The notes: a model not told the origin generated them from the letters alone. Shown: positions 1 through 64,000, counted from the stretch's first letter. The stretch is DNA of 64,000 bases from an uncultured Gemmatimonadaceae bacterium (GCA_963817955.1 CAWFQK010000004.1:992001-1056000), one strand, 5' to 3'. A program made the numbers and translations.

Positions 1-1
1 T

Positions 2-1018
2 CGACGTATTGCAGAGCGTGATCACGCTGATGTTGCGGTCCGGAAACCGGACCAGCGAGCTGCGGTACCCGCCGTAGGCGCCGCCGTGTGAATACGTCTT
101 GAGCCCACGGTAGCGCCCGATCATGATACCGAGCGCATACGGCACGGGCTGCCCGTCATTCAATCGGCCTGGCGTCTCCATGGTCGCGATGCCGGACTTT
201 CCGCCGACCTTGCCGCTGCTGAAGTTCGCGTCCCATTTGGCGAGGTCGACGACGGTGGAATACGCACCGCCATCGCCGACGACGTCGAACTCCGGCTGAT
301 TGAGGTGATACGTCCCGCCGGTTGGTTGGTAGCCAAGTGCACGCTGCGGGATCAGCGTCGTATGGTCATCGCGGAACTCCGTGTGCGTCATGCCCAGCGG
401 CTTGAAAATGCGTTCCGCGGCGAACTCACGGAGCGAAGTTCCCGACGCGCGCTGCACGACGATGGCGAGCAGCGCGTACCCCGTATTGCTATACAGGAAC
501 TCGTCGCCAGGCACAAAATTGAGCGTCTTCTGGCGCGCGACGAGCGAAAGAAATTGTTGTTCCGTGAGTTGTCCGTCGCTCGGCCAACCCGAAACGCCGA
601 GCAGCGTGAAATAGTCGCGTAGGCCGCTGGTGTGATTCAGTAACTGGCGCAACGTGATCGTCCGACCGAAGGACGGGACTTCCGGCACCCACTTGCGAAC
701 GGAATCATCGAGCGACAGCCGTCGGTCCTGCGCCAGAAGCACGATGCTCATCGCCGTGAACTGCTTGGAGAGAGAGGCGATGTAGAAGCGCGTCTCCGGC
801 GTGATCGCCACGTCGTGCTCGAGATCCGCCACGCCGTAGCCCTTGGCGAACGTTAGTGAGCCGTTTCGCGACACGCCAACGGCACAGCCCGGTGCACGAG
901 CCACTGCGTAGGGGGCGAGAATCGTATCCACCCAGCGCGAGGCTGTGTCCGGTTGGGCGAGTTGGGCGCCCGCGGGCACAACTGACAGGAAAATGGCGAG
1001 CACAGCACGGCGTAGCAT
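2..1018 (-). CDS. Serine hydrolase, beta-lactamase/class C-like family, secreted (3' end runs off the window)
   Basis: Not in the ORF track because it is open at the edge. Manual translation from ATG 1018: MLRRAVLAIFLSVVPAGAQ...PGCAVGV...GYGVADLE...TRFYIASLSKQFTA (SxxK), FLYSNTGY (YxN), HGGAYGGY. Confidence 0.9.
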   Translation of the reverse strand, partial: MLRRAVLAIFLSVVPAGAQLAQPDTASRWVDTILAPYAVARAPGCAVGVSRNGSLTFAKGYGVADLEHDVAITPETRFYIASLSKQFTAMSIVLLAQDRRLSLDDSVRKWVPEVPSFGRTITLRQLLNHTSGLRDYFTLLGVSGWPSDGQLTEQQFLSLVARQKTLNFVPGDEFLYSNTGYALLAIVVQRASGTSLREFAAERIFKPLGMTHTEFRDDHTTLIPQRALGYQPTGGTYHLNQPEFDVVGDGGAYSTVVDLAKWDANFSSGKVGGKSGIATMETPGRLNDGQPVPYALGIMIGRYRGLKTYSHGGAYGGYRSSLVRFPDRNISVITLCNTS

Positions 1019-1310
1019 CGAGCCTCCTTTCAAAAACCCTTCCGCCAGAAATCAAACGTGTCCGGTCGTCAAACGGTTCACGCTGGCGCCCGATTTGCAC
1101 GCACCAGCGACGTTGAGGCGGCACCCTTCGGGATCACCCGCTGGAGACCTGCATGGCCGAAATTCGCGTCGAGCCAAAACGCCGAAGCACAGCGTGGCTC
1201 TGGATCCTGCTCGTGCTCATCGTGGCCGCGGCACTTGCCTACTATTTCTTCTATTATCGGAACGGCTGAACCAACATAAGGTTTCGACCGGCCGAGGGGT
1301 TGAAGCATTC

Positions 1311-1865
1311 ATGGACACCAACGATCGTGAATCGCGCGACGCCGCAGGCGTCGGCCCGTACGTACGCGCACGCGAGAAGCTGGTCCCTCTCAGCACGCTC
1401 GGTTCATGGAAAGTATCGGACGGTGAGCCGGATATCCGCGATTGGGAGGTGCGAACGGTAAGTAACCGCCAGCTCGGCACCGTCAAGGACCTGCTCATTG
1501 ACACGGACGCCGGCGACGTCGTCATGCTCGATGTCGATCTGCCGGAAGGCACGCAACATACCTACGTGCCGATTCGGGTGGTGCACATCGATCGCGAGCG
1601 CCGAGTCATTCTGATGGATTCTGCCGATCTCCCCGCTTCGGAGCTGCCACGCCAGGTATCGATCAATCGCACCGACCCGGCGGATGGTTCTCGCGTCGCA
1701 CGATACCCGAAGACCGATGATGAGGTCATCGTCGACCGGCCAACGATCGCTGATAACGCGCGCAGTTCCGATCACCCGGCGGACGACACGATCGGCGAGC
1801 TACCGCCCTCCGACCGGCGCCGGGCTGAACGGCGGCACATCGATCGGATGAGCACCGATCTGTGA
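1311..1865 (+). CDS. PRC-barrel domain protein
   Basis: Part of ORF 945..1865; ATG 1311 follows GAGGGG; DIRDWEVRT...LGTVKDLLID...YVPI is a PRC-barrel pattern. Confidence 0.75.
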   Translation: MDTNDRESRDAAGVGPYVRAREKLVPLSTLGSWKVSDGEPDIRDWEVRTVSNRQLGTVKDLLIDTDAGDVVMLDVDLPEGTQHTYVPIRVVHIDRERRVILMDSADLPASELPRQVSINRTDPADGSRVARYPKTDDEVIVDRPTIADNARSSDHPADDTIGELPPSDRRRAERRHIDRMSTDL

Positions 1866-1931
1866 TTGGCGTTACGTGCCGCCAAGGCGACGCGACAACC
1901 GTGTCGCACGTCACGTGAGTGGCAACGGCCA

Positions 1932-1961
1932 TTGACTGAATCGAGCCCCCGACTCTAGGTT
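1932..1961 (+). promoter_or_regulatory. Putative sigma70 promoter for the leader/tRNA-Asn transcript
   Basis: TTGACT (1932-1937), 18 bp, TAGGTT (1956-1961); ATG lies 8 nt after the -10 box. Confidence 0.55.
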
Positions 1962-1968
1962 GAATTTC

Positions 1969-2034
1969 ATGACGACACAGGCCAGTAACCGCCATCGCAC
2001 GAATAATCCGGACTCCTCGAGGAGCCCTGGCTAG
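1969..2034 (+). CDS. Putative leaderless attenuator leader peptide MTTQASNRHRTNNPDSSRSPG (21 aa)
   Basis: ATG at the predicted transcription start; Asn codons AAC, AAT, AAT; overlaps mutually exclusive hairpins upstream of a terminator. Confidence 0.5.
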   Translation: MTTQASNRHRTNNPDSSRSPG

Positions 2035-2060
2035 CGCGCGCGTTCGTCATCAACACACGC

Positions 2061-2092
2061 GGCCCGCCAGAGCATCGGCGGGCCTTTTTGTT
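2061..2092 (+). terminator. Intrinsic terminator (attenuator) upstream of tRNA-Asn
   Basis: GGCCCGCC-AGAGCATC-GGCGGGCC followed by TTTTTGTT. Confidence 0.8.
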
Positions 2093-2118
2093 GCTCGTGA
2101 CGTGGCAGGAACATTCGA

Positions 2119-2191
2119 TGGGGCGTAGGTCAATTGGCAGACCACCTGACTGTTAATCAGGATGTTCCAGGTTCGAATCCTGGCGCCCCAG
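2119..2191 (+). tRNA. tRNA-Asn (anticodon GTT), CCA not encoded
   Basis: Cloverleaf: acceptor TGGGGCG/CGCCCCA, D-stem GGTC/GACC, anticodon arm CCTGA-CT GTT AA-TCAGG, T arm CCAGG-TTCGAAT-CCTGG, discriminator G. Confidence 0.95.
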
Positions 2192-2284
2192 TGACGGGAG
2201 AAACAAAGGACCAACGTACACGATGTACAGTGGCCCTTCGTGCATTTCCCTATCATTGTCCGGCGTGCAGAACACACTCGGCCG

Positions 2285-2512
2285 CTATACCGATTTGAGT
2301 TCGCCCTCGAGGTAGCCGAGCACCGCAAACGTGAGCGGGATCAGCGCAAGCACCACGATGGCCGACGCGAGGATCCATCGCTGATGCAAGCGTCCGCCAA
2401 GGCCGGGGAGCACGGTTCCAACGAGCAACGCCACCCCGACGAGGGTGGCGTCAAGAAATAGCCCGAGGATCACGCCCGAAATCGTGCTCCAGAACAGGAT
2501 GGAGAGGCGCAC
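2285..2512 (-). CDS. Small membrane protein (2 predicted TM helices)
   Basis: 75-aa hydrophobic ORF starting 12 nt after the L,D-transpeptidase stop on the same strand. Confidence 0.6.
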   Translation of the reverse strand: MRLSILFWSTISGVILGLFLDATLVGVALLVGTVLPGLGGRLHQRWILASAIVVLALIPLTFAVLGYLEGELKSV

Positions 2513-2523
2513 GAGCGAACCGG

Positions 2524-3069
2524 TTACGGCTTGATCTGAATCGGCGCGCCGTTCGGGACCATGCGCCAGATTTCCTCAATCTCGGCGTCGGTGACGGCAA
2601 TGCAGCCCTCGGTCCAGTCGAACTCGCGGTGTGCGGCACCAAGGTCAGCGTAAGCAGGCGGCAGACCATGGATCATGATGTCACCGCCCGGCGCGAACCC
2701 CAACGCGTGGGCGCGCCGCTGGTGCGGCACGTCCGGATACGAGATGTGCAGCGACATATGATACTTGCTCGCCGCGTTGCGCGAGTCGATGTGAAACAGG
2801 CCTTCCGGCGTGCGTCCATCACCAATGCGGATCTTGTCGCCCTTTGGCTCTTTGCCAAGTGCCACCTGGAACGTGCGGACGGGCACACCAAGCTGATACA
2901 GCGTGAGCGTGTGTTTCTCTTTCTCAACGACGATGCTGTCGGCAATGATCCTGCCCTTGATTCCCACCACCGGAGTTCGGCGAATGGTCGGCGAGACTCC
3001 TGGCGCGAGCATCTTCGCGGAATCGCCCGAGGCGACGAGCAGCAAGGCGCTGAACAGCGGTAGCAGCAT
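2524..3069 (-). CDS. L,D-transpeptidase family protein (YkuD domain)
   Basis: Signal peptide; GDGRTPEG, IMIHG...WTEGCIA catalytic His/Cys motif. Confidence 0.88.
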   Translation of the reverse strand: MLLPLFSALLLVASGDSAKMLAPGVSPTIRRTPVVGIKGRIIADSIVVEKEKHTLTLYQLGVPVRTFQVALGKEPKGDKIRIGDGRTPEGLFHIDSRNAASKYHMSLHISYPDVPHQRRAHALGFAPGGDIMIHGLPPAYADLGAAHREFDWTEGCIAVTDAEIEEIWRMVPNGAPIQIKP

Positions 3070-3219
3070 GTTGAGAGAATTCAGGACGACGCTGGGGACT
3101 TGGCCCGGGAGGGACGTGCGTGACGCGTGTCACTAAATCGACGCTCAATGTACTGCCCGCGTCACGACGGGATCCAGCGAAGCTGCACAAACCGGCCAGC
3201 GGACCCAGCAGTCTGTAGG

Positions 3220-3771
3220 CTATGGCACCGCCAACCGATCAAAATACGCCTTTCGGATTTTCGCAACTTTTGGTGCGATGACGATCTGGCAGTAAGGCTG
3301 CTCCTGGTTCTGGCCATAATAGTTCTGATGGTACCGCTCGCCGGGATAGAACGTGGTCATCGGCGCGAGCTGTGTAACGATCGGACTATCCCAGACCTTG
3401 TTGCGGTTGAGCTCGTCGATCATTTGCCTGGCCACCTCGAGCTGCTCAGGCGAATGGTAGAAGATGGCCGAGCGATACTGCGTGCCGACATCGGACCCCT
3501 GCCGATCGCGTGTCGTAGGGTCATGCGCGGTGAAGAAGACGCCGAGCAGATCTCGGAACGAGATCACGGACGGATCGAAGGTGACCTGCACGACTTCAGC
3601 ATGGCCCGTCACACCGGCGCAGACGTCGCTGTACGTCGGGTCGAGATACTGACCGCCCGCGTAACCCGACTCGACCTGCTCCACGCCGCGCAACATGCGG
3701 AAGACCGCATCGAGACACCAGAAACAGCCGCCGCCGAGTGTGGCAACCTCGGTGTTCTTCTTCTCGTTCAT
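3220..3771 (-). CDS. msrA: Peptide-methionine (S)-S-oxide reductase
   Basis: GGGCFWC, TGHAEVVQV, HDPTT..RQGSDVGTQYRS, YHQNYY motifs. Confidence 0.97.
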   Translation of the reverse strand: MNEKKNTEVATLGGGCFWCLDAVFRMLRGVEQVESGYAGGQYLDPTYSDVCAGVTGHAEVVQVTFDPSVISFRDLLGVFFTAHDPTTRDRQGSDVGTQYRSAIFYHSPEQLEVARQMIDELNRNKVWDSPIVTQLAPMTTFYPGERYHQNYYGQNQEQPYCQIVIAPKVAKIRKAYFDRLAVP

Positions 3772-3794
3772 TCACGACCTCCCTACGCTCTCAC

Positions 3795-4658
3795 TTACGC
3801 AGCCATCCCATCCTTGAGCACGTCTGCCGTATCGCTCTCGCGCAGGCGCTTGAGGGCGCGATCGCGGAGTTGTCGCACACGTTCGCGCGTCACATTCAGT
3901 TCACGCGCGATCTCCTGAAGCGTCATCGGGCGATTGCCCTCGAGGCCGAAGTACAGCGTCAGCACGAGGCGATCGCGCGGTGACAGCACCTCGAGGGCGC
4001 GGGCGATGGCCTCACGCCGCGAGTCGGTCTCAATGCCGCCAGGCAACGCGTCGTCTTCCTCGTTCCGATCGAGCACCAGCGTCTCACCGAGGGTCCGCCC
4101 CCGGTCCGCCGACGCGGGCTCGTCGAGCGAACGCACGGGTTGCAGCAGCGCGACCAGGCCGCGCGTCACATCGATCGATAGGTTGGCCACGCTGGCGATC
4201 TCCTCCTCGTACGGCTCGCGCGACAGCTTCTGGCGAAGCACTTCCTGTGCTCGTGACACGCGGGAGAGGTCGGCGGCGCGGTTGAGCGGAACTTGTACGG
4301 TACGACTTTGTCGCTGAACGGCAGAGTGCAGCGCCTGACGGATCCACCAGACCGCATAACTGATGAAGTTGACTCCCACGTCAGGATCGTACTTGTCCGC
4401 GGCGCGCACGAGACCAGCGTTCGCCTCGCTGACCAAATCGCCGAGCGGTACCCCGCGATTCTGGTACTGCTTGGCCACAGAGAAGGCGAACCGAAGATTC
4501 GCGCGGATCAGCTCGGATCGCGCGCGCTCACGAATCTCGTCCGTCCTGGCGCGGCGCATGTCGCGCGCCAGTTCCTTCTGCGCCTGGGCGGTCAGCACCG
4601 GTTCGCCGCGCAGTTCCTCGATGTAGAGGTCCAACAGGTCGCGATCGTCGTTCGTCAT
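3795..4658 (-). CDS. RNA polymerase sigma-70 family factor (RpoD/RpoS-like, lacking region 1.1)
   Basis: LDLYIEEL (1.2), LIRANLRF..SVAKQY, FISYAVWWIRQ (region 2), TLQEIARELNVTRERVRQ (region 4 HTH). Start is ATG 4658 or 4664. Confidence 0.93.
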   Translation of the reverse strand: MTNDDRDLLDLYIEELRGEPVLTAQAQKELARDMRRARTDEIRERARSELIRANLRFAFSVAKQYQNRGVPLGDLVSEANAGLVRAADKYDPDVGVNFISYAVWWIRQALHSAVQRQSRTVQVPLNRAADLSRVSRAQEVLRQKLSREPYEEEIASVANLSIDVTRGLVALLQPVRSLDEPASADRGRTLGETLVLDRNEEDDALPGGIETDSRREAIARALEVLSPRDRLVLTLYFGLEGNRPMTLQEIARELNVTRERVRQLRDRALKRLRESDTADVLKDGMAA

Positions 4659-4947
4659 GTACATCGCTCGCCCCCGGCACCAAACGGCGCCGCAGTTGAT
4701 CCATATATTGATCGAGCACTGCCGGACGCGTCCGGTAGTACACGAATTGTCCGTCGCGCCGTGACTCCACGAGACCGGCGCTTGCCAACTCCTTCAGATG
4801 GTGCGAAATAGTCGCCTGCCTGACCGGAAAACACCCGCACAAACGCTGACAACCCATTTCCGATTGCCTGGCAATGTGCTCGAGAATCTCAAAGCGGCGC
4901 GGGTCGGCCAGCGCTTTCGCGATTCGTTGGAACTGCTCGACATCCAC
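4528..4947 (-). CDS. ArsR/SmtB family regulator (C-terminus probably over-extended by a 1-nt indel; natural end about 4655)
   Basis: KALADPRRFEILEHI...QATISHHLKELASAGLVESRRDGQFVYY winged HTH; GTG start at 4947. Confidence 0.85.
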   Translation of the reverse strand: MDVEQFQRIAKALADPRRFEILEHIARQSEMGCQRLCGCFPVRQATISHHLKELASAGLVESRRDGQFVYYRTRPAVLDQYMDQLRRRLVPGASDVHDERRSRPVGPLHRGTARRTGADRPGAEGTGARHAPRQDGRDS

Positions 4948-4972
4948 GGCGGTTCCACCCCACGATAGTGTG

Positions 4973-4996
4973 ATACATAGATAATCATCTAAGTGT
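4973..4996. promoter_or_regulatory. Imperfect inverted repeat, likely ArsR-type operator
   Basis: ATACATAGAT-AATC-ATCTAAGTGT (8/10 arm match), AT-rich, between the divergent arsR and aminotransferase genes. Confidence 0.55.
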
Positions 4997-5035
4997 ACCA
5001 TGCAAGCCGCCGCGCGGTTCCATTGTCTAGCTTTC

Positions 5036-6268
5036 ATGACCATGTTGACCACACCCGATTCCACCGCACCTCAGACGCTCCGCTCGGCCCGCTTGGTCCC
5101 AACGCGCCGCCTGACTGATTTGCCGACCTACGTGTTCGCCTGGCTCGACGAAATCAAGGCCGACGCCCGTGCACGCGGAATTGACCTACTCGATTTGGGA
5201 ATGGGGAACCCGGATCAGCCGACGCCGACGCCGATCGTCGACGTCATCACTGCGGCATACACCGATCCGCGCACGCATGGGTACCCCCCGTTCCGCGGGA
5301 CCGAGGAGTTTCGCCGCGCCGCCGCGTCGTTCATGCAACGCCGCTTCGGGGTGCATGTCGACGCAGACCACGAAGTGCTCTGCCTGAGTGGCGCAAAGGA
5401 AGGCATTGCGCACGCCACCATTGCCTTCGCGGACGAATCGACGATCTCGCTCGTGCCCAGCATCTACTATCCGGTGCACGGCCGCGCGACCGGACTCGTC
5501 GGCGGACGCACACACCTCATGCCGCTCATCGCCGAGCATGGGTTTCTGCCCGACTTCAACGCCATTCCGGCCGAAATACTCAGCGAGGCTCGGTTGATGG
5601 CGCTCAACTACCCGCACAACCCAACGGGCACGGTGGCGCCAATCGGGCTATTCGAGCAGGCGGTCACGCTCTGCCGCAAGCATGGCATCCTGCTCATCTC
5701 CGATCTCGCCTACAGCGAGCTGACGTTCGACGGACGCGTGGCACCCAGCGCCCTGCAGGTACCTGGTGCGAAAGACGTGACGATCGAGTTTCATTCCTTC
5801 TCCAAGACGTTCAACATGGCCGGGTCCCGCATCGGATTTGCCGTGGGCGGACGGGACTTGATCGACGCGCTGCTCGCGGTCCGAACGAACATGGGGTATG
5901 GCACGCCGGCCGCGGTGCAGGCCGGTGCCGCGTTCGCGCTCGATCACGTCGAGGAGTTGGAAAAGCCGGTGGTCGCGCGGTATCGCGAGCGCCGTGACGC
6001 GATCCTCGAAGGATTCCGCACGCTGGGATGGTGCTCGGAGGCGCCACACGGAACGATGTTCGTCTGGCTGCCGATTCCCGCCGGGTTCGCCGCACAGGAG
6101 TGGACCAAGCATCTCATCGACCGAGCGGGTGTCGTCGTCACACCCGGCAATGCTTTTGGTCCTGGAGGCGACAACTTCTTCCGTGTCTCATTGATTGCCG
6201 ATCCGCCAGTGCTCGCCCGCGCCATCGATCGACTCCGCGCCGCCGGGATTTGCTACGCGGGCGCGTAA
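5036..6268 (+). CDS. PLP-dependent aminotransferase class I/II (LL-DAP aminotransferase/AlaC-like)
   Basis: LGMGNPDQP, GAKEGI, NYPHNPTG, DLAY, SFSKTFNMAGSRIGF (PLP lysine). Confidence 0.9.
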   Translation: MTMLTTPDSTAPQTLRSARLVPTRRLTDLPTYVFAWLDEIKADARARGIDLLDLGMGNPDQPTPTPIVDVITAAYTDPRTHGYPPFRGTEEFRRAAASFMQRRFGVHVDADHEVLCLSGAKEGIAHATIAFADESTISLVPSIYYPVHGRATGLVGGRTHLMPLIAEHGFLPDFNAIPAEILSEARLMALNYPHNPTGTVAPIGLFEQAVTLCRKHGILLISDLAYSELTFDGRVAPSALQVPGAKDVTIEFHSFSKTFNMAGSRIGFAVGGRDLIDALLAVRTNMGYGTPAAVQAGAAFALDHVEELEKPVVARYRERRDAILEGFRTLGWCSEAPHGTMFVWLPIPAGFAAQEWTKHLIDRAGVVVTPGNAFGPGGDNFFRVSLIADPPVLARAIDRLRAAGICYAGA

Positions 6269-6326
6269 AGCGGCCCCGCGACCATGGCTCGACACGTGCA
6301 CCGCTGGCACGCATCGGAGGAATCAC

Positions 6327-6584
6327 ATGGCGAATGACGCAAAGGAGCGGGACGACCGGATCGAACCCGAAGGCCAGAACAACTCCCCGCAAGCGGACGG
6401 GGAAAGCGCGGTCCGGACCGCGGCGCAGGACACGCCTGCGATGAGCGAACCGCGCGATCCGGCCGCGGACGTTCCGGTACCGATCGCGATGTCCGCGGCG
6501 GAAATCGACGAGCGCGCGCAGGTGGTGGAGGCATTGCGAGATGCGTCGCCCGCTGCCGACGGCGAACCGCGCGCCAACGCATAG
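6327..6584 (+). CDS. Small acidic, probably disordered hypothetical protein
   Basis: Strong RBS GGAGG before ATG 6327; MANDAKERDD...; GC hairpin downstream. Confidence 0.55.
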   Translation: MANDAKERDDRIEPEGQNNSPQADGESAVRTAAQDTPAMSEPRDPAADVPVPIAMSAAEIDERAQVVEALRDASPAADGEPRANA

Positions 6585-6717
6585 TCCCATCCCGGCCGGG
6601 GTCACGCGGCGCCGGCCGGGTGACCCCGATTGACCCAGCACGCGGCAGCCTCAACCGGTGAATCACCGGGCAACGGTTAAACGGTGGCCGGTAACGCCGG
6701 TAACGTTTGACGTGTGC

Positions 6718-6906
6718 TCAGTACCTGCCTCGCCACTCCGCCGTCGCTTCGGGTACTAAACGCGCGCCCCATTGGCCGACTTCGAGAATGTAGTAGTCGC
6801 GGCGTAACGGATCGCGCGGATCGATCACTTCGTAGTTGGTGGGTTGCGGCTCGACCTTCACGGTCACGCCATTGCACTCCCCACCGACGCACTTGACCTG
6901 AATCAT
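6718..6906 (-). CDS. Small hypothetical protein (62 aa)
   Basis: MIQVKCVGGECNG...; protein-like composition; GAGGG upstream; follows 6931..7428. Confidence 0.5.
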   Translation of the reverse strand: MIQVKCVGGECNGVTVKVEPQPTNYEVIDPRDPLRRDYYILEVGQWGARLVPEATAEWRGRY

Positions 6907-6930
6907 GATCCAGCCCTCGTGAGCGAGCGT

Positions 6931-7428
6931 TCAGCTCGCCTGTTGAACGGCGGAACGTGATCCGCCAGTGAGAAAGCGCGGCCCACTGGAGCAGGCGCGT
7001 TCCACGGTTTCGGCAATGCTCTCCGGCAGACGTACCGCGCCACGGGCATGAGCCTCGAGCACGAGCCGGAGCGCACGATGCTGTCGGTCGTACGCCGAAA
7101 GGAGTTGCGCGCCGCCATCGGGCGACGACAACACGCCGTGGACGAGACGTTGGAGCGACGCCTGCTCGGACACATCCGACGATCCCGCCACGCACACTTC
7201 CAGGTTCCAGGCCGCGCGGTGGCCATCACATAGTCCCGCCCGCGCTGCGCGAGGCGCTTCCTGGGTGCACGCATCGCAGAGCGCGATCTCGCGCAGCAAG
7301 TCAGCACTCGGAACGAAGGACATTGGTTCTTCCTCAAGTACCTGTCTCAAGTCCCTCACCAATTCGATATCGCGAGTTGTTGCGCAAACCAGCTGGAGGC
7401 GACGGCGCGCGTTGGGTTCGATGCTCAT
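6931..7428 (-). CDS. Hypothetical protein with CxxC...CxxH possible Zn site
   Basis: 165-aa ORF containing LCDAC...LCDGH. Confidence 0.55.
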   Translation of the reverse strand: MSIEPNARRRLQLVCATTRDIELVRDLRQVLEEEPMSFVPSADLLREIALCDACTQEAPRAARAGLCDGHRAAWNLEVCVAGSSDVSEQASLQRLVHGVLSSPDGGAQLLSAYDRQHRALRLVLEAHARGAVRLPESIAETVERACSSGPRFLTGGSRSAVQQAS

Positions 7429-7631
7429 GGCATTCTGCTAGCGTCATTCGGCCGCGCCGCACGCGCAGACCGTGGGACGGCCGGGCTCCGGGTGCCCGGG
7501 TCCGTCACCACGGTCGCACGCTCTCTGCGTTGCCGAGTTAGTCGCAAGTTGTTACTCATCCACTCGACGTCCGTCAGAGGGATATGCGAAGGTGATGCGG
7601 TACCGCTCGCACCGGCGCTCGCTTCCAGATC

Positions 7632-8534
7632 ATGACTACGTCGCACCTGACCGTTCCCAACGCACTCGAGACGCTGGACCGCCACTGGGCGGTGAAGGTC
7701 GTCTCGAACGAGGATCGCAGCGCCGCCATCCGGTACGGCATGGGGGTGCTCGCGCGGCTGTGCAGCGGTGAGATCATCGACAACGTCCAGCCACCGCCCG
7801 AATTCGTCGTCCCACTCGCCGGCGCGTACGTCATCGCAGCGAGTGAGTGGCTCGACTTCGAGGGAGCAGCATCTCCGGCGATGCTGCTGTCCGCTGAACA
7901 AGACGCCCAGCGCACCGCACATATCGAGGCCGGATCCGACCGCGCCTTTATCCTCACCGCGGTGCTCCCCGTCGAACCCGACGAGCGTGTGGCGGGGCTG
8001 TATCGCGCCCTGCTGCTTGCGGGCCTCGCGCAGCTCGGACATAAGCAGACCGAGTTCCGCCACTGGCTGCGCGTGCATCAGGGTATCCTCTTTCCCGCAG
8101 ACGAAAGCGAAACGCCCTGGGATCTCGCGCTCCTGCGCCGCGTCGTCGAGCTGTGGATACACGTGCTCCGCGGAGCCGGACCGTCGGGGCTTGAGCACGC
8201 CATGGAGCTCGTCGCGTCGATTCGGGAAGATCGCTCGGTCCGCGAGTTCGAGTTCTTCGCCACCGTCGGTCCTGCGGACGAAACGCGCATGCGTTTCTTC
8301 ATGTTCACGCTCTTCCATCTGACTGAAGCGGCGACCGAACTGTTGCTCTTCCGCCTGCATGGTGAGCCGGAGCGCGTCGAGTCGCATCTCTACAGCCACT
8401 TCACGCTTGCACGCGATGCCGCTGGCGGTGATCCGCGCCGCGACGCCAGCTTCGATTGGCTGTATGAGGCGTCGCGCCGCGTCATCAGACAACGGACCGC
8501 GCAACTCGAGCTGATGCCCGAGAGCAGTCGTTAA
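7632..8534 (+). CDS. Hypothetical all-helical protein (300 aa)
   Basis: Long ORF with normal codon pattern; resembles, from memory, the N-terminal region of large Ski2/DEAD-box helicases. Confidence 0.75.
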   Translation: MTTSHLTVPNALETLDRHWAVKVVSNEDRSAAIRYGMGVLARLCSGEIIDNVQPPPEFVVPLAGAYVIAASEWLDFEGAASPAMLLSAEQDAQRTAHIEAGSDRAFILTAVLPVEPDERVAGLYRALLLAGLAQLGHKQTEFRHWLRVHQGILFPADESETPWDLALLRRVVELWIHVLRGAGPSGLEHAMELVASIREDRSVREFEFFATVGPADETRMRFFMFTLFHLTEAATELLLFRLHGEPERVESHLYSHFTLARDAAGGDPRRDASFDWLYEASRRVIRQRTAQLELMPESSR

Positions 8535-8542
8535 GCGTTCTC

Positions 8543-8875
8543 TCATGACTTGGAGTTCCGCCGTGCGCTGCCCACGAGCATGCGGCGACCACCCGGAGAT
8601 TGCGCGACGACCACGGCCAGCGGCAACTGCATCCGCGTCCGTGGGCGCAGGGGGAGCACACGCGCCTCGGCGACTCGCGTCAACGGTGCGTCGTCATCGG
8701 AGAGCCTGAACCAGGCCATTTCTCCGCCGGACTTCGTGCAGCGCACGTAATACGCATCGGACTGCGATGACCAGAAGCAATCCCACTGCTCGCCTTCCGT
8801 GAGATCCGCGAGGAGCGCCGACCGTGGCGCATCTTCGAGCGGTTCGCGGGGGCTGGAGCAGCTGACGAGATGCAT
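8543..8875 (-). CDS. Hypothetical protein
   Basis: MHLVSCSS...EQWDCFWSSQSDAYYVRC...; converges on 7632..8534. Confidence 0.5.
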   Translation of the reverse strand: MHLVSCSSPREPLEDAPRSALLADLTEGEQWDCFWSSQSDAYYVRCTKSGGEMAWFRLSDDDAPLTRVAEARVLPLRPRTRMQLPLAVVVAQSPGGRRMLVGSARRNSKS

Positions 8876-8981
8876 GGCCGGGGGAGAGCGGTTATTGGGT
8901 CCTCGCCACAGCGGAGATTTCACAACGTTGGTGGCGGGGAGGTCATACTAGAAAACCCGGGATCAAAGCGCAATAGGAAAC

Positions 8982-9303
8982 TTTTCCATAAGTCGTTGGT
9001 ATTGCTGTGGATAGCTCATGTGGACTAGTGTCGATAACGCGCTAACTCCGCCTGCAGGCGTCGGTAAGCCCATGCCCCTCGCTGTGGAGAACCACTGTGG
9101 ACAGATGTGCATCAAAACAGATGTGTACGACCTCACTCCAATCGTTCACGCCTAGTCCATGAGTCAATTTGGCGGCGCATTTTCATGCCAGAAGTGCATG
9201 CGATTTGGCGCGCCACAGGTAACCGATTGGCCGCACAAACTCTGTCGAACATTTGTCGATAATTCGCGCCTTTCCACACGACGTGTGGACTCGCTGTTGA
9301 TAG
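8982..9303. promoter_or_regulatory. Cluster of DnaA-box-like 9-mers with an IHF-like site
   Basis: About 13 variants of TGTGGATAA/TTWTNCACA with 1-3 mismatches; TAAGTCGTTGGTA (8989-9001) matches WATCAANNNNTTR on the minus strand with 1 mismatch. Confidence 0.55.
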
Positions 9304-9346
9304 CACGGTCGTTGCCTGCTTGCTCATACACCTAGCAACGGACCCC

Positions 9347-10201
9347 ATGCGCCCCCTGTGGACTGGAGCACTCACCTTTGGCCTCGTGAACATTCCGGTG
9401 CAACTGCACTCGGCGGTGCAGGTGAAGGAGCGCGTGACCTTCCACCTGCTTCATAAGGCGGACCTCTCGCCCATCAAGTACGAGCGCGTCTGCCAGAAGG
9501 AGGGCGAAGCGGTCGCTTGGAAGGACATCGTCAAAGGATACGAGTACACGAAGGGCAAGTTCGTCGTACTCGGCGATGAGGACTTTCAGGCCGCGGCCAT
9601 CGAGTCGACGAAGACGATCGAGATCATGGACTTCGTCAAAGGCGCGGAGATCGATCCGCGCTTCTTCGAAACGCCATACTATGTCGTGCCGCAGAAGGGC
9701 GGCGAGAAAACGTACGCGCTCCTGCGCGAGGCCATCACCCGCACGAGCATGGTCGGCATCGGCAAGATCACCATGCGGGCCAATGCCACGCATCTCGCCG
9801 GCGTGAAGGCCGTGGGCGACGCCATCGTTCTCGAGATCATGCGCTTCGCTGGCGAACTGGTTGACGTGGGTGATTTCAGCTTCCCGTCAGACGTTGGCGT
9901 GCGTCCGCAAGAGCTCAACATGGCCGAGCAGCTCGTCGCCAACCTGTCGCAGCCCTTCGACCCGTCGAAATACACTGACGACTATCATGCAAATATCATG
10001 AAGATCATCCACGCCAAGATGAAGGGAAGGAAAATCGAGGTCGTCGAGCCCGAGGAGCGCGCGAGCACACAGGTCGTGGATTTGATGGCACGGCTGCAGG
10101 AAAGTCTCGCGATGGGCAAGCACCGCGGCGCGAGCCGCGGCGGCCGTACGGCGGCAAAGCGGTCACACGGGCGATCGGCGCGGAAACGTAAGAGTGCATG
10201 A
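9347..10201 (+). CDS. ku: Non-homologous end joining protein Ku
   Basis: MRPLWTGALTFGLVNIPV, IVKGYEY, IDPRFFETPYY, FDPSKYTDDY, VVDLMARLQESL, basic tail. Confidence 0.96.
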   Translation: MRPLWTGALTFGLVNIPVQLHSAVQVKERVTFHLLHKADLSPIKYERVCQKEGEAVAWKDIVKGYEYTKGKFVVLGDEDFQAAAIESTKTIEIMDFVKGAEIDPRFFETPYYVVPQKGGEKTYALLREAITRTSMVGIGKITMRANATHLAGVKAVGDAIVLEIMRFAGELVDVGDFSFPSDVGVRPQELNMAEQLVANLSQPFDPSKYTDDYHANIMKIIHAKMKGRKIEVVEPEERASTQVVDLMARLQESLAMGKHRGASRGGRTAAKRSHGRSARKRKSA

Positions 10202-10486
10202 CGGCACTGGCGCGGATGCTCGCTATGGCCCGAACGGAGATCCCGCGCGGTGAGGGTTGCAACAATGCCTGCTGGGCTGCGGGTATTCGACATTCTGCTG
10301 GACGGAAGGACATCGGTCGTCACTGAGTCGTGGCACGTGCGGCGACAACAGCTCGCCGCGCTCCTCCAACCCCCGGGAAGTTCCCGCGTGTTGCGGCTCA
10401 GCGACGCCGGTGACCTTGATCAGGCGACGCTGCGCCCGGCGTGGCAGCGCAGAAGTCGCATCGTGAGAGCTCTCGGCCATGGATGA
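10198..10486 (+). pseudogene. Remnant of an ATP-dependent DNA ligase (LigD ligase-domain-like), internally deleted and frameshifted
   Basis: ATGA overlap with ku; MTALARMLAMARTEIPRGEG, then in the +1 frame LRVFDILLDG...WHVRRQQLAALL; KxDG motif absent. Confidence 0.65.
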
Positions 10487-10886
10487 CGAGAGCAGGCGAC
10501 CGCGGCGCGGCGGCAATGCGTTATCGAGGTTCATGGCTTACCTCGAAGAGCTCGAGCGGGCGGTACTGGCCCGTGACGGCATGCGTATCACGTCGCTGTT
10601 GCGGAGGCGAACGGCCACACATCTGCCACGCGAGGTGCGCGAAGAGCTCCTGGCGCAGTCGCGTGCTCCGCGGGGCAACCTGCGCGCGCCGGTGCAGTTT
10701 CTGCGTTTCCAACATTGCATGTATCAGCTTGCGCTTGGCGGTGAGCCCCTTCCAACGGCACAAACCGAGCTGCGCCTCGATCCATCCGAGCCGGCCGGCA
10801 CCGTACGCCGGGAGGCGCTCCCAGCCGCGCGCCGCCAGACCGCCTCTGATCCCACGGATGATTTGGGCGAGGACGCAAGCCCCTGA
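10479..10886 (+). CDS. Hypothetical protein
   Basis: 135-aa ORF with TGATG coupling to the next gene. Confidence 0.55.
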   Translation: MDDESRRPRRGGNALSRFMAYLEELERAVLARDGMRITSLLRRRTATHLPREVREELLAQSRAPRGNLRAPVQFLRFQHCMYQLALGGEPLPTAQTELRLDPSEPAGTVRREALPAARRQTASDPTDDLGEDASP

Positions 10887-11441
10887 TGCTGCCCCTCGAG
10901 TCAAGCTACGCGCCGATGGAGACGCGCATTGCAGACGCGCTGCCCATAGGACCAACCTGGCAATACGAGCCGAAATGGGACGGCTTCCGGTGCCTGGCGT
11001 TTCGCGACGGCACACGCATCGAGCTGCGATCCAAGTCGGGCCAATCCCTGATGCGCTACTTCCCCGAGGTGGCTGCGGCATTGGCCGCGTTGCGCGCCAA
11101 GAAGTTCGTGCTCGACGGCGAGATCGTCGTGCCCTCGGATGCCGGCGTCTCGTTCGATGCGCTGCTGCAACGCATTCATCCGGCCAAGAGCCGAGTTGAA
11201 AAACTATCGCGCGAGACTCCGGCCCTGCTGCGTGTGTTCGATATCCTGGTCGATCAGCGGGGGACGGATGATGGGCTGCTGCCATGGGACGAAGTTCTTG
11301 CGTTGGCGCCCGGACAAGAAACCGAAGCAATGTCACTTGTCACAAGTCGCGGAAGCGGGACGATTTCGCGGCGCCACCGCTCGAGGAGCCAGAGCCAGGA
11401 AGTCCAGAGCCACGAAGCGAGGACGGATGCGCGCCTACTGA
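10886..11441 (+). pseudogene. ATP-dependent DNA ligase (LigC-like), internally deleted and frameshifted
   Basis: WQYEPKWDGFRC, LDGEIVV, LQRIHPA, VFDIL, then a break near 11262-11282; C-terminal HGTKFLRWRPDKKPKQC is in the +1 frame (ORF 11139..11441). Confidence 0.8.
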
Positions 11442-11641
11442 CGCTCCGTCGCGTCCAGGGAGATCTTGAGATCCTCGCTCAGCGATGCGTCGCCACTGAT
11501 GATCGAACGCCACGACAGTTCCGGTCCATTGCGGCGTCCTTTTTCGGTGACTTTCAATCCATCTGGCGCGATCGCGATGGTGTACAGTTTTCCGTCAATC
11601 TCAAGCTCACGCTTGATCGTCTTGTCGAGCTTCGCGGTCAT
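11435..11641 (-). CDS. Small hypothetical protein (68 aa)
   Basis: RBS GGAGG; MTAKLDKTIKRELEIDGKLYTIAIAPDGLKVTEKGRR... Confidence 0.75.
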   Translation of the reverse strand: MTAKLDKTIKRELEIDGKLYTIAIAPDGLKVTEKGRRNGPELSWRSIISGDASLSEDLKISLDATERQ

Positions 11642-11733
11642 CTCACTCCTCCATCGGGCTGACTCGGTTCGCACAAGAAGCAATTCAAGGTAGCACCACG
11701 ATCGCCGCGTTGCCCCACTTCCGCACCGAAGCG

Positions 11734-12183
11734 TCAGCGATACGGCGGCTTGAGCCGGCGCTCCATGTATGTGGAGGCGGGCATGTCGGTGGAGAAGCCG
11801 TACCGTTCGTACAGACCGCTGGCGTCCCGGGTCCAGAGCGCGATGCGGCGCAAGCCCTGAAGGTCTGGGTGAGCGAGGATCGCTTCCACCATCCACGCAC
11901 CAATTCCGCGGCCACGCGCCCATTCAGCCACGATCACGTCAGTGAGGTACGCGTAGGTGGCGAGATCGCTCACCGCCCGCGCGAACCCGACCTGGTTCCC
12001 GCCGTCATACACGCCGAAGCAAACGGAATGCTCGATCGCACGTTCGAGGACTTGGCGCGTCATCAAGGCGCCCCAGTGCGACTGGACCAGCATCGCGAGC
12101 ACCGCCGCGACGTCGAGGCGCCCGCGATCGGTCGAGAGCAGCAGTTCGCCACGCCGCTCCTCGACGAGACGGTCGTCCATCAT
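11734..12183 (-). CDS. GNAT family N-acetyltransferase
   Basis: QVGFARAVSD..TYAYLTDVIV...RGRGIG, LYERYGF. Confidence 0.9.
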   Translation of the reverse strand: MMDDRLVEERRGELLLSTDRGRLDVAAVLAMLVQSHWGALMTRQVLERAIEHSVCFGVYDGGNQVGFARAVSDLATYAYLTDVIVAEWARGRGIGAWMVEAILAHPDLQGLRRIALWTRDASGLYERYGFSTDMPASTYMERRLKPPYR

Positions 12184-12368
12184 GACGGCCACGCGGCAAA
12201 AGGACTGATTCGAATCATTCCCGTGAGGACCAAGGTGATGGCCGCCTGCTCAGCCAAGCAATATCATTCACCGGCACAGCATCGTGGTGCTGCCGCCGTT
12301 GGTAGACAGCTTGGCAGGACGGCTACGACAATACTCGCTGCGGTTATCATGGCGGCGAAAGGGGATTC

Positions 12369-13970
12369 ATGCAGAGATTCGCCCGAATGGGCGCCGCCGC
12401 GATCAGCGCCGGCGCAATGCTCACTGTCGCCGCGGCATCCGTCCGTGGGCAATCCCGAGCGGTCACCACCCCACCCACACTGATCGTGTTCATCACCGTC
12501 GATCAGATGCGAGCCGACTACCTGCAGCGATTCTCGTCGCAGCTCACCGGCGGGCTCGGACGGCTGTATCGCGGCGGGGCGGTATTCACCAACGCGTATC
12601 AGGACCATGCGATCACCGAGACGGCGCCAGGCCACTCGGTCACCATGTCGGGGCGCTTCCCTGAGCACACCGGAATCGTCACCAATACGCTCGGCGTGCC
12701 GGATCCTCAGGCGCCGCTCATCGGCGGCGGCGGTCCCGGCGCGTCACCGTTCCGCTTCCGCGGCTCTACACTCATCGATTGGCTGCGCATCAAGGATCCG
12801 CGATCGCGCGCCCTGTCCGTGTCGCGCAAGGATCGCGGGGCCATCCTGCCGCTCGGCCGTGCACATCAGAGCGTGTACTGGTACGCTATGGATGGCCGCT
12901 TCACCACGAGCCGGTATTACGCAGACACACTGCCGAGCTGGGTGCAGCGCTTCAACGAACGAAAGATCCCGCAGCGCTACGCGGGCAAGACGTGGGACCT
13001 GCTCCTGCCCGCATCATCGTACCCGGAGCCGGACAGTGTGGTTGAAGAGAATTCCGGTCGCGATTTCACCTTTCCACATCCCTTCCCGGTCGATCCCGCT
13101 CAGACGGCCCGCCAGTTCACGGAATACCCGGCCATGGATTCATTGACGGCGCAGATGGCCTTGGACGGCGTATCGGCCCTGCAGCTCGGACGTGGCCCAC
13201 AAGCGGACATTCTCGCCGTCTCGTTCTCGACCACGGATGCCGTCGGCCACCGGTACGGCCCCGACTCGCGCGAGTTGCATGACCAGATCCTTCGGCTCGA
13301 CAGGTACCTTGGCGCATTTCTCGACTCGCTCTACAAGCTCCGCGACTCCTCGACGATTGCGATCGCGCTCACCGCTGATCACGGTGTCCAGTCGAATCCC
13401 GAGCTCCGTGCGGAACGTGAACACGTCGCTGCGCAGCGCGCCGACATCGCGCCGGTGATCAAATCACTGGCGCGGCAGATCGCGGCCGGCGGCGCTGATT
13501 CAGCGGCATTCCATTACGAGGAGGGAATCGTCTCAGTCAATCGGCCGGCGCTGGCCAAGGCGCATCTCAGACCCGACTCGGTGCTCGCCGCAATTGCCCG
13601 CGCGCTTCGAAAGGTCAACGGCGTAGGACGCGTGGACTACGTGCGCGATCTGGCGCGGGCCGACACGACGCATGATGCGATCGCGCGGCGATGGGTCCAC
13701 ATGCTGCCGGCTGATTACCCGGCCGATCTGGTCGTCTCCCTGGCGCCGCACGCGTATTTCACCGGCGGCGTAACGGCAACGCACGGCACGCCGAACGACG
13801 AGGATGCGCACGTTCCGGTGATCTTCTACGGGCCGTGGTTCAACACGGGCCGTTACCAACAGCGCGCGCTCGTGGCCGACATGGCACCAACGCTGGCCGC
13901 GATCGCCGGCGTGGCGCCCGTCGAACGACTCGACGGGCGCATACGAACGGAAGCAATCAAGAAGCGTTAG
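12369..13970 (+). CDS. Alkaline phosphatase family protein (PafA-like)
   Basis: Signal peptide; VDQMRADYL, TETAPGH, SRKDRGAIL, DAVGH, TADHG, THG. Confidence 0.9.
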   Translation: MQRFARMGAAAISAGAMLTVAAASVRGQSRAVTTPPTLIVFITVDQMRADYLQRFSSQLTGGLGRLYRGGAVFTNAYQDHAITETAPGHSVTMSGRFPEHTGIVTNTLGVPDPQAPLIGGGGPGASPFRFRGSTLIDWLRIKDPRSRALSVSRKDRGAILPLGRAHQSVYWYAMDGRFTTSRYYADTLPSWVQRFNERKIPQRYAGKTWDLLLPASSYPEPDSVVEENSGRDFTFPHPFPVDPAQTARQFTEYPAMDSLTAQMALDGVSALQLGRGPQADILAVSFSTTDAVGHRYGPDSRELHDQILRLDRYLGAFLDSLYKLRDSSTIAIALTADHGVQSNPELRAEREHVAAQRADIAPVIKSLARQIAAGGADSAAFHYEEGIVSVNRPALAKAHLRPDSVLAAIARALRKVNGVGRVDYVRDLARADTTHDAIARRWVHMLPADYPADLVVSLAPHAYFTGGVTATHGTPNDEDAHVPVIFYGPWFNTGRYQQRALVADMAPTLAAIAGVAPVERLDGRIRTEAIKKR

Positions 13971-15715
13971 CTGGCGTCGCGATCGCGGCGAGCGAGCACT
14001 TTCTTGCCACGAATCGTCGTGGCGCGTAGGGCGCGGATGATCGCCTCTGCCGACTCGTCAGGTACCTCGACGAGAGAGAAATGGTCGGCGATCTCGATGG
14101 CGCCAATGTCGCGCGAGTCGATGCCCGCTTCGTTGGCAATGGCACCAACGAGGTCGGCCGGCCGCACACCGACCTTGCGGCCGAGGGCGATGTACACGCG
14201 TGTGACAGGTCCGCCGCTTCGTGGACGCGCCTCCCTGCCCTTGCGCGGGCGCTCCTCGCGGCTGCCCCCGCCGCGGCTCTCGCGAGCACCCCGCGAACCG
14301 CGATCCTCGCGCCGCGGGCGTTCCTCGCGCTTGGGCAGCGCGGCATTCGGAATCTCCTCTTCGTCCGCTCCCTCGCTTTCGCCGGCATCGTCGGCCAGTT
14401 TCACCGCCGCGGCCGCCACGTCGAGAACGTCGTACTCTTCGGACAGTGATTCGACGATCACCCGATACGAATCGAGTCCGCCACCTACGAGCAGTTCCTC
14501 GAGCGACGCGCGCGTGGTCTCCAGGCGCCGCGCGCGAAGATCATGCACCGTCGGCACCGATTCGATCGAGATCTTCCGTTTAGTAGCGTGCTCGATGTTG
14601 CGGAGCAGGCGGTGCTCGCGCGCTTCGGACAGGGTAATGGCCACACCTTCACGACCGGCACGGCCCGTGCGGCCAATGCGGTGCACGTAGGCATCGGGCG
14701 AAGACGGCACGTCGAAATTGACCACGTGCGACACGTGCTCGATGTCGAGCCCGCGCGCCGCAACGTCGGTAGCGACAAGTACCTCTGACGATCCCTCGCG
14801 AAAGCGGCGCATGACACGGTCGCGTTGCTCCTGCGATAGACCGCCGTGCAGCGCCTCGGCGCGGTAGCCGCGCGCGCCAAGCGTTTCGTTGAGCTCGTCC
14901 ACCTCTGTGCGCGTTCGGCAGAAGACGATGGCTGACGTCGGCGCCTCCATGTCCAGCACGCGCGCGAGCGCCGCGACTTTATGCCGCCGCTGCACCACGA
15001 AAGCCACCTCGCGCACACGGGGCGCCTCGCCTGGCGCAACAGTCTCGCGCGCAATGGTGACGAGCACCGGCTGGCGCAGGTGGCGGCTGGCGATGGCGCG
15101 AATCGCTGGCGGCATCGTCGCTGAAAAGAGCGCGGTCTGACGCGTCTCCGGAACCGCTTCCAGGATGGCCTCGAGGTCGTCGGCGAAGCCCATGTCGAGC
15201 ATCTCGTCAGCCTCGTCGAGCACGACCATCTGCACGGAGTCAAGCGCAAGCGTACCGCGTCGTATGTGATCGAGCGCGCGGCCCGGTGTGGCTACGACGA
15301 CGTCCACGCCGCGCTTCAGCGCACGCAATTGCTGCTGCATCGGCTGACCGCCATAGACGGGCAGGACGCGAACGCCAATCTGTCGCCCGTACTTGTGCAC
15401 CGCCTCGGCCACTTGCATGGCGAGCTCGCGCGTGGGTACGAGGATCAGCCCGTGGACAATCCGATCGTCACCATCCGGCGCGCCGATGCGATGAAGCATG
15501 GGGAGCGCGAACGCGGCGGTCTTGCCCGTTCCCGTCGCTGCCTGGCCGAGCACGTCTCGGCCCTCGAGCAGCGGCGGGATCGCTTCGCGCTGAATATCGG
15601 TAGGCTCCTCATAGCCTAGCGCGGCTACCGCCGCGACGAGCACCGGATCGAGCTTGAGGGCGAGAAAGGCGCTGTCTGCCGCCGATGCAACTGGAAGAGT
15701 GGATTCTGCGGTCAT
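13967..15715 (-). CDS. deaD: DEAD-box RNA helicase with C-terminal DbpA RNA-binding domain (DeaD/CsdA-like)
   Basis: GTGKT, PTRELA, DEAD, FSAT, HRIGRTGRAG, RPADLVGAIANE. Confidence 0.88.
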   Translation of the reverse strand: MTAESTLPVASAADSAFLALKLDPVLVAAVAALGYEEPTDIQREAIPPLLEGRDVLGQAATGTGKTAAFALPMLHRIGAPDGDDRIVHGLILVPTRELAMQVAEAVHKYGRQIGVRVLPVYGGQPMQQQLRALKRGVDVVVATPGRALDHIRRGTLALDSVQMVVLDEADEMLDMGFADDLEAILEAVPETRQTALFSATMPPAIRAIASRHLRQPVLVTIARETVAPGEAPRVREVAFVVQRRHKVAALARVLDMEAPTSAIVFCRTRTEVDELNETLGARGYRAEALHGGLSQEQRDRVMRRFREGSSEVLVATDVAARGLDIEHVSHVVNFDVPSSPDAYVHRIGRTGRAGREGVAITLSEAREHRLLRNIEHATKRKISIESVPTVHDLRARRLETTRASLEELLVGGGLDSYRVIVESLSEEYDVLDVAAAAVKLADDAGESEGADEEEIPNAALPKREERPRREDRGSRGARESRGGGSREERPRKGREARPRSGGPVTRVYIALGRKVGVRPADLVGAIANEAGIDSRDIGAIEIADHFSLVEVPDESAEAIIRALRATTIRGKKVLARRDRDAS

Positions 15716-15849
15716 CGGTGGAGATTTCCTGGAAAGTGTGCCGGTGCATACGCATCTTAGCAGGTTGGGCCGCGCTGTGCGCGGGAATGAGCGCACCTCT
15801 TGCACTTGAGGGTGTCGAAGACGTTCCCCGCAGACCAAGGATGACAATC

Positions 15850-16272
15850 ATGCGTATTCAGTTTCTTGCCGCGATAACGCTCGTCGCGAGTGCGCTCGCT
15901 GTGCCTTTGCACGCACAGGAGGCCGCGAAAAAGCCGGGCGGCCTCAACAAGGTGGCGCACGACGTGAGCAGCACCACCAAGAAGGCGGGCCGCGACGTGA
16001 AGGCGGAAGTGCACCGCGACGCGAGCAAGACGCACCAGACCCTGAAGAAGGAAGGCAACGAGACCAAGAGTGAACTCGCCAAGACGACTGGGGTTACCCA
16101 TGTTGGCGGCGAGGTGGGCAAGGCGGCGAAGAGCGTGAGCCACGCAAGCAAGACGGCGGCGAGGCACGTCAAGCACACCGTCAAGAAGACCGGCAGCGCG
16201 GCGCACAAGGACCTCACCAAGGCCGGCAAGCACGCCAAGAGAGACCTGAAGGAGTCCACGAAGAATCCATAA
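15850..16272 (+). CDS. Secreted Lys/His-rich 11-mer repeat (LEA-like) protein
   Basis: Signal peptide MRIQFLAAITLVASALAVPLHA-Q; amphipathic repeats of about 11 residues. Confidence 0.7.
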   Translation: MRIQFLAAITLVASALAVPLHAQEAAKKPGGLNKVAHDVSSTTKKAGRDVKAEVHRDASKTHQTLKKEGNETKSELAKTTGVTHVGGEVGKAAKSVSHASKTAARHVKHTVKKTGSAAHKDLTKAGKHAKRDLKESTKNP

Positions 16273-16346
16273 AGCGGCGCGTGGGCGAGTTGCGGCCGTT
16301 GGGCTAGCTCGTCACACTCACCGTAAGCCGCACGAGGAGATAGACA

Positions 16347-17057
16347 GTGTCAGCCGCGCCGCACCAGCCTTCCGACATCTGCACGCACGAGCGTCGTCCG
16401 GGAACGACGGTGTGTCTGCATTGCCGCCACGCGGCACGAATTGCTTCCCTGGAAAGGCGGAAGCGTGTCATGTTGCGCGTTGGAGCCGGCGCGGTCGTGC
16501 TCGCCGTGGTCATCACGGCCGGCGCGCTAGGCGCGACGGGATTGCTCAGCAGAAGGGCCAACCGTCAGATGCGGCCGACGGAGATTGCGGCAACGCCTCA
16601 GGCGGCCACGCCAGTCATCCCTCCCGACCCGATCGACTCGGCGGTCAAGGCGGTCATGACGCCGAGTGACACGGCCGCAAACGCCCGTGCGCCGCTGGTA
16701 CCGCAGGTGCCGCTCGGCGAGTCCACGGTGAGCGGCGGGTTCACAGCGACTCGTGTGGACAGCACCGTGACGTTGTCGTTCGATATGCCAATGGCGCGCA
16801 CGCGCATTCCCGAACGGTTTGAGCGCCTGGTGCGCGCCACGCTGCCGGCGATCTACGGAAGCGCCGTGGATTCCGTATTGGCGAAAATCCCGATGGGCGG
16901 CATCGCGGCACAAGGGGACCTGATCACGGATCTGCCGACGCGCGGCGTGCGTGTTCCGCTGAACGACGGCTGGGCGATTCGCCTGTATCCGGAAACGCGC
17001 CCCGGGAAGGATGGGCCGCTGGTCATTCACTATCGCGTAGCAGTCAGCAAGAGCTGA
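16347..17057 (+). CDS. Single-pass membrane hypothetical protein with N-terminal Cys/His cluster
   Basis: RBS GAGGAG before GTG; CTHE...CLHC followed by a TM helix. Confidence 0.7.
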   Translation: MSAAPHQPSDICTHERRPGTTVCLHCRHAARIASLERRKRVMLRVGAGAVVLAVVITAGALGATGLLSRRANRQMRPTEIAATPQAATPVIPPDPIDSAVKAVMTPSDTAANARAPLVPQVPLGESTVSGGFTATRVDSTVTLSFDMPMARTRIPERFERLVRATLPAIYGSAVDSVLAKIPMGGIAAQGDLITDLPTRGVRVPLNDGWAIRLYPETRPGKDGPLVIHYRVAVSKS

Positions 17058-17242
17058 GCGCGATCCCTGCGCGTCTCGTTGACGCGCGCCAGTGCAGCAC
17101 CAAACACCTTGACAGGTCGTCGCGCGGCGACGCGATCGTTCGCGGCCGCGAATCATGACGATTCAATTAATACGATGATCTGGTGTTGACGAATGTGACC
17201 GGCGGTCGAATCCTACTATCACCTTTCGTATCAAGGTGACTC

Positions 17243-18151
17243 ATGGATGACTTCGTGCCGGGGGATCGCGAGCTCGATGTGATGGGCGTGTCGTGGCAAC
17301 CAATGATCATGTCGTCATATACCATCGTGGTCACCGTCACATCGCTCGCTCTTGCCTGCTCGCTGCAGGCGGAAAACCTCTTCGCACAAAGGCCCGTTGT
17401 CGCTGTGCCATACCCCAACAATGTGTACTTCGGGTTTCAGGTGACATCAACGGTGGCGCCGTTGCCAGGGAATCCGACGCCGAAGTACCCCGACTTGTTG
17501 CGCTCGGCGCAAGTTGAGGGCGAAGTACTGGCGCAGTTCGTCGTCGATACGCTCGGCGTCGCGGACATGAGCACCTTCAAGGCGTTGAAGTCGACCCACG
17601 ATCTATTCACGGCGTCGGTACGGAGCGCGATAACGTCAATGCGCTTCCGGCCCGCCGAGTCGAACGGCCGTAAGGTGAAACAACTCGTTCAGATGCCGTT
17701 CCCGTTCAGCCTCCCAAATGATGCGCCAAGCGCCGGGCAACCTGGTAACCAAGGCGTCGCCGCTGCCAGCGCGCAGGCCCCGGGATCAGCGCCATTGATC
17801 TCCGCCACGCCGGATGCATCGAAGAACTCGAACTCGGCCCCTATGAACGGCTATGTCGAGTTCAAGATCACCAAAGCGGCATCGCCGTTGCCAGGAACTC
17901 CGGCGCCGAAGTACCCCGATGGGTTGCGCTCGGCGAATATCGAGGGCGTTGTGCTCGCGCAGTTCGTGGTCGACACCACAGGATTCGCGGACACCACGAG
18001 CTTCAAGGTGTTGAAGTCAAACCACGATCTATTCACGCAAGCCGTGCGCGCCGTGCTGCCTGGGATCCGCTTCTCGCCGGCTGAAGTCGATGGCAGAAAA
18101 GTAAAGCAAATGCTGCAGATGCTGTTCAGCTTTTCGTTGTCGAAGAACTAG
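17243..18151 (+). CDS. TonB C-terminal domain protein with two tandem TonB_C domains (start uncertain)
   Basis: Two copies of PKYP..LRSA..EG.VLAQFVVDT.G.AD...FK.LKS.HDLFT..VR.......F.PAE..GRKVKQ..QM.F.FSL. Confidence 0.85.
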   Translation: MDDFVPGDRELDVMGVSWQPMIMSSYTIVVTVTSLALACSLQAENLFAQRPVVAVPYPNNVYFGFQVTSTVAPLPGNPTPKYPDLLRSAQVEGEVLAQFVVDTLGVADMSTFKALKSTHDLFTASVRSAITSMRFRPAESNGRKVKQLVQMPFPFSLPNDAPSAGQPGNQGVAAASAQAPGSAPLISATPDASKNSNSAPMNGYVEFKITKAASPLPGTPAPKYPDGLRSANIEGVVLAQFVVDTTGFADTTSFKVLKSNHDLFTQAVRAVLPGIRFSPAEVDGRKVKQMLQMLFSFSLSKN

Positions 18152-18692
18152 TCACCGCACCAAGCCGATCGAGCAGCGCGCCGGGGCTCGTGTCCACCAT
18201 GAGCTTCGCGCGCTGCGCCGGCCGCACGAAGCCCTGCTCGCACGCGTGGTCGAGGAAGTCGATCAACGGCTGATAGTAGCCGGCGACGTTCAACATGCCG
18301 TACGGCTTGGAGTGTAGGCGAAGCATGCCCCACGTCCAGATCTCGAACAGCTCCTCGAACGTGCCGAGACCGCCCGGTAGCGCAACGAACGCGTCGGACA
18401 GCTCAGCCATCATCGCCTTGCGTTCGTGCATCGAGTCGACGATGTGGAGCTCGGTGAGTCCGGAGTGGGCGAGCTCGCGGTTGACGAGCGCGCGCGGCAA
18501 TACGCCCACGATCTTCCCCTTCTGAGCGACCGCCTCGTCGGCCAGCGCACCCATGAGGCCGACGTTGGAGCCGCCATAGACAATGCGGATCCCACGCCGA
18601 ACGGCCTCGACGGCGAACTCACGGGCGGCCGCGATGTACGCGGGATCGGTACCGGCGGTTGACCCGCAGAACACACACACGGACATTGACAT
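18126..18692 (-). CDS. LOG family nucleotide phosphoribohydrolase (TIGR00730-type)
   Basis: VCVFCGS, YGGSNVGLMG, MHERKA, PGGLGTFEE. Confidence 0.92.
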   Translation of the reverse strand: MSMSVCVFCGSTAGTDPAYIAAAREFAVEAVRRGIRIVYGGSNVGLMGALADEAVAQKGKIVGVLPRALVNRELAHSGLTELHIVDSMHERKAMMAELSDAFVALPGGLGTFEELFEIWTWGMLRLHSKPYGMLNVAGYYQPLIDFLDHACEQGFVRPAQRAKLMVDTSPGALLDRLGAVTSSSTTKS

Positions 18693-18803
18693 GGCGGACA
18701 AGACTATCGGTGCTCCGCCGACCGTGCCAGGGCCAACCCTCGGCGCCTCTCGGGCGTAAACCAGACATATCCCGCCACCGAATTGCCCTCCGACGTTCGA
18801 GTA

Positions 18804-21308
18804 ATGGCCAAACAGACCGCACGCCATCCCCAGCCGTACACCGTTCCACGCCCCCTGCCACCAACGCAGCGATTCCTGCCGCTGCTCCTGTTGCTGTTCG
18901 TCGGCAGCGGCTGTGCGGCGCTGATCTATGAGATCGTCTGGTTCCAGCTCCTTCAGCTCGTCATCGGCTCGTCGGCGATATCGCTCGGCGTGCTGCTGGG
19001 CACGTTCATGGGCGGCATGTGTCTCGGCAGTGTCCTGCTGCCGCGTTTCGTATCCCCGCAGCAGCATCCGTTGCGCATCTACGCAATGCTCGAGGCAGGA
19101 ATAGGCGTGCTCGGGCTGCTCGTGCTCGTGGCCGTTCCGCTTGTAGGCGGCGCGTACACCGCGACAGCCATGCACGGCCTTCCGGGCCTGCTGCTCCGCG
19201 GCCTCGTGTGCGCCATCTGCCTGTTGCCGCCCACGCTGCTGATGGGCGCGACGCTGCCGGCCGTGGCCCGCTGGGTGGAAACGACGCCGACCGGCGTTTC
19301 GTGGCTCGGCTTCTTCTACGGAAGCAACATTGCCGGTGCCGTGTTCGGCTGTCTCCTCGCCGGATTCTATCTGCTGCGCGTGTTTGACATGGCCACAGCG
19401 ACATTCGTCGCCGTGGCGATCAATGCCGTGGTCGCAACGCTCGGCTACGTGCTCTCTCAGCGCGCGCCGCACCGGGCCGCAGTACAAACCGAGCGCGATG
19501 GTGGCTCCGACGCACCGCGGTCGCCTGGGACGAGAGCGGTGTACGTCGCCATCGGGCTATCCGGGCTCTCCGCACTCGGCGCGGAAGTGGTGTGGACGCG
19601 ACTGCTCTCGCTTATGCTTGGCGCGTCCGTGTACACGTTCTCGATCATTCTTGCCGTCTTTCTCATTGGACTCGGTTTCGGCAGCAGCGCCGGATCGATG
19701 CTGTCTCGCGGCAATCGATCGAGGGCGGCGCTCGGATGGTGCCAACTGCTGCTCACGGCAGCGATCGCGTGGGCGGCGTACATGATGGCGAATTCGCTGC
19801 CCTACTGGCCGATCAATCCCACACTGTCACCCAGCCCGTGGATCACCTTCCAGCTGGACCTGTTGCGGTCGCTGGTGGCGGTATTCCCTGCCGCGTTCCT
19901 GTGGGGCGCGAGCTTCCCGCTGGCAATCGCCGCAGTCGTCGGACCGGGGCAGGATGCTGGCCGGCTCGTTGGGCGCGTGTATGCCGCGAACACCGTGGGG
20001 GCGATCGTCGGTGCTCTCGCATTCAGCGTCTTCGCCATTCCGCACATCGGCACACAGAACGCCGAGCGGGTGCTGATCGCCGTGGCGCTGGTGTCGGCGT
20101 TCGTCGTCTTCATCACGACACCGCGTGCGCAGGCGAGTAACGCACCGGCAAAGCGGGACGCTCGAGTCACAGCCGGCTTTGGCGCCGTGGCATGGTCGCT
20201 CGCCGTCGGCGGGGCTGTCATCGCGCTGGTGCTGCTCGGGACGGTGCCGAAGGTGCCCGACGGGCTCGTAGCGTATGGACGCTTCTTGCCTACGTATACG
20301 ACCGAGCCGAAGTACCTGTACGTGGGTGAGGGCATCAACTCATCGATCGCCGTGTCGGAGGAAGCGAGCGGCGCGCGGAACTTCCACGTCGCTGGCAAGG
20401 TGGAGGCGTCGAGTCTTCCGCAGGACATGCGGCTGCAGCGCATGCTCGGCCATCTGTCGGCGCTGCTCGACCACGATCCGCAGTCGGTGCTCGTCGTCGG
20501 TTTCGGCGCGGGGGTGACGGCGGGATCGTTCGTCACGTACCCGGGCATCAAGCGCATCGTGATCTGTGAGATCGAGCCGCTCATCCCGAAGGTGGTGTCC
20601 ACCTACTTCTCCCGCGAGAACTACAACGTCGCGAGCGACCCACGCGTGCAAATCGTCTACGACGACGCGCGACACTTCATCTTGACGACGAAGGAGAAGT
20701 TCGACGTCATCACCTCCGACCCGATCCATCCGTGGGTGAAGGGCGCGGCGACGCTGTACACGAAAGAGTATTTCGAACTGGTGAAACAGCATCTGAAGCC
20801 CGGCGGCGTGGTCACGCAGTGGGTGCCGTTGTACGAGAGCTCGCCCGAAGTGGTGAAGAGCGAAGTCGCCACGTTCTTCAACGTATTCCCCGATGGATCC
20901 GTGTGGAGCAACGACATCCAGGGGAAGGGGTACGACGTGGTCCTGGCAGGTCACGCGGCGACGCAGACGATCGACATCGACTCGATGCAGGCACGCGTCT
21001 CGCGCCCCGAGAATGTCCGCGCGCAACAGTCGCTGAGCGAAGTGGGATTCAACTCGGCGTTGTCGCTGCTCTCCACGTACGGCGGTCAGGCGCGCGATCT
21101 CGCGCCGTGGGTAGTGGGCGCCGAGATCAACCGCGATTCCAACTTGCGGCTACAGTATCTGGCTGGGTTGGGATTGAACCTGTACCAGAGCGCCAGCATC
21201 TACGACGAAATGCTGCGCTACCGCCGGTTCCCGGAGAACCTATTTGTTGGCGCGGAGAACGAGCGTACGTACCTGCGGGAACGTTTTAGCGGGGCAGTCG
21301 CGCCGTAG
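18804..21308 (+). CDS. Fused MFS-like membrane domain/spermidine synthase-like SAM methyltransferase
   Basis: SGCAALIYEIVW TM repeats; VVGFGAGVTAG, CEIEP, DDARH, FDVITSDP. Confidence 0.9.
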   Translation: MAKQTARHPQPYTVPRPLPPTQRFLPLLLLLFVGSGCAALIYEIVWFQLLQLVIGSSAISLGVLLGTFMGGMCLGSVLLPRFVSPQQHPLRIYAMLEAGIGVLGLLVLVAVPLVGGAYTATAMHGLPGLLLRGLVCAICLLPPTLLMGATLPAVARWVETTPTGVSWLGFFYGSNIAGAVFGCLLAGFYLLRVFDMATATFVAVAINAVVATLGYVLSQRAPHRAAVQTERDGGSDAPRSPGTRAVYVAIGLSGLSALGAEVVWTRLLSLMLGASVYTFSIILAVFLIGLGFGSSAGSMLSRGNRSRAALGWCQLLLTAAIAWAAYMMANSLPYWPINPTLSPSPWITFQLDLLRSLVAVFPAAFLWGASFPLAIAAVVGPGQDAGRLVGRVYAANTVGAIVGALAFSVFAIPHIGTQNAERVLIAVALVSAFVVFITTPRAQASNAPAKRDARVTAGFGAVAWSLAVGGAVIALVLLGTVPKVPDGLVAYGRFLPTYTTEPKYLYVGEGINSSIAVSEEASGARNFHVAGKVEASSLPQDMRLQRMLGHLSALLDHDPQSVLVVGFGAGVTAGSFVTYPGIKRIVICEIEPLIPKVVSTYFSRENYNVASDPRVQIVYDDARHFILTTKEKFDVITSDPIHPWVKGAATLYTKEYFELVKQHLKPGGVVTQWVPLYESSPEVVKSEVATFFNVFPDGSVWSNDIQGKGYDVVLAGHAATQTIDIDSMQARVSRPENVRAQQSLSEVGFNSALSLLSTYGGQARDLAPWVVGAEINRDSNLRLQYLAGLGLNLYQSASIYDEMLRYRRFPENLFVGAENERTYLRERFSGAVAP

Positions 21309-21316
21309 GCGGGGGG

Positions 21317-21432
21317 CGAGACACGAGAACGGGACACGAGAAACTCACAACGCACAACTCACAACTGGAAACTCGGAACCTCGCCGACCGGTGGGCCGAC
21401 CGCGACGGAGCAGCCAGCGACATCCAGCCGGT
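21317..21432. repeat. Dispersed intergenic repeat, copy 1 (heptamer tract plus about 100-bp core)
   Basis: 21330-21432 is nearly identical to 41169-41270. Confidence 0.9.
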
Positions 21433-21495
21433 TACGCGCGGCCGAGCGTGCACGCGCGCGGGCGCTGTGTGACCGGACGCGAACGCCTCCGGAGC

Positions 21496-21579
21496 GCGGT
21501 TTCGACGACGCGTCCGCCTGTTCCGATGACGCGTCCAGCTGTTCCGCTGATGCGGCCAGCCGTTTCGATAACCGCGCAC
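21496..21579. repeat. Degenerate 21-bp tandem repeat (about 4 units)
   Basis: gcggtttcgacgacgcgtccg / cctgttccgatgacgcgtcca / gctgttccgctgatgcggcca / gccgtttcgataaccgcgcac. Confidence 0.7.
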
Positions 21580-21580
21580 A

Positions 21581-21841
21581 TCATTTCCGCGTCGCTGAAC
21601 CTCCCGAGCTCGAGCGCGTCAGCCGCTCGCCCAACAGTCCAAGCACAATTCCCAGCGGCACGTTGAGCGCCGCCATCAGCGCCGCGAGGGCGATTGTCGT
21701 CCACGTCCACGGACGCGGTGCGCGCCAGAGGTTGATCGCCACGGCAGTGACGGCGGCTATGATCCCGAGCAGAAAGCCGAATCGACCGGCAACGTTCTTC
21801 CGCGCCCTGATCTCTGCGTCACCCTCGGATTTCTGAGCCAT
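21581..21841 (-). CDS. Small membrane protein (2 TM)
   Basis: MAQKSEGDAE...FGFLLGIIAAVTAVAINLW...IALAALMAALNVPLGIVLGLL. Confidence 0.6.
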   Translation of the reverse strand: MAQKSEGDAEIRARKNVAGRFGFLLGIIAAVTAVAINLWRAPRPWTWTTIALAALMAALNVPLGIVLGLLGERLTRSSSGGSATRK

Positions 21842-21918
21842 GTCACAACCTATACAGACGCCCGGCGCACCGCGATTGCGATGCGCCGGGCGTTGTGTCC
21901 CGTTGTCTCGTGTCGCGC

Positions 21919-24900
21919 CTAGCGCGCCTTGAACCACTTGTCTTCGAGAACCTCGACAGGCTTGCTGTATGCTTTCCCGTTGACCGTGAGTGTCACGAGG
22001 TAGGTGCCTGGAGTGACCGCATTCGGCGCTCCACCGCGGCCACCACCACCACCGCCACCCGCGCCACCACTGCAGCTGTTGTCCGGAGGACCAGCCTGGC
22101 CGCCGAAACCACCCCGGCCACCACCACCACCGCCGCCGCCAAGTTGCGGCGCAACGAGCGCCCAGTCGACGCGATTGATGCCTGCGGTCTTCGGCGCGTC
22201 GGACGTGCACAGCGTACGGCCTTGCGCGTCCGCAATCGAAACCTTCACGTCATTTGCGCCCGACTTCAGGTAGTAATTGACTGACGTTCCGCGCGGCGCA
22301 TTCTGGCCGAGAAATACCTTCTGCCCGCCGATGTGCGGATTGTTCGTGATGTCGTTGACGTACGCGACCGCCGGCCGTGGTGCGAACAGATATGCATCCT
22401 GCGACTGCACCGCGGGCGTGAGTTGCTCGAGCGGCGTGATGTCGTCGGCAATCCACAAGCTGCGCCCGTGGGTCGCGACGATCACATCGCCGTCACGCGG
22501 ATGAATGAGGATGTCATCCGTGCGAACGGTGGGGTAATCGTTCATGAACTTCTCCCAATGCTTGCCGCCATTGAGAGAGGTGAACAGACCGAACTCCGTT
22601 CCCACAAAGAGGAGATCTTTGTTCTTGGGATCCTCGCGGATCACCTGAACGTTTCCGTACGCCGGAAGGTCAGCACTGATACTCTGGAAGGTGCGGCCGT
22701 AATCGCGCGTGACGAACACGTACGCGTGGAGATCGTCGGTCCGGTGGCCATCCACGGAGACATACGCTGTGCCCGCATCGAAATGCGACGCATCGATCCG
22801 AGAGATCCAGAACGGATCGTCTCCGGTCAGCGCACCCTGCGGCAGCCCCGGCAGGTTCTTGCCGACTTCGGTAAAGGTCAGCCCCCCGTCACGACTCACC
22901 TGCAGGTTGCCATCGTCGGTGCCGGCCCATACCACGCCGGGCATGACCGGCGATTCGGAGACCGCGATGATCGTGCTGTACTGCGAGAGCCCATCGTTCT
23001 TGGAGAGCTGCGTCTTATTGCCGGCGACACCCATCACCGCGATGCCGCAGCGATCGACCTGCTTGGTGAGATCGTTGCTCGCCACCCAACTCGTGCCACG
23101 GTCGTACGACTTGAACAACCGGTTGCCGCCAAGGTAGACGATGTCCGCGTTGTGCGGCGAGAGAATGAACGGCGTGTTCCAGTTGAAACGATACTGCTCG
23201 CCGCCCGCCGCGTTGATGACGTTCTTGCGTGCACCGCCGCGTCCGCCGCCGCCACCGGCGCCACGCCCGCCCGCGGCATGGCCATCGATGCACGCCGCGC
23301 TGTTCGCCGCGGCGCGCGCACCCGCCGGCGCGCCGGCGAGCTGCACGCCCGGTCCCGCGTTCGGACGAATGCTCGTCGTCTGACCCGTGTTCAGGTCATA
23401 GCGGCTCGTGTTGCCGTCCTGCGACTCGCAGTAGATGATGTTCGGATGGTCCACGTTCACCGCGGTATAGAATCCGTCACCACCGCAGATGCCGAACCAA
23501 TCCATGTTCGTGATGCCGCTGCGGCCGCGCTTCGAGCTCGGACCGCCCCAACTATTGTTGTCCTGCAAACCGGTGTAGACGTTGTACGGCCGCTCGTTAT
23601 CCGCGGTGACGACGTACGCCAGTCCTGTAGCCATCGTCGCAACAAAATCCCACGACTTGCCCTGATCGTAGCTGATGTCCAGGCCACCATCGTTGCCGAT
23701 CATCAGGTGCTTCGAGTTCCGGGGATCGATCCAGATCGCATGCTGATCGACGTGCGCCGGGGATCCGTTGCCGCCAGCATCGTCGAGGGTGGCGAACGTC
23801 TTCCCGCCATCGAGCGACTTGGCAACCGGTAGCCCGGCGACATACACCGTGTTCGGATTCTGCGGGTCGACGCGAAGCTGGCTGAAGTACATCGGACGCG
23901 CGTCGCAGTTGCTGACGAGCGTGAACGAGCGGCCGCGATTGTCGGAGCGGAACAGGCCGCCGAGCGCCGGGTCGAGCTTCGGCGCGGTGCGGTTCTCGGC
24001 TGCGGCTCCGCCGCGTCCGACAGGGAAGCCGCCGCCCGGCCCGCCATTGTTGCACGCGTCGAATGTTGCACCACGACCGCCGCCTGGCGCCGCTGGCGCG
24101 GCTTCGGCCGGCGCTGCAGCCGGAGCAGCGGCGAAGTCGGTACCGTGCTCACCCGCCTCGATCTGCACGTAGACGATGTTCGGGTTCGATGCCGCGACAC
24201 TGAGTGCGATGCGCCCATAGGTGCCCTGCGGTAAGCCGCTCGTGATCTTGCTCCACGTGCGGCCTGCATCGTCGGAGCGCCAGAGCGCGCTGCCTGGGCC
24301 GCCGCCGTTGAAGCAGCAGCTCGTGCGCCGGCGCTGGTAGCTCGCGGCATAGACGATGTTGCTGTTCGACGGATCGATCGCGATGTCGGTGAACCCGGTA
24401 TTCTCGTCGATGAACTTGATCTTGTTCCAGGTCTTTCCGCCGTCGGTCGTCTTGTAGACACCGCGCTCGGCGTTGGGACCAAAGAGATGGCCCGGCGAGG
24501 CGACGTACACCACCTCGGGGTTGTTGTGGTCGATGACGATACGCGCGATCGTCTGCGTCTCGCGCAATCCGACGTTGGTAAACGTCTTGCCACCGTCGGT
24601 GGACTTGTAGACACCGTCCCCGAACGACGCGGTCTGGCGATTGTTCGGCTCGCCCGTGCCGACGTAGACGATGTCCGGATTCTTCGGGTGAATGGCGATG
24701 TCGCCGATCGACGCAGTGGTGTACGTCTGAAACACCGGCCGGAATGACACGCCGTTGTCTTCCGACTTGAAGACACCACCGACGGCGTAGCCGATGTAGA
24801 TCACGTTTGGATCGCTCGGTGCCACCTCGATGTCGTCGAGTCGGCCACCCATGCTCGCGGGGCCAATTGAGCGAAATCTGAAGCTCGAGAGCATGGAGTT

Positions 24901-25026
24901 GGACGAGGTGTTGAAGCTGGCGTCGCGCTCGCGCGCGCCACGTCCCTGAGCGAAGAGCGGTGCCGCTAGCAGCGGCAATGCTGCGATCGAAATGAGGCGT
25001 CGAAACGCAGTCTGCATGGAGTCCAT
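21919..25026 (-). CDS. Secreted BNR/Asp-box (VPS10/GH74-like) beta-propeller protein
   Basis: FRSIGPASMGGR, many SxDGGxTW/F repeats, GLQDNNSWGGPS, ATHGRS. Confidence 0.9.
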   Translation of the reverse strand: MDSMQTAFRRLISIAALPLLAAPLFAQGRGARERDASFNTSSNSMLSSFRFRSIGPASMGGRLDDIEVAPSDPNVIYIGYAVGGVFKSEDNGVSFRPVFQTYTTASIGDIAIHPKNPDIVYVGTGEPNNRQTASFGDGVYKSTDGGKTFTNVGLRETQTIARIVIDHNNPEVVYVASPGHLFGPNAERGVYKTTDGGKTWNKIKFIDENTGFTDIAIDPSNSNIVYAASYQRRRTSCCFNGGGPGSALWRSDDAGRTWSKITSGLPQGTYGRIALSVAASNPNIVYVQIEAGEHGTDFAAAPAAAPAEAAPAAPGGGRGATFDACNNGGPGGGFPVGRGGAAAENRTAPKLDPALGGLFRSDNRGRSFTLVSNCDARPMYFSQLRVDPQNPNTVYVAGLPVAKSLDGGKTFATLDDAGGNGSPAHVDQHAIWIDPRNSKHLMIGNDGGLDISYDQGKSWDFVATMATGLAYVVTADNERPYNVYTGLQDNNSWGGPSSKRGRSGITNMDWFGICGGDGFYTAVNVDHPNIIYCESQDGNTSRYDLNTGQTTSIRPNAGPGVQLAGAPAGARAAANSAACIDGHAAGGRGAGGGGGRGGARKNVINAAGGEQYRFNWNTPFILSPHNADIVYLGGNRLFKSYDRGTSWVASNDLTKQVDRCGIAVMGVAGNKTQLSKNDGLSQYSTIIAVSESPVMPGVVWAGTDDGNLQVSRDGGLTFTEVGKNLPGLPQGALTGDDPFWISRIDASHFDAGTAYVSVDGHRTDDLHAYVFVTRDYGRTFQSISADLPAYGNVQVIREDPKNKDLLFVGTEFGLFTSLNGGKHWEKFMNDYPTVRTDDILIHPRDGDVIVATHGRSLWIADDITPLEQLTPAVQSQDAYLFAPRPAVAYVNDITNNPHIGGQKVFLGQNAPRGTSVNYYLKSGANDVKVSIADAQGRTLCTSDAPKTAGINRVDWALVAPQLGGGGGGGGRGGFGGQAGPPDNSCSGGAGGGGGGGRGGAPNAVTPGTYLVTLTVNGKAYSKPVEVLEDKWFKAR

Positions 25027-25108
25027 CCTGTTGGAGGTCGCGTGTGGTACCCCAATATGGATGTCCGCCGCCCGCGCCGCGAGTTACTCAGCCATCCTCA
25101 CCAACTCT

Positions 25109-27127
25109 TCAAAAATGGCCAACGTTGTACACGAGACCTGCGTAAAGCGCGTGCGGCTGAGGTCCGGTGACCGGCAGGATGATGCCCGTGTCTAACGCGA
25201 GCCATGGACGCGCCAGAAAGGTGGGACCAGCGAGCAGCGCGACGATCGGTGCCTGGCCCGCGACACCACCCGTACCCGGAATGCCGTAGCATTCTGCCGT
25301 CCAACCCAATGCGCCGTCCACCGGACCGCCGAACGAAGCCGTCCACAGCGACGTCGTTTTCGGCACGGTCGAGGTCTCTCGATTGCGCACGGTGTACCCG
25401 ACGTTCAGATCCATCGAGACATCTCCGAAGCGATGACTCGAGATCAACAGCAGCGATCCGTCGGTGGTTCCTGTACCGGTACCGCTGACTTCGGATCCGG
25501 TCGCGAGCTTGACGCTGGGCAGCACGGCGAAGTCGCCGAGCACCGGCGCATCATCGAGCAGCCGCCATTTCACGCCGACGTTGACGTCCGGCGCCTTGCT
25601 CAAATGACCGAGCGGTGCCCACAGACTCAGTTGCGCCTTATTGGCGATTCCGATCTTCACCAACGTTGGCGCAATATTTCCCGTGACCGACGGGGAGAAC
25701 CGATCGTGCTCGACGCCAGCTTCGATCTCGACCCACCCCGGCGCAACCGTGCCGGCGTGCGTGGCGACCGTCGGACGCTCCGGCTGCACCGCGTGCGGAT
25801 CGTTCGCCGAATCGGGCAGCGCAAGCGTGCCTGACGCAGACCTGACCGTATCACCAACGATGGCGCCGTCCTTGATCACGTAGCGAATGCGGCGTGTGTT
25901 GCGAATATCCTCGGCGGGATTCGCGTCGAGCAGCACGAGATCCGCCACGCGTCCCTCTCTCACGGATCCACGCACGCTGTCGACGCCGATTGCGCGTGCG
26001 GCGTTGGCCGTCGCCGACGCGATTGCTTGCAGCGGCGTGAGCCCCGCTTGCACCTCGAGCTCGAGCTCCTTATGGAGTGTCGGCAAGGAATCACGGCGCG
26101 GGTCCATCATGTTGTCCGTGCCGGCGACGATGTTGACGCCAAGTTCCTGTGCGCGCTTCGTGACGGCGTTCATCCACGGTGTCCGCACGCGGCTCACGGA
26201 ATCCGCAGGTTGACCCTCGGCGAACACCCAGAGTGTAGGGTTGAGCGACACATCACGGTCATGCATCTCGCGCAACAGGCGCTCGATGACCGGGGATGTA
26301 GCAGGAACACCGACGAAATCACCGCGCGCGCGGTTCGTCCAGTCGTCGGTCGGCGCACTTCCCTGCCATACGAGATACGGCGTGTGCGCCAGCATCGTGA
26401 CGCCGGCGGCGATCAGAGCACTCGGCTTGGCGGGAAAGGTGGTTGCGTGTGCGACGACGCGCATTCCCTGGCGCCGCGCTTCGGCGGTGGCGAGCGTGGC
26501 CGTGACCGAATCGAGCGACGCGTAGAGCTTGATCGTCGTCGCGCCCGTTCCGCGCGCCGCGGCGACGGCACGCGGCATGTCCGTCGTCGGCGTGATCGCC
26601 TGCGCCCAGGGCGCCTGCCCAGTGCGGAAGCCGCGCGAGATACTCACGGCGCGCGGGTCGGTGAAGAACGGCGGACCGGCCATGAGGGCCGAGTAGTAGA
26701 TCGTCGGTCCAGGGATTTCGTGCACGAGCACCGCGCGCGCGAGGTCGCCGGTGGTTCGCGCGTCCCCAGCCAGCTCATACACTGCGGTGACGCCACCCTT
26801 GAGCGTTTGCCGAAGCTGCTCCGCCCTGGCGCGCCAGTCAGCGCCCGACAGATGCACGTGTGCATCGATGAGTCCTGGAATGACATACAATCCGCGGCCG
26901 TCGATCACGCGCGCCGAATCCGGGAGCGCACCGCCTGCCGGTGCCACGGACACAATCATTCCGCCACGCGCGACGACGCGTAGGTGTGCGCGAGGTGGGC
27001 CACCCGTACCATCGATGACGGTGACGTCGTCGATCACGAGGGGCGCGGTCGAGACGGCGCGCGCGCCGCGCTGCGCATGCACGCATGGCGCGACCACGAG
27101 GAGCAGTGTGGCGATGCGTCTCATCAT
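25109..27127 (-). CDS. Secreted amidohydrolase fused to a putative outer-membrane beta-barrel domain
   Basis: PGLIDAHVH, AGTD, ADLVLLDANP..DI, then QPERPTVATHAGTVAPGWVEIEAG...YAGLVYNVGHF; ATGA overlap with the SDR gene. Confidence 0.8.
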   Translation of the reverse strand: MMRRIATLLLVVAPCVHAQRGARAVSTAPLVIDDVTVIDGTGGPPRAHLRVVARGGMIVSVAPAGGALPDSARVIDGRGLYVIPGLIDAHVHLSGADWRARAEQLRQTLKGGVTAVYELAGDARTTGDLARAVLVHEIPGPTIYYSALMAGPPFFTDPRAVSISRGFRTGQAPWAQAITPTTDMPRAVAAARGTGATTIKLYASLDSVTATLATAEARRQGMRVVAHATTFPAKPSALIAAGVTMLAHTPYLVWQGSAPTDDWTNRARGDFVGVPATSPVIERLLREMHDRDVSLNPTLWVFAEGQPADSVSRVRTPWMNAVTKRAQELGVNIVAGTDNMMDPRRDSLPTLHKELELEVQAGLTPLQAIASATANAARAIGVDSVRGSVREGRVADLVLLDANPAEDIRNTRRIRYVIKDGAIVGDTVRSASGTLALPDSANDPHAVQPERPTVATHAGTVAPGWVEIEAGVEHDRFSPSVTGNIAPTLVKIGIANKAQLSLWAPLGHLSKAPDVNVGVKWRLLDDAPVLGDFAVLPSVKLATGSEVSGTGTGTTDGSLLLISSHRFGDVSMDLNVGYTVRNRETSTVPKTTSLWTASFGGPVDGALGWTAECYGIPGTGGVAGQAPIVALLAGPTFLARPWLALDTGIILPVTGPQPHALYAGLVYNVGHF

Positions 27128-27933
27128 CGTGCCCCACCCGGCGGTGACGCCCAAGGATTGGCGCCCTGCGTCTCGAACGCCTCGACGTCGGCGAAGTAGC
27201 GGCGCGCCATGTCTGCCGACCCGGGATTCGTATAGACCTCGGCCACGGGATGTTCGATCACGCCGGCAATGATGTCGGCCACCTGCTCCGAGGTCTGGAC
27301 GTGTCCGCCGGCGTATACCGCGGTGTTTGGCGCGGCGCCTAACGCGTTGCGTGCAAACTCGGTGGCTACCATCCCCGGCATGACGAGTGTGACGTGAATC
27401 TCCGGGTATGTCTGTCGGAGCTCGACGCGCAGGTTGGCTGTCAGCGCATTCAGCGCCGCCTTCGCCGCATTGTATGCAGAGCGGTGGACGGCCATGGGCA
27501 CGCGGCCGAGGAAGGACGACACATTGATGAGATGCCCATGGCCACGCTCCTTGAAATGCTCCACGGCCACTTGCATCCCATAGAGGGCCGACTTGACGTT
27601 GACAGCCATCATCTCGTCGATATCGGAATCAGTGAGATCCAACACCGACCGTGTGATGCCACGGCCAGCGTTGTTCACCCACACATCGAAACCGCCGAAC
27701 GCAGTGACAGACTCATCGCGAAGCCTTGCCACGTCGTCACGCCGCGTGACGTCGGTCTGGATCGCGAGCGTCCTGGGCGCGCCGGCCCGTTTCGCATCGG
27801 CACCGACCTGATCAAGCTCCGATTTTCGCCGCGCCGCAAGGACGAGCTGATTGTTGTTGGCGCCGAGTCGGCGCGCGATCTGGGCACCGATGCCACTGCT
27901 CGCACCGGTGATAACGATCGTTTTGGCAGCCAT
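27124..27933 (-). CDS. SDR family oxidoreductase
   Basis: TGASSGIG, NNAG, YNAAK. Confidence 0.93.
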   Translation of the reverse strand: MAAKTIVITGASSGIGAQIARRLGANNNQLVLAARRKSELDQVGADAKRAGAPRTLAIQTDVTRRDDVARLRDESVTAFGGFDVWVNNAGRGITRSVLDLTDSDIDEMMAVNVKSALYGMQVAVEHFKERGHGHLINVSSFLGRVPMAVHRSAYNAAKAALNALTANLRVELRQTYPEIHVTLVMPGMVATEFARNALGAAPNTAVYAGGHVQTSEQVADIIAGVIEHPVAEVYTNPGSADMARRYFADVEAFETQGANPWASPPGGAR

Positions 27934-28027
27934 GGGTTATGATACTTTGATTCGTGTGTGAACGGGCGCTACAATCCTCAGAGACCGATTCAGCTTTACG
28001 CCTCGCCGGCCAGGAGATTCAAGGACA

Positions 28028-30178
28028 ATGCAGAACGTTACAGCGGGACGCGTCGATTCGCGCATCACGACGGCCCTCATTCTCGTACTTGTTGCGGCGA
28101 CGGCGCACGCCCAGGACCGGCTCAAGTCGATGCCGGGCTACGAACAGTACCAGCGGATGGCGCCCCTCATCAGGACGGCCGTGCCGGGCGTGGGTGGATT
28201 CGGGGCGCGAGGCGGCGGTGGAGCAATCCTCTGGTCGCCCGACGGCAAGTCCGTGTCGTTCGACAATGCCGGCAAGCATTATCGCTACGACGTCGCGAGC
28301 CGCACGACGACAGCGGTGACGGAGACCAGCGCACAATCGAGCGGAGGTCGTGGTCGCGGCACCGGCGGGGCGATGCCCGAGCGTGGCCGGCAGTTTTCGT
28401 TCGCCGTGGCACCGGCCGGCAACCATCGCGCCATCTATAAGGATCGCAACGTCTGGATCGGCGATTCCGCGGGCACCAATGCCGTCCAGATCACCACGGA
28501 TGGCAGCACGCAGTCTCGCCTCAAGTACGGCACGGCGAGCTGGGTATACGGTGAGGAGCTGTCGCAGCGTACTGCGATGTGGTGGTCCCCGGACGGAACG
28601 AAGCTCGCCTACTATCGCTTTGACGAGAGCAAGGTCCCGGACTACTACACCACGCCCGGGCTGACGCAGATTCAGGATACGGTTGACGTCGAGGCGTACC
28701 CCAAGCCGGGCGTGCCGAACCCCGTGGTGGACCTGTTCGTCTACGATGTGGGCACCAAGAAGACGACGCGCGTGGACGTCCGCGACGGCAAGCCGTTCGA
28801 GAACGCGAGCGTCGGCTATTATGTATTTCGCGTGGACTGGTCGCCGGATGGCAAGGAGCTCACGTTCCTGCGCACGAACCGCCGGCAGAACACGCTGGAG
28901 ATGGCGGCGTGCAGCCCGGAGTCCGGCGCCTGCCGCACGGTGATCCACGAGGAATGGCCCACCGGCTGGATCGATGACGATCCGGCCCCTGCCGTGGTGT
29001 GGCTCCAGGATCACAACCGCTTCCTCTGGGAGTCGGATCGCAGTGGGTTCAAGAACTATTATCTGTACGACTTCAAGAATGCAAAGCTATTGAACCCGGT
29101 CACGCAGCTCCACGCGGAAGTCGCGGGGATCGTCCGCGTCGATGAGCCGTCGAAGATGCTCTACTACGTGGGGCGTGACGGCGAGAACTACATGAAGTTC
29201 CAGCTTCACCGGGTCGGCCTCGACGGCAAGAACGACGTACGACTCACGGATCCGGCATTCACGCATTCCGTGGCGCTGTCGCCGGACGGCCGGTATTTCG
29301 TGGACGTCGCCGAAACGCACGACCAGGCGCCAGTCACACGATTGGTGGACGCGCACGGCACCGTGGTGGTCGAGCTGGCCAAGACGGATCTCGCGAAGTT
29401 CAACGACCTTGGCTTGAAGAAGGTCGAGATGTACACGTACGCGACGTCCGACGGACAGGCGACGTTACACGGAACGATGTCGTTCCCCTCGAACTTCGAT
29501 CCGTCGAAGAAGTATCCTGTCCTGGTGAGCGTGTACGGCGGCCCCGGGGTGGGCAATAGCACCAATGAGCGCTTTCAGACGCCGAACGCTATGGCGGAGT
29601 ACGGTTTCATCGTCCTGACGGTGGAGGCCCGCACGAACCCGGGAATGGGCCACAAGTACCTCGACGCGGTCTACCTCAAGCTGGGGCAGACGGAGATCGA
29701 CGACATGGCCGATGGCGTGAAGGCGCTGTGGAACCGACCGTACATCGACAAGACTCGCGTCGGCATCTTCGGCACGTCGTACGGCGGCTACACGTCGGTC
29801 ATGGAGTTGCTGCGTCATCCGGACGTATTCGCGGCGGCATCGGCCTCGTCGCCTCCAACCGACTGGCGGAATTACGACACGATCTACACCGAGCGCTACA
29901 TGTGGATTCCGCAGGAGAACGAAGACGGGTACGAGAAGGGCTCGGCGATGAGCTACGTCAACGATCTGCGGGGCCGCCTGATGCTGTACTACGGCACGAT
30001 GGATAACAACGTGCATCCATCCAACATGATGCAGCTCATTGCGGCGCTCCAGCACGCCGGCAAGAGCTTCGAGGTGCAAGTCGGGCCCGACCAGGGCCAC
30101 TCCGGTTTGAATTCGCAGCGGATGATGGAATTCTTCATCGAGAATCTGGTCATCCATCCTGCTCCTCCAAAGGCGTGA
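28028..30178 (+). CDS. S9B dipeptidyl-peptidase IV family protein
   Basis: WVYGEE, WWSPDG, YGGPG, GTSYGG, DNNVH. Confidence 0.93.
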   Translation: MQNVTAGRVDSRITTALILVLVAATAHAQDRLKSMPGYEQYQRMAPLIRTAVPGVGGFGARGGGGAILWSPDGKSVSFDNAGKHYRYDVASRTTTAVTETSAQSSGGRGRGTGGAMPERGRQFSFAVAPAGNHRAIYKDRNVWIGDSAGTNAVQITTDGSTQSRLKYGTASWVYGEELSQRTAMWWSPDGTKLAYYRFDESKVPDYYTTPGLTQIQDTVDVEAYPKPGVPNPVVDLFVYDVGTKKTTRVDVRDGKPFENASVGYYVFRVDWSPDGKELTFLRTNRRQNTLEMAACSPESGACRTVIHEEWPTGWIDDDPAPAVVWLQDHNRFLWESDRSGFKNYYLYDFKNAKLLNPVTQLHAEVAGIVRVDEPSKMLYYVGRDGENYMKFQLHRVGLDGKNDVRLTDPAFTHSVALSPDGRYFVDVAETHDQAPVTRLVDAHGTVVVELAKTDLAKFNDLGLKKVEMYTYATSDGQATLHGTMSFPSNFDPSKKYPVLVSVYGGPGVGNSTNERFQTPNAMAEYGFIVLTVEARTNPGMGHKYLDAVYLKLGQTEIDDMADGVKALWNRPYIDKTRVGIFGTSYGGYTSVMELLRHPDVFAAASASSPPTDWRNYDTIYTERYMWIPQENEDGYEKGSAMSYVNDLRGRLMLYYGTMDNNVHPSNMMQLIAALQHAGKSFEVQVGPDQGHSGLNSQRMMEFFIENLVIHPAPPKA

Positions 30179-30735
30179 TGCGGTCGGCGACTTCAGTCGT
30201 CCCGGCGCTCGCCGGGACGACGAACACTCCGGTGCCACGATCGAACATGTGTTGCGGAGAACCGATCGCCGAGCTGCTCGACCATGTCGGGGCGACACAT
30301 GTTGTGACCGTCCCCGACAGCACGATCGGCAAGTGGTACCCGGCCGTCGAGCGCCGGGGACGGACGCGCCTGGTGCACGTGTGCCGAGAAGGCGAAGCAT
30401 GGGAAGTGGCGGGGGGACTCTACCTCGGCGGTGCGCATCCGATCGTCATGATCCAGTGCACCGGCCTGTTTGAATCGGGCGACGCGTTGCGCAACGTGGT
30501 GTACGACTGGCAGCTCCCGATTTTCAGCATCATCGGCTATCGCAGCTATCTCGACCAGAGCTCGCTGCCGGGGGACACCTGTCTCACGTTCACCGAACCC
30601 ATCCTGCAAGCCTGGAAGATCGACTACCGGTTGATCACACGAACGTCGCAGTTCCACGAGTTGGAAGCGCACATCAATGCCTGTCGCGGAGCCAACGTTG
30701 CGGGCGCAGCCCTGATCGCGGAGGGGAACCCATGA
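30175..30735 (+). CDS. ThDP-dependent decarboxylase alpha/PYR subunit (ComD-like; start may be 30247)
   Basis: TVPDS, VCREGEA..V.GGLYLGG, MIQCTG. Confidence 0.75.
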   Translation: MMRSATSVVPALAGTTNTPVPRSNMCCGEPIAELLDHVGATHVVTVPDSTIGKWYPAVERRGRTRLVHVCREGEAWEVAGGLYLGGAHPIVMIQCTGLFESGDALRNVVYDWQLPIFSIIGYRSYLDQSSLPGDTCLTFTEPILQAWKIDYRLITRTSQFHELEAHINACRGANVAGAALIAEGNP

Positions 30736-31313
30736 GCGCCAGACGCATGTCGCGACTCGATGCGATCGGCGCACTCCACGCCGCGCGTCACGCCCGAGAC
30801 GTCGTGATCACCACGATGATGCCGGCGCGCGACTGGATGACGTTTCCGCAGCAGCCGCTCGACCTCGTGTTCGTGCCGTCTGCGATGGGGCATGCAACCT
30901 CGCTCGGCCTCGGGATTGCCCTCGCGCAACCGAGCCGCCGCGTCATCATCTGCAACGGTGACGGCTCAATGCTGATGAACCTCGGCTCGCTTGTCTCGAT
31001 CGTTGCGTCGAACGTCGCAAACGTCATCCTGATCGTATTCGACAATGGTGTCTACGAGGTCACGGGATCGCAGCCGGTGCCAGCGCAAGGCGTGGCGGAT
31101 CTCGCCGCGCTGGCGCGGGGCGCGGGATTTCGCTCGGTATTCGAATTCGACGTGCTGGAGGATTGGTGCGCGGCAGTCTCCAATGTGCTGAATGTCGCGG
31201 GCCCAGTCTTCGTGCGACTCAAGGTCGATGCCGTCGAGGGTCAGCGCGGCCCCCGCTCTCCAGGCCCGGCGCGGGAGCGGGCACGCCGGTTTCGTGAGGC
31301 GTTGGGCGCCTGA
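30732..31313 (+). CDS. ThDP-binding decarboxylase beta subunit (ComE-like)
   Basis: AMGHATSLGLG, GDGSMLMNLG...DNGVYEVTGSQ; ATGA overlap with the alpha subunit. Confidence 0.85.
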   Translation: MSARRMSRLDAIGALHAARHARDVVITTMMPARDWMTFPQQPLDLVFVPSAMGHATSLGLGIALAQPSRRVIICNGDGSMLMNLGSLVSIVASNVANVILIVFDNGVYEVTGSQPVPAQGVADLAALARGAGFRSVFEFDVLEDWCAAVSNVLNVAGPVFVRLKVDAVEGQRGPRSPGPARERARRFREALGA

Positions 31314-31399
31314 CCGAGAGGTGGGACACGGGTGTGGGACACGAGACACGGAGTCAACGGCATCGCGACTCACGGACCTCTCTGCTACGACCGAGCCCG

Positions 31400-32480
31400 C
31401 TCAGTCGAGATGGGATCGATCGTTTGCTAGATCGAATGCACGCGCGTGCGGCCGGGATCGATCCTCGTCTAGATCGAATTCACGCGTGTGCAGGTGGAAT
31501 CCACGCCTGCTCAGACGGAATCCCTCGCTGTCTAGATCGAATTCACACCAGTGAAGATGGAAGTGCCGCCTGTCGAGATCGAACCGGTTCTCACCAACAC
31601 GCCTCTGACGTGCGCCCACTCGCCTGTCACGCGCGTCCACTCGCAATCCTCGCTTGTTCAGCTGGGATGATGTGACGTCCACCTGCGATTGCCTCTCGGT
31701 CAGCTCGGATCCCTTCCGGTCGAGATGTAACCCACGCGTGTCCAGGGGTGACTCGCCGGTGCGGAGATCGCACAGCGCCGGTGCAAGCACGAACCCCTCG
31801 CGTGCAAGCACGAACTCCTCGCGTGCAAGCACGAACCTCGCGGCAAGCAGAACTCGCGTGCAAGCACGAACCCTTCGCAATCAACATCGGACTCGCCGCC
31901 GTCTAGGAGGCTTCATCGCTCGTCTCGCTCGGATGCCCGCGTGCTCACGACTAACTGCGCGCCGTCCCGGAGGGATCGACGTGTGTCAACCGAGGATTCA
32001 TCGCGTACAACATCAGACCCTCGGCCGTCAACAGCAGACCCTCGGCCGTTGAGGCCTCTCTCACGCGACCGCACGTCGGAATCATCCGTGTCGACATGGA
32101 ACAGATCGTTGTCGACATGGGATAGATCGTTGTCGACGTGGAAGGGGTCCGCGTCCACAGGCAATGGCTCGGCGTTCAGGACCCAGTCGCTCGCGTTCAG
32201 CTGGGATGGCTGACGTAGCCGATGGAATCGTCCGTTGTGCAGGCCCCACGCCCGATCGTGAAGCGCGCAGGCGCCCGTCTCGAGGACGGACTCCTCGCGT
32301 GACACGCAAGACCACCGCTTCTCACGCAGACACCGACCGGTCGGAACGAGGCTCCGATTCTTCCGAAGGCAACTCTGTCTCTCCCGAAGACGCCTCCGTC
32401 GATTCCGACGACCATTCCGTCACTCCCGACGACCATTCCGTCGCTTCCGACGACGTTTCCGTTGCTTCCGACGACCACTT
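31400..32480. repeat. Patchwork of degenerate 21-nt-period tandem arrays
   Basis: For example gtctagatcgaattcac.. recurring in 21-nt register, gtgcaagcacgaac.cctcgc x3-4, tcgttgtcgacatgg..aga x3, ttccgtc....ccgacgacca x4. Confidence 0.75.
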
Positions 32481-32658
32481 CACTGCTTTCGATGGCGATT
32501 GCGGCACGTCTCACACCTGTTATTCCTCATTTCGCTCCGGCGCTTCGGCGCCCGCCGGCGTGCCGTTCTCTTTCCACGCACACGGAGCCCCTCGGAGGCC
32601 ATCTGAAAGATCGTGAAGGCCACACCGTGGAGACTGCTCCGCCGCAGCGGCGCGCCGG

Positions 32659-32748
32659 CACGAAACACGGGACACGGGACACGAGATAGGCGACACGAGA
32701 TAAGGGACACGAGACAGGAGGCGCGGGACATGGGATGCGAGACACGAG
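32659..32748. repeat. Heptamer tandem tract (GACACGR variants)
   Basis: cacgaaa cacggga cacggga cacgaga taggcga cacgaga taaggga cacgaga; similar tract at 31322-31351. Confidence 0.75.
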
Positions 32749-32900
32749 CCCCATTGTATACAGTACGCTCCGTCCCCAGACGGTCCCCTGCAGCAGTCCC
32801 TCGCGCGACGGCGCACTTCGACGTAAATCTTTGCAGCGTACAAAAGTTCGTTTTGCTGGCTTTCCCGCCCGTTCCTCCGTTATCCGCACAAGGAGATAGG

Positions 32901-35900
32901 ATGTCCCGTTCGACAGGTTCAATGCGTCGATGGACCACGGCGTTCATCGCCGCCGGCGCACTGTCGCAGGTACCGATCGCGCCCGCCGCGGCGCAGTCGC
33001 AGAAGATGGATCAGGAGTACACGGCCCAGATCAAGAAGTACTTATCCGACCCCCGCATCTCGACGGAACTGGTCGATCACCTTCCTGCGTCGAGCACCGT
33101 GCCGACGCCGCTCAAGTTTCTCGGGCACATCGTGGGTGCGCCGGGGGTTCTCGATCACGCGGCTGACATCCACAAGTATCTCCAGGCGGTCGCGAAGGCA
33201 TCGCCGAAGCGCGCCAAATTCTGGACGATCGGCAAGACCGAGGAAGGGCGCGACATGGTGCTCCTCGCCATTGCCGACGAGCAGACCATTGCCAATCTCG
33301 ACAAATACAAGGGCTACCTGAATCAGCTCACCGATCCGCGCAAGACGACGGAAGCACAGGCGCAGAAGCTGATCCATACCGCCAAGCCCATCTACTGGAT
33401 CACGAGCGGCATGCACTCGCCGGAGTCCGGCGGTCCCGAGATGTTGATGGAATTGGCGTACCGTCTCACGGTGGAAGAAACACCGTTCGTCAAGAACATC
33501 CGCGACAACGTGATCACCTTCATCACCCCGGTGATCGAGGTGGACGGTCGCGAGAAATTCGTCGACAATCACAACTTCAACGAGCAGTGGAACAAGGACC
33601 ACCCGAGCACCGGGCCGGCCACCGGCCGGGGCGGCGGCGCGTTGTCGCTCATGTACTGGGGCAAGTACGTGCAGCACGACAATAATCGCGACGGCATGGG
33701 GCAGTTCCTGGACCTGACGAAGAACACGACCAAGACGTTCCTCGAATGGACGCCGACCGTGCTGCACGATCTGCACGAGGCACAGACGTATCTGTATGCC
33801 TCCACCGGTAGCGGCCCGTACAACGACGCGCTCGACCCGATCGTCGTGGATGAGTGGTGGATGCTCGCGAAGAACGACGTGATGGAGATGACGAAGCGTG
33901 GCGTGCCCGGCGTGTGGACCTACGGGTTCTACGACGGCTGGGTACCGAACTACATGTTCTTCATCGCGCACACACACAACGCGATCGGCCGCTTTTACGA
34001 AGTGCAGAGCTACTGTCAGGGCTCGTGCGGCAATTACGTCGTCAAGCCCGGCGCCACGACGACGAGCAAGGAATGGTTCCGTCCGAATCCACCGCTCGAC
34101 TCGATCATGTGGAGCCCGCGCGCCAACACGAACATTCAGGAGTCGGCCATCCTGTTCTCGCTGTCGCACATGGCAAAGAACAAGGAATCCTACCTGGACA
34201 ACTACTGGCGCAAGAACAAGCGCGCGATCGCCAAGGCGACCGCGCATCCGGGCAGCGTCGCCGCGTGGGTCATTCCGGCAAATCAGCATGCCCGTCAGAA
34301 TACGGCGGAAGCGGTGAACGACCTGAAGACGCAGGGACTGGAAATCCACACCGCGACGTCGTCGTTCAAGGCCGGCAACGTCCAGGTGAACGCCGGCGAC
34401 TACATCGTGCGCGGCGACCAGCCGTACCGCACGCTCGCCGACATGTACTTCTCGCTCCAGAACTTCTCCCCGGCCAACCCGTCGCCGTACGACGACACGG
34501 GCTGGACCTTTCCGATGATGCGGAACATCACCATCACGGAAGTCACCGACAAGAGTATTCTCAACCAGCCCATGGCGCCGGTGAAGGGCGACGTCACGGC
34601 GCCGGGCGGTATCAGCGGCAGCGGCACCACCGTGATCGTCGAGAACAACAGCGACAACACGCTCGTCAGCTTCCGCTTCAAGTTCCCGAATGTGAAGATG
34701 GCAGCGGCGGAAGATGCGTTCGATGCCAGTGGCCACCATTTCGGTGCGGGCGCGATCATCATCGAGAACGCCAATCGGGCACAGCTCGATCCAGCGCTCA
34801 AGAAGTTCGGCCTGGCCGGTTTCGCGGCAACGGCGGCCCCGGCGGTCAAGAGTCACGACCTCGAGGTGCCGCGCATCGGGTACATCCATAGCTGGACGCG
34901 TACGCAGGACGAAGGATGGGTGCGCGCGGCGCTCGATACGTACGGCGTGCCGTACACGTACTTCGGCGAGAACCAGGTCGCGAAGCTCGGCGATCTGCGC
35001 ACCAAGTACGACGTCATCATCTACCCGCACGGCGGCAGCGGCGTGGGCAACGTCGGTGGCGGCCGTGGCGGCGCAGCGGCCAACGTGCCAGTCCCCTACA
35101 AGAGCACCAAGGCGTTCCCGTCACTCGGCTTCCCCGATTCGACGGACGACGTCCGCGGCGCGCTTGGCGAGGAGGGCATGAAGGCGCTGTACGCCTTCGT
35201 GCAGCACGGCGGCACGCTGATTACCGAGGGCAACACGTCGCAGATTCTGCCGGAAATGAACCTCACACCGGGCGTGAAGGTGGAAGCCGCGAACGGCCTG
35301 TTCGCGCGCGGCACGATCTTGCGCGGCGTGATCGCCGATGCCAAGAGTCCGATCGTCTACGGCTACAACCACACCGATGTGCCGGTCTACTTCAGTTCGA
35401 GCCCGGTGTTGAACGCCGGTGCCGGTGCAATGCCGATCGCAGACAATCCGGCTCTGGCGGGCCGCGGTGGCCGGACCGGCAGCGTTACACAGAACATCAC
35501 GCCGATGGCGACTCCTCTGAAGCTGTCGGTCTGGGATCCGGACCACACGGGAGTGGCGTACGGACTGGCGACGAGCATCGGTAACGACTTCAACGTCGCG
35601 CAGGCTGGTCAGCCCGCCGCTGGTCGCGGCGGTCGCGGCGGCGCAGGCGCCGGCGGCTTTGGTGGGGCCGGTGCCGCAGGGCCGGCGAGCGTTCCGGGAC
35701 TCACGGCTGATCCGAACAGCTCCACGCGAGTCGTGATGCAGTTCCCCGCGAAGGCCGAGGACATGCTGCTCTCCGGCACGTTGGAGAACGGCGCACTCCT
35801 GTCCAACCGTGCACAACTCGTGGACGAGTCGATCGGCAGCGGTCACGTCGTGATGTTCGCGATCCGACCGTTCTGGCGGTGGCAGACCCAGGGCACGTTC

Positions 35901-35954
35901 GCGATGGGCTTCAACGCGATCATGAACTGGAACCACCTGAACGCGGGCAAGTAG
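32901..35954 (+). CDS. Secreted M14 family zinc carboxypeptidase
   Basis: RBS AGGAGA; GKTEEGR, HSPE (HxxE), DNNRD, HDLHE, PYDDTGWT. Confidence 0.9.
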   Translation: MSRSTGSMRRWTTAFIAAGALSQVPIAPAAAQSQKMDQEYTAQIKKYLSDPRISTELVDHLPASSTVPTPLKFLGHIVGAPGVLDHAADIHKYLQAVAKASPKRAKFWTIGKTEEGRDMVLLAIADEQTIANLDKYKGYLNQLTDPRKTTEAQAQKLIHTAKPIYWITSGMHSPESGGPEMLMELAYRLTVEETPFVKNIRDNVITFITPVIEVDGREKFVDNHNFNEQWNKDHPSTGPATGRGGGALSLMYWGKYVQHDNNRDGMGQFLDLTKNTTKTFLEWTPTVLHDLHEAQTYLYASTGSGPYNDALDPIVVDEWWMLAKNDVMEMTKRGVPGVWTYGFYDGWVPNYMFFIAHTHNAIGRFYEVQSYCQGSCGNYVVKPGATTTSKEWFRPNPPLDSIMWSPRANTNIQESAILFSLSHMAKNKESYLDNYWRKNKRAIAKATAHPGSVAAWVIPANQHARQNTAEAVNDLKTQGLEIHTATSSFKAGNVQVNAGDYIVRGDQPYRTLADMYFSLQNFSPANPSPYDDTGWTFPMMRNITITEVTDKSILNQPMAPVKGDVTAPGGISGSGTTVIVENNSDNTLVSFRFKFPNVKMAAAEDAFDASGHHFGAGAIIIENANRAQLDPALKKFGLAGFAATAAPAVKSHDLEVPRIGYIHSWTRTQDEGWVRAALDTYGVPYTYFGENQVAKLGDLRTKYDVIIYPHGGSGVGNVGGGRGGAAANVPVPYKSTKAFPSLGFPDSTDDVRGALGEEGMKALYAFVQHGGTLITEGNTSQILPEMNLTPGVKVEAANGLFARGTILRGVIADAKSPIVYGYNHTDVPVYFSSSPVLNAGAGAMPIADNPALAGRGGRTGSVTQNITPMATPLKLSVWDPDHTGVAYGLATSIGNDFNVAQAGQPAAGRGGRGGAGAGGFGGAGAAGPASVPGLTADPNSSTRVVMQFPAKAEDMLLSGTLENGALLSNRAQLVDESIGSGHVVMFAIRPFWRWQTQGTFAMGFNAIMNWNHLNAGK

Positions 35955-35990
35955 CGGCTGGTTGCTGATTGCTGGTTGTGAGATGAGCAG

Positions 35991-36020
35991 AAGGCGCGGG
36001 CCAAGTGGTCCGCGCCTTTT
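35991..36020 (+). terminator. Intrinsic terminator
   Basis: AAGGCGCGGGCCA-AG-TGGTCCGCGCC followed by TTTT, after the M14 gene. Confidence 0.75.
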
Positions 36021-36130
36021 GCGTTGCTGCAACACTCCGGTGCGCAACCGCACGCTGTGGCCTTCTTGACAGACTGGTGTTTGGAAGAAAGTGTATCCCG
36101 TCGGTCACTGCCTGAAAACCTCGAGAGATC

Positions 36131-37453
36131 ATGCTTCGCCGCTCAGCGGTACTCCTCTTCCTTGCGACGTCTGCGCCCGCTGTCGCCCAGGTTCCCATCG
36201 ACTCCGCGCTTGCCCGGTACATCAATGGCGTTCGCGCCATCGATGACCACGCGCACCCTATGCGCCCGGTTCGGCCAGGCGCGCCGGCTGACACGGAGTA
36301 CGACGCGCTCCCCCTCGACGGAATCCCGTCTTTCGATATGCCCAATCGACTCAAGGCAGACGACCAGGTGTGGCGCGCGGCGCAGAATGCGCTCTACCAC
36401 GTCCCGCTGGGCGCCGCCGGCCCGCAGTATCACGCCGCGCTCGAGGCGGCGGTGGCAAACACCGCGCGCGCCCAAGGAATGCGCTTCGCGGAATGGGCGC
36501 TCGATCAGGCGGGCATCGACATCATGCTGGCGAATCGCATTGTGCTCGGACCGGGACTCGCGCCGCCGCGGTTCAGGTGGGTGGCGTTTGCCGACGCGCT
36601 GATGCTGCCACTCGATACACGCGCCGAAGCGGCGCGAACGCCGGATACCAGATCGCTGTATCCGCGAGAAACGAAGCTGCTGCACCGCTACATGCGTGAT
36701 TTGAACCTCCGCGCATTGCCGGCAACGCTCGATGAGTACGTGCGCGTCGTCATTGTGCCAACCCTGGCTCGACAACGAGCGAGCGGCGCGGTGGCGATCA
36801 AATTCGAGGCGGCGTATCTGCGTCCGCTCGATTTCGACGATGCCGATGCCGCTTCGGCGAGACGGATCTACGCTCGCTATGCCGCCGGCGGCACGCCTTC
36901 ACACGGGGAGTACAAGACGCTCCAGGACTATTTGTTCCGCGTCATCGCGCGCGAAGCCGGGCGTCAGAAGCTGGCCGTGCAGCTGCACGTGCTCGAGACG
37001 TTCGGCGGATTCTACTCACCCCGTGGCAGCGCACCGCATCTGCTCGAGCCGGTGTTCAATGATTCAACACTCCGCGGCACCCGTTTCGTCATGGTGCACG
37101 GTGGCTGGCCACTCGTAGGTGAGGCGCAGGGTCAGCTCAGCAAGCCGAACGTGTACGCCGACATCTCGATGATCGACGACATCCTCTCGCCCACGGTACT
37201 TGCTGGCGTGCTCCGCCAATGGCTCGGTGAGTGGCCGAGCAAGGTGATGTTCGGCAGCGACGCGTTCGACGGCGGCGCCGAGCAGGGATGGGAGCAGGTC
37301 GCCTTGGTCGGCGCGACGACGGCGCGTCGGGCGCTGGCGATCGCGCTCTCGGGCATGATGCGTGACGGCGAGATCGACCGCGCCAGGGCCGAGCAGTTGG
37401 CGCGCATGGTGTTGCGAGAAAACGCGGCGACGGTGTACGGATTGGCGAAGTAG
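36131..37453 (+). CDS. Secreted amidohydrolase family protein
   Basis: Signal peptide; IDDHAH, VAIKFE, QLH, HGGWP, FGSDAF. Confidence 0.85.
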   Translation: MLRRSAVLLFLATSAPAVAQVPIDSALARYINGVRAIDDHAHPMRPVRPGAPADTEYDALPLDGIPSFDMPNRLKADDQVWRAAQNALYHVPLGAAGPQYHAALEAAVANTARAQGMRFAEWALDQAGIDIMLANRIVLGPGLAPPRFRWVAFADALMLPLDTRAEAARTPDTRSLYPRETKLLHRYMRDLNLRALPATLDEYVRVVIVPTLARQRASGAVAIKFEAAYLRPLDFDDADAASARRIYARYAAGGTPSHGEYKTLQDYLFRVIAREAGRQKLAVQLHVLETFGGFYSPRGSAPHLLEPVFNDSTLRGTRFVMVHGGWPLVGEAQGQLSKPNVYADISMIDDILSPTVLAGVLRQWLGEWPSKVMFGSDAFDGGAEQGWEQVALVGATTARRALAIALSGMMRDGEIDRARAEQLARMVLRENAATVYGLAK

Positions 37454-37454
37454 C

Positions 37455-39116
37455 CTAACGACGACGGCTCGCCGTGCCGTGCATCGACCCGAACATGACG
37501 GTCAGCGCGATCGCGGCAGCGCCTCCGAGCACTTCGGCAAGCAGCAACCGGCCGGCGTTGAACGCCTGATAGCACGTAATGCCGCACGCCGTCGCCAGCA
37601 CGCAGTAGATGAGCTGATGCACGCCGGCGTACACCACGAGGACCGATTCATCGATCTCGGTCACACGCACTTGGAACTCCCCACGGTTCGCCCGCTCGAG
37701 CACGCGCTCGATGTCGGCTGGGATGGAGATTGCCCGGCGCGCCCAGGCGGTGAGCTCCGTCCGCAGGAAGTCGCCCCAATCACGTTGTTCGCCGAGTACG
37801 ACTTCCTCCAGATAGGGTCGAATGACCGTCATCGGGTTCCACGACGGCTCCAACTCCGTACACAGTCCCAGGAGCAAGAGCAGCGTGCGCTCCAAGAGCA
37901 CCCAGTCCTTCGGCACCTGAAAAGTAGAGGTCAGCTGCCGGAACGATACGTCGAGCCTTCTGAGGTCGGCCAGCGCCTCCAGCTCCTTGTGCATATCGAC
38001 CTGCAGACTGCCAAGACTGAACGAGTCCCGAGATAGTTGCTCCAAGAACCGGCGCTGTGCATAGTCGATGACCTTGCCGGCGACGTCGGCGCTGGCCGGA
38101 TCCAGGGCAACGAACCCCATCGTACGAATGGCGTCGGTAATGCGCGGAGCGTCACGGTGGATGACGCCGCCGAGGAACGCGAGGATGCCCTGCTTCATCT
38201 GCGGCGCAAGCACGCCCACTGCCCCGAAGTCGACGAAGACAATGGCCCCGTCGCGCCCGACGAAGATGTTGCCCGGATGCGGGTCGGCGTGGTACACGCC
38301 ATCCACGAAGATCATGTGACAATACGCGCCCACGATCCACTCGGCGAGCTGACGGCGATCGAGCCCGCGCGCCTTGAGCTCGGCGAAATCCGTGATCTTC
38401 GTGCCGTCGATGTACTCCGTGACGAGGACGCGCGTCGATGACAACTCGCGGACGACGTGCGGAAACCGCACCGTCGGATCGCCAACGAAATGCTCCGCGA
38501 CACGCTGGATGTTGGTCGCCTCCCGCGCGAAGTCGAGCTCCTCGGAGATCATCGCGCTGATCTCCGGGTGATATGCCTCGAGACCGCGGACGCGAGTGAA
38601 GAACTGCACGATGCGCAGCAACCGGCCGATCGTGTGGAGATCCTCCTGTGCAACGCGCTCGATGTCGGCGTGCTGCGCCTTGACGGCCACCTTGCGCCCA
38701 TCGTGCAGCACGGCGACATGCACCTGGGCCAGAGATGCAGTGGCCACCGGTTCCGGATCGAAGGATGCGAAGATCTTTTCCGGATCCGCGCCAAGCTCAG
38801 CGCGAAGTCGTTTGAGGATCTCATCGTACGGGCGCGGCGGCAGGCTATCCTGCAGCCCCTCCAGCTCACTGCGGAACTCTCCGGGAAGGAAGTTGGACAT
38901 GATGCTGATCAACTGTCCCACCTTGATGAACAGGCCGCCGGCCCCGACAATCGTGCGCTGAATGCGGCGCGCATTGACGCGGTGTCGCCGCTCGAGCGCG
39001 GCGGCGTAGCGCTCAGGCCCTATGAAGGGACGCCTGACGCCGAGCCAGAAGTAACTGGCCAGCACGTGTGCCGTCGTGCCGTAAATTCGGAGAAGTCGAA
39101 AGCGAGGCTGTGCCAT
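37455..39116 (-). CDS. ABC1/AarF/UbiB family kinase-like protein
   Basis: IKVGQ, ATASLAQVH, VAVK, HADPHPGN, DFG. Confidence 0.92.
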   Translation of the reverse strand: MAQPRFRLLRIYGTTAHVLASYFWLGVRRPFIGPERYAAALERRHRVNARRIQRTIVGAGGLFIKVGQLISIMSNFLPGEFRSELEGLQDSLPPRPYDEILKRLRAELGADPEKIFASFDPEPVATASLAQVHVAVLHDGRKVAVKAQHADIERVAQEDLHTIGRLLRIVQFFTRVRGLEAYHPEISAMISEELDFAREATNIQRVAEHFVGDPTVRFPHVVRELSSTRVLVTEYIDGTKITDFAELKARGLDRRQLAEWIVGAYCHMIFVDGVYHADPHPGNIFVGRDGAIVFVDFGAVGVLAPQMKQGILAFLGGVIHRDAPRITDAIRTMGFVALDPASADVAGKVIDYAQRRFLEQLSRDSFSLGSLQVDMHKELEALADLRRLDVSFRQLTSTFQVPKDWVLLERTLLLLLGLCTELEPSWNPMTVIRPYLEEVVLGEQRDWGDFLRTELTAWARRAISIPADIERVLERANRGEFQVRVTEIDESVLVVYAGVHQLIYCVLATACGITCYQAFNAGRLLLAEVLGGAAAIALTVMFGSMHGTASRRR

Positions 39117-39209
39117 GCATCGATGGGATGGTGGTTCTCCCGCCCGGACGACTTACAGTCTAATGTATCTGGCAACCGCTGGCGTTCTCACACCTCCTCG
39201 TCCCCTCCG

Positions 39210-41150
39210 ATGCCCCTCCGAGATGCCCGTACGCCGCTCCGCCACCGTGCGGCGATGATGGCGGCACTGCTGATTCCGATCGCGGCAATGGGCGCCGCGG
39301 GGCAAGTCCGACCATTGGTGGCGGATACGAGCCACTTCCGCGCACTCACGCTGCCGACGCCAAACGTCTATCGCACCGGTTCCGGTCGTCCCGGACCGAA
39401 GTATTGGCAGCAGCGCGTGGACTATCGAATCACCGCGACGCTCGACCCGGACCAGAATGAGCTACGGGGACGCGAAACCATCCACTACGTGAATCACTCG
39501 CCGGATACGCTCGTTTATTTGTGGATGTACGTCGAGCAGAACATCTGCGAACCGACGAGCGTCACGAACGTCCTCAATCAGCCGCCGCTCGTGTTCCTGG
39601 GAACCAGCTTCGACTTCTCCTGCGGCGGCTTCGACAGTACGCCGCGGCTGGACTCGCTCACGATCGCCGGACGGGAAGTGCGGCGAACGCGCTACGGTAC
39701 CACCCTCCGTATCGATCTCGACCATCCGCTTGCGCCAGGCGCAGCACTCGACGTCAGCGCCACGTGGCGTTTCAAGGTACCGGCCCAGGGTGGCGGCCGC
39801 ATGGGGCACGACGGCCCGCTGTACGAGATCGCGCAATGGTATCCCCGCATGGCTGTCTACGACGATGTGAAGGGCTGGAATCACGAGCCATACATTGGCG
39901 CCGGCGAGTTCTATCTCGAGTATGGCAGCTTCGACGTTTCGCTCACCGTCCCAGCGTCATACATCGTTGCGGCGACCGGCGAGTTGCGGAATCCCGAGCA
40001 GGTGCTCACAGCCGATCAACGGCGCCGGTTGGCGCTCGCACGACGCTCGGACACGACCGTCGCCATCATCACCGGAGCAGACGCCGGCAACGTGCAGCGC
40101 ACGCGTCCGAGACAGAGCGGCAGCATGACGTGGCACTTCACGGCCACGAACGTGCGCGATTTCGCGTTCGCGGGCGGTCCTGGCTTTCGATGGGACGCGA
40201 GCGGATACAAGGGCATACTCATCGAGTCATTGTATCGTCCCACGGCCGACAAGTGGCATGAGGTGAACACGATCGGACGTGAAGCGATCAAGTACTACAG
40301 CGAGCAGTGGTTTCCGTATCCCTACTCGCACGCCACGACGGTGGAAGGGCCGGTGGAGGGCATGGAGTATCCCATGCTCACCTTCACGCCGAATAGCCCG
40401 ACGCGCGAGGATCAGCAATGGGTGATCGCTCACGAATTCGGGCATGAGTGGTTTCCAATGATCGTGGGCTCCAACGAGCGGCTCTACCCATGGATGGACG
40501 AGGGCTTCAACACGTTCATTGACCTCGGCAACGCCGCGAAGTATTTCGCCGGCACCCCGTACGGCGACACGATCGAGTTGCATCCGCTGCACCTCTATGC
40601 CGAACACGCCCTGCCGGGCAACGAGCAGCCGCTGATCGAGAAACCGGTCGAGGTGCGCGACCTGTTCTGGGGCGGCTACCAGAAGCCCGCGCTGATGATG
40701 CAGATGCTGCGCTACGAAGTGCTCGGGAAGGACCGCTTCGACGCCGCATTTCGCACCTACATTCGCGCCTGGGCCTATAAGCATCCGACGCCCACCGACT
40801 TCTTCCGCGTCATGCGGGATCAGTCGGGCATGGAGCTGGACTGGTTCTGGCGCGACTGGGTCTTCACCACGGCACGCCTGGATCAGGCGGTCGATTCCGT
40901 CAGTCGCGCCGCCGACGGCACGGTGACGGTGCACCTGAGCAATCGCGGCACCATGGTCATGCCCGGCGAATTGGCGATCACGTTCGACGACGGCACGACG
41001 GCCACGGTGAAGCTACCGATCGAGATGTGGAATCTTGGCGATCGGTTCAGCTATCGCGTGCCGGGAAAGAAAGTAGTGCGGAGTGTGGAGATTGATCCGC
41101 GACATGCGCTGCCGGATGTCGATCGGTCGAATAATCGATGGCCGAGGTGA
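39210..41150 (+). CDS. M1 family metallopeptidase (start 39210 or 39255)
   Basis: YWQQRVDY, QWYPRMAVYDD, GMEYP, HEFGHEWF...WMDEG. Confidence 0.92.
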   Translation: MPLRDARTPLRHRAAMMAALLIPIAAMGAAGQVRPLVADTSHFRALTLPTPNVYRTGSGRPGPKYWQQRVDYRITATLDPDQNELRGRETIHYVNHSPDTLVYLWMYVEQNICEPTSVTNVLNQPPLVFLGTSFDFSCGGFDSTPRLDSLTIAGREVRRTRYGTTLRIDLDHPLAPGAALDVSATWRFKVPAQGGGRMGHDGPLYEIAQWYPRMAVYDDVKGWNHEPYIGAGEFYLEYGSFDVSLTVPASYIVAATGELRNPEQVLTADQRRRLALARRSDTTVAIITGADAGNVQRTRPRQSGSMTWHFTATNVRDFAFAGGPGFRWDASGYKGILIESLYRPTADKWHEVNTIGREAIKYYSEQWFPYPYSHATTVEGPVEGMEYPMLTFTPNSPTREDQQWVIAHEFGHEWFPMIVGSNERLYPWMDEGFNTFIDLGNAAKYFAGTPYGDTIELHPLHLYAEHALPGNEQPLIEKPVEVRDLFWGGYQKPALMMQMLRYEVLGKDRFDAAFRTYIRAWAYKHPTPTDFFRVMRDQSGMELDWFWRDWVFTTARLDQAVDSVSRAADGTVTVHLSNRGTMVMPGELAITFDDGTTATVKLPIEMWNLGDRFSYRVPGKKVVRSVEIDPRHALPDVDRSNNRWPR

Positions 41151-41347
41151 GACACGGGACACGGGACACGGGACACGAGAAACTCACAACGCACAACTCA
41201 CCACTGGAAACTCGAAACTCGCCGACCGGTGGGCCGACCGGTACGGAGCAGCCAGCGACATCCAGCCGGTCAAAAGAGATCCTTCGCTCCGCTCAGGATG
41301 ACAGGCCGTCGCTCCGGATGACGTGCCTTCGCGTGTCCCGTGTCCCG
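41149..41347. repeat. Composite intergenic repeat: GACACGG tract, core, REP-like motif x2, inverted CGTGTCC tract
   Basis: Core shared with 21330-21432; AGATCCTTCGCTCCGCTCAGGATGAC (41277-41302) shared with 48334-48359. Confidence 0.85.
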
Positions 41348-41351
41348 CATT

Positions 41352-42530
41352 TTACGCCGGCCAGATGTTGCCGAGCACGCGTGCCCAGTTGCCGCCGAGT
41401 ATGAGTTTGATCTGATCGTCCGAGTACTTGCGGCGGATGAGTCCTTCGGTGAGGTCGTACATCCGTAACGGATGATCCAGGCCGCGGATCGTCAAGCGGC
41501 CGCTGGCGTCTGAGTGCACGTGATAGCGATCGAAGTTCGGCTGGCTGCTTGGCATCTGTTGCTTCGTGCCAGTCACCGGATTCGGGTTGCCTGGGATGTC
41601 CATGTCGCTACCCACACCGACATGCTCGACACCGACGAGTCTCGCCACGTAATCGAAATGATCGAGTGCGTCCTCGATCGTGACAGGCTCACGGTCCTTG
41701 ATCACGAAGCGGAGGAAAGGAATGCCCATGACACCGCCGGTCGCCGCCATCTTGCGGATCGCCTCGTCGGTCTTGCAGCGGAGGTGGCCCGGCACGAGCG
41801 CGCGACAACTGGCATGGCTGAAGATCACCGGCTTCGTGGCGGAGGTGAGCGTGTCCAGGGTGGTGCGATCGGCGCAGTGCGATACGTCGACCGCCATGCC
41901 CACCTGTTCCATGCGTCGCACGATAGAATGGCCGAAAATCGTGAGACCGCTATCACTCTCCTCCAGGAACCCTGACCCGATACGGTTTTGATAGTTGTAG
42001 GTGAGCTGCGACACCCGCTGGCCAAGGGTGAAGAACTCATCCACATCATCAGGCGACCGAAAGTGATCGGAGTTCTGGAAGGTGAGCATCACGCCCATCC
42101 GACCGGGCGTCCGGACACGATCGAAGTCCTTGACGTCGTCGATCCGGGTGAACCACTGATCGTAGCTCGCTACGAAGCCGCTCCACTCGGCGAACCATTT
42201 GATGGCGCTCTGATAGTCGTTGGCGCTGTGTCCCAGCGCGAGCACACGGATGTGCGAGGCCCGATACGGTTCGAAATCGGCGGCGGTGAACGAATTCGCC
42301 TTCGTGAGCCAGAGCGTCGCTTTGGGCGGTTGTACCGCAAAGTCGTCGAACCGGAACTGATTCAGCAGATCAATGGCCAGCGCTTCTTCCATGAGTCGCA
42401 CGGCGCGCGCCGAATACTCTTGCTGCGAGTGCGCGGTCAGGCGAAAGCGACCGCGCAGAATCATCGGCGCTGCCAGGGCTACGACGGCGAGTTCCTTGAG
42501 CGACTCGCGTCGGGATATGGGCTGGGTCAT
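41352..42530 (-). CDS. Membrane dipeptidase (M19 family) with Tat-like signal
   Basis: SRRESLK, QLTYN, DVSH, FSH, HFDYV, HVGVGSD, ILGGNW. Confidence 0.88.
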   Translation of the reverse strand: MTQPISRRESLKELAVVALAAPMILRGRFRLTAHSQQEYSARAVRLMEEALAIDLLNQFRFDDFAVQPPKATLWLTKANSFTAADFEPYRASHIRVLALGHSANDYQSAIKWFAEWSGFVASYDQWFTRIDDVKDFDRVRTPGRMGVMLTFQNSDHFRSPDDVDEFFTLGQRVSQLTYNYQNRIGSGFLEESDSGLTIFGHSIVRRMEQVGMAVDVSHCADRTTLDTLTSATKPVIFSHASCRALVPGHLRCKTDEAIRKMAATGGVMGIPFLRFVIKDREPVTIEDALDHFDYVARLVGVEHVGVGSDMDIPGNPNPVTGTKQQMPSSQPNFDRYHVHSDASGRLTIRGLDHPLRMYDLTEGLIRRKYSDDQIKLILGGNWARVLGNIWPA

Positions 42531-43210
42531 GTGATCGCTCCCGAGGTCAGTGAACGTACAATCTCGCCGATCTGCCGACCCTCGGCGTCGCCGCGCGCGT
42601 GCACCTGCGTCACCCCTGCGCGGCGTACTATCTGAAGCGCGTTGTTGCCCCGCACCTTGCCGCCGGCGAGGATCTCGATGCGCCCTCGCGATTGCGCCAC
42701 GAGCCCCGCGAGCTCGGCAGCGCCTTCGAGCGCGGTCGGTGCGCCCCCCGACGTGAGCACGCGTGCGATACCGACGCCTATGAGCTCGTCGAGCGCTCGC
42801 ACACGGTCCGGCGTCCGGTCGAATGCGCGGTGGAACACCACTGGGGTCTCGGCGGCTCGCGCGACCAGATCGCGCGTCGCCACGACGTCGATGTTCCCCG
42901 CGGCATCCAAGGCGCCCACGACCAGGCCATCGACGCCGACCGCTCTCGCCATTTCGATGTCACGGTGCATACTCGCCAGTTCCGCGGCGGAGTAGACGAA
43001 GTCGCCGCCTCGTGGCCGAATCATCACCGCAATCGGAATTCGGACTCGCGCGCTGACGGCGGCGATCAAATCCGCAGCCGGCGTGGTGCCGCCAACGTCG
43101 AGATTCGCGCACAATTCCAGGCGTGCCGCCCCGGCGCGCTCGGCGGCAACGGCTTCATCGACTGACTCGACCGCGGCTTCGACGAGCACGACGCTATCCT
43201 CCATGACCAT
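42527..43210 (-). CDS. cutC: Copper homeostasis protein CutC
   Basis: RLELC..L.VGGTTP, MIRPRGGDF, FHRAFD, RVLTSG. Confidence 0.93.
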   Translation of the reverse strand: MVMEDSVVLVEAAVESVDEAVAAERAGAARLELCANLDVGGTTPAADLIAAVSARVRIPIAVMIRPRGGDFVYSAAELASMHRDIEMARAVGVDGLVVGALDAAGNIDVVATRDLVARAAETPVVFHRAFDRTPDRVRALDELIGVGIARVLTSGGAPTALEGAAELAGLVAQSRGRIEILAGGKVRGNNALQIVRRAGVTQVHARGDAEGRQIGEIVRSLTSGAIT

Positions 43211-43324
43211 CGGAATCACCTCCACTGAGCGCGGCAACGGGACCAGGATCGGTAGCGCCTCCTCCGGACGCCTCTCTATCTTCGCCCCTCCCGTAGATTT
43301 CGCGCAACGCTTCCCGGGTAGCCA

Positions 43325-44491
43325 ATGTCGTTTCACGACCGACCGCAATTACCGCGCGGCTTTCGCTGTGCGAGCCGCAACTGTGGCCTCAAGCCGAAGG
43401 CAAAGGACCTGGCGCTCTTCGTGAGCGACGTCGAAGCCACGGCCGCCGCGGTCTTCACACGTAACCACTTTCCCGGCGCGCCCATTATCCTGGGCCGCGA
43501 GACCATACAATCGGGGCGGCTGCGGGCCATTGTGGCCAACAGCAAATGCAGCAACGTGGCGACGGGCCCTAAAGGCGTGGACAACGCCCGCCGCATGGCG
43601 ACGGCCGCCGCGGCCGAAATCGGCACGACCGCCGACCGCGTGCTCGTCAGCTCCACTGGGGTCATTGGCGTGCCGCTGCCAATCGAAATCATCGAACGCG
43701 GCATCCGTGGCATGTCGGCGACGCTGCAGAACGATCCGCTCGTCGGCGCCGAGGGCATCATGACCACAGACACCTACGCGAAGGCGCTGTCGGTGAGCGT
43801 CGGGAACGCCACGATCACCTGGGTCGCAAAGGGTTCGGGGATGATCGAGCCGAACATGGCGACGATGCTCGCGTACATCTTCACCGACGCCGCCTTCAAT
43901 CGTGCGACGCTGGACCGCCTGCTGCGCGACGCGGTGCACGTCTCATTCAACATGTTGTCGGTGGACAGCGATACGAGCACGTCGGACACCTGTGCGATCT
44001 TGGCCAACGGCGAGGCCGGAGCTGTGGATGAGCAAGCGTTTGCCGAAGCGCTCACCGCCGGCTGTGTGAGGATGACGGAGATGCTGGCTCGCGACGGCGA
44101 GGGTGCCAAGCACTTGATCCGCGCCATCGTGAAGGCGGCAGCAAACGGCGAGGACGCCCGGCGAGTAGCCAAGTCGCTCATCAACTCGCCGCTCGTGAAG
44201 ACGATGGTGTTCGGCGCCGATCCGAATGTCGGGCGCTTGCTGATGGCCATCGGCAAATGCTTCGACTGCGGCGTTCGCGCCGAGTCGACCGACGTGTGGA
44301 TCAACGGCCACGGCGTGGTTCGAAACGGCCAGCGGCTTGCGTTCGACGACGCCACCGTGCGCGAGGCGCTGAAGGCCGAGGTCGTGAACCTCGAGGTATC
44401 GCTCGGCCTTGGCAGCGCGACGGCAACGGCATACGGATGCGATCTCACCCAGGGATACATCGACGAGAACTCGGCATACTACTCCAGCTGA
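43325..44491 (+). CDS. argJ: Ornithine acetyltransferase ArgJ
   Basis: SSTGVIG, IMTTDT, KGSGMIEPNMATML, VDSDTSTSD, RDGEGA. Confidence 0.95.
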   Translation: MSFHDRPQLPRGFRCASRNCGLKPKAKDLALFVSDVEATAAAVFTRNHFPGAPIILGRETIQSGRLRAIVANSKCSNVATGPKGVDNARRMATAAAAEIGTTADRVLVSSTGVIGVPLPIEIIERGIRGMSATLQNDPLVGAEGIMTTDTYAKALSVSVGNATITWVAKGSGMIEPNMATMLAYIFTDAAFNRATLDRLLRDAVHVSFNMLSVDSDTSTSDTCAILANGEAGAVDEQAFAEALTAGCVRMTEMLARDGEGAKHLIRAIVKAAANGEDARRVAKSLINSPLVKTMVFGADPNVGRLLMAIGKCFDCGVRAESTDVWINGHGVVRNGQRLAFDDATVREALKAEVVNLEVSLGLGSATATAYGCDLTQGYIDENSAYYSS

Positions 44492-44516
44492 CGACGACCC
44501 TGGCGTACCCCGACGT

Positions 44517-45494
44517 CTACAGCCGGTAGAGCGCCTGCGCGTTCTCCCCGAGAATCTTCTTTCGCTCAGGTTCCGACACGCGCAGGGCAGCGAGGCTCGA
44601 CTTCATCTTCGAGATGCTGCCAATCTGATGTGGATAGTCGCTTGCTGCCATGATCCGGTCCGCGCCGGCAAAGTCGACCGCGAGCCGTACGGCCGTTGGG
44701 TCGAAGTTGACGGTATCGTAATAGAAGTTCCGTAGATACTCGCTGGGCTTTCGCGCAATGTCCGCGCGACAATCGGGGAATGCCTCCCAGCCGCGATCGA
44801 GGCGCTCGGCGAGATATGGGATAGCGCCACCGAGGTGGCTGAGCACCCACTTGATGTTCGGGTATTTCTCCGGGACCCCGGCGAACACGAGCTTCGCCGC
44901 GGCGAGGGTCGTATCCATGAGAAAGCCGACCAGCGGCATGAGCCAATAGTCGGTCATGGCCTCGACGCCGACGGGGTCAGTGGGGTGGATGTGGAGCACC
45001 GCGCCCAGGCGATCGGCCTCGGCGTACAGCGGGAAGAAGCGCGGATCGGCGAGCGCCACGCCGTTCACGTTGCTGAACAGCATCGCGCCCGGCATGCCCA
45101 GCGTGGTGACGGCCCGAGTGAGCTCCGTGACCGACGCGGCTGGGTCGCACAACGGGAGGGTCGCTAGTGCGGCGAACCGTGGCGAGCGCTCGCGCACGAC
45201 CGTGGCGAAGGCATCGTTCACCATCGAGGCAAAGCGAACGGCGCGATCGGGCGGTTCTACGTGTGTGCCTGGCGTGGTGAACGTGATCACCTGCGTGTCA
45301 ACGCCCTCTCGCTCGAGCACTGTCTGCCGGTAAGCGATGTCGCGATGGCCACGCACCGCGACGTTGTAATCGCCGGGATAGTGGAGGCAGGGATTCCCCT
45401 CCGCGTCGATCGTGACTTTGACCGCACTGTCACCGGACCGCAATGCGTCGATGTACTCGGGCGGATAGAAATGGTTATGAACGTCAATCAGCAT
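44517..45494 (-). CDS. Amidohydrolase-2 family protein (ACMSD/decarboxylase-like)
   Basis: IDVHNH, IHP, SHLGGAIPY, YYDTV, SDYPH. Confidence 0.88.
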   Translation of the reverse strand: MLIDVHNHFYPPEYIDALRSGDSAVKVTIDAEGNPCLHYPGDYNVAVRGHRDIAYRQTVLEREGVDTQVITFTTPGTHVEPPDRAVRFASMVNDAFATVVRERSPRFAALATLPLCDPAASVTELTRAVTTLGMPGAMLFSNVNGVALADPRFFPLYAEADRLGAVLHIHPTDPVGVEAMTDYWLMPLVGFLMDTTLAAAKLVFAGVPEKYPNIKWVLSHLGGAIPYLAERLDRGWEAFPDCRADIARKPSEYLRNFYYDTVNFDPTAVRLAVDFAGADRIMAASDYPHQIGSISKMKSSLAALRVSEPERKKILGENAQALYRL

Positions 45495-46827
45495 GGATTG
45501 TTGCGGAAGGAGGAGGAGATGAAGGGGACAGCGGTTTGCGCAGCCACAACGCGTACACCAGCAGTCCGGCACCGACGAAGATCAAACCTGTTCGGCTTTC
45601 GGCGGGATCGGTGACGAGCTGATTGATCACAATGTACGCCGAGCAAACGATGAACACGATCGGGACGAACGGATAGCCCCAGACCCGGTACGCCGGCGCA
45701 TATGAGGCGCGGCGGCGCAGGCGAAAAAGCCCCGCAGCCATGAGCGCAAAGAAGATCCACTCGGTGTAGACCACCCGGGTGAACAGCACCCGGTAGGTAC
45801 CCGTTGAGACGAGGGCAATCGCCCACGCGCCTTGGAGGAGGATGGCGCGATGGGGCGTCCGAAAGCGCGGATGAATCGCCGCGGCCCAGGACACGAACAG
45901 GCCGTCGCGGGCCATAGCGAGATACGCGCGCGGCCCGGAGAGAATGACGCCATTGAGCGCACCAAAGGTCGATACGACGACAATGATCGACATCAGCGCC
46001 GCGCCGCCATGCCCCAGCACGACGTCGGCGGCGTCGGCGGCTACCCGCGTTGACCCGGCAATGCGCGCCGGTGGCAAGAGGTGGAAGTATGCAGCGTTCA
46101 GTGCGATGTAGCAGACCGTCACGATGAGCACGCCCACCACGAGCGCGCGTGGAATGGTGCGCTCAGGCTCGTGGGTCTCTTCGGCCGCGTATGTAACCAT
46201 GTGCCAACCGCCAAAAGCGAACAACCCTGCAACAACGGCCAGCGAGAAGCTCCGGGCGGTGAGCGGTGCCGCGGAGGCCGCAGGCATCGAGGCCTCCCCA
46301 ACCGCGGATGCCGGCCCGAGGGCAAACGCCACGACGATGATCGCGACGATTGCGCCTACCTTGGCAATCGTCAGGGTCGTTTGCAACAGCGTGCCACCGC
46401 GCACGCCGAGGTAGTTGACCGCGGTGAGCACGGCAATCGCTCCCACGGCGAGCGCACGCGTGCCCGTATCTCCGACCGGAACGAAGAACGCCATGTAGCG
46501 AGCAAAGATCATGGCGATGACGGCGATGATGCCCGTGTGCATCGTCCAGAACATCGCCCAGCCCCAGAGGAAACCAAGCGCCGGAGAAAATGCTTCGCGC
46601 AGGAAGACGTACACTCCGCCGGCTTCGGGAAACGCCGAAGCCAGCTCGGCCGCGATGAGCGCGCCAAACAGCGTGAGCACGCCGGAGACGAGCCACACGG
46701 CGTACACGCTGGCAGGAGTCGCGACGGCGCCAGCGATGACCGACGGCTGCACGAAGATGGAGGCGCCAATGATGATGCCAACCACCAGGGCGGTGGCATG
46801 CAGTGGCGTGATCGAACGGGAGAGCAT
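45484..46827 (-). CDS. APC family amino acid permease
   Basis: GIIIGASIF, GGVYVFL, FAFGGW, about 12 TM segments, YRVWGYP. Confidence 0.92.
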   Translation of the reverse strand: MLSRSITPLHATALVVGIIIGASIFVQPSVIAGAVATPASVYAVWLVSGVLTLFGALIAAELASAFPEAGGVYVFLREAFSPALGFLWGWAMFWTMHTGIIAVIAMIFARYMAFFVPVGDTGTRALAVGAIAVLTAVNYLGVRGGTLLQTTLTIAKVGAIVAIIVVAFALGPASAVGEASMPAASAAPLTARSFSLAVVAGLFAFGGWHMVTYAAEETHEPERTIPRALVVGVLIVTVCYIALNAAYFHLLPPARIAGSTRVAADAADVVLGHGGAALMSIIVVVSTFGALNGVILSGPRAYLAMARDGLFVSWAAAIHPRFRTPHRAILLQGAWAIALVSTGTYRVLFTRVVYTEWIFFALMAAGLFRLRRRASYAPAYRVWGYPFVPIVFIVCSAYIVINQLVTDPAESRTGLIFVGAGLLVYALWLRKPLSPSSPPPSATIHAD

Positions 46828-47126
46828 AAGGCCACTAAGTTGAGAGGCAATGGCCCTCGTGACCAGAGGCACGACCAATCTGTCACAAGGATGGGACGCC
46901 GCACTGTCCGGTCGGGCAGACGATGGCCCGTCTTCCCGGCGTGCGCTGCGTCACAAATATTTCGGCGCAGGAAACCGCGAAAGCAGGGCAACCCTCGGTC
47001 GCACTGCGATTTGCGCAGGCGCGAAACCGCCGCGGGCAAAGCATTACGATTTCGGCACGAGGGGTGCCATTCCGAAGCATGTCATTCCGGTCGCGCTGAT
47101 CGCGATCGGCTTCCCGGGAGTGATCC

Positions 47127-47966
47127 ATGAGAATGCAACGTTGGATTCAGCACACTATTCCTCTTGCCACGATTGCGCTCATCACTGCAGCCCCGGTGGC
47201 CTTGGCGCAACGGGGTAGAGACAACAACGGCGGCAGTTCCGGATCGCAGATCTTCGAATGGTCCGGCCGAGTGGATCGCGAGGTTCAGATCTCGATGCGC
47301 GACAACCAGGTCTGGGCGCGCTACATCGGAAACAACGAGTCCGGACGCGGGCGCTCGCGCGTCGTCTCCGCCCTGCCGCGCCGGGACGGCCAAGTCGCTG
47401 CGCGGATCATCGACGGCCGCGGCAGTGTGGACGTGATTCAGCAACCATCCGCGCAGAACGGTTATACGACGGTCGTGCGCATCCAGGATCCCGCCAGCGG
47501 CGCGGACAACTACCGTGTGGCGGCCTATTGGCAGACCTACTCCAACGACGACGTCAACAGCAATCGTGGGAACGGGCGAGGTCGCGGCCGCGATGAGGAC
47601 CGCAACAACGATCGGAATCGCGATGCCTCCGATCGTGACCGCCAGCAAGGACAGTACAACCAGGGTGGCAATCGCACCGTGATGCACTGGAGCGGGAACG
47701 TCGACAACGAGCTCGAGATTCGCATTCAGAACGGCCGCGTCGACTATCGCACGATCTCCGGCGCCCAGCCAACGAGCATCCGCGCGGACCGCGGCAGCAT
47801 GAACATCTCGTCAAACACACGGCTTGGCGTGGTGCAAAATCAGGGACGCGGCTCGGTAACGATTGTGCAGCAGCCGTCCTCGCGGAACGGCAACACGACA
47901 GTTATCCGTGTGCGCGACCCGCAGAGCGGCTACGGCTTCTACGATTTCGATCTGATCATGCAGTAA
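47127..47966 (+). CDS. Secreted hypothetical protein with a duplicated beta-rich domain
   Basis: Signal peptide; two copies of WSG.VD.E..I...GRGSV...QQPS..NG.TTV.R..DP.SG...Y. Confidence 0.75.
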   Translation: MRMQRWIQHTIPLATIALITAAPVALAQRGRDNNGGSSGSQIFEWSGRVDREVQISMRDNQVWARYIGNNESGRGRSRVVSALPRRDGQVAARIIDGRGSVDVIQQPSAQNGYTTVVRIQDPASGADNYRVAAYWQTYSNDDVNSNRGNGRGRGRDEDRNNDRNRDASDRDRQQGQYNQGGNRTVMHWSGNVDNELEIRIQNGRVDYRTISGAQPTSIRADRGSMNISSNTRLGVVQNQGRGSVTIVQQPSSRNGNTTVIRVRDPQSGYGFYDFDLIMQ

Positions 47967-48075
47967 TCCAACTCAGATGGCGGCGGTGCATGGGGCGAAC
48001 AGGAACCATGCACCGCTCGATTTCGGAACTCGTTGGCAGCCGAGTTCAGCCGACATGGGGTCGCGTGGTTTTTTG

Positions 48076-48310
48076 AACGCAGAGGTCGCAGAGAACTGCA
48101 AGAGAACTGCAAGAGAACTACAAGAGAACTGAAAAGGGAACCGCGTATAGATGGGACGCTCGAGGCGGTTCACCATCCGGATGATCCCATCTTTCAGCTG
48201 CGCGCCTCCGAGGGTCACGACGGCATCATCCAAGACACCAGGATAACATCTTCTCGGTGTTCCTCTGCAGTTCTCTGCGTTCTCTTGCAGTTCTCTGCGA
48301 CCTCTGCGTT
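48076..48310. mobile_element. MITE-like cassette with 32-bp perfect inverted repeats enclosing a GxxExxY-like C-terminal remnant
   Basis: 48076-48107 is the exact reverse complement of 48279-48310; 11-bp GAGAACTGCAA tandem units; the minus strand reads GGAQLKDGIIRMVNRL. Confidence 0.6.
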
Positions 48311-48333
48311 GAAAGCTGTTCTATCGGTCGCAG

Positions 48334-48424
48334 AGATCCTTCGCTTCGCTCAGGATGACAGGCCTTCGCCCAGGATGACAAGCATCGCGTGTCGCGTGTC
48401 GCGTGTCCCGTGTCCCGTCTCGCC
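48334..48424. repeat. REP-like motif x2 plus CGTGTC(C/G) heptamer tract
   Basis: AGATCCTTCGCTTCGCTCAGGATGACAGGCCTTCGCCCAGGATGAC...CGTGTCCCGTGTCCCG matches 41277-41347. Confidence 0.85.
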
Positions 48425-48477
48425 GAACCTTCGCGAAGGTCATTAGAGCCCAGAGCCCGACAGCTGCAGCGTGGTTC

Positions 48478-49509
48478 TCATCCGTCCGCCCTGAATGTGC
48501 GGAATAGATAGCGCAACGAGGGTATGAGAATCAGTGCACCGGCACCAAGCCCCAGGAGCAGGAGCTCGAGCGTCACGTCGGGCGCCGAGGCTTGTCGAAT
48601 GGTCAGGGTCACCGGAATGATGAATGGGTATTGCGCGAACGCCCAGCCCCAGAGGATGAAGCTCACCTGCGCCGCGGCGGCGATGCGCGCCACTCGGAAC
48701 GCGCGGCGCCAGAGCGCGGTGATTGCCACGACCGCCGCAGCGCCCGTACATAGTTGCAGCGGCATCGACCAGCCATCGTCAATCAAGCCGTTCATCATTC
48801 GCGGCGCGCCCTTCCGAGAGAGCACGAGCACGGCAAGCGCGGCGACGAAAACGACGACCGCCATGATCAGCGCGCGAACCCGGAAATCTTCGCGCAACGC
48901 CGCGTCGGTCGTCTCAACGGTGAGATACACCGCGGCGAGAAAGGCGAACAACGCGAGGGCGAATACGCCGACCGCCAGGGCGAAAGGTGTTGTCCACGGT
49001 TGCACAAATACCGCGGGAAAGCTCGCCGCTCCCACACGTCCCCACGCCACCGCCACGTCGCCGCTCGCCACGGCGCCAATCACCGCGCCAAGAACTAGCG
49101 GCGTGACCGTGCTGGCAATGGCGAAAGCCAATCCCCACCGCTCCCGCTGTGCGCGTACTCGACTGCCATAGCTGCGGAAGACGAACGCCGACCCACGCAG
49201 CACGATGCCGACCAGCATGATCGACAGCGGAATGTGAAGCACCGTGCCGAGCATGCCAAAGGCGGGCGGAAATGCCGTGAACAACAGCACCACCACCACG
49301 ATCAGCCAGACGTGGTTGGCCTCCCAGATCGGCGCGATCGAATTCGCTATGAGCTCGCGCTGGGCGTTGTGGCGCCGTCCGCTGGCGAACAGATCCCACA
49401 CACCGCCACCGTAATCCGCCCCGCCCATGAGCACGTACGCATTCAGCGCCAAGACCATGATACCGGCAACGATCTCCGGTAAGCCGATGGACGCGAGAAC
49501 TCCACTCAT
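48478..49509 (-). CDS. cydB: Cytochrome bd ubiquinol oxidase subunit II
   Basis: GGADYGGG, PIWEANHVW, LRGSAF; ATGA overlap with cydA. Confidence 0.93.
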   Translation of the reverse strand: MSGVLASIGLPEIVAGIMVLALNAYVLMGGADYGGGVWDLFASGRRHNAQRELIANSIAPIWEANHVWLIVVVVLLFTAFPPAFGMLGTVLHIPLSIMLVGIVLRGSAFVFRSYGSRVRAQRERWGLAFAIASTVTPLVLGAVIGAVASGDVAVAWGRVGAASFPAVFVQPWTTPFALAVGVFALALFAFLAAVYLTVETTDAALREDFRVRALIMAVVVFVAALAVLVLSRKGAPRMMNGLIDDGWSMPLQLCTGAAAVVAITALWRRAFRVARIAAAAQVSFILWGWAFAQYPFIIPVTLTIRQASAPDVTLELLLLGLGAGALILIPSLRYLFRTFRADG

Positions 49510-50798
49510 GTGGTTTCCCGCACGAGTGATGTCGTCACTGCAACGACGACCGCGCCGAGACCGCAATACAGGAGCGTGAAGGCGATCATCGGCACGATCA
49601 AGCCGGGCATCGGCGTCACGGCGTCCGCCGTGCGCACCATTCCCTGCACCACCCACGGCTGCCGCCCGACTTCCGTGACCGTCCAACCGGCCTCGGTGGC
49701 AATGAACCCGAAGGGTGCGACGAACACCAGTGCACGCAGCAGCCGGTGCTTCGTGACGATGTCGCGCCGCCGCAGCAGAACGAACGCCACCCATAGGCTT
49801 ACGAGCGCCATCGCGGTGCCGAGCGCCACCATGATCTGAAAGCCCACGTGGACGGGCGCGACCGGCGGCCACACGTCGCGCGGAAATGCCGTCAGTCCCT
49901 TGACCTCGGCGTGCGGGTCATGAAATGCGAGGAGCGACAGACCATCGGGCACTTCGATGGCGTACCGCGTCCGAGCCGATGCCACGTCAGGCCAGCCGCC
50001 AAGTCGCAGTGGAGCGCCCCGCTCCGTATCGAATTGCCCCTCGAGTGCCGCGAGTTTGGCCGGCTGCCACTGCGCCACGCTACGCGCGCTGATGTCGCCC
50101 GACAGCGGCTGCAGAATGGCCGCCGGCGCACCGACCGCGAGCGCGAGTGTCAGTGCCGCCCGATGAAATTTCGATTCCGGTTTGCGGAGGAGTATCAACG
50201 CATGGATACCAGCCACCGCGAGCCCCGTCGCCGCGTAGGATGCCACCAACATATGGAGCGCCTGCTGGAACGAAGACGGATTGAGCATGCCGGCGATGGG
50301 ATCAATCCCAACGATGCGGCCGCCGGACATACGGACGCCCGTCGGTGTGTTCATCCAAGCGTTGACCATCACGACGAAGACCGCCGAAGCCGCGCCGCTC
50401 ACCGCAACGATGAGTCCGGCGGTGAGATGTGCGCGCGCCGAGATGCGTTCCCATCCGTAGAGATACACGCCGAGGAAAATGGCTTCGGTGAAGAAGGCAA
50501 ATCCCTCGAGCGAAAAGGGCAGACCAATGACGGGTCCTGCAAACACCATGAACCGCGGCCACAGCAGACCGAGCTCGAACGAGAGCACAGTGCCTGAGAC
50601 GGCGCCCACGGCGAACAACACGGCGGTCCCCTTCGCCCATCGCCTGGCGAGCTGCACGTAAGCGTCGTCGCCGGTGCGCCGCCAACGCCACTCGGCAAGC
50701 ACCATGAGCAACGGCATCGCGATTCCAATCTCGGCAAACACGATGTGGAAACCGAGCGACACCGCCATCTGCGCGCGAGCGGCGAAGAGGTCGCTCAT
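49506..50798 (-). CDS. cydA: Cytochrome bd ubiquinol oxidase subunit I (short Q-loop)
   Basis: FHIVF, EGFAFFTE, QPAKLAALEG, AGWTVTEVGRQPW. Confidence 0.96.
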   Translation of the reverse strand: MSDLFAARAQMAVSLGFHIVFAEIGIAMPLLMVLAEWRWRRTGDDAYVQLARRWAKGTAVLFAVGAVSGTVLSFELGLLWPRFMVFAGPVIGLPFSLEGFAFFTEAIFLGVYLYGWERISARAHLTAGLIVAVSGAASAVFVVMVNAWMNTPTGVRMSGGRIVGIDPIAGMLNPSSFQQALHMLVASYAATGLAVAGIHALILLRKPESKFHRAALTLALAVGAPAAILQPLSGDISARSVAQWQPAKLAALEGQFDTERGAPLRLGGWPDVASARTRYAIEVPDGLSLLAFHDPHAEVKGLTAFPRDVWPPVAPVHVGFQIMVALGTAMALVSLWVAFVLLRRRDIVTKHRLLRALVFVAPFGFIATEAGWTVTEVGRQPWVVQGMVRTADAVTPMPGLIVPMIAFTLLYCGLGAVVVAVTTSLVRETT

Positions 50799-51062
50799 CT
50801 ACAGTACGATGTCCCCGCCTGAGTCGCGCTTTCTGCTCGCCTCACTGCCTTGCTTCACCTGCTCCGCCGACGCGGCGAGCGCTCGATTCGTTTCAGCGCG
50901 GTCGACCTCGATCGAGACGCGCAGCACGTCACCCTCCTTGGCGCCGTCCGGCAACAGCCTGTGCGGAAGCCTGATCAGGGTACCGTCATCGACCTCGATC
51001 GAAGCGACCTGCTCCTCGATCGAGTCGATAGCCCAGCGTTGCTGCGTTGCCCCAATCGTCAC
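50799..51062 (-). CDS. DUF3006-like protein
   Basis: IDSIEEQVASIE...LP..LLPDGAKEGDVL; directly downstream of an MBL/ComEC-like gene. Confidence 0.7.
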   Translation of the reverse strand: MTIGATQQRWAIDSIEEQVASIEVDDGTLIRLPHRLLPDGAKEGDVLRVSIEVDRAETNRALAASAEQVKQGSEASRKRDSGGDIVL

Positions 51063-52030
51063 GGAATGGGATTGCAGATGGTTTGCGTCGACGTCGCGTC
51101 TGATGGCCCGGACATGTTCGTCGACCCTTTTTGCACCGATGCCGTGTAGCCGCTACGCATCGTACCAGGGCTCTTGAAGACGATAGTGCCGTTCTGGTCG
51201 GTGCGATACCACGGTTTCCCCTGCGCGCGGTACAGACTTTTCGCCTGATTGTGCATATGGCCGTACGGATTGCTCGCCGCAACAGATGCGGTGACGTACG
51301 ACGGATTCACCGCGCGAACGTAGGCGTTGGTGACGCCGTTGCAACTGCCGTGATGATCGGCCTTGAGCACGGTGGCATGCATGCCCGGATTCGTCGCATA
51401 GCCGGCGGGACCGAGGAACCACCCAATCTCTTCCTGCTCCGCGTCTCCCGCGATCCACATCGAGAACGACGCCGAGTCCGGCCCGATCAACTTCACCACC
51501 GCGGACCGGTTGTTCGGAGAAGATCCGGCAGGATCGGGCCGCAGGATGTGCACTTTCGCGCCACCCTTCAACGTGATCGTGCAAATGGGCTGGCCGGTGG
51601 CGCACGGATCGTCGGTGTCGCGGTAGATCGTCTCGCCACGAACAACGCGGGCGTTGACGGAGTCGCGCAGGTGGCGCAGGTTGGCCGCGGTTGACGGGTC
51701 CTGATTCTCAAAGAAGTAGCGGACCTTCACGTGCCGCGCGGACTCGAACAGCGTCCGCAGACCGACGAGGTGATCGGCGTGCTGATGCGTGAGAATGACG
51801 ACGTCGAAGGTCGAGTCGTTCAACCGCAGCGAATCGAGCAGCGCACCCATCCGGCGCTCGTCCGGGCCGCCGTCGATCAGCACTCTGCTGCCGCCATTCT
51901 CGATCAGTGTCGCGTCGCCCTGTCCGACGTCGAGCACGCGCACCACCAGCGGCGATGGGGCGCGTGATTGCGCGGCGGCACTCGAGGCCATACAGAGGGC
52001 CGCCGCAACGACGATGCGCAATGCCCTCAC
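51059..52030 (-). CDS. Secreted MBL-fold metallo-hydrolase (ComEC/Rec2 C-terminal type)
   Basis: [38 protein letters not shown]. Confidence 0.88.
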
Positions 52031-53709
52031 CGCGCCGTCATTATCGAATCACGCTTCGCCTTGAACTCTGTGCCCGGCTTCCACTGCGGCAGCGCATCAG
52101 CCTGCGCCACGAGGAAGCCCACCTTGAACAGCACGCGCGTGTCGTCCACCGCGCCGGAGAAATCCCAGTCGGGCTTGATCTCATCGGACGGCTGGTGATA
52201 GTCCTTCGCGGTATATTCATCGCGTTTCTTCATGCCCCAGTCCTTCGGCTTGCCGATGTAGTCGACGCCTGCGTCGATGTCGAGGGCAGGCACGCCCTGC
52301 TTGGCGAACTCGAAGTGGTCGGAGCGGTAATAGAAACCCTTTTCCGGTTCGGCGTCGGGCCGCACGGTGCGATTGTCCGTCTTGAGCACGTCGGTGAGCA
52401 CATCATCGAGCGTCGAGTTCCCGAGGCCGATCACGGTATAGTCACTCGTCCGTCCCCACTGGTTGACGCCATCCATGTTGATGTCGGCGGCTGTCTTGGC
52501 CAGCGGATAGAGTGGATGCGTCGCGTAGTATTTTGCGCCGACGAGCCCCTTCTCTTCCGCTGTGACGGTGAGAAAGAGAATCGAGCGCCGCGGTGGTGTC
52601 GCCAGCTTGGTGTACGCCTTGGCAATGTCGAGGAGCGCCGAGACGCCAGACGCATTATCGAGTGCGCCGTTGTAGATCGAGTCGCCGTTCACCTTGGGCC
52701 CAATGCCGAGGTGATCCCAGTGCGCGGTGTACACGACGTATTCGTCCTTCTTGTCCGTGCCTTCGAGCTTGGCAACTACGTTATGCGATTGGACTTTTCG
52801 TGAATCAATCTTCACGTCAAAGCTCGCTTTCGCCGGAACGACAACCGGCTTGAAGTCCTTGCGCGCCGCCGCAGCCTTGAGGGAATCGAAATTGAGACCC
52901 GCGGCGGTGAGCAGCTCCTTCGTCTTGTCGAGCGTGAGCCAGCCTTCGACAGGCACTCGCTGCTCGGCGTCGGGCGAGATCACGTCGAACTGCTCCTGGG
53001 AATTGCTGCCGCTCACGACGGAATACGGATATCCAGCCGGTCCGGTCTCATGCACGATGATCGCCGCTGCCGCGCCCTTCTGCGTGGCGATCTCGTACTT
53101 GTAGGTCCAGCGACCGTAATACGTCATCGCCTTGCCCTTGAACATCGCCGTGTCAAGCGCCGTGTCGCCGGCCACGCGGACCGGAGGATCGTTGACGAGC
53201 ATGAGAATCGTCTTACCCTTCACATCCACGCCCTTGTAGTCATCCCAGCCATACTCCGGCGCCACGACACCGTAGCCGACGAAGACGACATCGGAGTTGT
53301 CGATCTTGGTTTCCGGCCGCTGGTGACGCGAGTTGGCGATGAAGTCGTCGGGGTACTTGAGCGCAATCGTCTTACCGCGCGCCGAGAAGGATGCCGTGGG
53401 ATGCGCCTTGTATCCGACGAGATCGGCGTTTTGCAGGTACGTGCCATCGGGATTGCCCGGCTTGAGGCCGAGCGCCTTGAACTGCGCCTGCAGATAAGCG
53501 ACGGTCTTCGCTTCGCCGGGGGTGCCGGGTGCGCGACCTTCCATGGAGTCGGCGGAAAGATCCTTGATGTGCTGCAGCATATCGTCGGCGCTGATCGCCT
53601 GAGCCGCGCTGTCAGGCGCCGCGCTACTCGCCGACGACGTACCCTTGGTGGCACACCCGGCGGAGAGAACCGCTGCCGCGGCGGCGATGAGTGAACTATG
53701 AATTCGCAT
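52027..53709 (-). CDS. M28 family peptidase lipoprotein with PA domain
   Basis: Lipobox [45 protein letters not shown]. Confidence 0.93.
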
Positions 53710-53736
53710 GGAGCCTCGTGGAAGGGAGGAAGTGAC

Positions 53737-54483
53737 TCATGGCTCGCGAACCTGCTGCCATGATCCGTACATGGGGTTGGGCAGAACGAAGAACCGGCGG
53801 CCAAAGTCGTCGAGGGCGCGCGGATTGTTTCGCGCCGCCTGCGTCAGCCCCGGGAAATCGAGGATGTTGTCACCGAACCAGGCGACCACGGTGAGGGCGG
53901 GAACGCCTGGGACGGCGGTGCCGCTCTGGATGCGCTGAAAACGGGGATTCTTGTCACTTTCGCCCGGCGGCTGGCAGAGCACGACGTCGGCTTCGATCCC
54001 CGCGGTTCGCAAGTTGGCCTTCGTCGCGTCGCACAGATTCAACGCGCGATTGGTGACAATCGCGACGCGCCCGCCGAGCGCGTGCACCCGTTTCGTCAGA
54101 TCAGGCGCACCAGGAATGGGCGGTGCCGCGCGTTCGTTCACCCACATCATCCAGCTCGAATCGGTGTAGCCGCTGTCGGCCACGAAGCGGCGGCGCTCGT
54201 ACTCGGAGTTGTCGAGCACCGTCTCGTCGGCATCGAGGATCACGGCCCACGACTGCGGCGCGAGCCCGCGCGCCAACTCCGGCATGCGATCGCTCGCGAC
54301 CTGGTACGCCTGACGGGCGAGCGCACGATACTCGGCGGAGTTGCGGAACCAGCGAAGCTCATTGGGGAGCGGGCGGGCGGCGGCAGGCCCGCGTGTGGTC
54401 GCCGTTGCCGGCGCGGTAGCGACGATCGGAGCGCGTGAGCAGGCGGCGGTCAGCAGGACAATCGAGAGCGTGCGAAAGCGCAT
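53737..54483 (-). CDS. Class C acid phosphatase / 5'-nucleotidase lipoprotein (e(P4) family, HAD)
   Basis: Lipobox TAAC; LDADETVLDNS, GDNILDF, LPNPMYGSW. Confidence 0.92.
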   Translation of the reverse strand: MRFRTLSIVLLTAACSRAPIVATAPATATTRGPAAARPLPNELRWFRNSAEYRALARQAYQVASDRMPELARGLAPQSWAVILDADETVLDNSEYERRRFVADSGYTDSSWMMWVNERAAPPIPGAPDLTKRVHALGGRVAIVTNRALNLCDATKANLRTAGIEADVVLCQPPGESDKNPRFQRIQSGTAVPGVPALTVVAWFGDNILDFPGLTQAARNNPRALDDFGRRFFVLPNPMYGSWQQVREP

Positions 54484-54539
54484 GTCAGCGTGGTGTCGGG
54501 GTGATTCAAGTTACCTCGGTGGGGCTCGCGATAACGCTT

Positions 54540-55079
54540 TCAGCCCGGCCGTCGCGCAAGTGCCGCCGTCCAATACTTGCCAAGCTGCCCCCTCCCCGAG
54601 AACCGCGCCGCGTTCCCGTGGTCATGCCACATCGCGTCACTCACGACTTCGCCGATGAACGCGTCCAGCCCCCTCACTGGGCCGAAATGATCGAACACGT
54701 ACCCAAAGTCCTGCCGATACCAGGCGAGCATGCGCCGCAGTTCGTCGTCCGTGCGACCGGCGACGATCGCCCGTTCGAGTTCCGACATCGCTTGGCGCAC
54801 CGCGCTCTCCGGCAACTCGGCCATGCCGCTCAGCGTCGGCAGCGCCTTGAACGCGTACCAGGCAAGGAATACCACGCGCTTCAAAGCCTCGAGGGCGGTG
54901 GCCGCGTCGCCGCTCGGCTTCGAGATGAGCTCCAGATACGTATCGAAGATGGCCGGATACTCGGCATACATGCCGGACCGTGTGATCTGACCGTCCTGGT
55001 CGGCCACCGACCCAGTGGCGCCTCCGATGCTCGCCAACACCGCCGCTTCCCAATTCGCGAGCGCTGCCAGACTCAGCAC
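54540..55079 (-). CDS. Hypothetical protein
   Basis: 179-aa ORF in a co-directional gene run; ALEALKR..FL.WY, RGQLGKYW. Confidence 0.65.
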   Translation of the reverse strand: MLSLAALANWEAAVLASIGGATGSVADQDGQITRSGMYAEYPAIFDTYLELISKPSGDAATALEALKRVVFLAWYAFKALPTLSGMAELPESAVRQAMSELERAIVAGRTDDELRRMLAWYRQDFGYVFDHFGPVRGLDAFIGEVVSDAMWHDHGNAARFSGRGQLGKYWTAALARRPG

Positions 55080-55170
55080 GACGTACGCACCTTGGACTGG
55101 ACAGCGCTCAAACTAGCCACGTGCGCGCACGGACGGCGATGGCGGCAGCTTTCCCGATGGCCACAGCGCC

Positions 55171-57312
55171 CTACTTCGCGTCCCCCGGGTGGTACGTCCG
55201 CTCCGTGTGCCCCTTGAGCTGCGACCGATAGAAGTACACCGACCGGAAGTTCCCTGATGCGTAGCGCTCCGCCTCATCGTTGAAGTGTGGCGACGTGGGG
55301 TCTCCGCTCTCGCCGCCCGCCGTCACGGCGCGTGCGCGAATGCTGTCGCCGAACTCGACGACCGCCACGAAGCTGTTGCCACTCGTGCCATACCACTTCT
55401 TGGTACCCGGATAGGCGCGCGCACCGAACGACGCGAGCGAGCCCCATCGCGATGACACAAACGGCACGGGGATGCTCGGCCCTGCATCGTTGAATGGCTG
55501 CACGATGTCGCCCGTGAGGCGCTGGAAGCGATTGATGTCCCCCCATGGCGTCTTCCACGTCCCGAAGTCCGCCGTGAGCTTGTCGGACGCTGCGGCCAGA
55601 GCCTGGAGCTGTTGTTCCGCCGTCGCATTCGCGGCGCGCCGGCCGAGCTCCTCCCCGTAGAACACGGCGAGCGACGTCGGCACCGATGCGGCGCCCCAGC
55701 GAAAGTCCCATGCACGGAGCTGCGCGATCTGATCGGCGAGCTTCGTCTTGAGCGGACTGTCGGCCGGCGCGCGATCGTACGCGGCCACGAGCGACGGAAT
55801 CATTTCCGCGAACGCCGGGAGATAGCTATCGAAGGCCGCGGCCAACAGGCGGTCGACGGTAAAGTCCCTCTTGTTCTCTAATACGCGGATCGCGTGGATG
55901 CCGCGCGGCGATTCGCCGCCGTTCTCGACATAGGCTGGGTAGTCCGCCTTCTTCGGGCTGTACGCGCCGGCAGCCGTCCATGGCCAGTTGTTTACGTTGT
56001 ACAGCCAGCCGTTCGGGGGGTTGAAGAGCTTTGGCGTTTCATCCACCGAGAGCAGGCCGTGCCAGTCGGTTGCTGGATCGCTGCCGTCCACCGGCTTCGT
56101 CCAATCGAATTTCGTGTCGCGGCGCGGGATGAAGTTGCCGTGGAAATAGGCGATGTTCCCGGCGACGTCGGCGTAGATCGTGTTGTTCGACGAATTCGTG
56201 TGCAGATCCATGGTCTTCCGGAACTGCGTGTAATTCCGCGCCTTGGTGCGCGTGTACGACTGCGTCAGTGCCTTGAGCGGCTCCTGCATCAGGCGGATGG
56301 CCACCCACTTCCCGTTCGTCGCCCGGACGATCGGGCCGTGCTGCGTGCGGTAGACCGTGAAGTCCTTCGTCGCCATGCCGCCGTTCGTCTTGTATGGCAC
56401 GGAGATGTGCGTCGCGATCACCGGCAGCTCTTCCTTGCCGTACTTATAGGTATACGCGTCGCCCTTCTTCGTGATCGTCTCGAGGTACTCATCCACTGCG
56501 TCCACTCCGCTCGACGTGTGCATCCAGCCGATGCGGTCGTTGAATCCCTGGTAGACGAAGAACTGCCCCCACGTCACGGCGCCGTATGCGTTCAACCCTT
56601 CGTTGCTCGCCACCTGCACTTCGGCACGGAAGAAGAACGACGTGTGTGGATTGATCAGGAGCAGCGCGTGATGGTTGACCGTGTTCGACGGCGCGATGGC
56701 AATGCCGTTCGACCCGGTCGGTTCCTCATACACGCCGCGCTCGGGCGATGGCGTCGGCGCTTCCGTATGGTTGCCGTAGAACGCCTCGAGCTGGCGGAGA
56801 TTTACCTTCTCGATGTCGCCCCCAATGCTACCCTCGCTGAAGGTGAGCGCCATCCACGGTTCGAAATGCGCGATCACGCGGGGCTTCACCTGCGGATGCT
56901 TGTACAGATAGTAGTTCAGGCCGTCGGCATAGGCATTCATCAGCTTCTTCAGCCAGACCGGGCTCTTGGCGTACTGCACCTTCATGGAGTCTGGATTGAT
57001 GAACAGCTTCATGCGGAGATCGCGGTACACCTCACTTTCCCCCTCGGCCTCAGCGAGACGCCCGATCGAGTTGAGGTAGTTCGTTTCCACGCGATTGAAG
57101 TCGTCTTCGGCTTGGGCATATAACAGCCCGAAGACGGCATCGGCGTCCGTCTTTCCGGAGATGTGCGGAAGCCCCCAGTCGTCGCGAACGATCGTGACGT
57201 CGTGCGCCTGGCGTTCCCATCGGGCAATGTCGGCGCGGGATCCCTGCGCGGAAGCAGGTGCTGGGGCGACGGCCGCAAAGGCGATCGCAAAGGCGAGGAC
57301 GAACTTATGCAT
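55171..57312 (-). CDS. Penicillin acylase family Ntn-hydrolase (peptidase S45)
   Basis: Signal peptide; RDDWGLPHI, YAQAED, GSNG (nucleophile Ser), NPH, GESGDP.SPHF.D. Confidence 0.93.
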   Translation of the reverse strand: MHKFVLAFAIAFAAVAPAPASAQGSRADIARWERQAHDVTIVRDDWGLPHISGKTDADAVFGLLYAQAEDDFNRVETNYLNSIGRLAEAEGESEVYRDLRMKLFINPDSMKVQYAKSPVWLKKLMNAYADGLNYYLYKHPQVKPRVIAHFEPWMALTFSEGSIGGDIEKVNLRQLEAFYGNHTEAPTPSPERGVYEEPTGSNGIAIAPSNTVNHHALLLINPHTSFFFRAEVQVASNEGLNAYGAVTWGQFFVYQGFNDRIGWMHTSSGVDAVDEYLETITKKGDAYTYKYGKEELPVIATHISVPYKTNGGMATKDFTVYRTQHGPIVRATNGKWVAIRLMQEPLKALTQSYTRTKARNYTQFRKTMDLHTNSSNNTIYADVAGNIAYFHGNFIPRRDTKFDWTKPVDGSDPATDWHGLLSVDETPKLFNPPNGWLYNVNNWPWTAAGAYSPKKADYPAYVENGGESPRGIHAIRVLENKRDFTVDRLLAAAFDSYLPAFAEMIPSLVAAYDRAPADSPLKTKLADQIAQLRAWDFRWGAASVPTSLAVFYGEELGRRAANATAEQQLQALAAASDKLTADFGTWKTPWGDINRFQRLTGDIVQPFNDAGPSIPVPFVSSRWGSLASFGARAYPGTKKWYGTSGNSFVAVVEFGDSIRARAVTAGGESGDPTSPHFNDEAERYASGNFRSVYFYRSQLKGHTERTYHPGDAK

Positions 57313-57397
57313 GGGTACGTTGGCGAAAGGGATACTCAAATCTGGCGCCGGGACGCTCCGTATCAACACCCGGCCTCCCCACACGATGATTTCCAGG

Positions 57398-57760
57398 TCA
57401 GTACGATCCAAACCCGATGCGTGCCGACGCCACCGATTCGGCCGGCGTGATCACGACCTGCGCGATGCTCTCGAACGACACCATGGCGTACTGCGTCTCG
57501 TCGGGCTCGCTCTTGGTAGCTGCCTCGCCGGCCCAATGCGATTTGCTGCCGGCGCCTTCGACGCGGCGCCTGTAGACCTCCAGCTCCACGTAGCCGTCGG
57601 TCACGTTTCGGATGGCGCGCAGGCGGTGCGCCTGGCCGTTCAGCAAATGAAGCTCGACCGTCGCCGCGGCGCCGGCGGCAGACGCCTGGGCCGGGAGCGC
57701 GGTACGGAAAAATGTCACGTCGAACACGCAGTATGCCTCGGAGAGGTTGAGGTTGGGCAA
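57398..57760 (-). CDS. Hypothetical protein
   Basis: 120-aa ORF with TTG start and protein-like composition, ending RIGF. Confidence 0.55.
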   Translation of the reverse strand: MPNLNLSEAYCVFDVTFFRTALPAQASAAGAAATVELHLLNGQAHRLRAIRNVTDGYVELEVYRRRVEGAGSKSHWAGEAATKSEPDETQYAMVSFESIAQVVITPAESVASARIGFGSY

Positions 57761-57918
57761 CCGTCGGTGACGGGCCCCACCTAAATAGGCCCAAACAACA
57801 GAACTTCCGCAACAATGGAGCCTGACCGCGTTGTCATCCTCCTGTCAGGTTCTGCCGCGTATACTTTTCCCCCGTTGTCTATTCTGCCGCCCCTCCGCTC
57901 CCCTACTTCGAGGTTGGT

Positions 57919-58977
57919 ATGAGTCGCACGTCGCTCGGCATGTCCTTGGTTCTCGCGGGTGCGCTCGTGCTCCCCGGCGCGCTTGCCGCACAGAATTTCA
58001 AGGTGGAAAAGTTCAATATCGGTGGCGAGGGAGGCACGGACTACCTGACGTCCGACCCCGCCACCGGCCGCGTCTACGTCTCGCGCGGAACGCACGTCAT
58101 GATCGTCGACGGCGCCACGGGCAAGGTGATCGGAGACATTCCCGACACACCCCGCGTGCACGGGATTGCCTTCGCACCAAAGGCGGGGTACGGCTTCACG
58201 ACGAACGCCGGTGACTCCACGTCGACCATGTTCAACTCGAAGACCATGGCGGTCATCAAGAAGATCCATGCCGGCATCGACGGACTCGATGGCATCATGT
58301 ACGATGACGCCACCGACAAGATTCTGACGATCAATCACAGCCATCCCACGGGCACGGCGGTGGTGATCGACGCGAAGACCGGCGACGTGATCACCACGAT
58401 CACGCTGAGCGGCGGAGCACCAGAAGGCGGCGTGAGCGACGGCAAGGGCCGCATCTTCATCAACCTGGAAGACAAGAACGCGATCGACGTCATCGACACG
58501 AAGACGTGGAAGCGGGTTGCGACGTGGCCCATCGCGCCCTGCGACGGACCGACGGGCATCGCGATGGATCGCACGACGAAGCGCATCTTCTCGGGATGCA
58601 GCAAGACCTCGGTGGTCGTCGACGCGACGTCCGGCAAAGTGGTGGCACAGATCGCCAACGGCGATGGCGTCGACGCGCTCGGTTGGGATCAGGCACAGAA
58701 GCTCATGTACATCCCGGCCGGTGGCGCCGGAAACGTTACAGTGGTGCATGAGGACAGCCCGGACAAGTACACCGTCGTGGAAACGGTACCGACGTTCACC
58801 AGAGCGAAGACGGTTGCCGTTGACGATGTACGGCATGTCGCGTACGTGTTCACACCGGAGTACGGTCCTGCGCCGGCGCCGGCGCCAGGCGTGACGCCGC
58901 CGCCGGCTGGGCGCGGTGGCCGTGGTGGCCCGCCCCGCCCGATCGTGGCGGCGTGGTTCATCCGCATCAGTCGTTAA
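57919..58977 (+). CDS. YncE/YVTN-type secreted beta-propeller protein
   Basis: RBS GAGG; GGEGGTDYL..D..TGRVYVSRG, VHGIA, CDGPTGIA. Confidence 0.85.
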   Translation: MSRTSLGMSLVLAGALVLPGALAAQNFKVEKFNIGGEGGTDYLTSDPATGRVYVSRGTHVMIVDGATGKVIGDIPDTPRVHGIAFAPKAGYGFTTNAGDSTSTMFNSKTMAVIKKIHAGIDGLDGIMYDDATDKILTINHSHPTGTAVVIDAKTGDVITTITLSGGAPEGGVSDGKGRIFINLEDKNAIDVIDTKTWKRVATWPIAPCDGPTGIAMDRTTKRIFSGCSKTSVVVDATSGKVVAQIANGDGVDALGWDQAQKLMYIPAGGAGNVTVVHEDSPDKYTVVETVPTFTRAKTVAVDDVRHVAYVFTPEYGPAPAPAPGVTPPPAGRGGRGGPPRPIVAAWFIRISR

Positions 58978-59003
58978 GCGCCGGACGCTGGACGCGAGTT
59001 GGC

Positions 59004-59047
59004 AAAATAGAGTGGGCCCAGGCATTCGCCTGGGCCCACTCTATTTT
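59004..59047. terminator. Bidirectional intrinsic terminator
   Basis: Perfect 20-bp stem AAAATAGAGTGGGCCCAGGC-ATTC-GCCTGGGCCCACTCTATTTT between convergent genes. Confidence 0.92.
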
Positions 59048-59073
59048 TGACATCCAGCATCCAACGTCTCGTA

Positions 59074-62000
59074 CTACCGTTTCGCCGCCTTGACCACGTT
59101 CCACTGCGCCATCACCGTCTTCGCATTCGCGCGTGCTTTCGCCGCGGCGTCTACCTGTGCCGCCGTTGGCGTCATGTCCGCGCCTTGCATGGACATTGCG
59201 GCGGCAAGCATGGCGTTGCTCACACTCTCGAGCGTCGGCGCCGGGGCGGCTGCCCCCCCACGTCCACCACCGGCACCGCCAGCGGCGGCGAAACCACCGC
59301 GACCGCGACGTCCGCCGGCTACAGCCGGCGGCGCCAGCGCTTCGACCTTCGCCTTGAGCGCGGCGGCCTCACTACTGGTGCTCTTGTCGAGCTCCGCCAC
59401 GAGTGCGCGCGCCTCGGTGTAGGCGACGTTCGCCGCGACCGCGCCGGCATACATCTCTTTGGTGAGTGCGGTAAGCTGCGCGAGACCGACGGCCGGTGTC
59501 TTGACGCGCGGGTCGAGCCGCAGCGTCAATGGCTGGCTATAGCTCTTGCCATCCACGGTGAGACGCACGGTATAGGCGCCCGGCGGCGCCCACGGCGAGT
59601 TCGGGAGAGTGTACGTGCGATGCGGCACCGCGCCCGTCGCGCCACCGCCGCCGCCGGCATTCGGATCTTCGGGAACGAGGGGATCGTAGTGCAGATCCCA
59701 ACTGAAGCGATGGAAGCCCTGCATGTTCGACAACCGGATCGGTGCCGCCGGCCAGTACAGCGGCAAGCCACAGTCGGGTGCTGTCGGCCGTTGTTGGCAC
59801 AGCTTGTTGTACGCCGCGGAGTCGAGCGCCGGATTCGGGTTGAGCATCGGATCGTCGCTCGAATAGTGGCGAACGATCTTGCCCGCCATGTCGAGAATCT
59901 CGAGTTTCACCGGCGTCGATACGTTCGAAGCGAGGGTGTAGTCGATGATGCCTCCCGGCATCGGATTCTCACCCGCCGGAACTTCCGGCGGCCACGGCGT
60001 GGGATCGTTCGTGGCGAAGCGGACGCGCACCGCTGTCGCCGGCTTGTACAGATACGCGTTCCCTGCCCGCTGCGACGCGGTTGCTTCGGCGAACTGACGC
60101 AGCGGCGTCAGGTTGTCGAGAATCCAGAATCCACGGCCGTGCGTGCCAGCCACCAGATCGGAACACAGGCAGGTGGTGTCATCCTTCACCTGGATATCGC
60201 GCACCGAGATCGCCGGCATGTCAGCCTTGAGCGACTGCCAGTGATCGCCGTCGTCGAACGACGCCCATACCTGGAGGTCGGTGGCGGCGTAGAGCAGCCC
60301 CTTCTTGTGCGGGTCCTCGCGAATCGAGTTCGCCGCCGCACCTGGTGCGATGCCCGTATTGATCTCCGTCCACGTCTTGCCGCCGTCGTGCGTGCGCCAG
60401 AAGTGCGGATTGAGATCGTCGAGGCGAAGCGTGTTCGCCGCGGCGTACGCGGTGAGATTGTCGAAGTGCCCGGCCTCGATGTTGAAGATGCGAGTCCACG
60501 GCTTGATCTGCGGCGGCGTGACGTTCGCCCAGTGCGCGCCACCGTCCATCGTCACTTGAATGAGCCCGTCATCCGAGCCGGTCCAGAGGATGTTGAGGCT
60601 GCGTGGTGACGGCGAGATCGCGGTGATGCTCCCTGCCGGCGCCGGCGTCACGGTGCTCGCGTACTTGCCCGCGGTCGCCGGTACCTCCCATGTCTGCCTG
60701 GTAAGGTCGGGGCTGATGCGCGTCCAGCTATGCGCGCGATCCGTGGACTTCCACACCACGTTCGACGCATAGAACAGCGTATTCTTGTCCACCGGCGACC
60801 AGTCGATCGGCATTGTCCGCACATTCCGGCCATACAGAGTTCCGCGCTGCTCGGCCGACGGGCCGACGTTCGTCGTCTGGCCGGTCTTGCGGTCGTAGAG
60901 CGACACGTTGGTGCGCATGCTGCCGTAGACCATGTCCGGATTCTTCGGATCGGACGCGGCGACGCCGTACTCCTGAATGTTCACCGGATGCCAATCGTGG
61001 AACGTGATCTCTCCATCCGGCGAACGGCTGTCAACACAGGCGGAGCCGGAATCCTGCTGCCCACCGCAGACGCGATACGCGAAGGTGTTGTCCGTCGACA
61101 CGTGGTACATGGCGGCCGTGGGCTGGTTGTACCAGTTGCTCCACGACGCACCGCGATTCGCCGAGATCACAGCGCCCTGGTCGGCGACCACAAGCAGGAT
61201 CTTCGGATCGTTCGGGTTGACCCACGCCTTTTGATAATCATCTCCGCCAGGCGCGCCGCGAACGGCTGACCAGGTCAGACCGCCGTCCTCGGTGCGCCAG
61301 AATACCGTGGAGGCGCTGTAGATCACGTTCTCGTTCTTCGGATCGACTACGATGGTCGGCAGGTCGCCGCCGCCGATGCGACCCAGCGGACGCGGGTCGC
61401 TTGGCCGCTGCCCGGTCGGATCGTTCGTGACGAGGTGCCAATGTTCGCCGGCATCGGTGGACTTGTAGAAGCCAACGACACCGGTCGTGTTGGCGGCACC
61501 CGCACCGCCGCGGCCACCGCGTCCGCCACCGGCGCCCGCGGCAGCCTGAGTCGGCGTGCCGGCGACGGTCGCATAGACGACATGCGGGTTGCTCGGTGCG
61601 ATCGCGAGGTTCGCCTGAATCACGCCCGGCAGACCTTCGGTGATCGGCTTCCACGTCGTGCCGCCATCAATCGACTTGAAGATGCCGTTGCCGGCGCCGC
61701 CAAATCCCTGGCCTTCAATGAAGCTCTGCTGCTGCTGCCAGAGCGTCGCGTAGACGGTGTTTGGGTCGGAGGGATCGATGCGGACGTCGTTGCCGCTCGT
61801 ATACTCGTCTTTATAGAGGACCTTCTGGAACGTCTGGCCGCCGTCGGTTGAGCGGAAGATGCCGCGCTCGGCGTTCGGTCCGTAGGGATGGCCAAGCGCG
61901 GCGACGAACAGCCGGTTCGGATCCTTGGGATCGACGTCGATCATCGAGATCATCTGCGATTCGCGCAGCCCGAGATGCGTCCAGGTCTTGCCGCCGTCGG

Positions 62001-62361
62001 TCGATTTGTAGACGCCATCGCCAACTGAGAGATCGGGACGAATGATCCCGGCGCCAGTGCCAACATAGATGATGTCCGGATTCGATGGCGCAACGGCAAT
62101 GGCCCCAATCGAACCGGTCGGCTGGCTGTCGAATAGCGGAGCCCAGGTCGAACCGTAGTCGGTGGAGCGCCAGACTCCGCCATTGTCGAAGCCGATGTAG
62201 AAGACGTTTGGCTGGCTCGGGACGCCGGCCAGGGCGCGAGCGCGACCGGCACGCGTGGGACCGATCGTACGCCAGTGCAGCGCAAGCGAATTGTCCTGCG
62301 CGGAGAGAACCGACGCAGAGACGGCGAGGAGGAGCGCGGAGCGGGACAGGAAGGAGCGCAC
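59074..62361 (-). CDS. Secreted BNR/Asp-box (VPS10/GH74-like) beta-propeller protein
   Basis: GTG 62361 with signal peptide; WRTIGPTRAGR, SxDGGxTW repeats, GGQQDSG, GTHGRGFW. Confidence 0.9.
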   Translation of the reverse strand: MRSFLSRSALLLAVSASVLSAQDNSLALHWRTIGPTRAGRARALAGVPSQPNVFYIGFDNGGVWRSTDYGSTWAPLFDSQPTGSIGAIAVAPSNPDIIYVGTGAGIIRPDLSVGDGVYKSTDGGKTWTHLGLRESQMISMIDVDPKDPNRLFVAALGHPYGPNAERGIFRSTDGGQTFQKVLYKDEYTSGNDVRIDPSDPNTVYATLWQQQQSFIEGQGFGGAGNGIFKSIDGGTTWKPITEGLPGVIQANLAIAPSNPHVVYATVAGTPTQAAAGAGGGRGGRGGAGAANTTGVVGFYKSTDAGEHWHLVTNDPTGQRPSDPRPLGRIGGGDLPTIVVDPKNENVIYSASTVFWRTEDGGLTWSAVRGAPGGDDYQKAWVNPNDPKILLVVADQGAVISANRGASWSNWYNQPTAAMYHVSTDNTFAYRVCGGQQDSGSACVDSRSPDGEITFHDWHPVNIQEYGVAASDPKNPDMVYGSMRTNVSLYDRKTGQTTNVGPSAEQRGTLYGRNVRTMPIDWSPVDKNTLFYASNVVWKSTDRAHSWTRISPDLTRQTWEVPATAGKYASTVTPAPAGSITAISPSPRSLNILWTGSDDGLIQVTMDGGAHWANVTPPQIKPWTRIFNIEAGHFDNLTAYAAANTLRLDDLNPHFWRTHDGGKTWTEINTGIAPGAAANSIREDPHKKGLLYAATDLQVWASFDDGDHWQSLKADMPAISVRDIQVKDDTTCLCSDLVAGTHGRGFWILDNLTPLRQFAEATASQRAGNAYLYKPATAVRVRFATNDPTPWPPEVPAGENPMPGGIIDYTLASNVSTPVKLEILDMAGKIVRHYSSDDPMLNPNPALDSAAYNKLCQQRPTAPDCGLPLYWPAAPIRLSNMQGFHRFSWDLHYDPLVPEDPNAGGGGGATGAVPHRTYTLPNSPWAPPGAYTVRLTVDGKSYSQPLTLRLDPRVKTPAVGLAQLTALTKEMYAGAVAANVAYTEARALVAELDKSTSSEAAALKAKVEALAPPAVAGGRRGRGGFAAAGGAGGGRGGAAAPAPTLESVSNAMLAAAMSMQGADMTPTAAQVDAAAKARANAKTVMAQWNVVKAAKR

Positions 62362-62461
62362 GGGCAGTTTGCCTGGGTGTTGGATACGAGAAAATGAGTC
62401 GGGAAAGGGGTAGGGTTCAAGAGGTTGGGGTACGCGACCTCGTGGGGGGCGGGCGGGGCGG

Positions 62462-62583
62462 GGCGGGATGGTTGTTGGTGGCCAGGCAGGATCAAGCGAT
62501 CGGGATGGCGGGTGACTGTGATCAGTCATCAGTGTGTGGGTGCTCAGTCATCAGTGACTGAGGACCCCGACAGGTCGGGGACC
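62462..62583. repeat. Left arm of a 122-bp inverted repeat
   Basis: Reverse complement of 63002-63123, with 6 mismatches by manual alignment. Confidence 0.92.
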
Positions 62584-62653
62584 CGGCATGGGTGTGCGCC
62601 GAAGTGGGATGAAATGTTGATGCTCCCAAGTGTCTCGGGTTGCAGAATGGGGA

Positions 62654-63034
62654 ATGCAAGATTTTCAGCGGCTATTGGTCTGGCGAAAGGCCCACGCGTT
62701 GGCACTGAACGTCGATCGGGCGACACAGGGCTTTTCGCGTTCGGGCTATGCCGGCCTCAAATCCCAGTTGACGCGTGCGGCCGATGGAACCCCCGCGAAC
62801 ATCGTCGAGGGTTGTGGGGCGGCGACCCAACGGGAGTTCGGCCGGTTCCTCGACATCGCGATCAAATCGACTTCCGAGACGCAGTACCACCTCATCTCAG
62901 CCCACGATCGCGGCCTGATTTCCGACGATGACTGGCGCTCGCTGACGAATGAAGCAACCCAAATTCGCCGAATGCTCTATGCCCTGCGGAAAAAGGTGCT
63001 CGGTCCCCGACCTGTCGGGGTGCTCAGTCACTGA
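62654..63034 (+). CDS. Four helix bundle protein (23S rRNA IVP / TIGR02436-like family)
   Basis: MQDFQRLLVWRKAH, LKSQLTRAA...PANIVEG, EFGRFL.IA..S.SET.YHL. Confidence 0.9.
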   Translation: MQDFQRLLVWRKAHALALNVDRATQGFSRSGYAGLKSQLTRAADGTPANIVEGCGAATQREFGRFLDIAIKSTSETQYHLISAHDRGLISDDDWRSLTNEATQIRRMLYALRKKVLGPRPVGVLSH

Positions 63035-63123
63035 CGACTGAGCACCCACACACTGATGACTGATCACAGTCACCCGTCGTCCCGATCGCTTGATCCTGCC
63101 TGGCCACGAACAGCCATCCCGCC
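63002..63123. repeat. Right arm of the 122-bp inverted repeat
   Basis: Pairs with 62462-62583 and contains the stop codon of the enclosed gene. Confidence 0.92.
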
Positions 63124-63142
63124 AGCCCGGCCCGCCAGGCTC

Positions 63143-63604
63143 TCACCCCGCCCGGTGCTTCGGCTGGTATGTTCCCACCTCCGACTGGAACGCCACCGCT
63201 AACCGATTCCACCCGTTAATGACGATCACCGCCATCGTCAGCTCGACGAGCTCCGCTTCCGCGAAGTGCTCGCGCGTCTCCTCATATAGCGCGTCGGGTA
63301 CGCCGGCACGTCCAATCTCCGTGACCACCTCCGCCCAAGCCAAGGCCGCGCGCTCCCGGGGCGTGAAGAATGGCGTCTCGCGCCACACCGGCACCGCGTA
63401 GATGCGCTGTTCCGTCTCGCCCTCGGCGCGCGCATCCTTGGTGTGCATGTCAATGCAGTAGGCGCAGCCGTTGACGTACGACGCGCGGATCTTCACGAGC
63501 TCGAGGAGCGTGCGCTCGAGGCCAGTCGAATTGACATAGTTCTCCATCGCGTACATCGCGCGATACGCTTCGGGGGCGGCGATCGAGTATTGAAGTCGCG
63601 TCAT
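63143..63604 (-). CDS. Carboxymuconolactone decarboxylase/AhpD-like protein
   Basis: RBS GGAG; LELVKIRAS..NGCAYCIDMH, ERAALAWAE, INGWNR. Confidence 0.92.
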   Translation of the reverse strand: MTRLQYSIAAPEAYRAMYAMENYVNSTGLERTLLELVKIRASYVNGCAYCIDMHTKDARAEGETEQRIYAVPVWRETPFFTPRERAALAWAEVVTEIGRAGVPDALYEETREHFAEAELVELTMAVIVINGWNRLAVAFQSEVGTYQPKHRAG

Positions 63605-63743
63605 CTCACTCTCCAGTGTCGTTGTACTCCGAAAGGAATGTGACAACCAGACGCCTGCCGGCGCTACAGCCACCACTCCTTGCCCCGACCGCAGGCGCCG
63701 ATAGCTTCATTGCATCTCGAACCGCCTCCCCTCGCTCAATCCC

Positions 63744-64000
63744 ATGTCACTTTCTCGCAGCCTCTCAGCCGCCGCGCTCGTCGCCGTAGCCGCGACCGCA
63801 GTGTCCGCGCAGCAGGCACCGACGTTCCCGACGAACAACCCCACGCTCCAGCGTATCTGGCGACTCGGCATGGACAGCTCGCATGCCCAGCCGCTCGCGC
63901 AAGCCCTGCTCGATTCCATCGGCCCGCGCCTCACCGGCGGTCCCGTGCTCCGCAGCGCCAGCGATTGGGCGATCAACACCTACAAGTCGTGGGGCATCGA
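63744..64000 (+). CDS. Secreted M20/M28 family peptidase (3' end runs off the window)
   Basis: Manual translation: MSLSRSLSAAALVAVAATAVSAQQ...LLDSIGPRLTG...ASDWAINTYKSWGI. Confidence 0.75.
   Translation, partial: MSLSRSLSAAALVAVAATAVSAQQAPTFPTNNPTLQRIWRLGMDSSHAQPLAQALLDSIGPRLTGGPVLRSASDWAINTYKSWGI

Follow-up and report, generated by a model that had tools for sequence, protein, structure and literature searches.

A candidate leader-peptide attenuator upstream of a tRNA-Asn gene in Gemmatimonadaceae

Known attenuators and the reading proposed here

The classical leader-peptide attenuators are those of the trp, his, leu, thr, ilv and pheA operons of Escherichia coli and Salmonella, together with the pheM leader of pheST. 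They share a short ORF with clustered codons of the sensed amino acid, the alternative hairpins 1:2, 2:3 and 3:4, and an intrinsic terminator. Segment 1 comes right after the stall codons, and the stop codon adjoins segment 2. The locus described here, from an uncultured soil bacterium of the Gemmatimonadaceae, has the same arrangement: an ORF before the putatively regulated gene, clustered codons, an intrinsic terminator and mutually exclusive pairings. It differs in the gene that would be gated, a tRNA-Asn gene and not a biosynthesis enzyme or synthetase; every leader-peptide attenuator known to us regulates amino-acid biosynthesis enzymes or a synthetase. It differs also in that its leader mRNA is apparently leaderless and that no Rfam leader family (Trp, His, Leu, Thr leaders and others) was matched by cmscan of positions 1-8000 at E<=1. 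The mechanism would be of the textbook trp/his type, and the tRNA gene as the output would be new. tRNA genes are usually viewed as housekeeping genes controlled by growth rate.

T-box riboswitches bind uncharged tRNA directly, and translation is not needed. A two-codon T-box was reportedly found by Saad et al. in 2013 in the clostridial tRNA-dependent asparagine operon. In both systems, the supply for Asn-tRNA formation would be coupled to tRNA-Asn charging through a terminator/antiterminator switch. The difference is that here a translated ORF would be the sensor, and the Rfam T-box model did not match positions 1-8000 (cmscan, E<=1). The matches obtained in that search were the tRNA and one weak antisense chance match.

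Polycysteine leaderless short ORFs of mycobacteria reportedly act as cysteine-responsive attenuators (bioRxiv 10.1101/834739). The principle is shared, in that the genes behind a leaderless small ORF are controlled through its run of codons for a single amino acid, and a relative of our genome has a Cys-Cys-Cys leader before a nitrite/sulfite-reductase-family gene. The mycobacterial ORFs differ from our locus in phylum and in having protein-coding targets and no tRNA output.

The first-pass annotation of this DNA had noted that no leader-peptide attenuator with the cognate tRNA as its output was known to it. No leader-peptide attenuation of a tRNA gene was found in the full-text literature, whose coverage leaves out most subscription journals. 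We propose that the locus is a ribosome-mediated (leader-peptide) transcription attenuator with the tRNA-Asn gene as its output, and we put the probability of this reading at roughly 0.8. If correct, it would add the little-studied Gemmatimonadaceae to the known users of leaderless leader-peptide attenuation.

Organization of the locus and proposed mechanism

The window is a stretch of 64,000 nucleotides (GCA_963817955.1, CAWFQK010000004.1:992001-1056000), and all positions are counted from its first letter. A search of sequencing runs for words sampled from this DNA gave four soil DNA runs and no RNA run; the best of the four contains 0.20 of the words. The features of the locus are listed below.

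1932..1961, + strand: promoter-like site, -35 TTGACT (1932-1937), 18-nt spacer, -10 TAGGTT (1956-1961); from sequence
1969..2034, + strand: leader ORF of 21 codons plus TAG (2032-2034), MTTQASNRHRTNNPDSSRSPG, ATG at 1969; from sequence
1987-1989, 2002-2004 and 2005-2007, + strand: Asn codons AAC, AAT and AAT of the ORF; AAT AAT is the conserved putative stall site
2008..2016, + strand: segment 1, CCGGACTCC, 5' arm of the 1:2 hairpin, directly 3' of AAT AAT; from covariation and folds
2021..2031, + strand: segment 2, GGAGCCCTGGC, 3' arm of 1:2 and 5' strand of the putative antiterminator, adjoined by the stop codon; from pair counts
2039..2061, + strand: inner helix of the antiterminator, CGCGT (2039-2043) with ACGCG (2057-2061); from sequence
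2061..2076, + strand: segment 3, the terminator 5' arm GGCCCGCC (2061-2068) plus loop; from pair counts
2066-2070 with 2027-2031, + strand: GCCAG of segment 3 paired with CTGGC of segment 2; from pair counts
2077..2092, + strand: segment 4, GGCGGGCC (2077-2084), and T-run TTTTTGTT (2085-2092), forming the intrinsic terminator with segment 3; from terminator scan, pair counts and fold
2119..2191, + strand: tRNA-Asn, anticodon GTT, U1-A72, G73, CCA not encoded; ARAGORN and Rfam RF00005 (71.4 bits)

The promoter-like site, the ORF and the Asn codons are all found exactly where the first-pass annotation had placed them. The terminator that it had placed at 2061-2092 was called by a terminator scan, with an 8-bp stem (2061-2084) in which 8/8 pairs are GC, followed by TTTTTGTT. 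The tRNA-Asn(GTT) behind it was identified by both ARAGORN and Rfam. The upstream gene is on the same strand, encodes a PRC-barrel protein and ends at 1865, 196 nt before the terminator hairpin. Downstream of the tRNA, a small membrane-like ORF and then a YkuD L,D-transpeptidase gene are on the opposite strand.

The ORF begins 7 nt past the -10 box (1956-1961), and the leader mRNA is therefore read as leaderless. A generic sigma-70 scan called 0 promoter sites in positions 1-5000, so that the promoter reading of TTGACT-N18-TAGGTT, proposed in the first-pass annotation, rests on conservation. The pattern TTGAC-N16-19-TAnnnT, ending 5-7 nt before the ATG, was found with a regular expression in 30 of the 44 leaders compared. 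Most of the other 14 leaders have a promoter-like site that looks similar by eye. Because the site is conserved at this distance from the ATG, the leader mRNA probably starts at the start codon.

The proposed mechanism is as follows. Transcription would start at or beside the ATG at 1969, giving a leaderless mRNA on whose 5' end the ribosome loads. When Asn-tRNA-Asn is plentiful, the ribosome would reach the TAG at 2032-2034, where its footprint would take in segment 2 and the beginning of the inner helix. The terminator would then form from segments 3 and 4, and the polymerase would stop in the T-run, short of the tRNA. If Asn-tRNA-Asn becomes scarce, the ribosome would stall with AAT of 2002-2007 in the decoding site, covering segment 1 and leaving segment 2 free. 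The free segment 2 would pair with the GCC of the terminator 5' arm and with the loop, aided by the inner CGCG helix; this 2:3 pairing would block the terminator, and the polymerase would read into the tRNA-Asn gene. The tRNA would then be matured by RNase P and the CCA-adding enzyme. Without translation, the 1:2 hairpin and the terminator would both form. The circuit would act as a homeostat: when Asn codons are decoded slowly, more of the tRNA that decodes them would be made. Inferred parts of this scheme are where transcription starts, that the ORF is translated, which bases the ribosome covers and how the switch responds to charging.

Conservation of the leader and alternative explanations

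In a BLAST search of 61 relatives with 1866-2230 as the query, the tRNA was matched in 49. For many genomes of the same genus, the matched stretch extended over the leader, often from exactly 1968. The tRNA part of the query led to 30 loci, of which 26 have the leader, with the TTGAC/TAnnTT site, an ATG 6-7 nt further on, an ORF of 19-23 codons, the hairpin, CTGGC-TAG and the GCCCGCCAG terminator. The other 4 (L023 and L028-L030) have this type of tRNA-Asn and no leader ORF. In total, the whole layout precedes the same type of tRNA-Asn in 45 genomes of 13 genera, a tally that includes L073 (sister family) and L240. The carrier genera appear to be Gemmatimonadaceae plus one sister family. As the layout recurs before the same tRNA-Asn type in so many genomes and genera, the comparison of sequences indicates that these features and their arrangement are far beyond chance.

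Searches with R1, a covariance model of the leader, covered 151 genomes of the family, with matches in 26 (14 of 77 genera), and 151 genomes from across the class, with matches in 6. Unpublished genome G186, the source of locus L053, is included in the samples used for R1, for a second model R2 and for the AsnB profile searches. ARAGORN found tRNA-Asn directly downstream in 19 of 28 extended R1 matches of the family, and a twentieth match, L041, ends at the contig end. In this genome, the window copy is the sole copy found with R1 at E<=10; the next match (E 0.5) was rejected, being the 3' end and terminator of a peptidase-like gene. A pattern scan of public contigs with an IUPAC pattern gave 80 loci, of which at least 6 match R1 at E<=0.01 and the others are mostly chance terminators. 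The best 4 R1-positive loci come from uncultured Gemmatimonadaceae, Gemmatimonadetes or Gemmatimonadales. The two weakest, from Gammaproteobacteria and Rhizomicrobium, look like chance matches.

The ORF behaves like a translated leader, as judged from the pattern of its changes. All 44 leaders have an ATG start and 18-23 codons. The stop codon is TAG in 37, TGA in 5 and TAA in 1, and is lost in 1 (L006); TAG is near-invariant, and a stop next to segment 2 is retained in 43 of the 44. In a MAFFT alignment, which is blind to structure, insertions in the ORF 5' of the hairpin measure 3, 6 or 9 nt; one such in-frame insertion brings two extra AAT codons. Gaps 3' of the stop have any length. Where the hairpin loop has a 1-nt insertion (L015 and L020), a new in-frame stop lies a few bases from the usual position.

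The three pairings are predicted to be mutually exclusive, and they are conserved with compensatory changes. The first-pass annotation had drawn 1:2 as a long-range pairing of GGCCAG (1980-1985) with CTGGCT (2027-2032). This pairing is not conserved: 55.8% of alignment cells are paired, a value reached by 491 of 500 shuffles. It is therefore replaced by a local hairpin, 2008-2016 with 2021-2029, directly after AAT AAT. The local hairpin has 81.6% of cells paired, with 0 of 500 shuffles as high, and 4 of its pairs show compensatory change, for example CTCG/CGAG and CCTCG/CGAGG. The 3:4 pairing, the terminator, was drawn correctly and is paired in 99.5% of cells.

The 2:3 pairing proposed in the first-pass annotation is also supported. 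The partners of segment 2 (GGAG..CTGGC, up to the stop codon) are the three final bases of the terminator 5' arm, together with the loop. Within the genus, 83.5% of cells are paired, against 25-42% when the strands are slid. Over 56 distinct rows, with other genera and paralogues included, the values are 70.9% against 26-40%, with 23 double-change cells; 2 of 500 shuffles are as high. The column pair 118-186, for example, is AU in 10, GC in 10, GU in 3, CG in 2 and UA in 1. In other genera the helix is 10-11 bp long, as in GGAGGTCTGGC with GCCAGGTCTCC. The outer 2:3 helix takes just 3 bases of the 8-bp terminator stem. The nested inner helix at 2039-2043/2057-2061 is CGCG/CGCG or CTCG/CGAG in relatives, as seen by eye in a region where the alignment is poor.

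Folding gave a similar picture. To model the stalled state, the ribosome was placed on the codon preceding segment 1 and the RNA was cut off ahead of the terminator 3' arm; 2:3 was scored as formed with at least 5 pairs between segments 2 and 3 that include at least 2 of the three GCC bases. By this measure, 2:3 formed in the minimum-energy fold of 43 of 44 leaders, and in 323 of 880 folds (36.7%) when the sequence from the ribosome edge to the terminator was shuffled. Of the 44 full-length folds without a ribosome, 38 contained the terminator and 36 the 1:2 hairpin. The energies in the window are -18.4 kcal/mol for the terminator hairpin, -8.0 for the 1:2 hairpin and -21.5 for the stalled-state fold.

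Asn makes up 219 of 928 codons (23.6%) in the 44 leaders. In 1466 long high-GC3 ORFs of this genome, used as proxy genes, it makes up 2.64% of 741,224 codons, and in the two other frames of the leaders, Asn codons make up 0.2% and 0.5%. The 44 leaders are kin and not independent, and a binomial P for this enrichment overstates the case. Both covariance models contain AATAAT columns and so favour members with Asn codons, a bias that does not touch the 26 members recovered by the tRNA portion of the query. In 38 of the 44 leaders, the ninth codon before the stop (-9) encodes Asn, as does codon -10 in 29. The window's leader has the fewest Asn codons in its genus (3 of 21), yet the invariant AAT AAT is kept. 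The alignment of the tRNA-Asn upstream regions hence contains both of the expected marks, conserved Asn codons and compensatory changes in the stems.

The same RNA platform was found before protein genes in relatives. The hairpin, the stop codon and the GCCCGCCAG terminator are copied there, with other residues at the stall position. The leaders and their downstream genes are as follows.

Leader MTTATQRFNRNNNR... (Asn-Asn-Asn): asparagine synthase B, asnB (NF006949, 732 bits, cut-off 499)
Leader with two Asn-Asn pairs: NifA-like sigma-54 activator (484 bits, below its cut-off)
Leader with Trp at codon -9: trpE
Leader MTLRCCCLAPRIRETQA (Cys-Cys-Cys): nitrite/sulfite-reductase-family gene (below cut-offs)
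Leu-rich leaders (4 to 8 Leu): gltB, in three genomes
Leader with two Lys: class I/II aminotransferase gene, in four genomes

The platform is 9-51 nt upstream of the starts of the asnB, gltB and aminotransferase genes. The leaders of the gltB, aminotransferase, HAD, trpE and reductase genes have about 9 Asn in about 200 codons, as counted by eye. R2, the platform-only model, matched 40 of 151 genomes at E<=0.001. Among 17 new or weak R2 matches inspected, 14 were rejected as ordinary gene-end terminators or as matches without a leader ORF. No leader was seen by eye upstream of asnS or of the AsnB-family paralogue in this genome.

The match between leader residue (Trp, Cys or Asn) and downstream gene is the strongest argument that each leader would sense a specific amino acid. 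The core of the first-pass annotation, an Asn-codon leader peptide that chooses between antiterminator and terminator before tRNA-Asn, is thus backed by the comparative and folding results and also by the Asn-Asn-Asn leader on the same platform before a true asnB.

The Asn codons of the leaders are mostly AAT (147, against 72 AAC), though in the proxy genes AAT has a share of 31%. AAU, a codon read by wobble, is the one whose decoding depends most on queuosine. This preference is what one would expect if the attenuator were built as proposed and its signal were the queuosine state of the GUU anticodon (AAU versus AAC decoding), an alternative already raised in the first-pass annotation. Overall translation speed is another candidate signal in place of tRNA-Asn charging, and the use of one platform for several genes is compatible with either. 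However, only Asn is strongly enriched in the 44 leaders, and the His, Asp and Tyr codons are sparse by eye, contrary to a queuosine signal. The agreement of Trp, Cys and Asn in the paralogous leaders with their own downstream genes argues against both signals. The AAT preference is real, and a signal other than charging is nevertheless unlikely.

In the window, 35 nt separate the end of the terminator stem from the tRNA. Among the 44 leaders, 8 have a spacer of 8-15 nt, 22 one of 16-50 nt and 14 one of more than 50 nt. One clade of the genus has a conserved spacer of 90-155 nt between terminator and tRNA. The spacers longer than 50 nt could house a second promoter. In the leaders with short spacers, the T-run abuts the tRNA and leaves no room for a promoter behind the terminator, and expression of the tRNA would depend on read-through.

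These distances bear on the idea that the ORF and its terminator are an independent small gene, for a micropeptide or a small RNA, beside a tRNA-Asn gene with its own promoter. The leader does have its own promoter-like site and terminator, a promoter could fit in the 14 long spacers, and the C-terminal ...RRSG of the peptide is conserved. The manner of this conservation points to the RNA, however: the conserved C-terminal codons are kept in all three of their nucleotides and overlap RNA segments that pair, and the N-terminal half of the peptide is free to vary except for the Asn codons. The 8 leaders with only 8-15 nt before the tRNA, and the platform at 9-51 nt before the asnB, gltB and aminotransferase starts, are also against independence. 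We consider an independent small gene quite improbable.

A chance ORF followed by the terminator of the PRC-barrel gene, which has the same orientation and stops 196 nt short of the hairpin, is very improbable and already contradicted, because the same leader follows different upstream genes (a permease C-terminus in most relatives), the promoter-like site sits between the PRC-barrel gene and the ORF, and conservation of the ORF with its Asn codons extends over 13 genera.

Asparagine supply and the second tRNA-Asn

The assembly, which is 94% complete, contains 51 tRNA genes by ARAGORN, two of them tRNA-Asn(GTT). The second tRNA-Asn, on contig C2, is very different in sequence from the window copy. 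A promoter-like TTGACT-N17-TACCTT is found 9 nt upstream of it, and a terminator-like hairpin and T-run were seen by eye downstream. Among 17 loci checked with ARAGORN, this second type was found in 8 genomes of the same genus and 3 genomes of another family. BLAST with it also matched tRNAs for Phe, Met and Lys. In the nearly closed genomes G020 and G005, the matches checked were Phe, Met and Lys tRNAs and the second type was not among them, with one G005 match outside the check.

Both tRNA-Asn genes have U1-A72, a pair that promotes tRNA-Asn amidation according to PMC1635274. The genome encodes AsnRS (467 bits), GlnRS (686), GatA (545), GatB (525) and one bacterial AspRS (663 bits). AsnA was not found in this genome, nor was an E. 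coli-type AsnB; the best match to the latter is 30% identical and located among glycosyltransferase-like genes. This AsnB-family paralogue passes the broad TIGR01536 cut-off. AsnB above the NF006949 cut-off was found in 2 of 151 genomes of the family, a sample that also includes unpublished genomes G061 and G087, and one of the two is the genome with the Asn leader before asnB. As described in PMC4206432, asparagine is synthesized on tRNA-Asn in bacteria that have AsnRS, GlnRS and GatCAB, whose only AspRS is non-discriminating, and that lack AsnA and AsnB. The presence of AsnRS, GlnRS, GatA/GatB and a single AspRS, without AsnA or an E. coli-type AsnB, suggests that asparagine is made on the tRNA in this genome also.

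This allows a wider proposal, which we offer tentatively and regard as doubtful at its full extent. The attenuated tRNA-Asn would be an inducible scaffold of tRNA-dependent asparagine synthesis, the second tRNA-Asn would cover basal needs, and the element would be one of a family-wide set of leaderless attenuators on a shared platform (Asn, Trp, Cys, Leu and possibly Lys). When Asn-tRNA is short, extra U1-A72 tRNA-Asn would be loaded with Asp by the non-discriminating AspRS and amidated by GatCAB, independently of free asparagine. The scaffold role is plausible and unproven, and it would explain the benefit of more tRNA when Asn-tRNA is short. If free asparagine, rather than tRNA, limits charging, extra tRNA would be of no obvious help.

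If the attenuator reading is true, the cell sets the level of one tRNA by gauging the decoding speed of its own codons, and decoding and tRNA supply form a direct feedback loop. It may also tie the regulation of a tRNA gene to tRNA-dependent asparagine synthesis. The reading is unusually testable: the layout is available in 13 genera, the platform on ordinary amino-acid genes in relatives provides built-in positive controls, and the second tRNA-Asn, with its own promoter-like site, offers a comparison within this genome.

A shared RNA platform before amino-acid genes

One shared RNA platform, consisting of the 1:2 hairpin, the stop codon and the terminator, carries a set of predicted leaderless leader-peptide attenuators in Gemmatimonadaceae and their kin. 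The residues encoded in the platform leaders match the gene behind them at the gltB, reductase, aminotransferase, trpE, asnB and NifA-like loci. The loci, all in relatives, are as follows; the source of L053 is an unpublished genome, G186.

Leaders on the platform and the genes behind them
L236, L052, L058: Leu-rich leader before gltB
L241: Cys-Cys-Cys leader before a nitrite/sulfite-reductase-family gene
L053, L055, L056, L057: leader with two Lys before an aminotransferase gene
L075: Trp leader before trpE
L054: Asn leader before asnB
L072: Asn leader before a nifA-like activator gene
L059: platform leader before a HAD-IB phosphatase gene

Variation among the tRNA-Asn leaders

TAG is the leader stop codon in 37 of the 44 tRNA-Asn leaders analysed (2032-2034 in the window, and the homologous stops), and the stop is much more uniform than the remaining non-paired leader sequence. 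RNA structure or the choice of release factor may lie behind this uniformity.

Upstream of the same type of tRNA-Asn as in the window, L028 (genome G018) and L023 (genome G034) show a promoter-like site, plus a GC hairpin followed by a T-run, without the Asn ORF. They look like degenerate leader remnants and suggest that the attenuator was lost in some lineages.

In one clade of the genus of the window (L021, L022, L024-L027), the distance from the terminator to tRNA-Asn is 90-155 nt longer, and the extra spacer contains a conserved block, GTGTGACGTTGG...TTCGGCAAGTCTGGACGATCGA. This stretch may serve as a second promoter or as a processing site, or it may form some other RNA element. The corresponding spacers of L047, L049 and L051 contain short tandem repeats, whose units (CACTAGTCA-like or GATAGCC/GATACCT-like) vary among genomes within one genus.

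A second tRNA-Asn gene and intergenic repeats

The genome of the window (GCA_963817955.1) has another tRNA-Asn gene on contig C2.

C2:231499-231572 (L195:400-473): second tRNA-Asn(GTT) gene

Its sequence is very different from that of the window copy, and it is placed after the end of a uvrA-like gene. A promoter-like site, TTGACT-N17-TACCTT, is located 9 nt upstream, and its own terminator-like hairpin with a T-run was recognized by eye downstream. Among the 17 loci checked, this second type was also observed in eight genomes of the same genus and three of another family.

In the same genome, tandem units of the CCCTGTCATCC(C/T)GAGCG(A/G)AGC type are present behind gene ends on contigs C4 (near 477,500) and C7 (near 9,300) and resemble a family of dispersed intergenic repeats.
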